The notes under the pieces are model-generated. The model did not search any database. It was not told where the DNA came from and was given only the letters and a program-made list of their open reading frames with translations. From contig CAXXFK010000042.1 in assembly GCA_963663965.2 (NCBI GenBank), positions 128,001-192,000 of the forward strand: a stretch of 64,000 bases of DNA, in the 5' to 3' direction. The DNA comes from Sedimentisphaerales bacterium (GTDB lineage Bacteria > Planctomycetota > Phycisphaerae > Sedimentisphaerales > SM23-30). Positions 1 to 64,000 of this stretch are shown here, one piece after another. Within the stretch, counting starts at the first letter, position 1. Each line of letters begins with the position of its first letter. Made by a program: the position numbers and the translations under genes.

Positions 1-2023
1 GTATTTGGGTTAATATGCCATTTTCATCCACCTTAACCGGTAGAAAGGCGGCTCGTTCACGAATGGGTGTGGTATTATCGCTGCCAAAAAACGTGGATAA
101 CAACCGCCCGGTCGAATCGCGGAAAAGAATATTGTGGCCGCCGTGAGGCACAGCGATATATTGCGGGCCGTAGGGTCCCATGAGAGCCTCTGCCGACGCG
201 ACGGCAAAATCGTATCGGCCGGTCTGGACGGATGCCGCGCCCAGATAATACCGGTTATTGATTTGATAGATAAAAGCGCCTTCGAAGCCCACTTCATCGT
301 GATTGGATGGGCGGAGCATCTGCCACTGGCCGACAAAACCATCTAACTGATCGTTCATCTGCCAGATTTTACCATTCTGCCAGATAAAGTAGACGGCGCC
401 ATCATCATCCTGGAACAGAGAGGCATCGATCTGGCTGGTTAACGGTCCATCCGTTTTAACATCCACATAGGGGCCTTGCGGTGATCCGCTGACACTTTTC
501 AGGATACCGGTGCCGCCTTCCCCCGGCCAGTTCATACAATAGGTGAGCCAGTAATTGTCATTAATATAATGCAGTTCCGGCGCCCAGACTGCCCGGTAAC
601 CATTGACCCAGCGTCTGGCCCAGGTCCCTTCTTTTTCGAGACTCCAGATCAACCCATCATTGTCGCCCGGCTGGTCCATTTGTTCCCAGTGGATCAGGTC
701 AGAGGAGCGGTACATGCGAATCCCATCATTTTGGGTCCACCAGACCGGATGGCCGGTGGTGCCGGTGAGATAATACTGACCGTCAGGCCCCAGTAAAATA
801 CAGGTATCCCGCAGGGGGAAATCGAACAGGGGGGCAAATTGAGGCAAATCATAAGCCGTGTGGATAATAGCGCCGCTCTTTTGAGAATTAACCGGTTGGC
901 AGCCGGATTCATTGGGAATGGTGCAGGCCAGCCAGTGTTGAAACAGTCTGGACAGATCTGCCAGGTCAACCCGGCAATCAAAATTCAAGTCCAGGGGGTC
1001 GAATCCCCAGGCGCCGCAGTCCGTTTCCAGAATACTGATGGGCAGTTTGAATATCGTACCAGAAAAGACTGGATCAGTGCTGGTTAGTTTATGATCGATG
1101 GTTGCCTGGTGCGGATTCGATTCCAGAATCGAATCATTCAGGGCACGGATCGTGACGGATTGAGGCAGATTCCAATTGGCCGGATTAAAGGTCAGGGTAG
1201 CCGGTTCGATTTGGAGTTGATCAGGAGTTGAGGCATTTTCCAAGGTGATGATCACCTCATCGGCAGGTGGTTGGAGCAGTTCGATGGAATAGGTGTCTGG
1301 GGAACCCCCTTCTTTTAGTTCCATGTTCTCAGGCAGGATCTTGATGGGAGCGATAGTCTGAAAAAAGCGAACTTCCGAACAACCGACTAATGGGCCAAAT
1401 GGATCGGTATCGGGAGCGCCGTCTCCAGTGACATCGTAGCCATCGTAATTACTGAGGATTTCAATGGCTACCCGTCGCGCGACTGTTGCATCCAGCTTTA
1501 TATTCTGACCGGTGTAGTTGTTATTGCCCGGCGCCGGATTCAGAACGGCATTTTCCAGCAGTAGAGTCCATCCTGTCGAATCGAAGGGCTGGTTACTGTC
1601 GGCGCTGTTATTACCGGCGCTATCGTCGTTACGTAACCACAGGTTATACTGGCGAATACTGCGGGTGGTTTCTGCCCCGCCGCTGCCGGTATGGTTATAA
1701 TTCCATATTTGCATTGATTCAAGCGAATAGGAACCCCCCAGATCGAAAATTAACCAGGCGTGTTCGACAATACCATTGGGATTATACCGGGTATGCCAGG
1801 AATAATTCGAACCTGACTGGCCGTTGATATGGGTGGCTCCGGTATCACCTGCCGGATCATTGAGTCCCGAACCGTTGATAATCAACTCCGGCTGACGATC
1901 GGCAACCCAGCTGCTGGAAGCCATCACCGAATAGTCATTGTGATCGATAACCTGGGCGGCCATGGTTTGATAAATGGCTATCAGGGAGAGAAAAATAAAG
2001 TACCAGTTAGATTGAGTTCGCAT
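1..2023 (-). CDS. Secreted multidomain glycoside hydrolase family 43 protein (3' end runs off the window)
   Basis: Absent from the ORF track because no stop lies inside the window. Translated by hand at several points, all in one frame: ATG 2023 MRTQSNWYFIFLSLIAIYQTMAAQ (signal-like), WLIFDLGGSYSLESMQIWNYN (discoidin-like), DLNFDCRVDLADLSRLFQHWL (dockerin-like), then GH43 motifs VWAPELHYIND, IDASLFQDDDG and FEGAFIY. Confidence 0.8.
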   Translation of the reverse strand, partial: MRTQSNWYFIFLSLIAIYQTMAAQVIDHNDYSVMASSSWVADRQPELIINGSGLNDPAGDTGATHINGQSGSNYSWHTRYNPNGIVEHAWLIFDLGGSYSLESMQIWNYNHTGSGGAETTRSIRQYNLWLRNDDSAGNNSADSNQPFDSTGWTLLLENAVLNPAPGNNNYTGQNIKLDATVARRVAIEILSNYDGYDVTGDGAPDTDPFGPLVGCSEVRFFQTIAPIKILPENMELKEGGSPDTYSIELLQPPADEVIITLENASTPDQLQIEPATLTFNPANWNLPQSVTIRALNDSILESNPHQATIDHKLTSTDPVFSGTIFKLPISILETDCGAWGFDPLDLNFDCRVDLADLSRLFQHWLACTIPNESGCQPVNSQKSGAIIHTAYDLPQFAPLFDFPLRDTCILLGPDGQYYLTGTTGHPVWWTQNDGIRMYRSSDLIHWEQMDQPGDNDGLIWSLEKEGTWARRWVNGYRAVWAPELHYINDNYWLTYCMNWPGEGGTGILKSVSGSPQGPYVDVKTDGPLTSQIDASLFQDDDGAVYFIWQNGKIWQMNDQLDGFVGQWQMLRPSNHDEVGFEGAFIYQINNRYYLGAASVQTGRYDFAVASAEALMGPYGPQYIAVPHGGHNILFRDSTGRLLSTFFGSDNTTPIRERAAFLPVKVDENGILTQI

Positions 2024-2309
2024 GAGGTTCCTCTGAAGAAAAGAATTTATGATGCAGCATTCTGATGTTGTCGATGGGGAGAAGTAAGAAGCGGTCTGTT
2101 TAGAGTCCCAGATCCAATGAATATTTTGCGGCCGGCAGATAAATCATCCGCTTCGAATGCGGGTCCAGACATCCTCGACAACCCTTTGCGAGGTTGCCTG
2201 AGGATGTCTGATCCCTACGGCCATTTATATTTCATTTTTGCCCGGTCTCATATCGAACGTTATTTTACCAGGCACTTTAAGTGACCCGATTCCGGGATTC
2301 GTTTCTGAC

Positions 2310-2340
2310 GAAGGGGTATACCTGAACGGCACACCCCTTC
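2310..2340 (-). terminator. Stem-loop just downstream of the LamG gene (terminator or stabilising hairpin)
   Basis: Minus strand gaaggggtgtgcc-gttca-ggtataccccttc, a 13-bp stem with G-U pairs. No clear U-tract follows. Confidence 0.4.
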
Positions 2341-2364
2341 ACCCAAAAAGTAGAACTGACCGGT

Positions 2365-4374
2365 TTAGTTGATACAATCGGGGACTAAAGCGCAGTCCAG
2401 CCATTGACTCATCATCATGGAAAAATCGTCAAGATCGACTTTGCAGTCGTTATTGACATCCACCGCCGGTTGTATGGACCGCATACAGACGGTCTTACCG
2501 GTGATTGTGGTATAGGCCTGGGCAATCTCCAGTTCGGAAACCGGATAATTGTACAATTTGATTTCGTCAATCTGGCCATCCAGGAAATTGAGTCCAGATT
2601 TGATTTTACCGATGTGGAGCCCATCGGGCGCATCCAGCCGTCCAGCCGGTCCGGTACCGGTGGCTTCCAATTCGCCATCGACGTAGACATTGATCCGGCC
2701 GGATACATGATCACGGGTGGCCACACAATAATGCCATTCATTGTCGTTAACCGCCGAGATCGACGCAAGAGTCATGGATGGACCAATACCCAGGCAGAAA
2801 TGATTATTACTCAAGCTGGCGCCGAAATCATTTTGCAGGCCGGGCATATCGCCATCGACCAGGCCGCTGCCGGTCCACCAGTTGTTGTCGCCACCGGTGG
2901 CTTCCGTTTTCAGCCATAAGGCAATGGAGAAACTATCCTGAATCAAACGCGGGATTTGAACGGCTTCATCGATCCCGTTAAGCACGATGGCCTGACCGGC
3001 GATCCCATCGGTATAGGTGAACGGGGTATTGGGATCGTGTTTGATCGGTGTGCCGTCATTTTCTCCGACTGAGTCAATCAGGTCATTTTCGAATGCGTAC
3101 CAGGCCAGCAGGCGATAAAGCTCAAGATAGGCCACATCTGACTTAACCGGAATTTCACTTTCATTTGTCACTTCACAATAATAAAAGCCCTCATCGGTTA
3201 GCTGGCAGTCGTTGAGTGTCAAAAGATTGGAGCCGGAGGTTAACAGGGTATCATCCTCTGGTGTTTCGTTACTGTTATCCTCAGATCGATACCAGTGATA
3301 AGCTGTGGGCGAAATACTCGTGACTTCGATCGAAAAATCGGCAGTAGCGCCGTTGGCGACCAGTACATCCTGAGGTTGCCGGACAATAACCGGTGAGCTT
3401 TTACGGGTTTCAAAAGACCAGACCGGGCTCTGGACTGTGTTGGGTTCTTCCGGGGTGGATCCATTAATGGCCTGATCGACCCGCCAGTAATAGGTTTGAT
3501 CCATCGTCAGGGTCTGGGGATAAAGCATTCTTTCTGCAGGAGGGGTATCGGCCGGAATAACCACGGGTTCAACCTCGATAAAATTCGGTTCACCGGACGC
3601 CAGATAGAAATAATAAGCGGTGATATCCGGGTTGGGTAAATCATCGGGTCCTTTGCCGGTATCCCAGCCAAACTCCACTTTGACATTGCTGGTTTCGCCA
3701 AGGATTTCTCCAACGGCGATTTCGTCCGGAGACGGGGAGGGATTATGCGCCGCCAATGGAATGTAAGTCAATGTCACATTATCCAGGGTCCAGTCGCCCC
3801 CGGTGCTTCCGACGGTGGTATCCAGCCAGATACCGAATCCGGAGCCGATCGCCGTGGCGGGAATGTCTTCGGCATTTAACGTGGTGGAAAAATTGGTCAG
3901 GGAGGTATTGCTTAAGTCGCTGTAAACGACTTCCGTAACAGCCAGAATCGTCAGAGCGGGTACCCGGGTGAAAAGTCGCAATGCCATTTTGGTATCGGCC
4001 GGGTTCGATGGGGCGGAATCGGACCGGGCGGCGATACCAACGGTCAGGATATAGGTACCGGGCTGAAGTGAGTAGGGCAGGTCGATGTAGATGTTATTTT
4101 TACTGCCGCCTGCTCCTCCGGCATAACAATTCATAAACGCCAGTTGTTTGCCATCGGTGTTGGTGATGAAATTGCCAAATCCTGCAGAATTATTGAAGAC
4201 GCCCGTTGCCCCGGTATCGCCCCAATCTGCGATCGTCATAACGAAACTACTGGTTGCGGGCGCTTCGAATGAATAATTAGGAACTGTCAGGGCAATTCCT
4301 CCCCAGGCTGATGTGACCCAAATGGCTAGAAATCCCAATGTTAATGTAAACGTGACCAGCTTTTTCATTTTCAT
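2365..4374 (-). CDS. Secreted LamG-like jellyroll/Ig-domain protein with C-terminal dockerin-like motif
   Basis: Signal peptide MKMKKLVTFTLTLGFLAIWVTSAWG; Ig segment (QPQDV...DEGFYYCEVTN); LamG motifs WHYCVAT, VYVDG and GQIDEIKLYN; C-terminal DVNNDCKVDLDDFSMMMSQWL. The start may be 4368. Confidence 0.8.
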   Translation of the reverse strand: MKMKKLVTFTLTLGFLAIWVTSAWGGIALTVPNYSFEAPATSSFVMTIADWGDTGATGVFNNSAGFGNFITNTDGKQLAFMNCYAGGAGGSKNNIYIDLPYSLQPGTYILTVGIAARSDSAPSNPADTKMALRLFTRVPALTILAVTEVVYSDLSNTSLTNFSTTLNAEDIPATAIGSGFGIWLDTTVGSTGGDWTLDNVTLTYIPLAAHNPSPSPDEIAVGEILGETSNVKVEFGWDTGKGPDDLPNPDITAYYFYLASGEPNFIEVEPVVIPADTPPAERMLYPQTLTMDQTYYWRVDQAINGSTPEEPNTVQSPVWSFETRKSSPVIVRQPQDVLVANGATADFSIEVTSISPTAYHWYRSEDNSNETPEDDTLLTSGSNLLTLNDCQLTDEGFYYCEVTNESEIPVKSDVAYLELYRLLAWYAFENDLIDSVGENDGTPIKHDPNTPFTYTDGIAGQAIVLNGIDEAVQIPRLIQDSFSIALWLKTEATGGDNNWWTGSGLVDGDMPGLQNDFGASLSNNHFCLGIGPSMTLASISAVNDNEWHYCVATRDHVSGRINVYVDGELEATGTGPAGRLDAPDGLHIGKIKSGLNFLDGQIDEIKLYNYPVSELEIAQAYTTITGKTVCMRSIQPAVDVNNDCKVDLDDFSMMMSQWLDCALVPDCIN

Positions 4375-4444
4375 ACTCCACATCGTAATTTGATAAATAG
4401 TTCTTGGAGCGGACCATCCGCTTGATTTTAATATTTAAACAGCT

Positions 4445-5548
4445 TCAGTCAGGCGTCAGGGGACGGTTGCGTGCTTTGGGCGCCGATTGAAGTGAAGATG
4501 TTTTCAGGTCGACGATTACCGGCCATTTCCCTGATTGACTGCGATAGCCGGTCTGATTTTGTGCCATATGGATGAAGGCAAGCATGTTTTCCAGGGAGGT
4601 ATCGCCCTCAACGGCGTGAGAGGGAGAAAAAATAAGGCCGCCTTTCAGGCCGGCTTGCAATAGTCGGGAGGATGCGGTTTCGACCTCTTGAATGGAGCCG
4701 AACGGCAGGGTCTGCTGCATGGACAGACCGCCGTGAAACGCCAGTTGGCCGCGGTAGCGTTCCAGGAGGGTAAAGACATCCATCACTTCCGGCTGGAATG
4801 GGTTAAAACAGTCCAGCCCGGCTTCGATTAAATCATCGAACAGTTCATCGACATCCCCGCAGCTATGAATAAAAACAAATTTTCCGGCCTGCCGGACTGC
4901 GGCGTACATCCGCTTCAGCTGGGGCAGGATATAGGTTCTCCAGAATGCCGGCCCCATAATCAGGCCGTGCTGCTGGCCCCAGTCATCGCCAAAATATACT
5001 GCGTCGATATCGTATTGGAGCGCTTCTTGCACCTGGGCGATATTGTAATCGGTAATGGCAGTCATCAGGGCGTGGACAAAATCGGGATGATCGATAAAAT
5101 CCATCATCAGATTTTCCATGCCGCGCAGAGACCAGGCGCGTTCAAAAAGGGAAAACCCAATTTCAAACAGGCGGAAACAATCCGGATATTGGGCGATGGA
5201 TGCATTGATATTGGAGAAAAAACGGGGATCCCGCGGATCCGGTAATTGATACGTGGCTAATGTTGGTTCTGATAATACGGTCCCCTGTACGATTCCGATG
5301 TCTTTATCGATGGTACGATCCCAGATAACGCCAAAAACATCCTGGAAATGATTGGGGGAGATTTCTTCGAAGAATCCGATATCACTACCCAACCGGACAA
5401 TATGGTTATCCACCGTGGTTTCAATGTCTTCTGTGCCATAATGAGTTGCCAGCAGTTGATGAGCTTCATGAGTAAACTTAAATGACCAGGGAGTATAGGG
5501 CACAGAGTGGCCTTGTAGAGCAAGTTTTACCAACTGTCGTTTTGTCAT
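4445..5548 (-). CDS. Uroporphyrinogen decarboxylase (URO-D/MtaA-CmuA-like) family protein
   Basis: Motifs LRGMENLMMD, GDDWGQQHGLIMGP, FIHSCGDV, NPFQPE and FSPSHAV are typical of the URO-D-like/methyltransferase superfamily. Confidence 0.85.
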   Translation of the reverse strand: MTKRQLVKLALQGHSVPYTPWSFKFTHEAHQLLATHYGTEDIETTVDNHIVRLGSDIGFFEEISPNHFQDVFGVIWDRTIDKDIGIVQGTVLSEPTLATYQLPDPRDPRFFSNINASIAQYPDCFRLFEIGFSLFERAWSLRGMENLMMDFIDHPDFVHALMTAITDYNIAQVQEALQYDIDAVYFGDDWGQQHGLIMGPAFWRTYILPQLKRMYAAVRQAGKFVFIHSCGDVDELFDDLIEAGLDCFNPFQPEVMDVFTLLERYRGQLAFHGGLSMQQTLPFGSIQEVETASSRLLQAGLKGGLIFSPSHAVEGDTSLENMLAFIHMAQNQTGYRSQSGKWPVIVDLKTSSLQSAPKARNRPLTPD

Positions 5549-5690
5549 TGCGTATCCTGTCTATCCGGTTTCCACGATTGTGGGTAAATTTTTTCAATAT
5601 GAATAAATATACCTCAAAAAAACAGGGCAGTAAATGTACAAAGTTGCAAATATGATGGATATTTATTGGAAATTGTGCTATACTTGAGCC

Positions 5691-6566
5691 ATGAAGTATC
5701 CACTTAAATATATTTTTCAAGAGCAGGCGCAGGAGATTCTGGATGTATTTACCGAGCTTTTCAATATCCGTATCGCTTTTTTTTCCGCGGAAGGTCAGGA
5801 GCTTAAAGTGGGTAAAAGTAAACCGCTTTGCCGGTATTGTTACCTGCTGAGAAATCATCTGGATTATGACCACATCTGTACGTCTCTCGACCAGCAAATG
5901 CGGGAAGCGGCGGTCGAAACCGGGCAGACGATCCATTATCAGTGTCATGGCGGCATGACGGAATCCATTACCCCGGTCTTTATGGATCAGGCGTTGATTG
6001 GTTTTCTGATGATCGGTCAGTTTCGGACCTCGACCAAACCCTTGAACGCGGCGATTCAGCGTAAATGGAAAAAGCAAGTAGGAACCGATGAACTGAGGCT
6101 GGCGTTCGAGAAAACCCCGTATCATTCCATGGCAGATACAAAAAATATTTTGAAACTGTTCAATATTCTGGTGGAATATATACTGTATCGTCACATGATC
6201 GAGCTTTACGGCAGTCATTCGCTCCAGCCGCTGGTGGGTTTTCTACAGGGTCATCTGGAAAAGAATCTGGAACTATCGGAGGGCGCCCGGATTCTCAAGC
6301 AAAGCAAATCCAGCCTGGCGCATAAATTCAAGACGGTAACCGGAAAAAGTTTCAAGCAATACCAGATCGGTCTTAAGCTGGACAAGGCGGATGAATATTT
6401 CCAGAAACAACCGGAGATGACCATCCGGGAGGTGGCGTTCCGGCTGGGTTATCAAGATCCCTATTACTTTTCAAGGCTGTACAAAAAACATCGCGGCCAT
6501 TCACCCCTGACGGCGAAAAAGATTTCCGGTGGCCGGAAGGTAGAAAATGATATAGGATTAGAGTGA
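5691..6566 (+). CDS. AraC-family transcriptional regulator with PocR-type sensory domain
   Basis: N-terminal Cys pattern (CRYC...C...YQCHGGMTE..PV) of the PocR ligand-binding domain; C-terminal AraC HTH (IREVAFRLGYQDPYYFSRLYKK). Confidence 0.9.
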   Translation: MKYPLKYIFQEQAQEILDVFTELFNIRIAFFSAEGQELKVGKSKPLCRYCYLLRNHLDYDHICTSLDQQMREAAVETGQTIHYQCHGGMTESITPVFMDQALIGFLMIGQFRTSTKPLNAAIQRKWKKQVGTDELRLAFEKTPYHSMADTKNILKLFNILVEYILYRHMIELYGSHSLQPLVGFLQGHLEKNLELSEGARILKQSKSSLAHKFKTVTGKSFKQYQIGLKLDKADEYFQKQPEMTIREVAFRLGYQDPYYFSRLYKKHRGHSPLTAKKISGGRKVENDIGLE

Positions 6567-6764
6567 AATGAGATTATTGAGTGGGTGTGTAAAAGTTGAT
6601 GGATCGAATCCAAAACAGGAAGTTATACCCAATGGGTATGAAAATTGCCGGTTGCTCGCAAGCCAGGTTTTTCTCGTAAAAGACTTATATTACGGCCCCA
6701 CGGGCATTATCAATCGTTAATGGAATCATTAAGAAAAATCCGCAAACAGATTTTGCCATGCTGC

Positions 6765-7055
6765 TCAAGGTTGGATCAACTCATATTGAATACTGTAGCG
6801 CGGTTCTGCCATCATATCGGCCACGGTATCGCGCCATTTCAGGTAGTGGGCGGTCAGCTTATGGCGGGCGGGGTCCTCTTCGGTCCGGTATACTTCAACC
6901 AGCAGGAACCGGTGGGGATCATCCTTTTGCTGCTGGAGGTCGAACCGGGCAATGCCTGGTTCGTTGATGCTGTGGCGGGCATTTTCCAGTGAGGCCGATT
7001 TAAAGGCTTCGGTTTGATCGGGTTTGACGTGGATAAAGACATGAACGATTAACAT
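6765..7055 (-). CDS. Antibiotic biosynthesis monooxygenase (ABM)/LsrG-like protein
   Basis: 96 aa with motifs VKP, EPG..RFDL, FLLVEVY and HK.TAHY..WR. Confidence 0.85.
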
Positions 7056-7110
7056 ACGTATTCCTTTTATTCATTTAGATGTTATGAACCAATTCCTGGT
7101 TTAAGCCGGA

Positions 7111-7689
7111 TCAGGATTTCATGCCCAGACCGATAGCCTCGGCGACCTGGCGCATGCCCAGGATGGTTTCTCTGAACAGATCGGTTAATTCCATACCCAG
7201 CATCTCCGCCCCTTGCTGGATGACTTCGCGGTTGACGCCGGCGGCGAAGGATTTTTCCTTCCATTTTTTCCTGACCGACTTGGGTTCCATATCCAGTACC
7301 GATCCGGAAGGGCGCACCAGCGCGGTGGCGGCGATCAGGCCGGTCAGTTCATCGATGGCGAACAGTGTCTTTTCCAGCAGGGTTACCGGCTCCACGTCCG
7401 AACAGATTCCCCAGCCATGCGAGACAATGGCCCGGATGTATTCTTCCGGCCAGTTGCGAGCGCGTAGAATTTCAGCGGTTTTAGTGCAGTGCTGGTCGGG
7501 AAATTGCTGATAGTCCAGATCATGGACCAGGCCGATGATTCCCCATTTGTCGATATCTTCGCCATTTTTTTCGGCAAAGTATCGCATCACGCCTTCGACG
7601 GCCAGGCCGTGGCGGATCAGGCTTTCATCCGAATTGTATTCCTGTAACAGGGCAAGCGCCTGCTGGCGGGTTGGGATCGGTGCGGTCAT
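7111..7689 (-). CDS. HD-domain (HDIG-type) phosphohydrolase
   Basis: H..AVE..MR, GLVHDLDY, LFAIDELTG and RPS...KSVRKKWKEKSFAAGVNRE. Confidence 0.85.
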   Translation of the reverse strand: MTAPIPTRQQALALLQEYNSDESLIRHGLAVEGVMRYFAEKNGEDIDKWGIIGLVHDLDYQQFPDQHCTKTAEILRARNWPEEYIRAIVSHGWGICSDVEPVTLLEKTLFAIDELTGLIAATALVRPSGSVLDMEPKSVRKKWKEKSFAAGVNREVIQQGAEMLGMELTDLFRETILGMRQVAEAIGLGMKS

Positions 7690-7712
7690 AAGGTTGCTCC
7701 CATATTAGAAAA

Positions 7713-8888
7713 TCAGTCCAGTATTCTGTTAACCGGTTTTAAGTATCCGGTTGCTCCGATTTTTTGTAATTGTGGATCTTGTGGTTTAATTGCTCCGGTA
7801 GAACGCCAACCGGATTCGAAAATCAGATCGGGCTGATAGTGAGGATTTTGCTCAACCGTGGGCAATTGTGGCTTACGCTGTCCCTGGGTATCGTACCAGA
7901 TATTATCGCGAAAGGTAAAAGACTGCGGGTTGGTACCCGGTCCGACATTGGCGAAGTATTGCACCGATTCATCAAAGACAATCAGGTTCTTTTCGAACAG
8001 GCCATCATGACAGGGGCGGAAGCGTTCCTCCTTGGTTTCCTGCAGGATTCTCAGTACCCATTTATCCGGAAGAACAATCGTATTGTGATGGAAGGAGCCG
8101 CCATCGGCGGTGACCCAGGCGACCGGTGTCACTGAGCCGACGAACCGGTTGCCGGCCACAATTATTTTTGATGCTTCATAATGGTCGACTTTGGGGCGGA
8201 AATATGGCAGGCCGGTACTACCGCCCAGATTGATGGCGCGTTCGCCGGTATCGCGAAAGAGATTGCACTGGACCAGGAGTTCTGCCGTGCCGCCTTTCAT
8301 TTGTATGCCGCTGGACTGGGTATGGCCGGATTTCCCGATGAAAGTGCAATCTTCCACCACTCCCTGATGACAACCGACCATATCGATCGCTGATCCGGCC
8401 CAGCCTTCCAAATGGCAATGACGCACGATAAAGAGATCAACACCGGACATCTTCAGGGCATCGTGATTCCCTTGCGGTCCGGTATCAAGAATGGTTACAT
8501 TTTCTATCAGGATATGATGAGCCGGAGTTTCAAAGGTACCGCCATCATCAATATTAATGCCATTGGAAGGAAAGCCAGCGACCTTGATGTTTTTCAAAAC
8601 GATATAGTTGCAGTCGGACAGATGAAGGGCCTGGGTTCCTTCGGTAAATACTGGAGGATTGTTGGGATCGCGTCCGGTGATAATAATGGGCCTGCCGGGT
8701 TGTCCGGAAATTCCGTTGAGAGAATGACCGCCGCGGTATTGGCCGGATTCAATGATAATTTCATCACCGGACTTGACGGTTCGTAAGGCAGATTTCAGCT
8801 CAGAGGTATCCCGTACCTCGATGGAGCGGCCCACAACGGTACCGGCGACTAAAACAGTCAATATTCCTATCATCGCAATCCGGTTCAT
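7713..8888 (-). CDS. Secreted right-handed parallel beta-helix (pectin-lyase-like) protein
   Basis: Signal-like MNRIAMIGILTVLVAG; repeated beta-helix turns (NGINIDDGG, DALKMSG, SAIDMVG, GIQMKGG). Confidence 0.75.
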   Translation of the reverse strand: MNRIAMIGILTVLVAGTVVGRSIEVRDTSELKSALRTVKSGDEIIIESGQYRGGHSLNGISGQPGRPIIITGRDPNNPPVFTEGTQALHLSDCNYIVLKNIKVAGFPSNGINIDDGGTFETPAHHILIENVTILDTGPQGNHDALKMSGVDLFIVRHCHLEGWAGSAIDMVGCHQGVVEDCTFIGKSGHTQSSGIQMKGGTAELLVQCNLFRDTGERAINLGGSTGLPYFRPKVDHYEASKIIVAGNRFVGSVTPVAWVTADGGSFHHNTIVLPDKWVLRILQETKEERFRPCHDGLFEKNLIVFDESVQYFANVGPGTNPQSFTFRDNIWYDTQGQRKPQLPTVEQNPHYQPDLIFESGWRSTGAIKPQDPQLQKIGATGYLKPVNRILD

Positions 8889-9037
8889 AAGCTGCCTTTC
8901 CAAAAAAATGGCGACAATTCCTATCATTTGAATTATCGCCATTTATCTGATAATTTCGAGTAAATTTTTATTCAGAATAGTAAGTAATGCTCTCTAAAAA
9001 AAGGCTTATTATTTCTATCTGTAGGTATAAGGGCGGG

Positions 9038-10348
9038 TTAAGACCCAGTTGTATAATATCTTTCTCGAATAACCGCCGCACTCACAGGTATCAATCTTTC
9101 TTCCAGACTGGCCGCGGCTTGCTGTTCCAGACCAGTCAGATCATCGTTGTCTGAAGTCTGGCTATCGTATAGCATTTCGGGTATGGGCTTGAACAGCAGC
9201 GGCGCGAAATCGCTCAGATATTCCCGCCAGTTGGCCCAGATATGGCCGCCGTCCGATTCATGGTAATAGACTTTAAAATCGTTTTTGCGGAACACATCAA
9301 CGGTTTGGCGGGAAGTTTCCAGCAGGAAGTCATCCCGGCCAGTCGCGAACCACAGGAGTTGCAGGCCTTTTTTCAGTTCGGCGTTCTGTAAGGTCTCGGC
9401 ATAGCGTTCCTGCCATGGGGGGCGATTGGCATTGTTATTGCCAAAGCGTCCCGACAGTTCGAATACCCCGGAACTGAACACGCCGGCATAACCAAACAGG
9501 TCCATGTGATCGACCAGCAGGGACAGGGTCTGGCCGCCGCCCATGGAAAGACCGGCGATGGCGCAGTGCGCCCGGTCGTGGTTGACGCGGTAATGGTCTT
9601 TGACATAGGGCATGATATCCTGAATGAAATCTTGCTGGAATGGATCCGTTGCGGGGCGCGGCTGACCCAAATTCATTGGACCGGTATGGCCCGCGGGCAT
9701 GACGACGATCATGGGCAACGCTTTCCCGGCAGCGATCAGATTGTCCAGAATGAAACCGGCCCGGCCGACGGTTGTCCAGGACGCGTCGCTGTCAGAGGCG
9801 CCATGCAACAGGTAGAAGACCGGATAGCGATCCTGACCGGCTTCGTATCCCGGCGGGGTGTAGATATGCATGCGGCGGAAGCGTTGCAGCGCATTGGAAT
9901 AATAGGTGATCTGGGCCACGGCTCCATGGGGTACCTTTTGGGTGTCCATAAATTCCGCGCCCGGCACATAGACCAGGCTCCAGGTGTTGTTGTTGGATTC
10001 GCTGGTGGCGGGATTGCGCGGATCAATCACCGATACATTATCGACATTAAAATTGTAGCGATAGGCTCCCGACCGGATTGGTCCCAGGGTGATCTTCCAG
10101 ACACCCTGATCCTCTTTGGTCATCTCGCCGCCCTGGCCCAGATTGGGAATGTCGGAACTGCTGAGTTTCACTGTTTGTGCTTTGGGCGCCAGAATACTGA
10201 ACGTGACCTTGCCATCATCAGCGACGACCGGCGATTCCACGCGGGGTCCGGGGGCCCGGCCAAATTGCGCGGTGGCCTGGGTATAAAAGAGTAATACCAA
10301 CCCCAATAATGCTATCAATACCGATGAAAATTGATTTCGATACTTCAT
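9038..10348 (-). CDS. Secreted esterase (CE1/Fes-like alpha/beta hydrolase) with N-terminal CBM48-like domain
   Basis: YTPPGYE...YPVFYLLHG, nucleophile GLSMGG, catalytic GGHIW..WR; signal peptide present. Confidence 0.88.
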   Translation of the reverse strand: MKYRNQFSSVLIALLGLVLLFYTQATAQFGRAPGPRVESPVVADDGKVTFSILAPKAQTVKLSSSDIPNLGQGGEMTKEDQGVWKITLGPIRSGAYRYNFNVDNVSVIDPRNPATSESNNNTWSLVYVPGAEFMDTQKVPHGAVAQITYYSNALQRFRRMHIYTPPGYEAGQDRYPVFYLLHGASDSDASWTTVGRAGFILDNLIAAGKALPMIVVMPAGHTGPMNLGQPRPATDPFQQDFIQDIMPYVKDHYRVNHDRAHCAIAGLSMGGGQTLSLLVDHMDLFGYAGVFSSGVFELSGRFGNNNANRPPWQERYAETLQNAELKKGLQLLWFATGRDDFLLETSRQTVDVFRKNDFKVYYHESDGGHIWANWREYLSDFAPLLFKPIPEMLYDSQTSDNDDLTGLEQQAAASLEERLIPVSAAVIRERYYTTGS

Positions 10349-10370
10349 GCGACAACTCCCTGAAAAAAGA

Positions 10371-10826
10371 CTATTGGGTCTTTACTGGCCGGTTGCCATG
10401 TTCCCAACTGGCCATGGCATCGGCAATACGGTTGAGATAACCAATCAAGTTATTGACTTCTCTGGGTTGAAACGGGTCGGCAAGCGCTTCCTGCAAAGGA
10501 ATGATCGTTTCGGTTATTTGAGTATACATTTGCCGTCCCTGAGGGGTGAGGATTACTTTCAGCGCCCGGCCATCTTTGGGGTGTTGCTGACGGGAAATCA
10601 GCCCTTTGTTTTCCAGCAATACCAGCATGGCTCGTATGGTATTGGGATCGGAAGCGGCCCGGCGGCTCAGCTCTTTTTGGGTGATGCCATCCTGCTGGGC
10701 CAATAGAAACAGCAACACAAACTGATCGGCCGTAATCTCATACGGCGCCAGGAAGGCATTGGTCTGACGGTGCATCAGTAAATAGGATACGCGCAATCCC
10801 ATTGCTATGTTATGGCCAGTTGTCAT
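10371..10826 (-). CDS. MarR-family transcriptional regulator
   Basis: ITQKELS...LENKGLISR..HPKDGR...LTPQG winged HTH. Confidence 0.92.
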   Translation of the reverse strand: MTTGHNIAMGLRVSYLLMHRQTNAFLAPYEITADQFVLLFLLAQQDGITQKELSRRAASDPNTIRAMLVLLENKGLISRQQHPKDGRALKVILTPQGRQMYTQITETIIPLQEALADPFQPREVNNLIGYLNRIADAMASWEHGNRPVKTQ

Positions 10827-10842
10827 GGCAATCCCTGATTAA

Positions 10843-10860
10843 TAGTATGTATACGTATTA
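10843..10860. promoter_or_regulatory. Imperfect palindrome upstream of marR, candidate MarR operator
   Basis: tagtatgtatacgtatta is 14/18 self-complementary and lies about 17 bp upstream of the marR start codon. Confidence 0.45.
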
Positions 10861-10890
10861 TGTGTAACCTGAATGGTAAGTATAGTCAAC

Positions 10891-10932
10891 AAAAAAGCAC
10901 CTGGAATTTATCAGCGAAGTTCCAGATGCTTT
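10891..10932 (-). terminator. Rho-independent terminator after the GH3 gene
   Basis: Minus strand aaagcatctggaactt...aaattccaggtgc followed by T6. Confidence 0.7.
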
Positions 10933-10977
10933 ATTTTGAAAAATCGAATTGTTAATGTTTGAATAATTTTTGTTAGA

Positions 10978-13221
10978 TCAATCCAGCCAGAACGCTTTTT
11001 TCTGGTCGCCGGCGCGCAGGATGAACTGACCTTTTTCGATGGCGGGTTGGCTCTTGTGGTCGATAAAGGTAAAGGCGTCCGGGTTCAATTCGAAGGTAAC
11101 CGTTTTGGTTTCGCCCGGTTTGAGATGGATCCGCTGGAACCCTTTCAACCGTTTGTTGGGCGGGGTGATACTGGCGACGACATCGGAGACATATAGCTGA
11201 ACGATTTCATCGCCGGCGAGTTTGCCGGTATTGGTAACATCCACGGAGACCTTCAGACTCTTCAGCGCTTTCAGCTGGATTCGTTCGGCCGCCAGTTTGA
11301 GATTGGCGTATTTGAAGCTGGTATAAGACAGGCCATGTCCAAAGGGCCACTGGAACCGGACCTGGCCGCCATTGCCATCGGCGCTCTTTTTGAAATCGTA
11401 CCATTCGAAGCCACCGGGATATTTGGGATAGCTGAAGGGCAGTTTACCGCCGGGATTATAATCGCCAAACAGGACATCGGCGATGGCGCGGCCGCCTTCC
11501 GGGCCGGGCAGGTAGGTAGCCAGAATACCCTGGGCCAGCGGCTCGATGGCGCTGATGACGCGCGGCCGCCCCTCGGTTAGTATCAGAATGACCGGTTTAC
11601 CGGTCTGGGCCAGCGCTGCCACCAGATCGAGTTGCGGCTGGGTCATGGTCAGGTCATAAATATTGCCGGGCGTTTCACAATAGGTGGGCTCGCCGATACA
11701 GGCCAGCACAATGTCGCAATCGGCGGCAGCTTGTATTGCCTTGTCATAGTCCTGGCGTTTGTCAAAATCAACGCCTTTCACATAGGTGACGTTATCCGCG
11801 CCGACTTTGGCGGTGATCGCTTCCAGAATGGTCATTTTTTCCTGCGGATACAATTTTTCCTGATCGCCCTGCCAGGTATAGGTCCAGCCGCCGTTCAAAA
11901 CGCTCAGCAGATTGGCGGTCGGGCCGGTGACCAGGACTTTGGCTTTTTTGGATAAGGGCAGAATGGCCTTTTCATTTTTCAGCAGGGTCATGGCCTTGCG
12001 CGCCGCGTCCAGGCTGACGGACCAATTGGCGTCACTGCCGATCTGGCCGGCTTTGTCAGCAGGGGGATAGGCGTTATCGAACAGGCCCAATTGGAATTTG
12101 ACCCGTAAGATATCACTGACCGCTTTATCGATGCGGGATTTGGGGACTTCACCTTTTTTCACCAGATCGATCAAATGGTTATAGAAACTCAGATCGTAGG
12201 GCACCATGCTCATATCGATACCGGCCATGACAGCCATCTTGACGGCGGTTCGCTGATCCGGGGCGACCATCTCGCGGGTATACAGATTGTTGATGTCATC
12301 CCAGTCGGTAACGACAAAGCCTTTAAAGCCCAGTTCATCACGCAGGATTTCGGTCAGGTAGTAATGGCTGGCGTGAACGGGACTGCCGTTGATTTCGCTG
12401 GAGTTGACCATGACCGTTCCCACACCGGCATCAACGGCCGCTTTGAAAGGAGGCAGGAAGATCTCGCGCATTTCCCGGTCTGGAATCCAGGCGGGGGTTC
12501 GGTCGCGGCCTGAGCGCGGCATGCTGTAGCCCAGGTAATGCTTCATACAACCCACCACCCGGTTATCGCCGGAGATATCATTGTCTTGCAGACCTTTGAT
12601 ATACGCAGCGCCCATGGTGGCGACGATAAAGGTATCTTCGCCGAAGGTTTCCCACATGCGGGACCACATAGGCTGGCGGCCAACGCCCAGCACCGGATTA
12701 AAGTTCCAGGGGATGCCGGCCGCGCGGGTTTCCATGGCGGTAATTTCACCGGCCTTATGGACCAGGTCCGGATCGCCGGTGGCGGCCATGGCAATGGCCT
12801 GCGGGAACAAGGTGGCTTCACGGATATAATTGGCGCCGTGAATCGAGTCGACGCCGTAGATGACCGGGATTTTCAGCCGGGTTTCTTTGGTGGCGACATC
12901 CTGGATCTGGGTAATGATCGTATGCCAGGTTTTGGTGTAATTGGCTTGTCCACCGCAATTTAAAATGGAACCGACGTTGTTTTTAACAACCAGGTTACGT
13001 AATTTTTCCGGATCGATAGTGAATTCCGGCCCGCTGTCTTTTTTCTGGATGGTTTCCAGGGTCAGTTGGGTCATCTGGCCGACTTTTTCTTCCAGGGTCA
13101 TTTTCTTAACAAGATTTTTGACCTCTTTATCGATCTGTTTGGGTGTCATCGCGCCTGATAATAAGCAGGATGAAAAACACAAAACCAGTACAAATGTAAC
13201 CAATCTGGATACCGTGTTCAT
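10978..13221 (-). CDS. Glycoside hydrolase family 3 beta-glucosidase (BglX-like)
   Basis: MTLEEKVGQM, DSIHG, KHYLGY, catalytic VVTDW, C-terminal FnIII (EIVQLYVSD...LKGFQRI); signal peptide. Confidence 0.95.
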   Translation of the reverse strand: MNTVSRLVTFVLVLCFSSCLLSGAMTPKQIDKEVKNLVKKMTLEEKVGQMTQLTLETIQKKDSGPEFTIDPEKLRNLVVKNNVGSILNCGGQANYTKTWHTIITQIQDVATKETRLKIPVIYGVDSIHGANYIREATLFPQAIAMAATGDPDLVHKAGEITAMETRAAGIPWNFNPVLGVGRQPMWSRMWETFGEDTFIVATMGAAYIKGLQDNDISGDNRVVGCMKHYLGYSMPRSGRDRTPAWIPDREMREIFLPPFKAAVDAGVGTVMVNSSEINGSPVHASHYYLTEILRDELGFKGFVVTDWDDINNLYTREMVAPDQRTAVKMAVMAGIDMSMVPYDLSFYNHLIDLVKKGEVPKSRIDKAVSDILRVKFQLGLFDNAYPPADKAGQIGSDANWSVSLDAARKAMTLLKNEKAILPLSKKAKVLVTGPTANLLSVLNGGWTYTWQGDQEKLYPQEKMTILEAITAKVGADNVTYVKGVDFDKRQDYDKAIQAAADCDIVLACIGEPTYCETPGNIYDLTMTQPQLDLVAALAQTGKPVILILTEGRPRVISAIEPLAQGILATYLPGPEGGRAIADVLFGDYNPGGKLPFSYPKYPGGFEWYDFKKSADGNGGQVRFQWPFGHGLSYTSFKYANLKLAAERIQLKALKSLKVSVDVTNTGKLAGDEIVQLYVSDVVASITPPNKRLKGFQRIHLKPGETKTVTFELNPDAFTFIDHKSQPAIEKGQFILRAGDQKKAFWLD

Positions 13222-13332
13222 GATATGGCCCTCGTAAAAGGTGAAAAGTTAACGTATCTTCCATTTAAACATGGAGTTACCTCTGTCAAACGATTGAATG
13301 ACACTAGATATTACCGGCAAGGATTCTGCTTG

Positions 13333-14112
13333 TCAAATCGTAATCGTACCGGCCATATACAGGACGGCTTTGCCGGCAATGGTGATGGTTTGGGGCTGGA
13401 CCGTGCAGGTAAGTTCACCACCGCGGGCTGAAATCTGACGGGCGTTTAAGAGGTTTTGTTTCAGCCGCGTCGACCAGTAAGGCGCCAGGGTACAATGAGC
13501 TGAACCGGTGACGGGATCTTCATCGATGCCTTCTTGAGGGGCGAAGAAACGTGAGACAAAGTCACATTGTTCACCCGGAGCGGTCACAATCAGGGCGAAA
13601 CCCGGCAATTGCCTGATCAAATTAAAATCCGGTTGCAGGTTACGGACCTGTTGTTCTGTTTCAACGACTGCCATTAAGTCGCGAGCCAGATAAGTTTCAA
13701 TCGGACTGATACCCATAGCCGTTTCCAGACCTTCCGGAATGGCACAGGACTGGCCCGGCCGGGCCGGCAGATCCATTTCCAGCTTGTCTTCTTGATGGCG
13801 AACGGTCAGTAAGCCGCTTTGGGTAGTAAAGGTGAGCGTGTCGGTATCCGGACGGCGCTCCAGAAATACCGTGAAGGCGCTGGCCAGTGTTCCGTGTCCA
13901 CACAAGTCCACTTCTACCGCCGGGGTGAACCAGCGCAGTTCGTAGTGGCTGCCATGGCCCACCAGAAACGCGGTTTCCGACAGGCAATGCTCGGCCGCGA
14001 TTTTTTGCATGGTTGAAGTATCCAGCCATTGCTCGAGAAAGCAAACGCCGGCGGGATTGCCCGCGAACGGTTTATCGGTGAACGCATCGATGTGATAATA
14101 CGGTATCTGCAT
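13333..14112 (-). CDS. PhzF-family (phenazine biosynthesis-like/DAP epimerase fold) protein
   Basis: IDAFTDKPFAGNPAGV, LSETAF, RWFTP..EVDLCGHGT and EDPVTGSAHC. Confidence 0.93.
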   Translation of the reverse strand: MQIPYYHIDAFTDKPFAGNPAGVCFLEQWLDTSTMQKIAAEHCLSETAFLVGHGSHYELRWFTPAVEVDLCGHGTLASAFTVFLERRPDTDTLTFTTQSGLLTVRHQEDKLEMDLPARPGQSCAIPEGLETAMGISPIETYLARDLMAVVETEQQVRNLQPDFNLIRQLPGFALIVTAPGEQCDFVSRFFAPQEGIDEDPVTGSAHCTLAPYWSTRLKQNLLNARQISARGGELTCTVQPQTITIAGKAVLYMAGTITI

Positions 14113-14160
14113 GATGGACTCCCAAGGGGTTTGAATGTGTTTCAGTCAGCATGAGGCCAT

Positions 14161-14670
14161 TTAAATGAACCGTTCGTCTGAGCGCTTCTGCCGGATTTCG
14201 GTTTCACTGGCCTGCATCCAGCCTGCGCGAGATTGAGCCGGATGATCGAATTTCTCGATATACGGTTTAATATCCAGCAGGGGGGTGCCATCCAGAATAT
14301 CGATCCCGCGTACGGTCAGGCGACAACCATCAACAGCGACCAGTTCGACAACGGAAAGACCAATTGGATTGGGACGAGACGGCGAGCGGGTGGCGAATAC
14401 TCCACGTTCCACGGTATCCATGAATGGAGTAACCATTAAGCGGGAAGGCCCCGCCTGATGTAAATGGAAGATGACATAAATATGACTGAAGCCATCCAGG
14501 TCTTTCAAGCCGTCGGCATATTCTTCGAACAATTCGAGTGTTCCCAGAGTATCCGCCGCTCCTTTGGGTTGGATGGGCATGCCTTTCAATTCATGAAACG
14601 GGCTGTGAATGATTCCTATTGGCTTCAGTGTCACGTCGTCAACCATGCCGTTGGTCTCGTTGTCGATCAA
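14161..14670 (-). CDS. tsaA: tRNA (N6-threonylcarbamoyladenosine(37)-N6)-methyltransferase TrmO/TsaA
   Basis: PIGIIHSPF, GVFATRSPSRPNPIGLS and GIDILDGTPLLDIKPY. Confidence 0.9.
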   Translation of the reverse strand: MIDNETNGMVDDVTLKPIGIIHSPFHELKGMPIQPKGAADTLGTLELFEEYADGLKDLDGFSHIYVIFHLHQAGPSRLMVTPFMDTVERGVFATRSPSRPNPIGLSVVELVAVDGCRLTVRGIDILDGTPLLDIKPYIEKFDHPAQSRAGWMQASETEIRQKRSDERFI

Positions 14671-14673
14671 TGA

Positions 14674-15456
14674 TTATCCCGCCGGGGTATTGGCGCCGGA
14701 ATTAATGACCACATACCAGACAATGGCGGCGGCCGCGGCGGCGGCTGATACCGCCAGTACCACGGTCGTGGCGATCAGCCAGCTGAATCGTTTATTCTGT
14801 TTGTCAACCATGCCCTGCAAGCGCGCCTCATTTTCCTGCAGCATCTGGCCGATATTGGCCATCGATAATGTCTGAGCTTTACTGTTTTCTGACATTCCCT
14901 GCATGGATTGTTCAAAACGATTGATCGAGTCCGTTTGGATGACCTGGTTTTCCAGCGAATGTTCCAGAGACTTGATGACTTCTTCGAGTTTTTCGGTATT
15001 TTCCAGGGTAGTTTCCGGCAGGTTTTTCAGCATTTCGGATACCTGCTGGCTGCTGGCTGACTGGTTCCGCAGTTCATTGGCAATATCCTTTAAAACACCA
15101 TGTTGCCGGGTGATATTTTCCGGCAGGTTTTGCAACGCGTCCACGACCAGTTCCATCCGGCTGTTCAACTCAGTGGTCTGTTGGCGATGTTCTTTGACAT
15201 TTTCGTTCATATTTTCCAGGACTTCAACCAGGCGATTAAAGGCGTCTTCCATGGCGGCCAGTTGCTGTTCCTTCTTATGGCCGCGATGCAGGACCGGGTG
15301 ATCCTGAGCCGGTTCCCTGGGAGTCTGCACTTCTTCATATTCATTGCGGATCAACAAACCTTCGGCGTCCAGATTATCGATTTCGGTACCGCCTTCCGGG
15401 TTGGAATTGCCACGCAGCCATCCGCCGAATCGTTTCCATATTGAAATTTTTGACAT
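14674..15456 (-). CDS. Hypothetical coiled-coil protein with C-terminal transmembrane anchor
   Basis: Long E/Q/N/L-rich helical region followed by a hydrophobic tail WLIATTVVLAVSAAAAAAAIVWYVVI; RBS GGAGG. Confidence 0.7.
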   Translation of the reverse strand: MSKISIWKRFGGWLRGNSNPEGGTEIDNLDAEGLLIRNEYEEVQTPREPAQDHPVLHRGHKKEQQLAAMEDAFNRLVEVLENMNENVKEHRQQTTELNSRMELVVDALQNLPENITRQHGVLKDIANELRNQSASSQQVSEMLKNLPETTLENTEKLEEVIKSLEHSLENQVIQTDSINRFEQSMQGMSENSKAQTLSMANIGQMLQENEARLQGMVDKQNKRFSWLIATTVVLAVSAAAAAAAIVWYVVINSGANTPAG

Positions 15457-15653
15457 AACGTCCTCCGTTACTGTTATTGTTATCGGGCCAGTATTTTGCT
15501 TATTTTCTAACAGAAAAAGCCACCCTGTTGCAAGCTAATAAATCGTTAAACACAGGATATTCTTTTGGGCCTGCCAAAATTAGGGTTTTCAGCTTCTCTA
15601 ATTTAATTATACTGCAATTGTGTGATGATTGGTTCACAGGTTTCAGGAAATTC

Positions 15654-16274
15654 ATGAATTCAAAAAACAGAAAAAAACGGTTTATATGGGATATCAGGCT
15701 TTTGCCACTGCAATTCTGGCGGTGGTGGGGTATGGGTGTGGTGATAGTCGTTTTGTTTCTGATCGGATTTCAACGACCCGCCGCCAATCCATTTGCTGAG
15801 GATGATTTCGCTCGTTACCATCAGCAGTGTTGCCGGGTTATCGAAGTGGTTGATGGCGACACATTGCAGGTGGATGTTCCTGATCCACTGACCGGCCAGG
15901 ATACGACACGTATACGATTGTGGGGGGTGGATACGCCTGAAACACGCCATCCGGAAAAAGGGGTGATGTATTTTGGTCCGGAAGCCGCTGAATTCACCCG
16001 ATACTGCGCGCTTGATCAAACGGTTGAACTGATACTGGAACCCAATCAGTCCTCCCGCGACCGTTATCAGCGGTTGCTGGCTTATGTGTTACTGCCGGAT
16101 GGTTCGGTTCTTAATGAAAATCTCATCCGTAAGGGATATGGTTACGCGGATTCCAGATTCGACCATGTTCTGCGTGACCGGTTTATAGAACTGCAAAAGC
16201 AGGCCCGCCGGGAAAAAGCCGGGCTCTGGCGGGAGGTTCAGCCTGAGCAATATCCGGATTGGTTTGAGGATTGA
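15654..16274 (+). CDS. Thermonuclease (SNase-like) with N-terminal membrane anchor
   Basis: VVDGDT, RIRLWGVDTPE, DRYQRLLAYV, NENLIRKGY and AR.EKAGLW; hydrophobic N-terminal segment. Confidence 0.92.
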   Translation: MNSKNRKKRFIWDIRLLPLQFWRWWGMGVVIVVLFLIGFQRPAANPFAEDDFARYHQQCCRVIEVVDGDTLQVDVPDPLTGQDTTRIRLWGVDTPETRHPEKGVMYFGPEAAEFTRYCALDQTVELILEPNQSSRDRYQRLLAYVLLPDGSVLNENLIRKGYGYADSRFDHVLRDRFIELQKQARREKAGLWREVQPEQYPDWFED

Positions 16275-16297
16275 TTTTCGGTAATCTCGATGAACCG

Positions 16298-17859
16298 TTA
16301 GGCCCTTAGTTCCATAAATGCTTTTTTTAATGGCAATCCCTGGTCTGGATTAACCATAGTGATATAGGCGATCATGCCTCCGAGCCAGGCTTCGAAGTTG
16401 GGGATGTTATGTTTATTTTGCGCTGTAAGCCCTTCATGCCGGGCGCGATGGAGGATGGCGCGGATCCGGCGGACCTGTTTTCGGGGTACGCCCGGTCTTT
16501 CATTGACGACTATGCCGGTTACCAACTGGGCGGCGCTGGGCCGGAGAATACGGGTCTTATCTTTGTTGATACTGAAGTTTTCATCCTGAACAATATGGCG
16601 TATCCGGGCCAGTATGTATCCAACCATGGTGTTCTGATCATCCCGGTCGGTCGAAAAACTGATATCATCGGCATATCGCGAGTAGCGCCAGCCCAGTTTT
16701 TCGGCCATAGCCGCCAGGCGCAGGTCCAGCCGGTGGGCGATCAGATTGCTGATGGCCGGACTGCAACAGGAGCCCTGGGGCAGGGCGCGCGGGCCGGAGG
16801 CTACAAAGAAAGACTTGCCGGCGTAATCGACTTTACGGCGGGGCGGTTCCGTGCAGATCAAAGCCAGGATGGTTGCCACGGCCGGGGAATACCCCATTTT
16901 CTGAAAGAGGCCGCGTATCCGCGGAAAGGTGATGCCGGGGAAAAAGTCTTTCAAGTCGCAATTAATAAGGATTTTGCTTTGGCTGTGGTTGGCGGCGTTG
17001 GATACGGTACTGCGGCCGGGGACAAAACCATGCGCGGCCGGATGAGTGTTAGTTTTGTTGAAAATATTGGCAAAGATCCACTGCTGGCATTGGGCGAGGT
17101 TCTTCTTCGGAGCAGAGATTGTTCTCATTCCGCCGCTCTTTTTGGGAATCTGGAAATTGATATAGTTGCTGGTGCGGGTGCTCTGGGCATGAAAGGCCAG
17201 CCAGCGTAATTTTGGAATCGTTATTCCCATGGCTTGCGCTACTTCGGCCGGCGTACTCAGAACCGGCAGGCCTGATGCCTGCAATGCCTCCACATTGGAG
17301 CGGCGATCGTGCAGGCCGGTCGATACGCCGCGTCCCAGGTAGATAATATCGGTTGCCCGGCGATGGGCCACGGCTTCGGCGTGCTGTTGACGGCGTTCCA
17401 AGGCTTCCTGCTTCTTTTGAGCTTTCAGCGCGGCCTGGGCCTCACGTGATTGCTGAACTGCCGCGGTGGCCCGGGCGACGGCGGTCTGGACGGAGGGACG
17501 CAGTTCATCCATCTGGGCCCCAATGGTATGAATTTCGACCAGTTCTTCCGGTGTAATGATGCCCTGCGCTACCATGGAACGGTCGATGGTGTGGGTCAGT
17601 TTGTCTGTAACAGGGGGAATGCGGTTACGACTGCGGAAAGCGATCCGGCTGCCGAATAATAATGATGAAGCCGTGACAGGGCCATCATCTTCTGTCGGCT
17701 GGAACTGGGATGCATCCAGTTTGAGGGATTCCCGGATATCTTTAGGCGCTCGCGGCTGACTGGTTGGACGGGATAGAGTACGCGACAAATGGTCCTGGAT
17801 CGACCGATTGATTGGCCGGTTGCGATTTTGTCTGGCCCTGAGCCGATCCCAGATAATTA
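16298..17859 (-). CDS. Retron-type reverse transcriptase, 3' part after the IS insertion (catalytic core intact)
   Basis: IPKKSGGMRTISAP, AAHGF, retron region X NAANH (NAxxH), DLKDFFPGI, LPQG, YADD and retron region Y LVTGIVVN. The frame stays open from 17859 to the ORF-track TTG at 17788. Confidence 0.93.
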
Positions 17860-19687
17860 GAGCCTGTCCGCAATTCTTGGATTTTGTGAGCCGCGGTTTT
17901 GGGAGGACTGATTTTGAATCGTATCATCAGTAGATGACGGCTGGTGTCCAGGTTATTTTCGTTCAGCGGGTGATTTTCCGATTTCTGCGCATAGTAGCCC
18001 CATAAACAGGGCAAGCCGGGGTGGTTTTAAGCCACTTTTTGTCGTTCTTTTTCCCGTTCTTCCTCTTGAGCCAGCTTAATTCTGGCCAATACCCAGAGGT
18101 TGTGCGATAAAATGCTCAGGCCCATATGGACTTGGCGGTGATCAAAGCCTTTTTGTTTCATGGGCGCCCCGCAAAAACCATGGCTCAGGATGCTGATTCG
18201 GGCTTCGGTCTGACTGCGGCGAGTCTGAGCCTGCCGGAACGGCTCTTCCTGAAGCCTTTCCTTCAGCAAGGCCGGGCTGAGCGGACAAACCGCATTAAAA
18301 ATATCGTGACTTTCCATGTATTGGCGATTCCCGGCGCTGTCGAAGCCCCGATCGCCGGCCAACAGCTTGACTTGATTACCAAGCTTCTCTTCCATACGCC
18401 GGTGGCTGGCTTTAAGCATTTTTTCATCGCTGGGACCTTGCTGACGAAATAACTTCCAGTCCATGATTAAGCCATTGGATTGTTCGGCCAGATAAAGTTG
18501 GTTGCCAAATTCCGTCTCCGCGCCGGCCTTGCGGCGCACGATCACATGGATATCCGGCTCGTAAAGGCTCAAGATCTTGTCTGGATTGGCAACCTTGCGT
18601 TCGCCGATCATGCGTTCGTGAGCCTGCCTGACCACGGCGGCCAACTGACAGGTCACGCCGGTAATCTGTTTGACGATTTGCCGGACGGAACCGAGAGCGA
18701 TATCGGCCTTTTTCCAGTGGTTTTCCAGGTTTTTCAGATGATTTTCCGCATGATTCAAGACCCGCCGGATCAGTTTTTTCATCTTTCGCAAAACCGCTTT
18801 ACGCAGTTTTTTCGCGCCCTTTTTGCGGTTAACATAGGTCATCTCCATGCAGAGCTTATTCATGTTTGAAATAAACTTAGCCGGCTCGCAAGGCATGCGA
18901 CACAGGATCCCGGCTTTACGAATACGGGCCGTCGCCTTCATCAAGGTACGGGTCGCATCTCTAAACAGCAGCCAGTCGATCGGATAATGAATGTGGGCGC
19001 CAATGCAGGTACAGTCAAAATAAGCCTGACTGAAATCCAGGGGGGCCTCCAAAACAACCGAACCCTGGGCCACTTGAAAAAACAGTTCTTCCGCCTGAGC
19101 GATTAACTGAGGCGAAAGCGCGTTTTCCAACTCGTTGATTCTGGTTTTGCCGGGGATCCGAGGCAGATCAAAGCGGTTAATGCCGCAAAACCACTGATAC
19201 AGTTCGCTATGAGACAAGGCCACGGCAAATTTACGCAACGACAAACCCAGCCGCTTACGCAGGATCGACATCCGTAACGCCCAAACGGCCTGGGCACGAA
19301 TATTCATGCGATCCGTATGGGTTAATTTAACCGGCGTGTCAGTGCCAAAGTGCTCGATGGCCATTTCAGCGTAAGCTTTGTCGAGAAAATACTGGAGAAA
19401 CAACTGCTCCAGATCGCTGTGGCGGATGATCTGGTCCATGGCCAGCAACTGCTGGCGTTCCTGGCGATACTCCAGACAGCCAAATTCTTCCGGAATACCT
19501 TTGTCAAACAACTGCTGAACGGGTAAAATCTCTGGCATAGGTGTGTTCCCTTTTTTAAGGAAAAATGATTCGCAAAACATTTTATAACACACCTATTTTA
19601 CGGTTTTGACCCAAAATAGCACGCTATAACTCCGACTCTTTTACATAATCTTCTGAAATCTATAGGGTTAAAGCTACGGACAGGCTC
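17860..19687 (-). mobile_element. Insertion sequence (IS5-like/ISNCY-type DDE), 1,828 bp, inserted in the RT gene
   Basis: Terminal inverted repeats GAGCCTGTCCG at 17860-17870 and CGGACAGGCTC at 19677-19687. TAATTA is duplicated at 17854-17859 and 19688-19693. The TIR/TSD split is ambiguous because the target is palindromic. Confidence 0.92.
18027..19538 (-). CDS. DDE transposase (IS5-like/ISNCY)
   Basis: FDCTCIGAHIHYPIDWLL, KILSLYEPD, EFGNQ, AGDRGFDS and RRSQTEARI; lies between the TIRs. ATG 19538 has an AAGGGA RBS. Confidence 0.9.
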   Translation of the reverse strand: MPEILPVQQLFDKGIPEEFGCLEYRQERQQLLAMDQIIRHSDLEQLFLQYFLDKAYAEMAIEHFGTDTPVKLTHTDRMNIRAQAVWALRMSILRKRLGLSLRKFAVALSHSELYQWFCGINRFDLPRIPGKTRINELENALSPQLIAQAEELFFQVAQGSVVLEAPLDFSQAYFDCTCIGAHIHYPIDWLLFRDATRTLMKATARIRKAGILCRMPCEPAKFISNMNKLCMEMTYVNRKKGAKKLRKAVLRKMKKLIRRVLNHAENHLKNLENHWKKADIALGSVRQIVKQITGVTCQLAAVVRQAHERMIGERKVANPDKILSLYEPDIHVIVRRKAGAETEFGNQLYLAEQSNGLIMDWKLFRQQGPSDEKMLKASHRRMEEKLGNQVKLLAGDRGFDSAGNRQYMESHDIFNAVCPLSPALLKERLQEEPFRQAQTRRSQTEARISILSHGFCGAPMKQKGFDHRQVHMGLSILSHNLWVLARIKLAQEEEREKERQKVA

Positions 19688-19763
19688 TAATTACGATCAG
19701 GATTGCCCCGATGCAGATCACCCGGATAATCGTCATAATCACAGAGCCAAGCATGATGGTCAT
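19688..19763 (-). CDS. 5' fragment of the retron RT gene (hydrophobic N-terminus), separated from the rest by the IS
   Basis: ATG 19763 with GAGGA RBS gives MTIMLGSVIMTIIRVICIGAILIVI. It joins the RT in frame once the IS and one TAATTA copy are removed. Confidence 0.8.
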
Positions 19764-19793
19764 TTGATTCCTCACTACAGTAAACATAAAAAA

Positions 19794-19999
19794 GACAAGG
19801 CAGCTCCTGACTTCATCCCATGGACCAGGGACGTTCACCAAAGGCCCATAACAGCTATATGTGAGGGAAAGCCTCTGGCTTGCTATGGCCCAAACATATA
19901 GCTGTTATGGGCCATACAGAAAAACGGCTCTGGGTACGCAATGCTACCCGGATTCACCCGCGGCGGATCGCCGCAGAAAAGTCTCAGGAGCTGCCTGTC
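19794..19999 (-). ncRNA. Retron msr-msd non-coding RNA
   Basis: Perfect 13-bp a1/a2 inverted repeat (AGGCAGCTCCTGA 19798-19810 / TCAGGAGCTGCCT 19984-19996). An unpaired G follows a2 (19983). msr hairpins lie at 19960-19974 and 19932-19949, and a perfect 20-bp msd stem at 19843-19862/19894-19913. It sits directly upstream of the RT start. Confidence 0.85.
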
Positions 20000-21691
20000 C
20001 TGTTGTCAAATGGTTATACCACTGTTCCAGAGTGGTATCCGGTTTATGGTCTCCGGTCCACAACGCCAGGCGTATGGCCTGCATATGCCGGCAGGGACCG
20101 TTTTTTAAGCGATACTGGCGGAAATAACCGCAGCAACAATTACCCCGGCGAATCGCACCGTCGGCATCCATCAAAATATCACAGGATATCTTATCCACCT
20201 CGGCACGGTATAATGTCAGACCGGGTTTAATTTCTTCCTGTTGCCGGTTTTTGATTTTCTGTTCGGCTGCCAGCTGTCTGGCCGCGTTATATTCATCATG
20301 GGCCGGGCCGGTTTGCAGGCAGGCCACCGCGTGTGGCATAATCTGACGCCAGCGGTAAACCTGGTTGGGTAAATCGAAGATAATCTGGCCGGTATGGGCC
20401 AGGTGGCGTAATGACGCCGCAAGTTCAGCCGGCCGGGATGAACCGGTCAGTTCTATCTGCTTGAAAGTTGCGGCCTTGTTGCGCTGAAGGTAATTGCCTG
20501 CCTGGTTTATCCTGTCCTGAGCCGGTTCAACCGGTGGGGCTATCATATCCAGCGCGCATACTCTTGTCCAGTCGTTTGTCGTCCAGCCTGACAGTCCCAG
20601 GGTCAGGTGCATCTCACCCATATTCACTACCCAGAAACTGGGCAAACCTGTGCCCAGCAGATAGACATCCACCGATTCCGCCAATGGCAGGGCACGGGCC
20701 AGGGTCATCAGCCGCCGGCGTCCCCATATCCGGATTGGTTCGCAATCCGGCCCATGGTAACAGGCGCCATAGGAAATAATCGGTTTTTCCCAGGGTTCCA
20801 GAATCATTACCGGCGGCTTATCCGCCAATAATTCAAATCGAATGGCGCGGGGGCCGGTCTTTTCCCGGTTCCGTTTCAGAAATGCCAGCAGGGAATAAAC
20901 CGCTTCCGTAGAAAGGGTAACTCGCCGCATCGGCATGCTCATCACACTTTGAATCTGTAGAAAGCCTTGCAGCCAGCTGTCGGGCAGATCGATTTTTTCT
21001 TCCCGATACCCCGGTTCATCCGCCACGGAAACCTCAAAGCCGCCCGGATCGATTTCGAACCGGGTTTCGCGATAACTGCGCAAGCCCTGAAAATGATGAT
21101 AGAGATCCCAGGAATAATCGACATTGGTGGTTCCATACTGACTGGCGGTATCTGATCCAAAACCATCCGTACGATTCACACTCAGGCAACCGTAGCTCGA
21201 CTCATCCGCGGAAAAGCATTCAAAGAATATGACATCATCCGCCACGGTGATGACCGGATCCATCAGCAACAGGTATTGCCGGAACAGCTTGGGATTGGTC
21301 AGCATGATATGGCGCCGATATTTGCGATGGGCGCCCCAGTATCGTTTCACCGCCTGTTGATGGCTCCATTCGAAATCCTCCGGCAACGGCGAGGCCTCAA
21401 TCGCTTTTTTCATTTCCTGCCGGTATGCCTCTCGATAGAACACCGATTCCATCGTTCGCTGGTTCTTTTTCCATTCTTCGTAACTGCTTTTATCGCGTTT
21501 CTGATAACGCAGATCGCTGATAACGATATCATGCAGGGTGGAAATGGCTTCGCGGAAACGCAGGGGGTGTAAAAAAGCGGCGCGTTAAAAGCGACCGCGT
21601 CACGTTTTAAATTGGGCTGCAAGGTGACCTGCTGATGCCCGTCGGCCGCGATGATGCGGCTGCGATTGCGATAGGCAACGGCTAATTCCAT
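19944..21691 (-). CDS. SWIM zinc-finger domain protein (retron-associated), one frameshift near 21571-21576
   Basis: ORFs 21410-21691 and 19944-21452 join across a T6 run (...APL/LHPLRFREAISTLHDIVISDLRY...WKKNQRTMESVF). C-terminal SWIM motif CCCGYF...GPCRH. The start overlaps the stop of the upstream gene. Confidence 0.8.
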
Positions 21692-23409
21692 GCATCCACC
21701 TCCGCCCGCGTTAATTGCAGTTCCGGCAGATGTGCCTGCACCGGTTCCAGCAGGTCCGGCCGCCGGTCAATCACACTGACCACCGCAGCCAGTCCATCAC
21801 CGGCTTCGGTTGTTCGTACCGATCGGATTGCCACACCGAGAATGGGCAGCAGCATTTCAGCTTTGTCCGGATGTTCAATCAAGGCTCGGCTTACCTGCCG
21901 CAATGCCTTGAGTTTCTGGCGTGAACCTCGCTGGATATTGAGTAATACCGAACGCCAGATCAGGCTCAGGTTATCACTACCGGCGCCCGGGATAGACTGA
22001 CGTTCCAGCCAGTTAATCAGATTCAATTTCAGGTCATCATAGGGTGTTTCCAGCAGGCGAATCCAAAGTTGACTGTCGTTCTGAACATTCGCGGGGGCGT
22101 CCGTCAGCCATTGCCAGGCAGAATGACGGCAGTTTGCCTGTAGACTGTCAAAGAATCGTATGACGGAATCGTTCTGGTAATTGTCTTCCTGACCCAGATG
22201 TCCCAGGGCAAAACCGGCTAGTTCACCGGCCAGCGCTTCGCATTGTGCTTCTGCCAGTTGCGACAGTCTGGGAATATCTTCTCTGACCAGAGTTCGTAGT
22301 TTCAGAAATTCAAATCCAAGCTGTGCGACCGGTGCTTGACGAGCGATGCTCAATTCCAGGCAGTCGCCCAGATTCAACCGGTCGGGCCGCACGACTTCGC
22401 GCATTTTATCGCAGATCCGGGCCTGGACATCGGGATTATCCGTGGCGAGCAGTTTAAACCAGGTTGATAACGGCAGCGAATGCAACTGCTTGAGAGAATG
22501 AAATAAATCCGCCCCAAAGTTCTGGAGGTCGGGATGAGGATTTTCCAGTAATTGGATAATAAATTCGACCGAAAGCTCCTGCAGGGCCGGGCCATGCTTC
22601 TGTTCCAGCATCTGCCGGGCCCATCTCCGCACCAGCGCCGACCGGGCTGACAGTAATAGTGTGGTTAATCGATCGTAAGCCTGCGGTGTTTCCCATAATT
22701 CCGGTCGATAGGGGGCCACCTCCAACTGCTCCAGGGCCTGTCCTTCCCGAATTGCTGCTTTAGCGGCGGTAAATTCAAACGCCGAATGATGATAGTAGCA
22801 GGCGTGTATGAATCCCCAGTTGTCCAGGATATGTTCCACTTTGCTGAAATCCGAATCCTGATAACGAGCCAGCCAGTCGCCAGCTAATGCCAGATATCGT
22901 TGTGGTTCGCTCCAGGCGAGTTTTCGAATATAGCGCCAGGCTCGCCGTCTTAAATAGTAGCGGGTATGGCTGGAGAATAACACGCCATTGCCACCCATCT
23001 CGTAACCGTTGGGTATCAGGCTGTTATGCGGCAATACCAGTGTTTCGCCTTCAAAAACCGTTTGGGATTCCCAGTCCCACTGTCGAAACTTTTTTCGTTC
23101 GCGGCGAATCGTCCGGTCAAATGCCAGCATGAAAAGTCCCATCAATTCATCATCCTGCCTGGCTTCAGCGTGTTTGAATAGATTTTTGACCAGGGGGTGA
23201 TGGCCCATGACAGTGAAAGGCATGCCCAGATATTGAATCAGTTGTTCGCGAGCCCAGGGGCGGGGATCCTGTTTCCAGCGTTCAGAAAAGGCTTTCAAAA
23301 ACTTCGAGCTTTTTACACTCCTTAAGACAGATAGAAAATACTGATTTTGCGTATTGAAATATTCTTCCAGTACAATCGTAGAATTCTTATGTCCGTTTTT
23401 TTTGACCAT
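21682..23409 (-). CDS. HEAT/ARM-repeat alpha-solenoid protein (retron-associated)
   Basis: 575 aa, Leu-rich helical repeats with HEAT-like patterns (LLENPHPDLQNFG, LLATDNPDVQARI, FFDSLQANCRHSAW, LLETPYDDLKL); translationally coupled to the SWIM gene. Confidence 0.7.
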   Translation of the reverse strand: MVKKNGHKNSTIVLEEYFNTQNQYFLSVLRSVKSSKFLKAFSERWKQDPRPWAREQLIQYLGMPFTVMGHHPLVKNLFKHAEARQDDELMGLFMLAFDRTIRRERKKFRQWDWESQTVFEGETLVLPHNSLIPNGYEMGGNGVLFSSHTRYYLRRRAWRYIRKLAWSEPQRYLALAGDWLARYQDSDFSKVEHILDNWGFIHACYYHHSAFEFTAAKAAIREGQALEQLEVAPYRPELWETPQAYDRLTTLLLSARSALVRRWARQMLEQKHGPALQELSVEFIIQLLENPHPDLQNFGADLFHSLKQLHSLPLSTWFKLLATDNPDVQARICDKMREVVRPDRLNLGDCLELSIARQAPVAQLGFEFLKLRTLVREDIPRLSQLAEAQCEALAGELAGFALGHLGQEDNYQNDSVIRFFDSLQANCRHSAWQWLTDAPANVQNDSQLWIRLLETPYDDLKLNLINWLERQSIPGAGSDNLSLIWRSVLLNIQRGSRQKLKALRQVSRALIEHPDKAEMLLPILGVAIRSVRTTEAGDGLAAVVSVIDRRPDLLEPVQAHLPELQLTRAEVDAWN

Positions 23410-23488
23410 AATGACCTTGTCGGCCCAAACTCGCCATTTTTTCTATTCAATTCCCATACTCCTATATGGGAATATTTACACCGATATA

Positions 23489-23516
23489 ATCCTAAATAAT
23501 CCTGATCCGATGTCAA
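23489..23516 (-). promoter_or_regulatory. Sigma70-like promoter for the retron operon
   Basis: TTGACA (23516-23511), 16-nt spacer, TAGGAT (23494-23489), about 80 bp upstream of the ARM gene in an AT-rich spacer. Confidence 0.5.
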
Positions 23517-23684
23517 TGGATTATTATAAAATATTTTTGAGAAATGGAATGATGTCCCAACCAGAAATTGTGCGACTGGTTTCTGTTAAGCGTTCAATAC
23601 TGAAAAGAAAACTCAAAACGGTCTTCCAGCCAGTTTTATATAGATAATAGCTTAAAATTTAGATTTATAAGAGTTCTTCAATCC

Positions 23685-24872
23685 TTATGCTTCTATCTGG
23701 CCGGAAAGCGTCGTGGGCGGTTGTTTGCTGACCATCATATGATAAAACGCATCAAAGAGGTAGTTTGCGTCATGCGGTCCGGGTGAGGCCTCCGGGTGAT
23801 ATTGAACGGCAAAAATAGGTAATTTGCGATGCGCGAACCCTTCCAGGGTGTTGTCGTTCAGATTGATATGGGTCACGCGGATATCGTCCTGGCTCAGGGT
23901 ATTCAGATCGATCGCGAAACCGTGGTTCTGGGCCGTGATTTCGACCTGTCCGGTATCGAGATTTTTGACCGGTTGGTTGCCGCCCCGGTGACCGAATTTT
24001 AATTTGTAGGTTTTACCACCCAGCGCCTGGCCCAGCAGTTGTAATCCCAGGCAGATGCCAAACATGGGGATCTTTTTCTCAATCAGTTTCTTGAGGGTTT
24101 CAATCGTGTAGCTGACCGGTTCCGGATCGCCCGGGCCGTTACTAACGAAAATTCCATCCGGATTCATCTCCAGGATGGTTTCCAGTTGTACGGTTGCCGG
24201 TACTACCGTAACATCGCAACCGGCTTCGGTCAGGTTTCGCATGATATTGTCTTTGATACCGCAATCGATCGCGACGACCTGCATTCGTTTGCGTTCATGA
24301 CCAGGCGTTGCCAGAGCTTTCAGCGGTCCGGCGAATTGGGATTCATAGCCTTTATTCCACCCGCAGGTATGTGGCCGGGTCACATGCTGCACCAGGTCCT
24401 GGCCCTTCATTTCCGGGGACTGGCGCGCCATCTTCACCAATTCGGCATCATCGTCGATTTCAGTACTGATTACGCCGCGCATCGCGCCATCGATACGCAA
24501 TTTTCGGGTTAAAGCACGGGTGTCGATCTCGCAGATTCCGATGATTCCATTTTTTTTCAGATACTCCTGCAGAGAAACATCCGCCCGGAAATTGCTATGG
24601 AGGCGCGCCGGTTCCCGGACTACAAAGCCGGCGACATGAACCTGTTCACTTTCAACATCTTCCGGACTGATACCATAATTGCCAATCTGTGGGTAGGTCA
24701 TCGTCACAATCTGTCCACGATAACTCGGATCGGTCAGGATCTCCTGGTATCCCATCATCGAGGTATTGAATACCACTTCGGCTTCACGAGTGCCGGTTGC
24801 GCCAAAATGCCGGCCGGTAAAGACGGTGCCATCTTCTAATGCGAGTTTTACCTGGTTCGTTGCGTTTGCCAA
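23685..24872 (-). CDS. carA: Carbamoyl-phosphate synthase small subunit
   Basis: EVVFNTSMMGYQEILTDPSY, SNGPGDP, catalytic FGICLG and VQYHPEASPGPHD. Confidence 0.98.
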   Translation of the reverse strand: MANATNQVKLALEDGTVFTGRHFGATGTREAEVVFNTSMMGYQEILTDPSYRGQIVTMTYPQIGNYGISPEDVESEQVHVAGFVVREPARLHSNFRADVSLQEYLKKNGIIGICEIDTRALTRKLRIDGAMRGVISTEIDDDAELVKMARQSPEMKGQDLVQHVTRPHTCGWNKGYESQFAGPLKALATPGHERKRMQVVAIDCGIKDNIMRNLTEAGCDVTVVPATVQLETILEMNPDGIFVSNGPGDPEPVSYTIETLKKLIEKKIPMFGICLGLQLLGQALGGKTYKLKFGHRGGNQPVKNLDTGQVEITAQNHGFAIDLNTLSQDDIRVTHINLNDNTLEGFAHRKLPIFAVQYHPEASPGPHDANYLFDAFYHMMVSKQPPTTLSGQIEA

Positions 24873-25139
24873 TATGGGCTCCTGTATTGTATGATTATAG
24901 TAACAGTCTGATTTTCAGAGCTCTGGCGTCAGCAGCAAACTCTGACTGGATACCGTTTATAACGTCTGGGTAATCCAGGCAAGTAGCCAGACCACTGATA
25001 CTAAAATGTTACGATTTTGTGTAAATAGTTATCGGGGTTTCAGACGATAATAAAACAGCCCGGATAACTTAACGGGCTGATTATTAGTGTGATAAAAGGC
25101 TGTGGGTCACCCGACTTGTGTCGGGAACAGCCTGGCTTG

Positions 25140-25177
25140 GAGGATCTGGGTTTCGGCGAGCTCAGATCCTCTTTTTT
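25140..25177 (+). terminator. Rho-independent terminator-like hairpin in the carA/oxidoreductase intergenic region
   Basis: gaggatctgggttt-cggc-gagctcagatcctc followed by T6. No plus-strand gene lies directly upstream. Confidence 0.5.
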
Positions 25178-25850
25178 CAAATCCATATCTTACCGGGAAA
25201 ATTATTTAAATCAATCCAGATTTCTCTCAACCCCCCTGAGGTTCGGGCCGATACCTATTCCATAAGAGAAATGTGTATGTGTTCGAAGCAAAGAACAACG
25301 GTGTTTACAAAAAACAACACTGAGGGATTATTTTTGTAAGACTTTGTTTTTTGGTTAGTTATGAAAAAGCCCGGCATGAATGCACCTGTTTGTGCGTTTG
25401 AGAAAAAAAACACTGTTCAAATCTCTTGAGCAAAAAAAAAATTGTCGGTTTTTTCCTGATTTTGTCTAAGTCTTTTACTTGATGATGTTAATGAAAATTT
25501 ATCTTTCTCAAGCCAGATTGACTTTTTTGCTGGTATATGATTTGCTTGGAATGTATAATCAAATTAGACCCAATCCGGGATATATCCAGCAAAACAGGAG
25601 ATTACCCTGGTAAATGAGGAGTCTTGAGAATTTTTTAAATTAATAAAAGCCTATTTGCTCTCTCTCTCTTTCTTCCAGGCTTGAATAGCAAAATGTTCAA
25701 GTCTGGATTTTTTTTATCTTTATTGGAATCGGGATAAATTTTTGCAATTCGTTATATAATAAAACCGTTGATAAATTAATCAATAATTGAGATAATTGTC
25801 CCAAGGTTAAGTTTTTAAAAGAGTTCTCTGGCTATCTGGGAGACACCACG

Positions 25851-27314
25851 ATGAAAATCAACCGCCGCCGTTTTATTCAAGCATCAGTTTCTTCACTGGC
25901 TTTGGCATCAACCTCCACCTGGGCCAATCCAATTGGGGCTAATAACGATATCCGTGTTGGTGTTGTCGGTGTTCGCAGTAAAGGCGCCCACCATATCGAA
26001 GTGATTCGCAAAGTTCCCGGTGTCCGGATAGTAGCGCTTTGTGATGTTGACAGTGATATTCTGGCAAGAGAGGCCAAAAAACTTACTGATGATCAGATTA
26101 AAGTCAAGACCTATACTGATATGCGTAAGATGCTGGAAGACAAGGACATAAGCATAGATGCCGTTTCGATTGCCACTCCCAATCACTGGCATTCTTTGCA
26201 GGCGATCTGGGCTTGTCAGGCTGAAAAAGATGTTTATGTGGAAAAACCGGTCTCGCATAATGTCTGGGAAGGCCGTCAGCTGGTCAAGGCCGCCCGGAAA
26301 TATAATCGAATTGTTCAGGCGGGCACCCAGAATCGTTCCGATACCGGTTTGCGAGAGGTATTCCCCTACATTCAGGAAGGTGGCTTGGGTAAAATTCAGT
26401 ACGTACGGGCCTTGTGTTATCGCAGCCGTGACAGTATCGGAAAGGTGGCGGGCCCTCAACCAATTCCATCTAATATTGATTATGATCTGTGGACCGGTCC
26501 GGCTCCACTTGGCCCGTTACGCCGTAAAAGCCTGCATTATGACTGGCACTGGGTCTGGCCCACCGGCAATGGCGATATCGGCAACCAGGGCATCCACGAG
26601 ATGGATCTGGCCCGTTGGGTGCTGCAGGAGCAGGGTTTGCCTAAGCAGGTGGTCAGTTTTGGCGGACGCTATGTCTGGGATGATGATGGCACGACGCCGA
26701 ATATGCAGTATTGTGTGATGGACTATGAAAGCGCGCCGGTGATCTTTGAGGTGATCAATCTTCGAGTCAGCAGCACCCAGAACTGGATGCCCATGATTCG
26801 CGGTGTGGGGGTCGCGGTGATTGTACAATGTGAAAACGGTTATTTCGCCGGTGGCCGCAACGGCGGATGGACCTATGATAACGATGGAAAAAAAATAAAA
26901 AAATACGCCGGTGACGGTGGGGGAGCGCACCATCAAAACTTCTTCGATGCCATGCGGTCACGTAAAGTATCCGATTTGCGTGCCGACATCGAACAGGGGC
27001 ATCTTTCCAGCGCCATGTGCCATTTGTGCAATATCTCTCAACAGCTGAGCAGCCGCACCAATCCGGATCAAATCAGAGAGGTACTGGGTGATCGTCTGAG
27101 TTGCAGTGAAGATCTGGACCGGTTTGTCAAACAGCTGGAAGCCAATCAGGTTGACCTGAAAGCCCATCCTTTGTCTTTAGGGCCGGTTTTGAAGGTCGAT
27201 TCGGCTAAAGAAGTTGTTATCCAGCAGGGTGGACCATACGATATCACCCGCTGGGCTAATGACCTGATGCGTGGCAGCTATCGCGCCCCGTTTGTGGTGC
27301 CGGAAAATATCTGA
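25851..27314 (+). CDS. Tat-exported Gfo/Idh/MocA oxidoreductase
   Basis: INRRRFI twin-arginine signal; IATPNHWH, DVYVEKP, GTQNRS and GDIGNQGIHEMD. Confidence 0.92.
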   Translation: MKINRRRFIQASVSSLALASTSTWANPIGANNDIRVGVVGVRSKGAHHIEVIRKVPGVRIVALCDVDSDILAREAKKLTDDQIKVKTYTDMRKMLEDKDISIDAVSIATPNHWHSLQAIWACQAEKDVYVEKPVSHNVWEGRQLVKAARKYNRIVQAGTQNRSDTGLREVFPYIQEGGLGKIQYVRALCYRSRDSIGKVAGPQPIPSNIDYDLWTGPAPLGPLRRKSLHYDWHWVWPTGNGDIGNQGIHEMDLARWVLQEQGLPKQVVSFGGRYVWDDDGTTPNMQYCVMDYESAPVIFEVINLRVSSTQNWMPMIRGVGVAVIVQCENGYFAGGRNGGWTYDNDGKKIKKYAGDGGGAHHQNFFDAMRSRKVSDLRADIEQGHLSSAMCHLCNISQQLSSRTNPDQIREVLGDRLSCSEDLDRFVKQLEANQVDLKAHPLSLGPVLKVDSAKEVVIQQGGPYDITRWANDLMRGSYRAPFVVPENI

Positions 27315-27369
27315 TAAGCCTGGATGAAAGTATCAAGAGCATTAATCTGATTCAGGACCAATGAGCGTA

Positions 27370-28830
27370 TCAGGTATCTTGTTTATTGAAAATCAATTTC
27401 ATCGTGAATACCCCGTTGCTAATTGAAACTTCCGGTGAAATATGCAGGATATCGGCAATTTTATTTACGACCGTCAAACCAATGCCACTATGAATTCCTA
27501 TTGCGCTTCGGGCAGTGTCTCCGCGCCAGAAAGGCTCAAAAACGTGCCGGGCGGACTCATGGTCCAGGGAGCAACCCGTATTGGATAAAATCAGGGTAAC
27601 TGTTGAGTCGTCCTGGCTGGAGACCGCGTCGATTTTCCCTTTATCATCGCAATAATCCACTGCGTTATTTAACAGGTTGGCCAACATCATGGCCAGCAAA
27701 TCCGGATCGGTTTGGAACCTCAGATTAGCCTCAAGGTGATTTTCGAAGGTGAGTCCGCGGTCCCGTGCCCGGTCGGCAACCCAATTCCATTGTTTATCAA
27801 GAAAAGATTTGAATTCGATAACCTGATGCTGAAGGGTTAACGACGCCTGGTCCAGCCGGGCGATTGCCAGCAAGGCATCGACGATCTTGCGCAATCCACG
27901 GGTAATCTCAAGGCTTTCCTGCAGGGCGTGCCGGTATTCCTGAGCCGGTCGTTGTCGTGATAAAGCGACTTCTGTTACCGTTTGAAGTCCTGCCAGTGGC
28001 GTCCGAAGTTCATGGGCCACATCGGCGTTGAAACGTCTTTCACGCATGAATGATTCATTTAGCCGCTTCATCAGATCATTTAAACCGCGACAGACAGGAT
28101 GGAGTTCAACCGGATAATCTGCCGGATCGAAGGTCGAGTGTAAATCGTCAATATCCATTTTTGTAATGCGTGTAGCCAGATGCCGAACGGGTTTTAGACC
28201 TTTGCGAGTAGTGCTCCATATCAAAATTCCACCAGGAACTGATAACCCGATCATACAACCAGCCAGGAGCCATTTAAACGTATCCAGGAAACCATACAAC
28301 TCTTCGGCATTTCGCGCAACAATCAGAGTAATACCCTGAGAAAAGGCGCTGTTTTCCAGGACCGGTAATATTAATAAACCGATAGCGCGCCCCCGTTTTC
28401 CCGATGGCAAAATCATTTTACGATAAACAGGCGTCGAGGTTGCGGGCATGAAATCCAGATTGTTTACGCCCAGGGAAGGTGACCGCAATAAGGTTTGCCC
28501 CGTGGCATCGTAAACCTGATAATAGGAACCGCCTTCCAAACGATAAAATTCGGGAGTCATACGGACATCGAATTCGAGTTCAAGAGGCTGTGTCGTTTTG
28601 GGATTATCGAAAGGATCGCCGGATATATCCTTGCCGTTTAAAGTTTCATCCCAGCCTTCTTCCTCGGCAACTGCCGACAGGATTTCAGCCGTAGTCAGTA
28701 AAGCGTGATCGAAGTGCTGGATCAGGGTATTCTGGGTGAGGGCAAGAAGTATGCTGCCAAACAAGCCGACCAATAGGGTCAATACGGCCAGCATGCCTGC
28801 CAGTAACCTGAATTGAATAGATGTTTTCAT
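27370..28830 (-). CDS. Sensor histidine kinase (HAMP-HisKA-HATPase)
   Basis: Two TM segments; H-box AHELRTPL, N-box NLLNNA, FEPFWRGD and GIGL. Confidence 0.93.
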   Translation of the reverse strand: MKTSIQFRLLAGMLAVLTLLVGLFGSILLALTQNTLIQHFDHALLTTAEILSAVAEEEGWDETLNGKDISGDPFDNPKTTQPLELEFDVRMTPEFYRLEGGSYYQVYDATGQTLLRSPSLGVNNLDFMPATSTPVYRKMILPSGKRGRAIGLLILPVLENSAFSQGITLIVARNAEELYGFLDTFKWLLAGCMIGLSVPGGILIWSTTRKGLKPVRHLATRITKMDIDDLHSTFDPADYPVELHPVCRGLNDLMKRLNESFMRERRFNADVAHELRTPLAGLQTVTEVALSRQRPAQEYRHALQESLEITRGLRKIVDALLAIARLDQASLTLQHQVIEFKSFLDKQWNWVADRARDRGLTFENHLEANLRFQTDPDLLAMMLANLLNNAVDYCDDKGKIDAVSSQDDSTVTLILSNTGCSLDHESARHVFEPFWRGDTARSAIGIHSGIGLTVVNKIADILHISPEVSISNGVFTMKLIFNKQDT

Positions 28831-29501
28831 ATTGCAGGCCCCAGCAAATAGCCCTGGCCCCGAATGGTATGGATAAGCTCTGGACTACCCGGTTGTTCCA
28901 GTTTTTTACGCAGGTAACCGATATAGACATCCACGACATTACTGGCCGCCGATGAATTGAATTCATAGACATGTTCCCAGATGTCGGATCGACTTACGGT
29001 TTCATTTTGGCGTAACGCCAGATATTCCAGCAGCGCAAATTCACGCGGGGTAAGACTGATCGGCTTACCATTGCGACTGGCCTGGCGGCGGGTCAGATCG
29101 ATACGCAGGTCTTCAACAGTAATGACTGGATTCTTTTTTTGATAACTTCGACGCAGTAGCGCGCGAATGCGGGCCATTAATTCTACGAATTCGAACGGTT
29201 TGACTAAATAGTCGTCCGCGCCCAGGTCCAATCCTTTAATCCGGTCATCCAACGTGTCCCGGGCTGTTAAGATCAGGACATGAGCCCGGCCATTCTGTTT
29301 CCGCAGAGATTGCAATATCGATAAGCCATCCATGCCCGGTAACATCAGGTCCAGGATAATCAAATCATAGTTGGTCCCGGTCGCGAACCACAAGCCTTCC
29401 CGGCCATCGCCGGTGGCGTCAACCGCATAACCCGCTTCACGTAGACCTTGAGTCAGCGAGCGACGTAACGGTTCATAATCTTCAATAACAAGCAAATGCA
29501 T
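28827..29501 (-). CDS. OmpR/PhoB-family response regulator (CusR/CzcR-like)
   Basis: LVIED, ILDLMLP, LTARD, GADDYLVKPF and VDVYIGYLRKK...TIRGQGY. Confidence 0.95.
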   Translation of the reverse strand: MHLLVIEDYEPLRRSLTQGLREAGYAVDATGDGREGLWFATGTNYDLIILDLMLPGMDGLSILQSLRKQNGRAHVLILTARDTLDDRIKGLDLGADDYLVKPFEFVELMARIRALLRRSYQKKNPVITVEDLRIDLTRRQASRNGKPISLTPREFALLEYLALRQNETVSRSDIWEHVYEFNSSAASNVVDVYIGYLRKKLEQPGSPELIHTIRGQGYLLGPAI

Positions 29502-29514
29502 GGTCAATCGATAA

Positions 29515-29553
29515 AACTCCACCAGACGATAACACTTACTGTCTGGTGGAGTT
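29515..29553 (-). terminator. Terminator-like hairpin between the PepSY gene and the response regulator
   Basis: aactccaccagac / gtctggtggagtt forms a 13-bp perfect stem followed by T's on the minus strand. Confidence 0.6.
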
Positions 29554-29613
29554 CATTGTAAAGAGGTCACAACGTTATTTCAAATGAAATTCCACGATTC
29601 GGATATCAATGGA

Positions 29614-30342
29614 TTAGTCGTTATCTTGCTTGTCTTTTTTCTTGTTTTTGTCGGATTGTTTGACTTTGGTTGTTTTACGGTCTTTGTCTTTGGTTCTGTT
29701 ATCACCAGTTTTGCCGTTATCATCGTCGTCATCATCATCGTCGCCGACCTTGCCGTTATCATCGTCGTCATCATCGTCATCGCCGACCTTGCCGTTATCA
29801 TCATCCTCATCTTTGCCCTTTCCGACGTTGGCCGCTTTTTTCTCCGGTTCTTCCGCCGGCAACACTTTGCCATTAGCGGTTACGGCAACTTCGTATTCTT
29901 TGCCATCAATCACGTATTTGGCGGCATAAACGGTTTTGGGTTTCGCCAGTTTCACCGCTCTCATTTCTGCGTGAATGGTTTCTTTTTCCACCTCGACAAT
30001 TTTGGCATTTTTGAGTTTTGTCTTCAGTGCTTTTTGCACCGCTTCAGGTAGATCTTTGGCATCCATTTCAATTTCCACCGACAACACGGTACCATCCGTC
30101 GCTATCGAAACCGTCTGCTCTTCATCGTCGTTGGTCATTTCAACTTCATAGACTTTGTAAGACTCCATTTCCTCAACAATTTTTTCGATGTCGGCATCAG
30201 GAAACAGTTTGGCGATGACGGCTTTGATCTTTCCGGGCAGTTCGATCTTTCCGGGATTCAGGGTTTTGGCCGGCGCCACGTTGCCCAGGAACATGACAAC
30301 AGCCACAATAAGTACAATTCGGGTCCAATTTTTAGTTTTCAT
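29614..30342 (-). CDS. Secreted PepSY-like domain protein with Asp-rich tail
   Basis: Signal peptide; two PepSY/BLIP-like units (LP..V..A.....F/L....I.....E....YEV.....G.V); acidic repeats. Confidence 0.75.
   Translation of the reverse strand: MKTKNWTRIVLIVAVVMFLGNVAPAKTLNPGKIELPGKIKAVIAKLFPDADIEKIVEEMESYKVYEVEMTNDDEEQTVSIATDGTVLSVEIEMDAKDLPEAVQKALKTKLKNAKIVEVEKETIHAEMRAVKLAKPKTVYAAKYVIDGKEYEVAVTANGKVLPAEEPEKKAANVGKGKDEDDDNGKVGDDDDDDDDNGKVGDDDDDDDDNGKTGDNRTKDKDRKTTKVKQSDKNKKKDKQDND
29711..29803. repeat. 39-bp tandem repeat (about 2.4 copies) encoding GKVGDDDDDDDDN
   Basis: Unit ttgccgttatcatcgtcgtcatcatc...cgccgacc starts at 29711, 29750 and 29789. Confidence 0.85.
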
Positions 30343-30412
30343 GTCGATACTCCTTGAATGAAGGTTAACAGTATACCGGCACATACCGGCATAGAGTCAT
30401 TAATGTTGGCAA

Positions 30413-31402
30413 TTACTGCCGTTTGACAATCAGGGTGCAGGCCAGAACCGGGGATCCCCGCCGGCTGAAAGCCGTTCCTTTGACTTCCCGCAAGTCGAAA
30501 GTGACCGTATAGGAACCTGGTAAATCCGGGCAGGTTAAGTTGTGATTCAAACTGATGGTTTTCCCCGGGGGCAATGGGTACGCGGGCAATCGGGTAAAGG
30601 TTTTGAGGGGGTCCGCCGGCCCGTTAATTAAACTGTAAAGCTCGATCGGATGATCGGGATTGTCAACCGGGATCGTCAGGCTGGATGCGTTTTTAACTTG
30701 CAGGTCGATAGTGAGCATTTCACCGGTCCGGCCGGTCATCTGCGGTGGTCCGTCAATAAGAACATGGTAATAACCGGGATGATATATGGTATGAGCCCAG
30801 GTTTTAAATCGTTGGGTATTATCGGGAGATTCCTGGTGTTCGGCACACCAGTTTCGATAATCCTCAAACAGACGGCTGATATGATCGCCTCCTTTGCGGG
30901 TCTTCCAGGGGCCGGGAATCACATACGCATTCCGGCAGGCGGCATCCAATGTGATAGTGCCGGAAAGCCAGGCCGCCAAAGCGCCAATGGTCCGGCTGCG
31001 ATCAATACCATCCCGGCAATGGATCAGGATCGGGCGCGGCGCCGTTTCCAGTATATCCAGAATACGAATCAGACGCTGAGGCGCGATGGCGCGGTAAGCG
31101 CTAAGAGAGACATCTTCCAGTTGAATGGCATGGTTACTGGCCAGGTTCTCTTCCATGGCATGATCCGGCGAGTCGATACCCCGCAAATTCAGAATCGTTC
31201 GGATGCTCTTCTGAGTAATCCAGTTTTCCAGTTGAGCAGCAGATGGCTGACCAGATCGGTATATTTCACCTGGAACAACGGTATGCAATGAATGTGTCCA
31301 GAAATAATAACCGCAATAGATAAAGCTCAATGCCAATAAGCCGAGAAGAAGGCGCTTAATGAATTTACGGCCTGATTTTTTACTTTTAAAAGGTGATGTC
31401 AT
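30413..31402 (-). CDS. Membrane-anchored tyrosine/dual-specificity phosphatase family protein with C-terminal Ig-like domain
   Basis: IYRSGQP, ILNLRG and catalytic HCRDGIDR (CX5R); N-terminal TM segment. Confidence 0.85.
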   Translation of the reverse strand: MTSPFKSKKSGRKFIKRLLLGLLALSFIYCGYYFWTHSLHTVVPGEIYRSGQPSAAQLENWITQKSIRTILNLRGIDSPDHAMEENLASNHAIQLEDVSLSAYRAIAPQRLIRILDILETAPRPILIHCRDGIDRSRTIGALAAWLSGTITLDAACRNAYVIPGPWKTRKGGDHISRLFEDYRNWCAEHQESPDNTQRFKTWAHTIYHPGYYHVLIDGPPQMTGRTGEMLTIDLQVKNASSLTIPVDNPDHPIELYSLINGPADPLKTFTRLPAYPLPPGKTISLNHNLTCPDLPGSYTVTFDLREVKGTAFSRRGSPVLACTLIVKRQ

Positions 31403-31574
31403 GATGGATAGTTGATCAGATTTCAAGATTTATGCTGTTATCGATGCCCGCAAGTTTATCGAAAGATAAATGAGAATATGGTGAGAATAGATAAATTTAC
31501 AAAAAAAACATAATCCGAACCCCGATCAAGTTATTTAGGCGTAACCTATTGATAAATAATTAGTTGTGTCGATA

Positions 31575-31603
31575 TTGACTAAAGGCATTCCTTTTGCTAC
31601 AAT
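31575..31603 (+). promoter_or_regulatory. Sigma70-like promoter of pheT
   Basis: TTGACT, 17-nt spacer, TACAAT with an extended -10 TG. Confidence 0.65.
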
Positions 31604-31660
31604 CACTATTTTATAATTTTACTTTGGCAGCAAAAAAACCGTTAGAAAGTTTGATCGAAT

Positions 31661-33685
31661 ATGAAAATATCGCTGGATTGGCTCAAAGACTATGTGGATT
31701 ACACTGGCACCGTTGCGGAACTGGTTGAACTGTTGACCCATGTGGGTTTTCCGGTGGAAGAAACCCATCAGGTTGGTGATGACTGGATGCTGGATGTGGA
31801 AGTCACCAGCAACCGTCCCGATTGCCTGGGCCATATCGGTATTGCCCGCGAAGTGGCGGCGGCGGCCGGTCTCTCCTGGCGGTTACCCGAGGTGAATCTG
31901 GTCGAAGACGATCCAAAAGATGTCAGCGAATATGCCGTGGTTAAAGATGAGGCGCTGGACCTGTGCAGTCGATATACAGCCCGGGTGGTAACGGGGGTCA
32001 AGGTCGGTCCCAGTCCGGACTGGATGGTGCGACGACTCGAAACAATTGGGTTACGCAGTATTAACAATGTCGTCGATATCACCAATTATATCCTGATGGA
32101 AATCGGTCAGCCCATCCATTCATTCGATTATAACCGGCTTGAAAATGGGATGATCATTGTTCGGCGTGCCGATGAGGAAGAAGTGATCGAAACGATCGAT
32201 CATACCCAACATAAGCTTAATGCCGATATGCTGGTGATTGCCGACGCCAGCCGGCCGGTCGCGGTGGCCGGAGTGATGGGAGGGGTAGACAGTGAAGTTT
32301 CGGAGGAAACATCCATCATCCTGATGGAAAGCGCCCATTTCAATCCTTTGAGTGTGCGCAAAACATCGCGCGCGCTGGCGTTAAGCAGTGACAGTTCCTT
32401 TCGATTCGAACGCAACGTCGATTGGGAGATGGCTGAATGGGCCTCTCAACGTTCCTGCGCTTTGTTACGTGAACTGGCCGGCGGCAAAATCGCCCGCGGC
32501 GTGATTGATTTACAGGATTCACCGCCTCCGGCCAGAACGGTTGCTCTGCGCATGGAGCGGCTCAAACTTTATACCGGAATTGATTTTAAGCCTGATTATG
32601 TGACGGCTATCCTGGGACGGTTGGGATTTGAGCCGAACTATAATAATGGACTGATTACCTGCCAGGTGCCGAGTTGGCGCTATAATGATGTCAGCCAGGA
32701 AGTCGATCTGATCGAAGAGGTCATCCGCATTCATGGTTTCGAACCGATTGCCACCGAAAATTCCATCCATATCCGGCTGACCACTCCGGACAAATTCCAG
32801 AAAACCCGTGAATCGGTGGTTTCAGTATTGCATGGTTGCGGTTATTTCGAGACCATCAGTGTCGCCTTTATCGAAGATGTTTATCATCGACCTTTTACCC
32901 CTGATAATTTCCAGCCGGTACGGGTCAGTGAATATATCCGGAAAGAAAATAACGCCCTGCGATCCAGCCTGCTGCCATCGCTGATGGTCTGTCGCAGGCG
33001 AAACCAGGATTCCGGCAATGAAGCCTGTTATCTCTATGAACTGGCGGCCACTCATGTCCCGGTTACCGGGGGTGGAGTCCCGCGCGAAAATGTGTATTTA
33101 AGTCTGTTGGGTGATGGCGATTTGCGCTCCATGCGTGGGGTACTGGAAACACTGGTTTTGCAGTTGGATCGCGCTTCCCGACTGACGTGTCGGCCGGCCC
33201 CGATTTTCTGGGCGCGGCCTGAAGGCGGGGCGGAACTGGTCGTCAATGACAAGGTGATTGGCGTTATCGGGGTACCTGCTGAACCAGTCATGAAAGCGTA
33301 TGATCTGGAAAAACCGCTTTGTCTGGCTGAAATCGATTTTTCTGCCCTGATCGAATTACAGGGCGCCATTCCACAGTTAAAACCTTTGATTCGTTTTCCC
33401 GCGATCATCCGTGATTTGTCCCTGGTGCTGGATGAGCCGATTCGCTGGATCGATCTGGAACAAGCCATTCGCCTGGCCGGGCAGTGTGCCGGCGATAACC
33501 TGCGGGATGTCCGTTTTATCGGGATCTATCGCGGCAAGGGTATCGAAAAGGGTAAAAAGAGTCTAACGCTTTCAATGGAATTCCGGCGGGCCGAAGGAAC
33601 CCTGACCCATGAAGAAGTGGATGGCTGGCAGCAGACGATCCTGACCGCGCTCAAAGGGCAGTTAGCCGCAGATTTACGGGTTTGA
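31661..33685 (+). CDS. pheT: Phenylalanine--tRNA ligase beta subunit (short form lacking the B2 OB domain)
   Basis: MKISLDWL, VTSNRPDCLGHIGIARE, NNVVDITNY, SSFRFER, DLIEEVIRIHG, and the FDX-ACB domain RFPAIIRDLS. Confidence 0.96.
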   Translation: MKISLDWLKDYVDYTGTVAELVELLTHVGFPVEETHQVGDDWMLDVEVTSNRPDCLGHIGIAREVAAAAGLSWRLPEVNLVEDDPKDVSEYAVVKDEALDLCSRYTARVVTGVKVGPSPDWMVRRLETIGLRSINNVVDITNYILMEIGQPIHSFDYNRLENGMIIVRRADEEEVIETIDHTQHKLNADMLVIADASRPVAVAGVMGGVDSEVSEETSIILMESAHFNPLSVRKTSRALALSSDSSFRFERNVDWEMAEWASQRSCALLRELAGGKIARGVIDLQDSPPPARTVALRMERLKLYTGIDFKPDYVTAILGRLGFEPNYNNGLITCQVPSWRYNDVSQEVDLIEEVIRIHGFEPIATENSIHIRLTTPDKFQKTRESVVSVLHGCGYFETISVAFIEDVYHRPFTPDNFQPVRVSEYIRKENNALRSSLLPSLMVCRRRNQDSGNEACYLYELAATHVPVTGGGVPRENVYLSLLGDGDLRSMRGVLETLVLQLDRASRLTCRPAPIFWARPEGGAELVVNDKVIGVIGVPAEPVMKAYDLEKPLCLAEIDFSALIELQGAIPQLKPLIRFPAIIRDLSLVLDEPIRWIDLEQAIRLAGQCAGDNLRDVRFIGIYRGKGIEKGKKSLTLSMEFRRAEGTLTHEEVDGWQQTILTALKGQLAADLRV

Positions 33686-33790
33686 CCATGATATCAAGCC
33701 CGATCCGTTTGCCCGGACTATAATATTACATTGATAATATGGAATATTGGGCGCTCAGGGCCCCGTTAACCTTGCATATAGAGAGAGTCT

Positions 33791-34705
33791 ATGTCTACGC
33801 AACCATCATCCACATTTAAAATCTGGATTCAGGCGTTTCGCCCGTTTTCTTATACGGCATCCATCATTCCCGCCATGCTCGGCGCCGGATTAGCCATCTA
33901 TCGGGATGCACCGGCTCAATGGTGGCTTTTGCCCCTGATCGTTTTTGCGTCGATGCTGATCCAGGCCGGTACCAATCTGGTCAGTGAATATTTCGATTAC
34001 AAAAAAGGGGTGGATCGGCCGGAGACTTACGGTTCCAGCCGGGTTTTGGTGGAGCAACTGCTCCGGCCGCATCAGATCCTGATTGCCGGATTAATTTGTT
34101 TTGCCCTGACGATTGGTTTGGGACTCTATTTCATTGCATTACGCGGCTGGATTATATTTATCATTGGCTTTGTCGGCGTTCTGGGCGGACTGTTTTATAC
34201 CGCCGATCCCTTTGGTTATAAATATCTGGGGGTGGGCGACCTGTTTGTGTTTCTACTGATGGGACCATTGATGGTGATTGGCAGTTATTTTGTCCTTACC
34301 GGCGCCTATGACCGTTCGATACTGCTTATTTCCATACCAGTGGGATTTCTGGTCGCCGCTATACTATCCGGTAATAACCTCCGTGATATCCAGTTCGATC
34401 TCCAGGCCCACATCCATACGACTGCATCGGTGCTGGGGCATCGAATTGCCCGTTGGGAATATTCCCTGCTGGTTGCCGGGGCTTATATTGCCACGATTAT
34501 AATGATTGTTTTGAAGATTCTGCCGCTCTGGTCGTTGTTGACCCTGTTGACTATTCCACCGGCCGTTAAAGTGATTCGTGCGGCATTGCAAAGCCGACCG
34601 GACCACCCGGAAACTATTGCCACCCTCGATGTGCAGACCGCCCAGTTGCATATGCCGTTTGGTTTACTGCTGATCGTTTCGGTGATTCTTGGGGGATTAT
34701 TGTGA
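33791..34705 (+). CDS. menA: 1,4-dihydroxy-2-naphthoate polyprenyltransferase (UbiA family)
   Basis: RP.SY.AS, NLVSEYFDYKKGVD and NNLRDI..D; multiple TM segments; upstream of ubiE/menG. Confidence 0.85.
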   Translation: MSTQPSSTFKIWIQAFRPFSYTASIIPAMLGAGLAIYRDAPAQWWLLPLIVFASMLIQAGTNLVSEYFDYKKGVDRPETYGSSRVLVEQLLRPHQILIAGLICFALTIGLGLYFIALRGWIIFIIGFVGVLGGLFYTADPFGYKYLGVGDLFVFLLMGPLMVIGSYFVLTGAYDRSILLISIPVGFLVAAILSGNNLRDIQFDLQAHIHTTASVLGHRIARWEYSLLVAGAYIATIIMIVLKILPLWSLLTLLTIPPAVKVIRAALQSRPDHPETIATLDVQTAQLHMPFGLLLIVSVILGGLL

Positions 34706-35318
34706 CCGTGGTGGTCGCTCCCATCCTGCTGGCGGCGATTGCCTTCTTTGGACTGTTCAGTCCCTGGACCCAAGCGATCGTTCCCTTCTGGCCGGTCATG
34801 GCCGTAACCACTGCCGCGCTGGCCGCCTTCTCGCTGATTATCGATTATCGCCGCTCAACCTGGATATACGCTTTTCGCAAATCATGGCTGATCTGGGGAT
34901 TATTCGCGGCTGTGGTACTGTATCTGATCTTCTGGCTGGGCCGCCATGTTTCGGTTGGATCCTGCCTTTTGCCGCCGATCAGGTCGATGCCATCTACCAG
35001 ATCAAATCTGGTTTACATCCTTTTATCATCGGTTCCTTGCTGGTGTTGATTATAGGCCCGGCCGAAGAAATTTTCTGGCGCGGCTTTGTCCAGCGCCGCC
35101 TGACCCGGCGTTATGGCTGGGTGGCCGGTTTACTGGCCGGGATCGCTGTCTATACCCTGGTGCATATCTGGTCGTTTAATCTGATGCTCATTGGCGCCGC
35201 GGCCATTTGTGGTACGTTCTGGGGTTTGCTTTTTATGATTACCGGTAATCTCTGGCCTTGTATTATTTCACACGCACTTTGGGATGTTGTTATCTTTTTA
35301 CTCTTTCCAGTCACATGA
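34702..35318 (+). CDS. CPBP (Abi/CAAX) intramembrane metalloprotease, frameshift near 34950
   Basis: ORF 34702-35049 (TM N-terminus) joins the frame of 34689-35318 at a T run; motifs AEEIFWRG, H and SHALWD. Confidence 0.75.
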
Positions 35319-36019
35319 CCGACACTAAAACACTTTATGATTTCGATGATATTTCCGAAGGATACGATCGATGCAATCGACTCTTCAGCCTGGGTATTGA
35401 TCAGCGCTGGCGACGTCGCACCGTGAGGTTGCTTCAACCCCAGGCCGATCATACCGTACTCGACCTTTGCTGTGGCACCGGCGATCTGGCATTTGCGTTT
35501 TTGAAATACAGTCCGGTGCGATCAGTGGTCGGCCTGGACCTGAGTGGGGCCATGGTCGAGCAGGCCCGTGTCCGTTATGAAAAACAGTTTCATTCTCCCG
35601 GCCGTTCGGTCGAATGGCTGGTGGGCGATGCGATCACCACCGGTTTGCCCGATCGGTCATTTGATTTCATTACCTGCGCGTTCGGTCTGCGCAATATTCC
35701 GGACCGACCGGCGGCTCTGGCAGAAATGCACCGCTTGTTAAAACCCGGCGGACAGGCGGCTATTCTGGAATTTTCGCTTCCCACCCAGCCGCTGATCAGA
35801 GCGCTCTATCGTCTTTACCTGGGCCGGATCATGCCGGTTCTGGGAGGGATGGTGCTGGGTAGCTCTCATCCACTTTATTATCTGGCCCGTTCCATTGAAC
35901 GATGGGATGCACAAGTCGATCTGGCGGAAGAGTTTCGTCAGGCACGCCTTACCTTTAATGGCCGCCATCGTTTTACGGCCGGTATTACCACTTTATGGCT
36001 GGCAAGAAAGGAGTTCTAA
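35315..36019 (+). CDS. ubiE: Demethylmenaquinone methyltransferase UbiE/MenG
   Basis: FDDI...YD..N..FSLG.DQRWRR, VLDLCCGTGD, AFGLRN and RLLKPGG..ILEFS. Confidence 0.9.
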   Translation: MTDTKTLYDFDDISEGYDRCNRLFSLGIDQRWRRRTVRLLQPQADHTVLDLCCGTGDLAFAFLKYSPVRSVVGLDLSGAMVEQARVRYEKQFHSPGRSVEWLVGDAITTGLPDRSFDFITCAFGLRNIPDRPAALAEMHRLLKPGGQAAILEFSLPTQPLIRALYRLYLGRIMPVLGGMVLGSSHPLYYLARSIERWDAQVDLAEEFRQARLTFNGRHRFTAGITTLWLARKEF

Positions 36020-36021
36020 TA

Positions 36022-36564
36022 ATGCCGATAACATTCTTAACTGAGCCGGTGTTCGCCTGGCCGGAAGTCGTTGCGTTTGAGACCGAATGGGGCTATGCCG
36101 GTTTCGCCTGTCAGGATAACGTGGTGGTATCATTTCGATTTGGTTATCCCAAAAAAGACGCCGTTTTACAGGCTTTGCTTACCGATTATGGTCGAGCCGC
36201 CATTAATCCCCAATTGATGCCGCCATTGCAATCCGCCCTGCAAAACTATTTTTCCGGGAATACGGAGGTCGATTTCAATTGCTTAGTCGATATCTCCTGG
36301 GCCACGCCAACCGGCCGGGACATCCTCAAAGCTTGTGCCACGATCCCCTACGGTCAGACCCTTTCGTATGGTGAACTCGCTGACAAAGCCGGCCACCCCA
36401 ATGCTGCCCGCGCTGTTGGTCAGGTCATGGCCGCCAATTGCCTTCCTATCCTTATCCCTTGTCACCGCGTCATTCGTTCGGATAATACTCTGGGAGGGTA
36501 TTCTGCCCCGGGAGGCGTAGATATTAAACGGCGTTTGCTCCAACTGGAAACCAAGCAATCCTAA
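36022..36564 (+). CDS. ogt: Methylated-DNA--protein-cysteine methyltransferase
   Basis: IPYGQTLSYGELA, AARAVG and active site IPCHRV. Confidence 0.93.
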   Translation: MPITFLTEPVFAWPEVVAFETEWGYAGFACQDNVVVSFRFGYPKKDAVLQALLTDYGRAAINPQLMPPLQSALQNYFSGNTEVDFNCLVDISWATPTGRDILKACATIPYGQTLSYGELADKAGHPNAARAVGQVMAANCLPILIPCHRVIRSDNTLGGYSAPGGVDIKRRLLQLETKQS

Positions 36565-36784
36565 TAATACAAAAATATTGTCATCATTGGCCCGCGTTTC
36601 CGTCATTAAGAACCATTAGCCCATCGAGAACAAGTAATTCATACAAGGAGAATATCTGCCTCAAAAAATGGTCAAGTTGGTTTTGTGGCGATGTCGGTTT
36701 TTTTGTTCATCAGCTGGAAAAAACAGGCTAAGACAAAGAAAACCGCTCAGGATAATGGGGGGCTGACTTAAAAACATAATCCGC

Positions 36785-36813
36785 TTGACGTTATAGGGAA
36801 AATTGTATAAGAT
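36785..36813 (+). promoter_or_regulatory. Sigma70-like promoter upstream of the DoxX fusion gene
   Basis: TTGACG, 17-nt spacer, TAAGAT. Confidence 0.5.
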
Positions 36814-36969
36814 TACCTGTATCAAGCAGTTAGTTCACGTTATATTTGGCTGAAAGTTTTTGGCGTCATGTGTTTTTTGATTCATCATCATAATCCAGAG
36901 GGATAATGATCGATGAAACCAACGTCAGTGAATGTCTTTTTAACCTAATATCCTGTTTGGGAATGAATT

Positions 36970-38526
36970 ATGCGTACAAACCAATTCGGTAAATTTCAGG
37001 TTTTTATTCTTGTCCTTTTACGCATGGCCATTGGCTGGCATTTTCTATATGAGGGTATCGCCAAAATTATGACCCCCAACTGGAGTTGTGCCGGCTATTT
37101 GAAAAGTGCCAGTTGGTGGCTCTCGGACTTTTTTCACTGGATCGTTGCCAATCCCCAGGCGCTTCCGATAGTCAACTGGCTTAATGTTTGGGGGCTCACC
37201 CTGATTGGCCTGGGCCTGATTGTGGGTTGTTTCACCCGCCTGGCCGCTTTCTTTGGCATTCTTTTACTGGCGATGTACTATATTGCCAATCCACCCTTTC
37301 TTGCCTCCGGCATGTCGATTTCAGCTGAGGGGCATTATCTGATCATTGATAAAAATCTGATCGAGATCATTGCCCTGGTTGCGATTATTTTCTTTTCGGC
37401 CGGGCGTTACTGGTCGGTGGACAAGGCGATATTGGCCTGGTTCCGCTATAAAACAACCCAACCTGATCCGACGAAAGAATCCGTCCCGGGTGAAGAGCAG
37501 TCAGCCAGCTCAGCCAGACTCAATCGCCGCGATATCCTGGAAGCCCTGGCCTCTATTCCTGTCCTGGGCGCTTTTGTATTTGCCTTAATCAAACAGCGTC
37601 CCTGGGAACAGGTCGAGTCAGTATCGGGCGCGACGATTCAACTGACCAAACTGGATATCACCGACCTCAAGGGTGAACTGCCCACCGGCCAGGTCGGGCC
37701 GCATAAGGTCAGCCGTCTGATCATCGGCGGCAATCTGATTGGTGGCTGGGCACACTCTCGCGACCTGATCTATGTGCCTTCGCTTTTCAAAGCCTATAAT
37801 GACCAGCAAAAAATCTACGAGACTCTCATGCTGGCGGAAAAAGCCGGCGTTAATACCATTAACATTTCCGATTCTCAATTACCCCTGATCAATCAATATA
37901 AGAAGGATGTCGGCAGTAAGCTGCAAACCGTCTGTCAGGTTCATCCTACCGTGGATAATGTCTTTGGCGCGGCTGATAAAGTGATGGAACTGGGCGGGAC
38001 TATGGTCCAGATTCAGGGCAACTGCTGTGACTGGCGTGTCCGTGAAGGCCGGATCGATGTCCTGCAAAAATGCATCGATCATGTCCGTTCCCAGGGCTTT
38101 ACCGCCGGTCTGGGCGCCCACTCTATCCAGGCTTTGATGGAATGTGACAAAGCCGGGCTCGAACCTGACTTTTACATGAAAACCATCCATCATGATCACT
38201 ACTGGTCCGCTCATCCGCGCGAAAACCGCATCCCTTATTCCGTAGACGGCAATCGCTCCAATGATCACAACCAGTTTCATGACAATATTTTCTGCCTGTT
38301 CCCCGAAGAGACCATCGAGTTTATGAAAACCAAAAAGATTCCGTGGATGGGTTTCAAAGTACTCGCCGCCGGGGCGATCAATCCTCATGATGGTTTTAAA
38401 TTCGCCTTCCAAAACGGCGCCGATTATCTCTGTGTGGGGATGTTCGATTTCCAGATCGTTGAAGATGTCAATATCGCTATCGATTCATTCAATCAGGCCC
38501 AGTCCAGACCGCGCACCTGGTGCTGA
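36970..38526 (+). CDS. DoxX-family membrane domain fused to an aldo/keto-reductase-like domain
   Basis: LRMAIGWHFLYEG..K, GLIVGCFTRLA and IDKNLIE (DoxX/DoxD-like); then VSRLIIGGN, KIPWMGFKVLAAG and GADYLCVGMFD (AKR-like barrel). Confidence 0.75.
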   Translation: MRTNQFGKFQVFILVLLRMAIGWHFLYEGIAKIMTPNWSCAGYLKSASWWLSDFFHWIVANPQALPIVNWLNVWGLTLIGLGLIVGCFTRLAAFFGILLLAMYYIANPPFLASGMSISAEGHYLIIDKNLIEIIALVAIIFFSAGRYWSVDKAILAWFRYKTTQPDPTKESVPGEEQSASSARLNRRDILEALASIPVLGAFVFALIKQRPWEQVESVSGATIQLTKLDITDLKGELPTGQVGPHKVSRLIIGGNLIGGWAHSRDLIYVPSLFKAYNDQQKIYETLMLAEKAGVNTINISDSQLPLINQYKKDVGSKLQTVCQVHPTVDNVFGAADKVMELGGTMVQIQGNCCDWRVREGRIDVLQKCIDHVRSQGFTAGLGAHSIQALMECDKAGLEPDFYMKTIHHDHYWSAHPRENRIPYSVDGNRSNDHNQFHDNIFCLFPEETIEFMKTKKIPWMGFKVLAAGAINPHDGFKFAFQNGADYLCVGMFDFQIVEDVNIAIDSFNQAQSRPRTWC

Positions 38527-38592
38527 TTTCATTCTGAATCCCAATTTATTGTTCTGATCATATAATCCCTGTTTCAGCCAAGAGAATACGTC

Positions 38593-39033
38593 ATGCCATC
38601 CATACCAGCCGATACCTCCCATGTCAAATATGTCGTCGCGCTCCAATGTCACATCGTTAAAGAGCGATGTAGCGGTTTCTTATGCGAAAACGCATTTTAT
38701 AATCGCACTGGCGGCTTTACCCTTTACCCTCAGGATCAAGCCATCCGCTATCTTAATCTTACCTGCGGCGGCTGTTGCGGCCGGGCCACTTTGCGTAAAC
38801 TCAGTAACCTGACCAAATTGCTCAAGAAAAACAGCGATATAACTCCGGATCAGATCTGTGTCCATTTCTCCAGTTGCATCTGTAAGGAAAATTTCCACGG
38901 TCCGATTTGTCCACATTACGACTATATCAAAGAACTGGTCGAGCGCAAAGGGCTTCAGTGGGTTGAGGGCACTCAGATCGATCCCAAGAGTGTCAGCCGC
39001 CGCGATGAAGACGGCCACTGGCATTCGGATTGA
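38593..39033 (+). CDS. CGGC-domain protein
   Basis: QC....RCSG..C, TCGGCCG, HFSSC and CPH. Confidence 0.85.
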   Translation: MPSIPADTSHVKYVVALQCHIVKERCSGFLCENAFYNRTGGFTLYPQDQAIRYLNLTCGGCCGRATLRKLSNLTKLLKKNSDITPDQICVHFSSCICKENFHGPICPHYDYIKELVERKGLQWVEGTQIDPKSVSRRDEDGHWHSD

Positions 39034-39053
39034 TCATGTCTTCTTCGGGCCGC

Positions 39054-41228
39054 TTACTCACCCATAAACCGCCAGTTTATTTTACCGTAGCCATGCTGAT
39101 AATCACCCTGTAACTGACGGAGTCGACCGGCCGGCTTTCCGGTTGAATCGTGATGAACTTCCATTTCTAACAGACAGTATAATCCCTTTTCATAATCGAA
39201 GGTTTTGCCATCGTCATCATAGAGCATGGACTTCGCGTCTGCCTGTCCATAATGACGGATCTCCAGATCCACCGGCCGGGCCAATTGTGATATCCTGTTT
39301 ATCGCGGGTATCATTGGAATAATCCCCCCATCCTTCACGTAAAGTGGGATCCTGTCCAGTGGTGGCGTGACTTTAATCACTTCACCGCCGCCGGCCAGTT
39401 CGCCGGTATAAAAATCATACCATTTCCCTGGCGGCAGGATCACCTCACGGGATTTTTGCCCGACAAACACCGGCGCGACCAACAGGCAATCACCAAACAT
39501 ATACTGATCCACAACATCCTTACGTATTGCCATGGCGTAAGGATTCTTTGTGTCATCCAGTACGCCCGCTTCCATGGCCTCATTGTCGTTATAACCCTGT
39601 TCCAATACCATGGCCCGGATCGGGGGGATTCCCTCAAAATAATATCGGGAAAATGCGGAATAAAGATAGGGCAAAAGCCGGTTGCGCAGTTTAATTAAAT
39701 CCCGTACCTCGTTTTCCACCGGCGCGAATGACCAGGGTTTGGTATTGGATGACCAGCCATTCAGCTGGACCAACGGCGAAAAACAGACCGATTGCATCCG
39801 CCGCAGCCACTCTTCCGGCGAGCCGGCTGACCGGATTTCCGGCGTATACAATACCCCGGCAAATCCCGAGTTGATCAGCGCCGAAACAAAGCCGCGATGG
39901 TCGTAATGATCGGTATAGATCGCAAAGGGATAGTTCGACGCTCCGGCGTTACTGGCCCGTACCTGACAATAGGTTCGCTGGTTGCGCTGACGGAATAGCG
40001 GCATCAACATCCGCTGCATTTGTAAACCGTAGGTCTGCCGCATGACCTCTCCGCTGGTCCCAGATGGAAACACGGCGTGATCCGGCCACAGCCAGTTGTC
40101 GTAGCCATCCACTTCATCGATCTTATAACCACTCACGCCAATCGATAGGTGTTCCCGGTTATGCTGAGCGCTGAGTATCTCACAGGCCTTTGGTAAGGTA
40201 TAATCGGGCACCAATCCCAGCCATACCATGTGCGAGCCGGTATAGGGCTTGATGGTGTCATAAATCCCGGCGTCCGGTGAGACATAAGGATTCTCCCAGA
40301 GATTGATTTTGATGCCATGGCGGTTCATTGTTTCCAGAAATGTTTTCGGCTCTGGAAACAGTTCCGGATTCCATTCAAAGGTACAAGGGTAGGATTTGCT
40401 ATGCCAGCCCGGTTCCAGTCCAATCACATCCAGTGGGAAATCCCGCCGCTCGAATTCTTCCACTTCTTGAATCACATCCTGATCACTGGCATGCGTCCGC
40501 ATCCGATGCCAGAATCCCAGACCCCATTTCGGTGGCAGACACCCACCTCCGCAATACAGGTTATAGCGCCGGATGACATCCAGCATGGTTGGGCCCGCGA
40601 AGACCATCACCTCCATACCCTCAGCAACCACGCAGGCTTCTACGGCGTCAGAAGTTGGCTGAGCCTGCCAGTTCCGGTCGGTATTCCGATCCCGGATGGG
40701 AGGCAGGTTGGGGCTGTCCTGGCGATTACCCACCCCGGCATAAATCGAAATAGAATGCGGGGTGTTGAAAAATACGCCATAGCCCGCGCTGGAGATATAA
40801 AACGGTACCGGTGCGTGCAAGCGTTCCTGGCCGCTTTTATAATGATCCATCTGCAAATGATACACGCCGCCGCGCCGATTCATGCCCTGAAACTGTAAAC
40901 CCAGCCCGTAGAGTTTTTCATCCGGCCCCAGTGGCACCCGTACGCTTGAGCGTACTCCGGAGACCAGGCCGCGGATCTCTGACTGAATCAGCGGGAATGG
41001 CGTTTTGCCCATATCCGCCAGCGCCTCGATTCGAGGTGGCGCTCCCGCAAAAGATAAATAGGTCATAGCCTCTTTACGCCCAATCTGACCCGACCAGACC
41101 CCAGGCGCCTTTTCCTGCCACGATAAAACTTGCATTGAATCAAGCGTTGTTGGTACGGCACTATATAAAAAACAGGTGTTGGTTATCAGTACCAAAGTTA
41201 TTATGAATAATGATTGGATTCTAACCAT
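39054..41228 (-). CDS. Glycoside hydrolase family 31 protein
   Basis: APVPFYISSAGYGVFFN, PPKWGLG, FPLDVIGLE, GYKIDE, QYMFGDCLLVAPV and IPLYVKDG. Confidence 0.9.
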   Translation of the reverse strand: MVRIQSLFIITLVLITNTCFLYSAVPTTLDSMQVLSWQEKAPGVWSGQIGRKEAMTYLSFAGAPPRIEALADMGKTPFPLIQSEIRGLVSGVRSSVRVPLGPDEKLYGLGLQFQGMNRRGGVYHLQMDHYKSGQERLHAPVPFYISSAGYGVFFNTPHSISIYAGVGNRQDSPNLPPIRDRNTDRNWQAQPTSDAVEACVVAEGMEVMVFAGPTMLDVIRRYNLYCGGGCLPPKWGLGFWHRMRTHASDQDVIQEVEEFERRDFPLDVIGLEPGWHSKSYPCTFEWNPELFPEPKTFLETMNRHGIKINLWENPYVSPDAGIYDTIKPYTGSHMVWLGLVPDYTLPKACEILSAQHNREHLSIGVSGYKIDEVDGYDNWLWPDHAVFPSGTSGEVMRQTYGLQMQRMLMPLFRQRNQRTYCQVRASNAGASNYPFAIYTDHYDHRGFVSALINSGFAGVLYTPEIRSAGSPEEWLRRMQSVCFSPLVQLNGWSSNTKPWSFAPVENEVRDLIKLRNRLLPYLYSAFSRYYFEGIPPIRAMVLEQGYNDNEAMEAGVLDDTKNPYAMAIRKDVVDQYMFGDCLLVAPVFVGQKSREVILPPGKWYDFYTGELAGGGEVIKVTPPLDRIPLYVKDGGIIPMIPAINRISQLARPVDLEIRHYGQADAKSMLYDDDGKTFDYEKGLYCLLEMEVHHDSTGKPAGRLRQLQGDYQHGYGKINWRFMGE

Positions 41229-41539
41229 TGAAAGATCCTCACAAATTAAAATGAAAGTGACCTGGGATTTTGAAAACGTCAGAAATACATTAGGCATAAT
41301 GTTGCATAAAGCGTTTTATTTCAATTTCTTACTCATTTTTGTTACATCAGGTTTCTGGTTCCTATTTGAAATTAGATTTGATCATTTAACAAGTGAAGAG
41401 CATACGGAGTAGGTGAATTTTATTCATTTCTTGAAAAGAGCTGAAAAAAACATATGATTCAGGCATAATAAGGCAACGCCAACTTAAGAGAACTCAAAAA
41501 GAAAGAAGTGTGAGTTAATTCAAAAAAAACTTTTTTGAG

Positions 41540-42124
41540 GTGAATATTCCAATGAAATATCCGATATTATTTTGCGTGCCGGTTTTGATGGTGGCCGATT
41601 ATTTTTTGACGGTGGCCGGCGCGATCCTTCGGGAAAGAACATATTCTGAACATTTTCAATTGAAACATTATGAAATGAATCCGCTATGGCAAAATGCAAT
41701 CGCCCGGAAGAAGTGGTTTAATCCTCGTCATCTGGTTATAACCGGGGGAGTCACAGTTGTCTTTTACTACCTGTTTGAATATGCTGAGACCTCGATTCCC
41801 TTTATGGAGGGATTGCTGGCAAGTGTCTTAGTTCTTTACGCCATGATCAACGGTCGTCATCTATCCAATATTCTGATATTTCGATACTTAAACAATCATC
41901 CTGATCAGATCACCGGCCATATTCAAATGGAGCATAGGTTTGTCCTTTTCATGTCCACTGCCCAGTATGTAACCGTCTTAATTCCCATCGCCATGCTGGC
42001 CTGGTTGCTGCCATCTCCCCAGACGATAGGGGGGCTGGCCGGAATTTTGCTTTCCTTTGTCATCCATATACGGTGGGGCATGAAGTACAAGAAGAAAATG
42101 AAACAGGAAATGGAAAAGGAATGA
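41540..42124 (+). CDS. Hypothetical polytopic membrane protein
   Basis: 194 aa with about five hydrophobic segments; D..LT...E.NP motif near the N-terminus. Confidence 0.6.
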   Translation: MNIPMKYPILFCVPVLMVADYFLTVAGAILRERTYSEHFQLKHYEMNPLWQNAIARKKWFNPRHLVITGGVTVVFYYLFEYAETSIPFMEGLLASVLVLYAMINGRHLSNILIFRYLNNHPDQITGHIQMEHRFVLFMSTAQYVTVLIPIAMLAWLLPSPQTIGGLAGILLSFVIHIRWGMKYKKKMKQEMEKE

Positions 42125-42397
42125 ACAGGTTGTCTGGTATATTATCGCCCTGATCAAATTGGAGTTTGTCCGGATGCCTGTAATCATTGAACTCATTGGA
42201 TTGTGGGTTATAATTTTTTCAGCCGGCTGGCCGTGATTATGTCTAAGTAGTTTTGAAACCGTTGGTTGCGGTTGATGTCTTCGAGAAGGCCGATTGATAT
42301 TTTTTGTTTCTAAATTGAGACGGGTTCTGGTAAAATAACATTGATATTTTATCAATTGGTTAAAAGTGATCTGTTTGAACCGGACGAGACTGTTAAG

Positions 42398-43228
42398 ATG
42401 GGCGATATTGTTAAGAAATCTGCCTCAGAGTTGCTAACCGAACAGCAACGGTGTCCTTATTGCGGGGCGGTCTTGAATCATGCTTTTTATTTTTGCCTGT
42501 CCTGCGCGACGCCTTATAAGTCGGTTTCCAATGTAATTACTGCTTACATTCCTCCTCCGCTGACCGAGGGAGAATTGATTGAGCAAAAAGTACCCCAGGT
42601 CTGGACGGTATTCTGGACTTACGCGATAGTGGTCTTTATCTGCTTTCTCATGAGTGTGATCGTGGATGAAGATGCGGAAAGCTGGTATTCCGTCCATCTG
42701 GTTCTGAGCGGCATCCTGTTTACTGCGGTGACTCTGTTTTTTGCGTTTTGGCATAAAACCGCTTTACAGGTTCAATTGAAACGGTTTGGTTTTAATCATC
42801 GATATGCCTGGGTTGGTTTGATCCTTCTGATCCCGGCTCTGCTGTTAAATTACGGTTTCCATTCGCTGGTGCGGTATCTCTTGGAAATGGAAGATTGTTA
42901 CCGCTCGCAAGCCATCAGCGAGTTGTTGAATCCAACCGGCCTGATCTTGATCATGTGTGTCTTACCGGCAATTACAGAAGAAATTGCCTTTCGGGGTTTG
43001 ATTCAGCATTGGCTGTCAACCGCTCTGGCGCCCTGGCGCGCCATTTTGTTGAGTGCCGCTTTATTTGCGGCATTGCATTTGAATTTGATCAGCTTTTTCT
43101 ATCTGTTTGGTTTGGGGGTTCTGCTGGGGTGGGTGCGATACAAAACCTGGAGTTTATATCCATCCATGATCATCCATTTTCTGCATAATTTAATTGTGGT
43201 ATTATATTTCTGGCCGCACCAAAGTTAA
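42398..43228 (+). CDS. CPBP-family intramembrane protease with N-terminal zinc ribbon
   Basis: CPYC...CLSC; EEIAFRG, FAALH and HFLHN. Confidence 0.85.
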   Translation: MGDIVKKSASELLTEQQRCPYCGAVLNHAFYFCLSCATPYKSVSNVITAYIPPPLTEGELIEQKVPQVWTVFWTYAIVVFICFLMSVIVDEDAESWYSVHLVLSGILFTAVTLFFAFWHKTALQVQLKRFGFNHRYAWVGLILLIPALLLNYGFHSLVRYLLEMEDCYRSQAISELLNPTGLILIMCVLPAITEEIAFRGLIQHWLSTALAPWRAILLSAALFAALHLNLISFFYLFGLGVLLGWVRYKTWSLYPSMIIHFLHNLIVVLYFWPHQS

Positions 43229-43249
43229 TTGATCATCGATGAAAGGAGT

Positions 43250-43831
43250 GTGACCTTGACCATCTTAATCCTATGCATTCCCGGTTTATTGTGTGCGTTA
43301 CTGGCCTATCAAAAAGGAAGAAATCCGATTGGCTGGTTCTTTATTGGATTTTTTACGCACATTATTGGTTTGATTATCATCCTGGTTGTTTCCAATAAAC
43401 GGGAAGAAGCCGAAAAATTCAAGCAGCTGGAAAATGAAAACCGGCGTCTGCATGAACAACTGCGGCAGGAACGGTTGAAAAACGAACAATTTCGCAAACA
43501 CACGCAAGCCCGTCTTGATTACCATGATGAAACATTAGGGATTGATACCCGGTCGGTTAATACGGCCATGCTCAACGCGGGCGAACTCGAGCAACTGGAT
43601 GATATCGGAGACAGTGCCCACCCAGTCTACCAAATGGTATACGATTCGGAGTCGCAATCGCCATCGGTGACCATGATCGATACTGATGGTAAAGTCATAT
43701 CCGAACAACTGCCGGCTAACGATGATTATTCCCACACTAATGATCATTTGACGCCACCCAAAGCATTTGCCGACAGTGGAGAATTCAAATCGTCTGATTT
43801 CACCCAGGGCAACGTCCCGGAAATCCAGTAG
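43250..43831 (+). CDS. Hypothetical membrane protein with coiled coil and acidic tail
   Basis: A..KGR....WF..GF...IGLII TM hairpin followed by a coiled coil (EKFKQLENENRRLHEQL); AAGGAG RBS. Start approximate. Confidence 0.65.
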   Translation: MTLTILILCIPGLLCALLAYQKGRNPIGWFFIGFFTHIIGLIIILVVSNKREEAEKFKQLENENRRLHEQLRQERLKNEQFRKHTQARLDYHDETLGIDTRSVNTAMLNAGELEQLDDIGDSAHPVYQMVYDSESQSPSVTMIDTDGKVISEQLPANDDYSHTNDHLTPPKAFADSGEFKSSDFTQGNVPEIQ

Positions 43832-43853
43832 ACAGACAAAAGAAGGAAATGCC

Positions 43854-44744
43854 TTGGCAAAAATAAAACAAGAAGGAACGTTTTTGTTGGATGGTTTGAT
43901 TGAAGGGCCGATATTCGCCCCGGAAGATCATAAGAATCTGGAACTAATGCTGTCACGCGCGAGAACGCACGGAATTGTCATGCATCTTTCGGCCGATGGC
44001 GGCCGGTTCAGCCTGTTACCGGATCGCGATCCCATCCAGCTGGGCCATGATCTCACTGCGAAATCGATTGTGGTTAATCTGCTGGAGAATTGGTTGAGTG
44101 GTTACGACCCCCGGGAGTCCGGCCAGATTATGTCAACGCTGCGCAGCGTTGAGTATGTTCCTGGTGAAGAATTGCAGGTTTTGTATGGCATTGCACCCAA
44201 CGGCAAAATCCATACCGAGCAGCGTTCTGTCCAATGTCAGACAGTGCCTCCGCCTAAACCGCTCGATCCCCGTGTTGTCAAAAAGATGGTGATTTATGGT
44301 GTCGTCTCGGCTCTGGTTTGCATTCTTATTTCAACTCTCTTTGTGCCATACCGGGAACTGGGACGACGGTTCTGGAATAATATCAAGCCCTATGATACCA
44401 GTCAGTTGCGGGTGGATTGTGGGTATCAGGAAATTTTACAGGTTCAATCAGTGGAATATGACAAAAAGGATGCCGCCCTGGCCATTGAGTTTCAGGTACC
44501 GGCGGATCTATTGCTTTCTGCTGATTTACTGGCGGATCGCTGGCAAAAAGATGAATGCGGCCTGAAAGAAAAACTCGCGTTGGAAGCAATCTATAAAAAA
44601 CAGGTTATCTGCGATTCATATAACCATGAAGGGCAGTTTATTTCGAGGCTCTATTGCCGGCTCGTGGTCGATAATAGCGCCACAGGTCAGTGCCATATTC
44701 GAATCCCATTTAACCGGGCCATTGCAAAAATTGAATTGTATTAA
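43854..44744 (+). CDS. Hypothetical single-pass membrane protein
   Basis: Long ORF with a central TM segment (MVIYGVVSALVCILISTLFV). Start approximate. Confidence 0.6.
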   Translation: MAKIKQEGTFLLDGLIEGPIFAPEDHKNLELMLSRARTHGIVMHLSADGGRFSLLPDRDPIQLGHDLTAKSIVVNLLENWLSGYDPRESGQIMSTLRSVEYVPGEELQVLYGIAPNGKIHTEQRSVQCQTVPPPKPLDPRVVKKMVIYGVVSALVCILISTLFVPYRELGRRFWNNIKPYDTSQLRVDCGYQEILQVQSVEYDKKDAALAIEFQVPADLLLSADLLADRWQKDECGLKEKLALEAIYKKQVICDSYNHEGQFISRLYCRLVVDNSATGQCHIRIPFNRAIAKIELY

Positions 44745-44847
44745 TAAAAACGGTAGCGTGTTACATTTAGCCGTTAAATTCGATAAATTGGGTTAGTTTC
44801 GTTTGATGTGATAGAAACAGGTTATAAGAAATCCTGAAGTTTCGGAT

Positions 44848-44997
44848 TATCTTATCGGAAATCTGTTGTGGTTTCGTGGAAAACGCCATCGAAGCCGGGC
44901 ATGGGGGGCGGATCGTGTTGAGCTTATTTCATCCATGTTTCTGGGCGGTTTAACTCCGTCGATGGTTTCAGTAATCGAAGCAAAAAACCAGCTTGCT
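44848..44997 (+). pseudogene. Degenerate copy of the 5' ~150 bp of cutC
   Basis: ggaaatctgttgtggtttcgtgg...cgccatcgaagccgggc...ccatgtttctgggcgg.ttaactccgtcgatgg...atcgaagc aligns with 46360-46511, with substitutions, an indel and no start codon. Confidence 0.85.
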
Positions 44998-45267
44998 CTG
45001 AAGTATTGAGTCAACGGGATTATTTTTAGAATCGGGTATTCCGTTGGAAGTTACGCATATTATAAGACTTTAAGAAGTTTTACGGTAATAGGGGGGCAAG
45101 CAAGCCAATAGTGTTACTGACAGCGTTTAAGGCCGCAGGTCATTCTTCTGGCTTGATTTGACTATTGGTATATCCTTGTCATATCATTTATTTGGATAAG
45201 TAGTGTTTACGTTTAAAGTTTCCTCTCCAATTAAAGATATTCCAGATAATCCATTAAGGAGTGTATC

Positions 45268-46041
45268 ATGTTTCACAGGCGTTTTCTGGTTCTTGCGTCA
45301 GGGATTTTCTTTTCGGTTTATGCTATTCTGAACGCCGAAACAGTCACCCTTTTCAATGATTCCCAGTTGGCTACCTTAGTTTCTGTGGACGTTAACTCGG
45401 ATACCATTAGCAGTTACGGTTATCTTTTTACCTACTCGCGCGACAAGCTCTTTACCGGCGGAGTGGGTATGACCGAACCGATCGGCCGCTATGTCCGCAT
45501 TCCATGGCCCCAGGGAATTGAGGCCCAGGGTATTACTACCGGCCCGGCCGTTGGAACCGGCGCGCGTATCACCATCCGGCGGATCGACGGCGCGGTTTTC
45601 GATCTCACGGCCTTTACTGCCCGCTTGCTGGCTAATACCGTTGGTACTGGCGGTGCTATTGAAATTATGCCCATTATGGATGGCGAAGACGGCCTGAACG
45701 ATCCACTCGCCTTTGATGCCTCCGGCTCAGCCGGTATGGAGTTTTCCTACGACACCTCCCCCAACCATCTAGGCAGTACCGCGCTCCTCAAAGGATACGA
45801 AGAATATAAGCTCAAGCTGTTTGTCGATTTCGCGCTCACTGCCCTCACTCTGGATGGCCCCACCCAGGCTGACATTAACCGTGATGGAGTAGTCAACCTG
45901 CCCGATTTGGCGATTCTATCGGAACAATGGCTATCCATTCCCATGATCCCGTCAGCCGATATCGACTCAAACGGCGGCAATCATTTCATCGATCTGTCCG
46001 ACTTTACCCAGGTGACTTCCAGATGGCTGATGGGTCAGTAA
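45268..46041 (+). CDS. Secreted hypothetical protein with C-terminal dockerin-like domain
   Basis: Signal peptide; AAGGAG RBS; ADINRDGVVNLPDLAILSEQWL...ADID...IDLSDF....SRWL. Confidence 0.75.
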   Translation: MFHRRFLVLASGIFFSVYAILNAETVTLFNDSQLATLVSVDVNSDTISSYGYLFTYSRDKLFTGGVGMTEPIGRYVRIPWPQGIEAQGITTGPAVGTGARITIRRIDGAVFDLTAFTARLLANTVGTGGAIEIMPIMDGEDGLNDPLAFDASGSAGMEFSYDTSPNHLGSTALLKGYEEYKLKLFVDFALTALTLDGPTQADINRDGVVNLPDLAILSEQWLSIPMIPSADIDSNGGNHFIDLSDFTQVTSRWLMGQ

Positions 46042-46349
46042 TCGCTATTTGAATCTTAGCTCTTCTGGGAAATGCCAGCTCATTTTATCCCATCAGATAT
46101 CCCAAATACTTTTCGTTTTCCAATTTGGGTTAAAATATAAACGACATGTCTTTCTATCTGTCAATAATTGAGTTGAACTTGACTCAGTTATGTCATACAT
46201 TAAATCGTTGCATGATAACTTAAGAAGCACAACCATGATTTGTGTTAAACGTGACAATTGGATTAATATATCCTGTCAGATAGGATGTTAATATTAGTAC
46301 ATGTTAAGATAATGTATTATTCAGGTTTTATAGAAGTGAGGAAAACACT

Positions 46350-47105
46350 ATGTCCAGGGATATCTTGCTGGAAATCTGTTGTGGTTCCGTGGATGACGCC
46401 ATCGAAGCCGGGCAGGGCGGGGCGGATCGTGTCGAACTTAATTCTTCCATGTTTCTGGGCGGATTAACTCCGTCGATGGGATCCGTGATCGAAGCCAAAA
46501 AGCAGATTGCTATTCCCGTTATGGTTATGATCCGACCCCGCAGCGGCGGTTTTTGTTATACCGATGCGGAATATCAGGTCATGCTGCACGATACCCGGCT
46601 TGCTTTGGAATCTGGGGCCGATGGAATTGTATTCGGCATCCTTTGTGCCGATGGGATTGTCGATATCGACCGTTGCCGATCGGTGGTTGATCTGGTGAAA
46701 GCCTCTGGCAAAGAGGTGGTTTTTCATCGCGCCTTCGATGTCTTACCCGATCCGTTTGAAGCCATGGAACAATTGGTCGAACTGGGCATCGACCGGATCC
46801 TTACCAGCGGCCAGGAACGTTCCGTGCCTGAAGGGATACCGCTACTGAAAAAGCTGATCGAAACCGCCGCCGACCGTATCCAGATTCTGCCCGGCGGCGG
46901 CATTAAACCCCATAACGCTGCCTGGATCATCGAACAGACCGGCGCGACGATGGTACACATGGCCGCCTTCAAATCCATGAGCGATTCATCCTGCCGGCAT
47001 CATCCCAGTATCACCTTTGGCGGATGCCTTTACCCGCCGGAAAACCGCTACGATTTGATCGATCAAGATGCAGTAAGAAAAATGAGAAATGAGTGTAATC
47101 GATAA
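46350..47105 (+). CDS. cutC: Copper homeostasis protein CutC
   Basis: LEICC, GADRVEL, GGLTPS, MIRPRSGGF, FHRAFD and RILTSG. Confidence 0.95.
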   Translation: MSRDILLEICCGSVDDAIEAGQGGADRVELNSSMFLGGLTPSMGSVIEAKKQIAIPVMVMIRPRSGGFCYTDAEYQVMLHDTRLALESGADGIVFGILCADGIVDIDRCRSVVDLVKASGKEVVFHRAFDVLPDPFEAMEQLVELGIDRILTSGQERSVPEGIPLLKKLIETAADRIQILPGGGIKPHNAAWIIEQTGATMVHMAAFKSMSDSSCRHHPSITFGGCLYPPENRYDLIDQDAVRKMRNECNR

Positions 47106-47107
47106 TC

Positions 47108-47785
47108 CTAATCCAGCCGATAATCGATGGGTTTTCGGCCGGCCTGTCGCCGGAGTTCGTTATGCATCTCGAACATCTGTTTTTTGATCAGGCGGGTATA
47201 TTCTTCTCGTGTCATGGATTTGGCCTGTTCGGGTTTGATCGGTTTGCCATACATCACACGGATCTGGCCGGCGCCCGGCAGCTTTTGATGGCGGGACCAT
47301 GCTTCAAACGATCCTTCAATGGCAACCGGAATGGTCGTTGCGTTTGCCCGGCGGGCGATCAGGTAAAAGCCACCCTTAAAATCCTTGATCGTTCCATCGT
47401 CACTTCGTGTTCCTTCCGGAAACATAACCGTCGCCCGACCCAGCTTTAACCGGTTCACAATCAGGCGTAATCCTGTCATATCCGTTTCATCCCGGTTGAT
47501 TGGGAATGCGTTCAAGTTGTTAAGCAATCGTCCAAATATCCCGCGGAACAAAGTTTCCCGCGCCATATAATCCAGATCCCGTTTGATTCCTATACCACAG
47601 ATTACCGGATCCATAAAGCTTTGATGGTTTGATACTAATAAGACCGGTCCTTCCATTGGAACCCGTTCTCGCTTGTAGATGCGTATATTATAAATAAAGG
47701 TAAACGCCAGATAGAGCAGGTTTTTGAATATCCAGTATACCCATAGATTGGTCGCCTGGGGAGATTGAGTCTTAACCTGGGTCAT
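47108..47785 (-). CDS. plsC: 1-acyl-sn-glycerol-3-phosphate acyltransferase
   Basis: NHQSFMD and FPEGTRS. Confidence 0.92.
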   Translation of the reverse strand: MTQVKTQSPQATNLWVYWIFKNLLYLAFTFIYNIRIYKRERVPMEGPVLLVSNHQSFMDPVICGIGIKRDLDYMARETLFRGIFGRLLNNLNAFPINRDETDMTGLRLIVNRLKLGRATVMFPEGTRSDDGTIKDFKGGFYLIARRANATTIPVAIEGSFEAWSRHQKLPGAGQIRVMYGKPIKPEQAKSMTREEYTRLIKKQMFEMHNELRRQAGRKPIDYRLD

Positions 47786-48447
47786 TAATTACCCTCCTTG
47801 ATAATTTGGGCCAGTGTATCCACCACCTGCTCAATCGACATCTCAGTCGTATCGATATGTCGGGCGTCTTCTGCCAGTTTCAAGGGACCTACCGATCGGT
47901 TTTGATCTCGCTGGTCCCGTTCAATCTGATCGTTAAGAATTTTCTTAAATCCAGCCGGCCCGTCAGGGCTGCCCATTTGCTCCCAGCGCCGTCTCGCCCG
48001 GCACTCGGCTGAGGCATCCAGAAAAAATTTAAAGGGCGCTTCCGGAAAGACCACTGTACCCTGGTCTCGACCTTCCGTGACTAAAGAGCCGGCTTCCCTG
48101 CCAATAACCTGTTGTTGCCTGACCAGGGTTGATCTTACGGAAGGAACCGATGCAATTTTATGGGCGGCTCCTGTAACTTCCGGGGTGCGAATTTCGCGGG
48201 TGATCTCCAGGCCATCCAGATAAACACGCTGGATTCCCTGGTCATTAACAAAAGTGACCCGGCACTGTTCAGCCAGTTCGGTCAGCGCTTCAGGGTTATC
48301 TAAATTAACAGATCGCTGCAATGCCGCCCATGTGACCGCACGGTACATGGCTCCGGTATCCAGATAGGCCATATTCAATTGCTCAGCCAATAATCTGGCT
48401 ACGGTGCTTTTGCCAGATCCGGCCGGACCATCTATAGTGATGATCAT
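47785..48447 (-). CDS. cmk: Cytidylate kinase
   Basis: IITIDGPAGSGKST, LDTGAMYR and EGRDQGTVVFP; AGGAG RBS before ATG 48447. Confidence 0.96.
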   Translation of the reverse strand: MIITIDGPAGSGKSTVARLLAEQLNMAYLDTGAMYRAVTWAALQRSVNLDNPEALTELAEQCRVTFVNDQGIQRVYLDGLEITREIRTPEVTGAAHKIASVPSVRSTLVRQQQVIGREAGSLVTEGRDQGTVVFPEAPFKFFLDASAECRARRRWEQMGSPDGPAGFKKILNDQIERDQRDQNRSVGPLKLAEDARHIDTTEMSIEQVVDTLAQIIKEGN

Positions 48448-48644
48448 AATGATACTCCTGAGATTATGAAGTAAGGAATCGGTCTGTTTGGCTGCTGCCG
48501 GTATGGCTTGATTCCTTATCATCGGGCAATTCTTGATCGTAATCATAGTAGCAATCAACAGGGGGTTGTCAACCTTCTGCATACCTCATTTTGTCGTTAC
48601 AGGGCTGTCCAGCCGAAATTATATTTTCACGTTATGAATTTTAC

Positions 48645-48673
48645 TTGACCCGGATTAATCAATCAGGTAAATT
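48645..48673 (+). promoter_or_regulatory. Sigma70-like promoter about 500 bp upstream of rny
   Basis: TTGACC, 17-nt spacer, TAAATT. Confidence 0.45.
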
Positions 48674-49182
48674 AAAATAGATTTAGTGTTTAAACTAAAT
48701 CCTTATTAAAGTACGATTACTATATAAGAGTGAATTGAAATTTTGTTTCTTAAACCACCCTGCGAGTAGCCGGACAGGCTTTTGCGGGAATTTTTATATT
48801 GAGCAGGGGAACCTGCTTCTGAAAAGCTGGATATAGCGATATCTCCTGAAATTATTTTGATTTCAGGATTAAATCAAGACTCGCAATCAGGATAATAATT
48901 CACATTCAGGCATAACATGCATAATGATAATTACAGTTATATCAATGGCTTATGTAAATCGACCCATCGGAAGATGTCTGTCGTTTTACAGACCGATTGG
49001 GTATGCGGGGTTCTGTTTTGATTCGATAACCCCCTGACTGACATCATCTTATTCATGTACATTATCTTCTGAGCAGTCTTATCCTGTCTGGCTCCTATCA
49101 GCGGCGGTTCCTGAACAATCCCTGAAAATTCTTTCCGGTTCCTTGGGTGCAATCAATTATTTTTCAACCACAGGAGTTTGTT

Positions 49183-50772
49183 ATGATATACCCATTTTTA
49201 TTAGCCGACATCAACGGAACATGCCTCTTTATCGGAGGTGTTGTTGGTTTGGTCGCCGGAGCCGGATTGACTTTTCTTGTCCTTAATGTTACTGGTAAGT
49301 CCAAAATTAAACTGGCTCAAGTACAAGCTGAGGAAATAATCAAAGACGCGAAAACCAATGCAGAAAATATTGTCAAAACCGCTCAACTGGAAGCCAAAGC
49401 TGAATTTATCCAGAAAAAAGAAGAGTTCGAAAAAGAAAACGCCAAGGTTCGGGATGAATTAAGAGAGGTGGAACGCCATTTAAGTAAACGGGAAGATTCT
49501 GTTGACCGTAAATGGGAGAGTCTGTCCGTTAAAGAGCAGGGTCTGGAAAAACGCGAAAAGAAAATCGGCCAGAAAGAACAGGAAATCCAGAATAAGGAAG
49601 AACAGCTTTCCAACACACTTTCTGAACAACGCCAGCAACTTCTTAGAATTTCCGGGGTTACTGCCGATGAAGCCAAAGAGATGTTGCTGAAACGCATCGA
49701 AAACGAGGTTACCGGCGAGGCATCCAATATGATCGAACAGGTGATAACCCGCGCCCGTGAAGAAGCGACCACCCGAAGCCGTGAAATTACCATTAATGCG
49801 ATTCAGCGATATGCTGCGGTTCATACCTGCGATAACACCGTATCGACGGTCGATATCCCCAGTGATGATATGAAAGGCCGCGTTATCGGACGCGAAGGCC
49901 GCAACATCCGTTCATTTGAAAAGGCAACCGGTGTCGATGTTATTATCGACGATACTCCGGGTGTGGTAGTGGTATCCGCTTTCGATCCGGTACGGCGTGA
50001 AGTCGCCAGGCAGAGTCTCGAGCGTCTGATACAGGATGGACGCATACACCCGGCTCGTATCGAAGAAATTGTGGATGAAACCCGCAAGGAGATGGATAAC
50101 CAGTTGTTTGAAATCGGCAAGCGAACAGTTCTTGAGGTCAATTTGAATGGTCTGCCCAATAAGCTAATGCCCTATTTAGGGCGTTTGAATTATCGTACCA
50201 GCTATGGCCAGAATGTTCTGCGTCACAGTGTTGAAGTGGCGTTTCTCGCCCAGGCCATGGCGGAAGAACTGGGGCTCGATGGTACGCTGGCGCGTCGATG
50301 CGGGCTCCTGCATGATATTGGCAAAGCGGTTGACCATGAGATCGAAGGGGGCCATCCTGAAATTGGCGCTGATTTAATGCGGAAATTCAAAGAAAGTGAA
50401 ATTGTCATTAATTCGATTGCCGGGCATCACAGCGATATCCCGGCGACCTCTCCCTATACGCCATTGATCGCCGCGGCTGATGCGATGAGCGCGTCCCGTC
50501 CCGGCGCCCGGCGTGAAACGCTTGAACGGTATATCAAACGTCTGGAGAACCTCGAAAAACTGGCCACCGATTTCAGCGGTGTCCGTCAGGCGTATGCGAT
50601 TCAGGCGGGACGGGAAATTCGGGTTATCGTCGATCCGGAAGAAGTGGATGACAATTCTGCCTGGAAGACCGCCCATGATATTGCCAAGAAAGTGGAAGAC
50701 GAACTGACCTATCCCGGCGAAGTCAAAGTGACTCTATTGCGTGAAGTACGGTGCATCGAATACGCGCGATAA
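49183..50772 (+). CDS. rny: Ribonuclease Y
   Basis: N-terminal TM, coiled coil, KH domain ([13 protein letters not shown]), HD domain (LLHDIGK) and YPGEVKVT. Confidence 0.98.
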
Positions 50773-50814
50773 TGCCGGTATTGCCCGTTTGGCCGGGCTG
50801 GAAATGAGTGTTCA

Positions 50815-51672
50815 ATGATCATTAAAATTCTGTGCCTGGGCGATCTGGTAGGTCGCCCGGGACGTTATGTTCTGTCCGAAAAACTGGAGACGCTGGTCAA
50901 AGATCGGCAGATCGACTGTGTCGTCGCCAATGTCGAAAATGCCGCCGGCGGCTCAGGACTCACCGAAAGAATCTACCAGAAGCTGCTTCGCTACGGTGTC
51001 AATCTCATGACGCTGGGCGATCACGTCTACCGGAAGCGCGAAATCATCGATACGTTGCAGAATTCGGACTGCATTGTCAGACCGGCCAATCTCTCCGCCC
51101 CGGCCGCCGGACGGGAATATGCCATTTATAAAACCGCCAGCGGTCATCAGGTTGCCGTGGTATCCTTATTGGGCCGGATGTACATGCAGATGCAATCGGA
51201 TAATCCCTTTCATGCCGCCGACCGTATCCTGCGTAAAATCCCTGATGATATCAAACTGATTGTGGTTGATATGCACGCCGAAGCCACCAGCGAAAAAGTG
51301 GCGATGGGCCGTTATCTTGACGGCCGCGTCTCGCTGGTCTTTGGCACCCATACCCATGTCCAGACCGCCGATGAAAGCATCCTGCCCCACGGCACCGGAT
51401 ATATCACCGATCTGGGGATGACCGGCCCGCACGATTCAGTCCTTGGGCGCAATGTCGAGCCCGTGCTGAAAAGCCTGGTGACCCAGATGCCCTTTCCTTA
51501 CAGCATCGCTTCCGGCGATCTGAGAATGAATGGCATTATCGCTTCTGTGGATTCTATTTCCGGTAAAACCACCGCCATTGAACGCATCCGCATCGAATGC
51601 GATTATGACAACGGCCCGGTAGTCGATCAGGATGACGGCCGCGGTACCGGTGGAGATAATCACTTGCCTTGA
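50815..51672 (+). CDS. ymdB: YmdB-like metallophosphoesterase (TIGR00282 family)
   Basis: GDLVGRPG, NVENAAGG, DMHAEATSEK, GTHTHVQTAD and TDLGMTG; follows rny. Confidence 0.93.
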   Translation: MIIKILCLGDLVGRPGRYVLSEKLETLVKDRQIDCVVANVENAAGGSGLTERIYQKLLRYGVNLMTLGDHVYRKREIIDTLQNSDCIVRPANLSAPAAGREYAIYKTASGHQVAVVSLLGRMYMQMQSDNPFHAADRILRKIPDDIKLIVVDMHAEATSEKVAMGRYLDGRVSLVFGTHTHVQTADESILPHGTGYITDLGMTGPHDSVLGRNVEPVLKSLVTQMPFPYSIASGDLRMNGIIASVDSISGKTTAIERIRIECDYDNGPVVDQDDGRGTGGDNHLP

Positions 51673-51817
51673 TTGAATGAACTCGAATTTTCAGTTTTTG
51701 AAAACCGGTTTCTGGTTTTGATGGGCACGCTGAAGGGTGTTCTTGACATTTGAATGCCAATCTTGTATCTCATGTTTTGTTTCCGTTGTGGTCAATGATT
51801 TGCATATGAGATCTGTT

Positions 51818-53362
51818 ATGAATCGCAGAGAATTTCATAAAACCGTCCTGGCCGCCTCTTTTTTGCCTGTCATATCGTGTCGCTGTCAATCGGACTCTCC
51901 GTTAACTGCTTTGCCCAATATCGTAATCTTGCTGGCGGATGATATGGGTTACGGTGATTTGGCCTGCCAGAACGCTGAATCCAAAATACCCACTCCCAAT
52001 CTGGACGCTTTAGCTCAGTCGGGAATGCGATTTACTGACGCTCATTCCAGTTCCGGCGTATGCTCTCCCACTCGTTATTCCCTGTTGACAGGTCGCTATC
52101 ACTGGCGTGGCAAACTGAAGACTGGAATTGTCAATGCCTTTGGTGATTCCGTTATCGAACCGGATCGAATTACCCTGCCTGAAATGCTTCGGCAAAAGGG
52201 GTATAATACAGCGTGTATCGGTAAATGGCATCTGGGCTGGAACTGGCGTGCCATCATGAAATCTGATGTTAGTCCGGTTCGACAGGGTGGCAAGACCTTT
52301 TATCTGCCGGATGCTTTTGACTGGTCCCAACGGATTCCGGATGGCCCGATCGATCATGGTTTCGATTATTATTTCGGTGATGATGTCCCCAATTTTCCAC
52401 CTTATACCTGGATTGAAAATGACCGGGTGGTGATAGCCCCTTCCTTGCCTTTAAAGGAAGCTCCTCCAACCCGTGAAGGCAGTTGGGAGACCCGGCCCGG
52501 TCCCATGTCCGAAGGCTGGCGACTCGATGCCGTTATGCCCAAACTGACTGAAAAAGCGGTCGAATGGATTGGGCAACAGACGAACGGCGGCAAACCATTC
52601 TTACTTTATTTCCCTTGGACCTCGCCCCACGCGCCGATCGTTCCAGCACCGGAGTTTCAGGGTAAAACCAAAGCCGGTGGCTACGGTGATTATATGTACC
52701 AGAGCGACTGGTCTGCCGGTCAGATCCTCAAGGCCTTGCAGGATAACGGTCTGGCTGATAATACCCTTGTCATTTTTACCAGTGACAATGGTCCGGAACA
52801 TTATGCTTACGATCGTTACCAGAATTTCGATCATGCCAGCATGGATTCCCTGCGCGGCCTCAAACGTGATCTCTGGGAAGGGGGGCATCGGGTTCCATTT
52901 ATCGTCCGATGGCCCGGCCGCGTCCGTCCCGGTTCCATCTCTGATGAAACAATATGCGTGACTGATCTGATGGCCACGCTTGCGGATATTGTTGGTTACT
53001 CACTGGATAACCAGACCGCCGAAGACAGTTACAGTTTCCTGCCGGTATTTTTGGAAAAGTCTTCTGGCCCACCTATCCGAGAGGCGACTGTTCACCATGC
53101 TCCCAATGGCCAATTTGCAATCCGGCAGGGTGACTGGGTGTATATCGACTGGAAAAACGGTAATGTGACCAGGGTTCCTGACTGGTTCGATCAGGAAAAA
53201 GGCTACTCCAAAACCGAGGCTCCCGGTTTGCTCTACAATCTCAAGAACGATCTTTCTGAATACCAAAATTTATATCATGAGCAACCTGAAATAGCCGCCA
53301 GGTTGAAGAATTTACTTGAAAAGTACCGGAGCCAGAGTCGTAGTATACCCCTGCGCGATTAG
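51818..53362 (+). CDS. Tat-exported arylsulfatase (formylglycine-dependent)
   Basis: MNRREF signal; NIVILLADDMG, CSPTR, GKWHLG and SDNG. Confidence 0.93.
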   Translation: MNRREFHKTVLAASFLPVISCRCQSDSPLTALPNIVILLADDMGYGDLACQNAESKIPTPNLDALAQSGMRFTDAHSSSGVCSPTRYSLLTGRYHWRGKLKTGIVNAFGDSVIEPDRITLPEMLRQKGYNTACIGKWHLGWNWRAIMKSDVSPVRQGGKTFYLPDAFDWSQRIPDGPIDHGFDYYFGDDVPNFPPYTWIENDRVVIAPSLPLKEAPPTREGSWETRPGPMSEGWRLDAVMPKLTEKAVEWIGQQTNGGKPFLLYFPWTSPHAPIVPAPEFQGKTKAGGYGDYMYQSDWSAGQILKALQDNGLADNTLVIFTSDNGPEHYAYDRYQNFDHASMDSLRGLKRDLWEGGHRVPFIVRWPGRVRPGSISDETICVTDLMATLADIVGYSLDNQTAEDSYSFLPVFLEKSSGPPIREATVHHAPNGQFAIRQGDWVYIDWKNGNVTRVPDWFDQEKGYSKTEAPGLLYNLKNDLSEYQNLYHEQPEIAARLKNLLEKYRSQSRSIPLRD

Positions 53363-53584
53363 TTTGCTATCAGTAGAATCTTTCGTTATCAAACAACTCG
53401 CCATATTCCAATACAACGGAAATATTCCAAATCCGGCGGGACCCCGGCTTTGCCTGTTTCGATATCTTTTACCTGTCATTCTATTTTTCGTGACAAAATT
53501 CACCCGTTTATGTAATATACTATTGTCTCGGATGACATTATAGGTAAAAGCTCGTTAAAAATGAGGTATGTAAGGAGTTACATA

Positions 53585-54679
53585 ATGATCAAGTTCCGTT
53601 GTAATTGTGAAAAAAAGATCGGTGTTCCGGATGAATACGCTGGCAAAAAAGTCAGATGCCCGGCCTGTGGCACAACATCCATTGTTCCATTTGCGGCCGA
53701 ACCAAAAATCATCGAGCCGGCCCCGGCCAAACCCCGGCCAGATACTTACTCACTGTCCAATGACGATGATCGCAGTTCCATCTGGTCAGACGATCTTTTG
53801 GAACAGACCCAGCCGGTTGCCGATATCGAAAAAAATACCTGTCCAGAATGTGGCTTTAAAGTCAGCGCCAACCGTGACACCTGCCCCAGTTGTCACTATT
53901 CCTTTGTTCCCGATGTCTCAACGGTCGTACCGGTCAATGCTCCGCGTGGCGTATCCCCATTTAAACGGTTTGTAGCCGATACGCTCAAAGTGCTGTCTCC
54001 CATTGGCTCTGTTGGTGATATCTTAACCCTGGCCATTGCTACAGCAATTTATTTATTGCCCATTCTATTACGCTATTCATCCATTTACGGGCTTTATGGC
54101 AGTTTTATCATTCAAGGTTACTTTTGCACTTATATGTTTCATATCATGTTGGAGACTGCTAACGGCGAGATGAGATTGCCCAATTTGCCATTTTCCGAGA
54201 TCGAAGAAATCCGAGAACCTTTTTTCCGGTTCTTTGTCAGTTTTGTCTACGCCTGCCTGCCTATCACTCTGGCATTATTTGGCGTGTTTTACTGGCTCAA
54301 TGATATGGAAGAAATCTCAGATATAATCGACCGGGCTGTCGAATTTGGCGTCCCGATCGGTTTATTTTTCTGGCCTATGACTGCGTTGACTTTTGCTCTC
54401 GGCGAAACGGTCCTGGTTCGTCCCGACAAAGTAGTCCTGTCCATTATACGGACAATTGGGCCATATCTGGTTTGTTGCATTATTCTCTACCTGGCTTATT
54501 ATCTTAGTTTTGTTGCCGTCGGGCAATTGTCTGGATTGCTGCTGGGTGATGAGCCATCCATAGAAAATATCATTGCTATTAATATTCTGTTCAGTATTGC
54601 CGGCCTGCTCTCGCAAATCTGTGCCATGCGTATCATCGGTGTTTTTTATAAACACTACAAAGATCATATTGACTGGTAG
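53585..54679 (+). CDS. Zinc-ribbon-containing polytopic membrane protein
   Basis: C.C...CPAC and CPEC...CPSC ribbons followed by about six TM segments. Confidence 0.7.
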   Translation: MIKFRCNCEKKIGVPDEYAGKKVRCPACGTTSIVPFAAEPKIIEPAPAKPRPDTYSLSNDDDRSSIWSDDLLEQTQPVADIEKNTCPECGFKVSANRDTCPSCHYSFVPDVSTVVPVNAPRGVSPFKRFVADTLKVLSPIGSVGDILTLAIATAIYLLPILLRYSSIYGLYGSFIIQGYFCTYMFHIMLETANGEMRLPNLPFSEIEEIREPFFRFFVSFVYACLPITLALFGVFYWLNDMEEISDIIDRAVEFGVPIGLFFWPMTALTFALGETVLVRPDKVVLSIIRTIGPYLVCCIILYLAYYLSFVAVGQLSGLLLGDEPSIENIIAINILFSIAGLLSQICAMRIIGVFYKHYKDHIDW

Positions 54680-54763
54680 GCGATATCGTTCCTTACCAGA
54701 TAGTTATATTGAACGTTCTTTGGAGCCAGAAATATCAGGACTCCTTATTATCAGGATAAATCA

Positions 54764-56192
54764 TTGAAACCAATCAACAAAACCAAGATCGTTGCGACAC
54801 TGGGGCCCGGCCACCTCAACGGTCGATGCCATCGAACGCCTGATCGCCGAAGGGGTCGATATCTTTCGGATGAACTTCTCCCATGGTACCTTTGACAATC
54901 ACGGCGCTTTACTGGATGCCATCCGAACCGCTCAAAACCGTGCCGGGCGGGTCACTGCCATTATGGGCGATCTCTGCGGCCCCAAAATCCGCACCAGTCC
55001 CATCGAGTCCGGTCCCGAAATCCAGCCCGGTCAGCGTGTCACGATCCTTCGTGGCGACACCCCAGGTACCACGCAGCGTTTCGGTTCCAATTACGAAGCA
55101 TTGGTTGACGAACTGGCGGTTGGCCATCGCGTTTTTATTGACGATGGCCAGATCCAGCTCCATGTCGTCGAATCCCGTCCCGACGAAATTATCTGCGAGG
55201 TGATCCACGGTGGTCTTATCAAAAGCCGCAAAGGGATTAACCTGCCCGATACCAATCTCTCCACCTCTTCCATTACCGAACGGGACTGGTCTTTTGTTGA
55301 CTGGGCCATTGAACATCAACTCGATTTTCTGGCGCTCAGTTTTGTCCGTTCGGCTGACGATGTCCGCCGCCTCAAAACCTACCTTGCCGGTAAACAGGCT
55401 TCCATTCAGGTTGTCGCCAAAATCGAAACCCCACAAGCTATTGCCGATCTGGAAAACATCGTGCGTGAGTCCGATGCCATCCTGGTCGCCCGCGGCGATC
55501 TTGGGGTTGAAATGGACCTGGCCGAAGTTCCCATCCTGCAAAAGCGCATGACCCATCTATGCCGCTCCCTCAACAAGCCCGTTATCGTCGCCACCCAGAT
55601 GCTCCAGAGTATGATCGAATCACCCATGGCCACCCGCGCCGAGGTCTCCGATGTGGCCAACGCCATCATGGACTATACCGACGCCATCATGCTCTCCGGC
55701 GAAACCGCTGTCGGCCAGTTCCCGGTTGAAGCAGTCCGGACCATGGGCCGCATCGCCCGCATCACCGAATCCTGGATGGATGCCGAACCCTACATTGCGC
55801 CACCCCGTCTTGAAGTTCGTTCACAACTTGAAGTGGCCGAGTCTTTTATTATTGCCGCCGGCCGCATCGTCGAGCAGGCCCGGGCCGGCTTACTGGCCAT
55901 CTGGGATGAAGAAGGGACCCGGGCGCCTCTTATCAGCAAAGCCCGCATCGATACCCCGGCGCTGGCTTTCTGTTCCGAACCGCGGATTGCGGCCCGGCTG
56001 GCCATGTCTTATGGGATTGTACCACTGATCGCCTCCCGGCCCGATTCCATCCAGTCCTTCATCGAGATCATCGAAGCAACCGCCCTGGCCAATCAATGGG
56101 CCCATCGCGGCGATCGGATCGTCATCATTGCCTCTCACGCACCCGATCTCATCGGCAACTCCGAAGGTATTTTTCTCCATCACATCGATTAA
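54764..56192 (+). CDS. pyk: Pyruvate kinase (frameshift near 54805)
   Basis: TTG 54764 gives [14 protein letters not shown], then a +1 shift into [28 protein letters not shown] and MLSGETA. Confidence 0.93.
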
Positions 56193-56211
56193 GTTTAACG
56201 CATTAAGTAAG

Positions 56212-57439
56212 TTAACCTTTGATATCATAAGCCATCAGCGCATCTCCGTGCCGAATATACAAAACGCCGTTGGCAATCGTCGGATGCGCCCAGTGCTCAT
56301 TAGTCCCGGCGGTGATCTGAAACTGGCTGATCAGCTTGAATGAATCTTTGCCGGGTTGTACCAGATACATCGTTCCATCCTGGCCATACACATACAGCAT
56401 GCCATCCGCCGCCTCCACAATCCCCTGTTTGGTAACCGGTGCGTTCCAGAGCGGTTTGCCGGTCTTCCAGTCCAGGCATACCAAACCCCGGTTCCCGCTC
56501 TGCGCCGTTCCGTAGATACACCCATCCAGCAGCACCGTTCCCTGCATCTGACAATCCAGTGTCTTGTCGGTCCATTTCGGAGTCTCTCCCGTGCCGTCAC
56601 CCGCCAGCGCCAGCATTGCGCCGCCGGTACCCATACCGGATGAAATATACACCATCCCATCATTATAGAGCGGTGGATTGGGCTGAACCCCGGCCCGATG
56701 TGGATATTCATGCTGCCAGACTACCTTGCCGGTTCCTGCATCCACCCCGACCGCTTCATTAGCCAGCATGGTTAAAATTACCTTCTGTCCTTTATTCTCC
56801 ACAACTCGCGCCGAACAATAGCCGGTCGCTTGTCCCAATCCCCGGCTCTGCCAGATCGTCTCACCGGTGTTGCGGTCCAGCGCCACCAGCGACGCGTCCG
56901 GTCCGCCCGGCGTACAGATAACCTGTTTCCCATCCACCAGCACCGACTCGGCAAAACCAAAGCGCGCCTGTTGCGCGCCAAAACGCTCGATCAAATCCAC
57001 TGTCTTAATCGCCTCATGGGTTTTCGTATCGATGATTACCAGCTTGGCAAATCCCGTCATTACGTATATCCTATCCCGGTCCACTGTTGGTGTGCCCCGG
57101 GTTCCTGCCACCGATGGCCCGCGCTTGGCCAGTTCCGGTCCATAGCCCAGTTTCCATTTCAGTGTGCCATCCACTCCATAGGCATACAGAAAACCCTGTT
57201 GCTCACCATCCATTCCCGTCACATAGACGGTTCCATCCGCTACCACTGCTGAGGAATACCCATCACCCAATCCCGTCTTGCACCAAAGCGGCTTGAGCCC
57301 ATCCGCCGGCCATTGTTTTAACAATCCGGTTTCCGTAAAGATCCCATCACCGGCCTGTCCCGAAACGAGGACAATCAGCGCTCCAAACCCAAACACATAT
57401 TGCCAGTAAAACCACAACTGTCAGAATAGCCCGTTTCAT
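56212..57439 (-). CDS. PQQ-like beta-propeller (BamB-like) secreted protein, frameshift near 57360
   Basis: ATG 57439 gives MKRAILTVVVLLAICVWVWSADCPRF, then shifts into the long ORF with repeated (L)D..TG...W blades. Confidence 0.8.
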
Positions 57440-57709
57440 AGCCGTTTTCCTTATGTAATGAGCCACTATTGGTCAATGCACGGAGAAAAATCGCTCTCAT
57501 ACACACTGATCTATCATAATCCCGTAAATGTCTGACGACCACTAATTTTCTGAAATACCCGTAATTCGGATATTAGACTTTATGTTGGCTATTTAAATAT
57601 AAAATCAGATTTTTTGTCTTTTTGATTGCAACTGCTAGTCGGTTCTTTCCTGTTTAATTGGCGGTTTCAGCTGATTTCAAATTACGGCCTGTTTGTTCAA
57701 GAGTATCTC

Positions 57710-59081
57710 TTAAATTTTCCAGGGCGCTCTCAGCGGCCGGTCAAGCCGCTCGGTTGCCTCTGCGTCATTGATGATCGTCTCGGTTTTTGGATTCCATTCG
57801 ATCTTGCGTTTCAACCGGATCGCGATATCGCTCAGATGCGAGATCAAGTCCGAGTTGACCGCCGATTCAATGGAATTAATCGTCGGCTGCCGGTTTAAAA
57901 TACCATCCACAAAATTACCCTGCTGACTCACGCTCACATACAACGGCGTATCGTTTGGTTTCAGCTTGGTCCGCAGCATTTCCGGATCGGAAAAATGCAA
58001 CCCGGCCCGGTCCACGCTCACCCAGCCTTCCGTCCCGAAAAAGGTGGTTCCATGATCATGGAAATTCCGATATGTCACTACCGGCTGCGCTGTGAGCGTA
58101 TCCATGAAACGCATTTTAACGCCATTGGCATAACGGCAGTGGACATCCCATTCCGCGATGGTGTCGAACAGACCACCTGTGGGAATAGTTCCGGTCCCTT
58201 CGTAGGAAACCGGCGCGCTGTCATCGCTGTTGTTGCCCCATTGCGCGATATCGAGCGGATGCGCGCCCCAGCCGGCGATAAATCCCAGCGCGTTGTCGTA
58301 CACGTGATACGTACCCCAGCAGGTACAGCGCGGCTCGCAGTAAGGCGACTTCGGCGCCGGCCCCAGCCACATCTCATAATCCAGATCCTCAGGCACCGGC
58401 AGCGGGGCGGTCTTGTTATGGAACTGGTCAAAGACGGCTTTATAGTTGCCCGGCGCCCGCATTCCCGAACACCACGCCTCGATTCGCTGCAACTCTCCGA
58501 TATACCCGTTGCGTACCAGTTCACAGGCAAACCGGAAATTCTGACTCGAACGCTGCTGGGTGCCGTATTGAAAGACCGCCTTTTTTTTATTGATCAACTC
58601 ACGCAGCTTCCATGCCCAGCGCATCGCCACTCCCAGCGGCTTTTCGATATAGACATCCTTGCCCGCCGCCACCGCGTACATCCCCAGCGGCACATGCCAG
58701 TGATCCGGCGTCGCGATCACCACTCCGTCAATCTCCTTATCCGCCAGCAGTTCCCGAAAATCCCCATAGGTCTTCACCCCTTTCCAGTCCGGTTTACCGG
58801 CCAGATCGGCGTAGCGATCCTCAATCGTTTTAGCTGCCTGGGCCCGCCGACTGGCAAAACAATCGCAAAACCGCCACCGATCGCGCATTCTTCAAATTCA
58901 AACAGTTCCGCAGCAACCCGCTGCCCTGACCGCCCACCCCGATATGGCCCAGTACCGCCCGCTCACTGGGCGGTGGTGTCTCAGTGCTGCCCAGGACCGA
59001 AGCGGGTACAATTGCAGGGGCAGCGACAGCCAGGGCGGAAAACTTCAAAAAATCTCTGCGTTTTAATGTGCTGTTAATCAT
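57710..59081 (-). CDS. Tat-exported Gfo/Idh/MocA oxidoreductase, frameshift near 58870
   Basis: ORF 58830-59081 (KRRDFLK, GVGGQG) joins 57710-58888 (IATPDHWH, YIEKP, GTQQRS) at a T run. Confidence 0.85.
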
Positions 59082-59234
59082 GGGAGTCTCCGGATTGGAT
59101 GAGAATGGGTTGTTTGCATGGCTTATGATAGATTGTTGGTTGTGGTTTCAATTTCGTGGCGTTCCAACTGTCAGGAGGTGAGATCACAAGATTTTTCATA
59201 ACGGATATCCTGAGGCATGATCGACAGGATCAAC

Positions 59235-60061
59235 TCAATTCAGCAGCTGTTTCAAATGAGAAAAGCTGGCAATCGCCTGCTCGACCGTGCCGCACTCAAC
59301 ACTGAAAACAATATCCCGGGATGATTGACGACAGATGTTAATGGTTTTTTGCCAGTCAATGACTCCCTCTCCACAGGCACAACCAACCGGTGTCCCGGTC
59401 ACTTTTCCCCGTTCGGAGTCGGATTGTTGCATCGTAATGTCTTTGGCATGAAGGTGGATGAGCCTGTCGAGAACATGTTCCAGCCAGACATAGGGATCCT
59501 GGCCTCCCAGATAGCCATTGCCGGTATCGAAATTGATACCAATAGCAGGAGAATCGACCAGACTGTAAATCCGGTCGAGGCCATCCGGTGTTTTGCTGTA
59601 CTGTTGGTGTGGTTCCAGTCCGATTCGTATCCGCGCGCTTCGGCGACGACCGCCGCTTCCTGCAGCACGTAACGCATCAGCACATGATCTTCTGCAGAGG
59701 TGGTCCAGCCCGGTTTGGGGCCTTCGTCGGTATTGACAACCGGAGCGCCGCATTCCGCCGCGAAACGAACAGCCTGCTTGAGATATTCACAACTGATCTC
59801 CGGTTTGCATAATGGACAATGAGAACTGAGCCCGGATAATTTGACCCCGGCTTTCTCACAGGCGCGTTTGACGCGGTACGGATCGTCCAGCATGGAAACG
59901 CTGTGAAAATAACCCGCTTCGCTCAGCAATTCACGACCCCAGTGGACCATCGGCTCAACATATTCATAGCCGATTTCCGCCGCTTTTTCCACACCCCATT
60001 CGAAGGGCCTGTCCTCATGTCTGACAAATTCCAGGTTGATTCCGATTTTGATCTGTCCCAT
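59235..60061 (-). CDS. Sugar phosphate isomerase/epimerase (xylose-isomerase-like TIM barrel), frameshift near 59630
   Basis: IGYEYVE...; after the shift IGLEPH, NFDTGN, HLHAKD, GEGVIDW and SVE. Confidence 0.85.
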
Positions 60062-60381
60062 TTTTGGCTCCATTCATGATAATATGACACTTTTGATGGC
60101 GCTTGTTATCAGGTATTCATTTTAGATGAGTATTTAACCAGAATGCAAATCATTTTTTTGCTACCAGATATTACCGTTTCATCTGCTGCGGAATTTCGAT
60201 CAAATTATCATGGCGTCTGATTATATTTATTTCAAACTATTCCATCAATTTGCAGACTTAGAATTTCAGATTACATAAAATTCCAAACGAAGCCAGTGAT
60301 GTATCATAACGTTTGGATTCCGGCCCGATCTTCCATCAAGACGGGTGCTGCTAAACGAACCGAATGGATCCTCAGATGAAT

Positions 60382-60415
60382 AAAAAAAGGCATTTACCCA
60401 TAAGAGTAAATGCCT
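60382..60415 (-). terminator. Rho-independent terminator after the large Ig-repeat gene
   Basis: aggcatttac / gtaaatgcct 10-bp stem followed by T7 on the minus strand. Confidence 0.75.
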
Positions 60416-60450
60416 GTTATCTATGAAGATATAGATTTTTAGCGGATAGA

Positions 60451-63400
60451 TTAATATCCGGTCACTGATCCCATCGCCGCTATCTGAGGATTGGTCGCTC
60501 CCACCACATAGGTTGAGAAGTGGGTGGTATTAAACTGGACCGCTCTCAGGGTCGAACTGACCGGGATATCCTTGATATTCGAGATACCCGACTGGCTCAA
60601 CTCGCCGGTGTTGGGATTCAGCCAGTAAACCGTCGCGCTGACTTTCTGGCCGGCCGGTATGGCGTAGGGGATCGTAATCGTCACCGGACGAATGAATTCC
60701 ATCTTGCTGCTCGGGCCAAATTCATAGAAGGCCAGCGACTGCAACTTGGCGCTCAAACGCGGGAAGTCGATCTTGGAGATACTCACGGTGACATCGGACC
60801 AGAACGCGTTGGCCGGCACGGCCAGTGAGACATCATTCACCGATTGGATCTGGCTGGTTGCCTTGCCGATCTGGCCGCCATCAGCCGCTACCAGTTCATC
60901 ACGTTCCAGCGGTTGATTGTGGATTGCTGTTGAGGTGGCGCCGTAAATCGCGTTAACGCCATTACGGTCATCCACCCAGATCATATAGGGCAGGCCATTG
61001 CCATCGGCACAAATCGCCGGACAGGTCTGGCTGGCAGCGCCGCCATCATCCGGGACAAAGACATTGGTACCAAACCGGCTGTCGCCTATCGGCATTTCAC
61101 TGAAGTAAATGTCGTTGTCATTGTTATTACTCAGGTTACGCTGATCCTGCCAGCAGGTATACACCTTGCGGACCCCATCCACCGTACTCACGGCAATCGC
61201 CGGACAAACCTGAGCGCGATGGCTGGAATCATCCGATACCAGCGTACCATTGATCGAACCGGAAGGCAGATCGGTCAACCGGGCATATCGGATATCAAAA
61301 TCGTTGGCAGCTTCATCGGACCAGATCAAATACAGGTTGCTAGTGACACTGTCAATGGTCACCGCCGGGGCGCATTGGGCCCCGGTTATTACCACAGATC
61401 ACCTTATTCGTCCAGTTCGACTGCGTCGTTGACGTACCATAAATATCGCCGCCGTCTTTACGCTTGTCAGTCCAGAACACAAAGGTCTGTCCGGCCGGAG
61501 TCATTCCAACCGCCGGTTCGATCTGATCGGCAGTATGGCTGGTCAATCTGGCTTGCGAGCAGGTGGCAAAACCGTCTGCTGTGCTTCCCAGAACGATGTC
61601 CCAGTTCCCGGCTTCCTGATCCTGCCAGACCAGGGCGGCTTTCTTAGCCACATCCGGATCACAAGCCAGCGCCGGCGCTATCTGATCCTTATCCGATTCA
61701 GTCATACATACTGGAGCAGACCAGGTAACACCATCATCACTGGTGGTCAGGTAAATATCCCAGTTGCCATTGCGGTTATCCTGCCAGGCGACATAAACAC
61801 TGCCATCAACACCAGTTGCCACTGTCGGATTGCACTGATCCGCTTCATGATGGGTCAGGTTGATCGCAGTCGCAAATGACCAGGTATTGGCGGCAAGAGA
61901 ACTCAAGTAGATTTCTCGAGCGCCGACTGAGCCAGATTGCCAGACCGCCCAGATGGTGCCATTGCTGCCGCAAACAGTCTGCGGCGCGTCAGGTCCGGTA
62001 TTGGTGGTCGATAATGCGGCAGAACTGCTGGAACGGAACCGGTCATATTGAATAGCAGATGAAGAAACCGGCGTAACCGGGGTATTGCCGCCAAAACTGC
62101 GCATCTCGGTCCGGAAACTGAATACATAGGTTTCCATTTCGTTCCCGCTGTTATCGCTGGCGTCAATCGATACCGTGACTTCCTGATCGTTGGTAAACAG
62201 ATCATCGTTCTGATAGGTATACACGTAACGGGTAGAGCGTCCCTGGCGGCGGCAGACACCGCTGTCAGAATTATATTTAACCAGGTCACCCTGATAAACC
62301 AGTGTCCCTTCAATGGTTATGGCGACACTGTTCAGGTCCAGGCCGGTCAGGATATCAGCCAGTTCGATCGTAATAACGGTGTTCAACGGCGCCTGGATAC
62401 TGCCCGGAGCCGGAACCGTCTGAAGCACGACCGGTGGATCGTTATCAGGAGCGGCGGCCTTAACCGTAATGACTATCGATTTGTTTGTGGTCAATTCGCC
62501 ATCGCTGGCCGTAAAGATAATAGTGTGTGTGCCCACCTGGGTTTGAGTTGGTTTCCAACTGAACCGGATTCCATTGAAGCTGGCTCCAGTTGGCAGACTT
62601 CCGGCAGTAATCGTGACCTGGTCATCATCCGGATCCGTTGCGTTGACGTTGAACGCCAGCGTATCGGCATTGCCCGCCAGGTCAAGTTGAACCAGTTGGT
62701 TACTCAATGCGTCAAATACCGGTGCACTATTTGAGACTATCGGATCCGCGGGATCTTCCGATACGGTAATCGTAATCGTCTGTGGTGTGGAAGCCTGGCC
62801 ATCCGAGGCAGTAAAGGCTATCGGATAGCTACCGGCTTTTTCCGGTGAAACTGTCCAGGTCAGGGTATTACTGTTAAAGGTTGCACCTGCCGGCAGTCCA
62901 CTGGCTGAAATCGTGATCGCATCACCATCGGCATCGCTGGCAGATACTACTATTGACAGAGTCGGGTTCGGTTGGGTATTACTGAATAATACCGTGCGAT
63001 TATTCAAACCGATAAATTGCGGCGCGGTATTGGTGGGAGTAGTCCCCCCACCGGTATTGCCGCCCCCAGTATTGCCGCCGCCGGTATCACCACCACCGGT
63101 ATCCCCGCCGCCATCGGTTGGAGCCGTGACGGTTATCGTAACCGGCTGGCTGGCAGAGGCATAGCCATCGCTGGCCACAAAGGTAACGGTATAAGTTCCG
63201 GCACTGGCAGGGGTCCAGCTAAAACTGTTACCATTAAAGACGGCGCCGGCCGGCAGGTTCAAGGCCTGATAGACTAACGTGTTATCAGTATCCGGATCGC
63301 TGGCTGTGACGGTAAAGGTCAGTGACGATCCCGCCGCAACCGTCTTGTTACTCAAACTTAATGAGGGTTCCCGGTTGATGTTATTAATGACGATTTCTAC

Positions 63401-64000
63401 ATCTTTATCAACGGTGATAGAACCATCGCTGGCCGAGAATGTGATATTATAGAGACCTGCCTGTAAATAAGTTGGAGTCCAGATAAAGGTCGAACCATTA
63501 AAGCTCGCCCCCACAGGCAATCCACTGGCGCTGAGCGTAACCGGATCATTATCCAGATCGCTGGCGCTGACCGTAAAGCTCAGGCTCTGGCCTTCTTCGT
63601 GGCTGACCGCATCGGCGGCCGTTATAACTGGAGGCCGGTTGGCATTTCCAACTGTGATAATCACAATTTGCTGGTCCTGGCTGGTTCCATCAGATACAGT
63701 TGCCAGAACACTGACCGTGCCATCCTGACCAGTTGTAGGTTTCCAGCTGAATGTCCGGCTGGTGGCATTAAAACTGGCGCCGGTTGGCAAATTAGACATG
63801 GTATAGGTCAATGGATCGCTGTCGGCGTCGGTTGCACTTAAGGTGAAAGACAGTGTCTGGTCGGTCATAGCCTGCTGAGCGGCGATATTAGCCAGTACTG
63901 GATCACGATTGACATTATTAACGGTAATCCCAACGGTGCGATTGATGCTTTCGCTGCCATCAGACGCCCTGAAAGTTATCAGGTAATTTCCCGCCTGACT
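60451..64000 (-). CDS. Large surface protein with tandem Ig/cadherin-like (He_PIG-type) repeats, propeller-like repeats and a ZU5-like C-terminus; 5' end outside the window, frameshift near 61385
   Basis: Repeats N..P.......L.F...A.D.D.D.......LP.GA.F....F.W.P; Q..P.......W.D.R.GN.DI repeats; C-terminal EFGP...F..PVTITIPY...THFSTY. Confidence 0.8.
63044..63112. repeat. 15-bp coding tandem repeat encoding GGG(D/N)T x4
   Basis: Protein linker GGGDTGGGDTGGGNTGGGNTGGG. Confidence 0.8.

Follow-up and report, generated by a model that had tools for sequence, protein, structure and literature searches.

A chromosomal type XIII retron of a Sedimentisphaerales bacterium, probably disabled by an insertion sequence and a frameshift, with an intact template RNA

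We describe a chromosomal type XIII retron in the genome of a Sedimentisphaerales bacterium. It belongs to a lineage found widely across Planctomycetota and Verrucomicrobiota, and it is very probably a disabled and decaying copy. The locus is an ordinary member of a known family: two of its three protein genes are damaged, the template RNA is intact, and the system as a whole is probably disabled. An earlier reading of the same DNA from sequence only had taken it for a complete retron operon. Completeness does not hold, since the reverse transcriptase (RT) gene is split by an insertion sequence (IS) and the SWIM gene lies in two frames.

Results

Layout and family assignment

We analyzed a stretch of 64,000 nucleotides (hereafter, the window) in which a HEAT/ARM-repeat gene, a SWIM zinc-finger gene, a non-coding RNA (ncRNA) and an RT gene all lie on the minus strand, in one orientation (Table 1). 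The four co-oriented parts proposed by the sequence-only reading are thus real, with PADLOC and covariance-model matches far beyond chance. All three proteins match PADLOC models of type XIII retrons (HEAT-ARM_XIII, SWIM_XIII and RT_XIII) and score best on them. The family had been named correctly, and the definition of Mestre et al. 2020 fits (PMC7736814): type XIII joins RT clade 10, which includes Retron-Mxa1/Mx162, Mxa2/Mx65, Sau1/Sa163 and Nex2/Ne144, with a DEDE/winged-helix/SWIM protein and HEAT/ARM partners. The locus shares with type XIII the RT that scores best on RT_XIII, the HEAT/ARM gene placed before the SWIM gene, the a1/a2-flanked ncRNA adjoining the RT, and a SWIM partner with a CxCx12CxH finger and a DEDE-like acidic motif. 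It differs in that its HEAT/ARM partner has no WGR-like domain, its RT gene opens with a hydrophobic peptide, and this copy is broken by an IS and a frameshift. Unlike the myxobacterial type XIII retrons, it is hosted by a planctomycete of the class Phycisphaerae. The host had been called a probable planctomycete, in agreement with the neighboring carA, whose best named matches are Sedimentisphaerales/Phycisphaerae metagenome-assembled genomes at about 70% identity. Planctomycetota are already on record for type XIII, with 26 of 143 candidates (PMC13712802).

The sequence-only reading had also placed one AT-rich promoter region ahead of the operon. A lower-GC stretch is indeed present upstream of the HEAT/ARM gene (0.43-0.45, compared with 0.51-0.58 within the genes); the promoter itself is a consensus match only, in a region that holds 12 sigma-70-like consensus sites against 7.3 +/- 3.0 in shuffled sequences. 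The genes around the locus are housekeeping genes (carA, TrmO, PhzF-like), with no defence island around the retron.

Table 1. Features of the retron locus, in window coordinates
Feature	Position	Strand	Basis or remark
Sigma-70-like promoter match, TTGACA-16 nt-TAGGAT	23489..23516	-	~80 nt upstream of ARM start; consensus match only
HEAT/ARM-repeat partner, 575 aa, intact	21682..23409	-	PADLOC HEAT-ARM_XIII PDLC02922, E 5.3e-183
SWIM gene, first ~38 codons	21577..21691	-	frame of ATG 21691; SWIM_XIII profile positions 1-39
T6 run, SWIM frame shift (-1 relative to homologues)	21571..21576	-	homologue protein alignment
SWIM gene, remaining 545 codons and stop, second frame	19944..21581	-	SWIM_XIII, E 5.9e-148
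Retron ncRNA, intact	19785..20012	-	covariance model R1: 163.3 bits, E 3e-45, positions 1-231 of 231
a1 arm, 13-nt perfect inverted repeat	19984..19996	-	inverted-repeat search
msr hairpin (helix 2), conserved	19958..19976	-	98.6% of cells paired, many G-U
Long msd hairpin (helix 4), 25-bp stem	19843..19913	-	21/21 family pairs with compensatory changes; 2 G-U cells
a2 arm of inverted repeat	19798..19810	-	helix 1 covaries in 6/7 pairs
RT gene, 5' fragment, ~25 codons, hydrophobic helix	19688..19763	-	putative start ATG 19763-19761; ends at IS
IS, 1828 bp, 11-bp terminal inverted repeats	17860..19687	-	inside RT gene, ~25 codons in
IS transposase gene, 521 aa, DDE	18027..19592	-	co-oriented with retron operon
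TAATTA target duplication copies	17854-17859 and 19688-19693		flank IS
RT gene, 3' part	16298..17859	-	longest ORF from TTG 17788, 496 aa; all conserved regions and catalytic motifs

The RT is a retron RT

NAxxH and VTG are motifs of retron RTs, and YADD is the catalytic site. All three had been noted in the sequence and all are present in the 496-aa ORF: NAANH at 16985-16999 (residue 264), YADD at 16664-16675 (residue 372) and VTG at 16514-16522 (residue 423). The protein matches Pfam RVT_1 (E 9e-22) and scores 530.7-533 bits on RT_XIII (PDLC02956, E 9.4e-160), followed by RT_other (333) and RT_outgroup (313); its assignment to type XIII is a best-score proxy on this profile, which stands in for a tree of clade 10.

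It is next to impossible that this RT is of a different class (group II intron, DGR, Abi/UG or Drt) with unrelated genes as neighbors. The protein does match group II intron RTs (63 bits) and Drt2 and Drt3a (< 40), as expected for any RT; retron families reach 210-234 bits and RT_XIII 530.7. We rejected these classes on the RT_XIII score together with the covarying, a1/a2-flanked RNA found beside the RT in 73 of 80 relatives and the linkage to the partner genes in 49 of 61 loci.

The template RNA is intact

A structured RNA had been proposed between the SWIM and RT genes, and it is there (covariance E 3e-45), present in a single copy in the genome. It begins within the SWIM gene, whose last ~18 codons it overlaps. 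Rfam returned no family match over 15500-24500 at E up to 1, and the covariance model used here was built from relatives in the PVC group; it is not the published type XIII model. It matches 73 of 80 related loci as well as the window. From 19 sequences, RNAalifold predicted 52 pairs, of which 33 show compensatory changes, and 96.7% of cells in the alignment are paired, compared with 69.6% in shuffles and 32-44% when the partners are slid.

The G-U pairs are unevenly spread. Helices 3 and 4 of the msd have 0 and 2 G-U cells, respectively, and the msr hairpin has many. Msd stems nearly free of G-U are consistent with a stem that has to form in DNA as well, and the likely limits of the msd are drawn from this pattern and from position. 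Retron RTs generally prime on the 2'-OH of a G beside the a1/a2 duplex. By this rule, the branching (priming) G would be 19983, directly after a1; in the ncRNA alignment (A2), columns A16 and G17 hardly vary.

An insertion sequence splits the RT gene

The SWIM stop and the RT ORF are 2.1 kb apart, a distance made up mostly of the IS and not of ncRNA. The element appears to be IS5/ISNCY-like by its sequence and splits the RT gene after the N-terminal hydrophobic helix. It resembles IS5/ISNCY elements in its DDE transposase with a DUF772 N-terminal region, its short terminal inverted repeats and its target duplication. It differs from them in scoring under the curated cut-offs of NCBIfam (ISNCY 205.7 bits, cut-off 325; IS5 118 bits). 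Its 6-bp TANNTA duplication is read from eight copies here. The genome carries 8 full and 1 partial copies with 99-100% identity, and every full copy is flanked by TANNTA. Both junctions in the RT gene are bridged by contigs from two runs of one sample (depth 2-3). No contig joins across the empty site at this depth of 2-3, at which a minority of cells could still carry the uninterrupted gene.

When we removed the IS and one copy of the duplication in silico, a single open frame of 590 codons resulted, collinear across the junction with full-length homologues (P0002, P0007, P0010 and P0015). The helix at its N terminus may be dispensable, because a true transmembrane helix is found in only 7 of the 42 homologues examined. 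No N-terminal peptide of this kind appears under 'transmembrane' or 'N-terminal extension' in the available text of the type XIII paper (PMC7736814). The 496-aa ORF keeps every conserved region and the transposase gene is co-oriented, so that read-through could express the RT.

The SWIM gene is read in two frames

The SWIM gene had been described as starting on top of the ARM stop, and it does: ATG 21691 overlaps the stop at 21684-21682. This ATG opens an ORF of only 93 aa, and the rest of the gene reads from 21581 in another frame. We located the switch with homologue proteins from 11 related loci, nine of which align in both frames, with the first frame matched from residue 1 to ~40-50; the query proteins of L027 and L039 had been truncated to a downstream ATG, and for L083 nothing matched in the first frame. 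The switch falls near codon 40, between AFNAPL and FLHPLRFREAIS, and one extra T would restore the frame. Most likely a single base was lost from the T run, and the resulting shift falls within the clamp-like fold described below. Programmed frameshifting was rejected: 41 of 41 homologue genes read in one frame from their own start codon. No second SWIM_XIII gene is present in the genome. At the T6 run, the contigs of both sequencing runs are the same as the window (depth 2-3). The reads, which probably come from the source sample, are shallow enough for an assembly error at this run to be possible.

We conclude that two independent and recent lesions, the IS in the RT gene and the one-base loss in the SWIM T run, are most likely. 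We infer, rather than observe, that the copy is disabled, because the RT ORF is still open, read-through is possible and the T6 reads are shallow. A retron that still works would need read-through, starting in the IS or at the promoter of the operon, to express an RT that begins at TTG 17788 and acts in trans on the ncRNA; for the SWIM protein, either the T6 run would have to be an assembly error or translation would have to re-initiate at ATG 21452. An AGGA lies 4 nt before TTG 17788, all RT motifs are kept, the transposase gene runs with the operon, the ncRNA is full length, the T run is read at a depth of only 2-3 and most RT homologues have no true transmembrane helix. We nevertheless regard this as unlikely. 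The T6 run is agreed by two runs, albeit of one sample, 1.8 kb of IS stand between the RT and the RNA and promoter, and re-initiation at 21452 drops ~115 N-terminal residues, which include the FREA..H motif and modelled strands of the clamp fold.

The SWIM partner is predicted to contain a PCNA-protomer fold

The SWIM finger, CxCx12CxH, lies at 20085-20138, its exact pattern being residues 482-499 of the 545-aa frame. The published acidic motif of type XIII is a central Dx7[D]x4Ex30-32Dx37E, or DEDE (PMC7736814); here it reads D108-x7-D116-x4-E121 ... D155 ... E194/195, with a spacing one residue longer than published. Across 44 sequences D108 and E121 never vary, and D116 and D155 hardly do. 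The FREA..H motif within the ~115 N-terminal residues is invariant as well. Searches of the SWIM and HEAT/ARM partners found no nuclease or other recognised enzyme domain.

A fold search of both partners had been suggested, and it led from the SWIM protein to PCNA and from the HEAT/ARM protein to generic HEAT solenoids. According to its AF2 model (pLDDT 77.5), the SWIM partner is predicted to contain a full PCNA-protomer fold (Foldseek E 3.6e-9). Superposition on PCNA by VIA aligned 230 of ~246 residues with a Z of 20.3 and an rmsd of 2.9 A, and the model superposes on human (2zvk_A, 1axc_A) and Sulfolobus (2ix2_B) protomers over residues to ~335. It departs from PCNA in a sequence identity of only 8-13%, a helical insertion of ~100 residues and a fused, putative winged-helix/beta/SWIM tail; the likeness is one of predicted fold and does not by itself show a function. 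We detected no membership of the SWIM partner in a PCNA or sliding-clamp sequence family. A unit of helices followed by strands lies at ~355-411 of the model, upstream of the SWIM finger, which is where the type XIII definition places a winged-helix domain; PCNA matches filled the lists of fold matches. A complex prediction for a pair of 1-372 fragments, taken from the SWIM protein of an intact homologue, scored 0.00 and gave no answer, neither for nor against a ring or dimer. The literature that we searched holds no link between retrons and a sliding clamp or PCNA fold. The one co-occurrence of retron and clamp, in the available text of PMC8632793, comes from its reference list, in an entry about a group II intron protein.

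No WGR domain was detected in the HEAT/ARM partner

The gene read earlier as HEAT/ARM-like is confirmed as a helical-repeat gene of 575 aa (23409..21682, minus strand). Its product covers positions 4-562 of 564 of the HEAT-ARM_XIII profile and is modelled by AF2 as an alpha-solenoid (pLDDT 88.4). A specific structural relative was sought and rejected, as only generic HEAT solenoids came up (AP2, CAND1, PP2A-A and karyopherins; TM < 0.3). The sequence-only reading had seen no WGR domain, and from this it had raised a distinct subtype. The first part stood: no Pfam WGR match was found at E up to 0.01, and the WGR_XIII profile is touched only at positions 243-498 of 973, which is its repeat part. 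The second does not follow from the absence of WGR alone, because HEAT/ARM-only clusters are known within type XIII (PMC7736814). By its sequence, the partner fits such a cluster and not the WGR-bearing variant, cluster 216_1.

Relatives in Planctomycetota and Verrucomicrobiota

We found ~525 relatives in Planctomycetota and Verrucomicrobiota. Among the 61 loci with at least 4.6 kb of upstream flank, 49 have the ARM and SWIM genes, co-oriented, before the RT, which bears out the linkage on which the earlier interpretation depended. Another 11 have the RNA and RT only. Hidden partners at such loci were looked for with PADLOC among 11 neighbor proteins of five of them; no retron partner was found, and the single match (ankyrin/PDC-M72A) was unrelated. 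Intact operons occur in cultured carriers, such as Singulisphaera acidiphila DSM 18658 (L102), Prosthecobacter fluviatilis and isolates of Novipirellula, Anatilimnocola and Bremerella.

The system could also be a domesticated cellular function that is kept vertically and has no role against phages, so that its decay here would be the loss of a dispensable gene set. Domestication has been argued for the myxobacterial retrons and is raised by Mestre et al., in whose data type XIII and host 16S are moderately correlated (0.78; PMC7736814), and the housekeeping neighbors and the lack of an enzyme-type effector would agree with it. We hold it improbable, as the system is patchy among kin: in 60 genomes of the same family or order, RT_XIII gave weaker, retron-type matches of 141-260 bits in 7 and nothing above 260, compared with 530.7-533 here. 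The 11 of 61 loci with RNA and RT and no partners also look modular rather than housekeeping.

Discussion

The preferred reading, a type XIII retron that has very probably been disabled, leaves the working of the family to be pictured from intact relatives. The operon runs from the putative promoter through the HEAT/ARM gene, the PCNA-fold/SWIM gene and the msr-msd RNA to the RT gene. Its transcript would fold so that a1 pairs with a2, and the RT would prime on the 2'-OH of the G beside this duplex and copy the msd; the product would be ~120-135 nt of single-stranded DNA carrying a long perfect hairpin. Both partners would hold the RT-msDNA particle, with the HEAT/ARM solenoid as scaffold and the SWIM protein, which combines a clamp-like fold, a zinc finger and a conserved acidic motif, as the DNA-binding and probable effector part. 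Interference of a phage with the msDNA would release or activate the effector, as in other retrons. This effector step is a guess, because no enzyme domain is recognised in either partner. We found no experimental work on defence by type XIII in the literature searched, and neither a retron census preprint nor PMC12548924 mentions the type in its main text.

A bolder interpretation would make the type XIII retrons of the PVC group a distinct working variant. The SWIM/DEDE partner would be a PCNA-type clamp that grips or encircles the msDNA hairpin, the WGR-less HEAT/ARM protein would be a loader-like scaffold, and an N-terminal hydrophobic or amphipathic peptide on a proline-rich linker would tether the RT to the membrane or to a partner. 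The two knock-outs would then be the outcome of selection against a system that is costly or toxic, and not of neutral decay. Taken as a whole, we consider this interpretation doubtful.

What is new here is the predicted PCNA-protomer fold in the SWIM partner, the msd stems that covary almost without G-U and the hydrophobic N-terminal peptide of the RT. We recommend annotating the locus as a type XIII retron whose RT gene is disrupted and whose partner gene is frameshifted, and leaving it out of counts of complete defence systems. For the large PVC lineage (~525 loci), the analysis provides an aligned set of template RNAs with a covariance model, as well as a sequence signature that distinguishes what folds only as RNA from what has to fold as DNA too. 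For a retron type without a known mechanism, the predicted PCNA-type fold of the SWIM partner offers a testable idea.

Assignment of the locus to retron type XIII

The locus is a decayed copy of a known retron type, type XIII. It is composed of five parts, all lying on the minus strand and ordered from position 23516 down to 16298 (see table). Three PADLOC type XIII models match its protein genes: HEAT-ARM_XIII (E = 5.3e-183, profile positions 4-562 of 564), SWIM_XIII (E = 5.9e-148, positions 72-502 of 509, with the small 93-aa ORF covering positions 1-39) and RT_XIII (E = 9.4e-160, 530.7 bits; next RT model 333 bits). Other libraries agree. The RT ORF matches RVT_1 in Pfam (E = 9e-22), where HEAT_2 is found only below threshold, and its closest NCBIfam families are those of retrons (210-234 bits, compared to 63 bits for group II intron RT and < 40 bits for Drt2/Drt3a). 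The SWIM partner contains an exact CxCx12CxH with a DEDE-like acidic motif upstream, and the RT carries NAANH, YADD and VTG, as named in the sequence-only reading. The family proposed there is therefore borne out. The same reading had called the operon complete, which it is not: an insertion sequence (IS) splits the RT gene and the SWIM gene is frameshifted.

Coordinates of the retron, its RNA and the insertion sequence
Feature	Coordinates	Strand	Size
HEAT/ARM partner (ORF 1)	23409..21682	-	575 aa
SWIM partner, first frame	from ATG 21691	-	93 aa
T6 run at the frame switch	21576-21571
SWIM partner, second frame	ending 19944	-	502 aa
Non-coding stretch	after SWIM gene	-	~250 nt
Covariance model match	19785..20012
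Perfect inverted repeat around RNA	19996-19984 / 19810-19798		13 nt
Hairpin within the repeat	19913-19843		25 bp
Putative priming G	19983
Putative RT start ATG	19763
Insertion sequence	17860-19687		1828 bp
Perfect inverted repeat at element ends	17854-17870 / 19677-19693		17 nt
DDE transposase	19592..18027	-	521 aa
RT	17788..16298	-	496 aa
SNase/thermonuclease-like gene	15477-16274	+

Two lesions in the operon

The 7.2-Mb genome hosts eight full copies of the IS at approximately 100% identity and one partial copy. Comparison of their flanks defined the element: its inverted repeats are 11 bp long, and a target duplication of 6 bp (TANNTA) flanks each full copy, reading TAATTA at the RT site. 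In one genome copy, L006, the flanks TAGTTA and TAACTA form no direct repeat but are reverse complements of each other. The transposase scores 205.7 bits against ISNCY of NCBIfam, not reaching the cut-off of 325, and 118 bits against IS5, with a weak match to DUF772 of Pfam. When we removed the IS and one copy of the duplication by script, the RT frame was open for 590 codons. Since four full-length homologues of 530-575 aa (P0002, P0007, P0010 and P0015) align over the repaired junction in a single frame and from their first residues, the IS lies inside the RT gene. Its position is about 25 codons past the putative start, which is preceded by GAGGA, and directly behind the N-terminal hydrophobic helix.

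To map the frameshift we used SWIM proteins from 11 related loci as queries, those of L027 and L039 being cut at a downstream ATG. In nine of the 11, residues 1 to approximately 40-50 fit the frame of the first ATG and residues from approximately 37 to the end fit that of the long ORF. The switch occurs at the T6 run, where the conserved reading would need one extra T. A programmed frameshift is ruled out, as all 41 homologue SWIM genes read in a single frame from their own start codons; the switch is therefore a lesion. We found no second SWIM_XIII gene or second RNA copy in the genome.

Two public runs of one sample contain the stretch, with a depth of 2-3.4 on unique DNA and approximately 35 on the IS. 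Contigs assembled from them span the two IS-flank junctions and are identical to the window over 19661-21800, T6 run included; at this depth, no contig of either run joins across an empty IS site. The assembly was probably made from this sample, and the runs therefore confirm the data rather than lending the lesions independent support. At position 19653, inside the IS, contigs of both runs have T and the window has C, probably because IS copies that differ here were merged into a single contig during assembly.

A conserved retron RNA

The RNA region has no family match in Rfam. Among the best 80 related RT loci, 18 have similar inverted repeats, spaced by 190-215 nt, close to the SWIM stop. 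We aligned these 18 sequences with the window RNA, and RNAalifold returned 52 pairs, of which 33 show compensatory changes. We used this alignment to build a covariance model, which matches 73 of the 80 loci and, at full length, the window (163.3 bits, E = 3e-45); the seven loci without a match include three with no sequence upstream of the RT (L054, L073 and L090). In a 76-row alignment, fitted to the model and hence biased towards structure, 96.7% of cells pair, compared to 69.6% in shuffles (observed value reached by 0 of 500) and 32-44% with slid partners. That the structure is real is supported by the controls with slid partners and, independently, by MAFFT/RNAalifold.

In helix 4, the long hairpin of 21 pairs, both sides vary at every pair and only two cells in total are G-U; there are no G-U cells in helix 3, its closing helix, while the 5' hairpin, helix 2, is rich in G-U pairs. 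This contrast may mark the boundary between msr, which folds as RNA only, and msd, which must fold as DNA too. The G directly following the first repeat arm is nearly invariant in the alignment and is the putative priming G. The 5' end of the window RNA lies within the final 18 codons of the SWIM gene. In six relatives (L065, L067, L070, L072, L077 and L103, at about 3900-4650) the RNA lies instead between the ARM and SWIM genes, so its position within the operon is not fixed. Two loci have two RNA copies, in tandem (L064:351-839) or one on each side of the SWIM gene (L065:3926-4157 and 6014-6243).

Relatives, gene linkage and host

We aligned 26 RT homologues and scanned genome contigs with the alignment, which returned 525 relatives; of these we kept the best 80 (L025-L104). 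Except for a few odd MAG labels, these 80 are labeled Planctomycetota or Verrucomicrobiota, and they include the isolates Singulisphaera acidiphila DSM 18658, Prosthecobacter fluviatilis, Novipirellula sp. SH528, Anatilimnocola sp. NA78 and Bremerella sp. JC770. Upstream of the RT, 61 related loci extend over 4.6 kb or more. In 49 of these, co-oriented ARM, SWIM and RT genes occur in this order; one has SWIM only and 11 have neither partner within 6.5 kb on either side (L030, L036, L052, L053, L061, L082, L084, L089, L093, L096 and L101). The RNA is kept in 10 of these 11, and retron partner models matched none of the neighbors sampled in five of them. The partner-less loci are either solo units or use unrecognized partners.

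In the window, housekeeping genes flank the retron. On the upstream side is carA; on the downstream side are an SNase-like nuclease in convergent orientation, TrmO and a PhzF-like gene. The gene of this nuclease, whose N-terminal region is hydrophobic, faces the 3' end of the RT gene at a distance of 24 nt from the RT stop. The best named matches of carA are Sedimentisphaerales and Phycisphaerae MAGs at approximately 70% identity, in support of the probable planctomycete host suggested from sequence. Across 60 genomes from the same family or order, no RT_XIII match exceeds 260 bits, compared to 533 bits for the window RT.

Partner folds and comparison with published type XIII retrons

The SWIM protein model was built from the 545 aa of the second frame together with 43 homologues (pLDDT 77.5). 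The model resembles PCNA and other sliding clamps (Foldseek E = 3.6e-9) and aligns with human PCNA over 230 residues within model range 1-334 (Z 20.3, rmsd 2.9 A, VIA-align). The DEDE acidic motif of Mestre et al. falls within this predicted PCNA-like fold, and our literature search found no paper tying retrons to a clamp fold. The HEAT/ARM model (pLDDT 88.4) matches generic solenoids only.

Type XIII is described as RT clade 10 with a DEDE/winged-helix/SWIM protein, HEAT/ARM partners, some of them bearing a WGR-like domain, and a distinct ncRNA, and its members include Mx162, Mx65, Sa163 and Ne144 (Mestre et al. 2020, PMC7736814). Of the 143 type XIII candidates counted in a 2026 survey, 26 come from Planctomycetota (PMC13712802). 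The type and its occurrence in this phylum are thus already published, and the window locus differs from them modestly. Its HEAT/ARM partner belongs to the WGR-less type (no such domain detected with Pfam and PADLOC), its RNA overlaps the SWIM gene, its copy bears the two lesions and its RT begins with a hydrophobic peptide. Most RT homologues among the 80 loci start with a short conserved amphipathic motif of the MGLF.WL..LFG type, after which come a proline-rich linker and approximately 150 aa of conserved extension. A minority of the lineage, including the window RT, has a transmembrane-grade helix in place of the amphipathic motif; this helix is found in only seven of 42 homologues examined.

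From the partner folds and by analogy with other retrons, we propose that RT and msDNA would form a particle, in which the clamp-fold SWIM protein may act as DNA binder and probable effector and the HEAT/ARM protein as scaffold, and that phage attack would lead to release.
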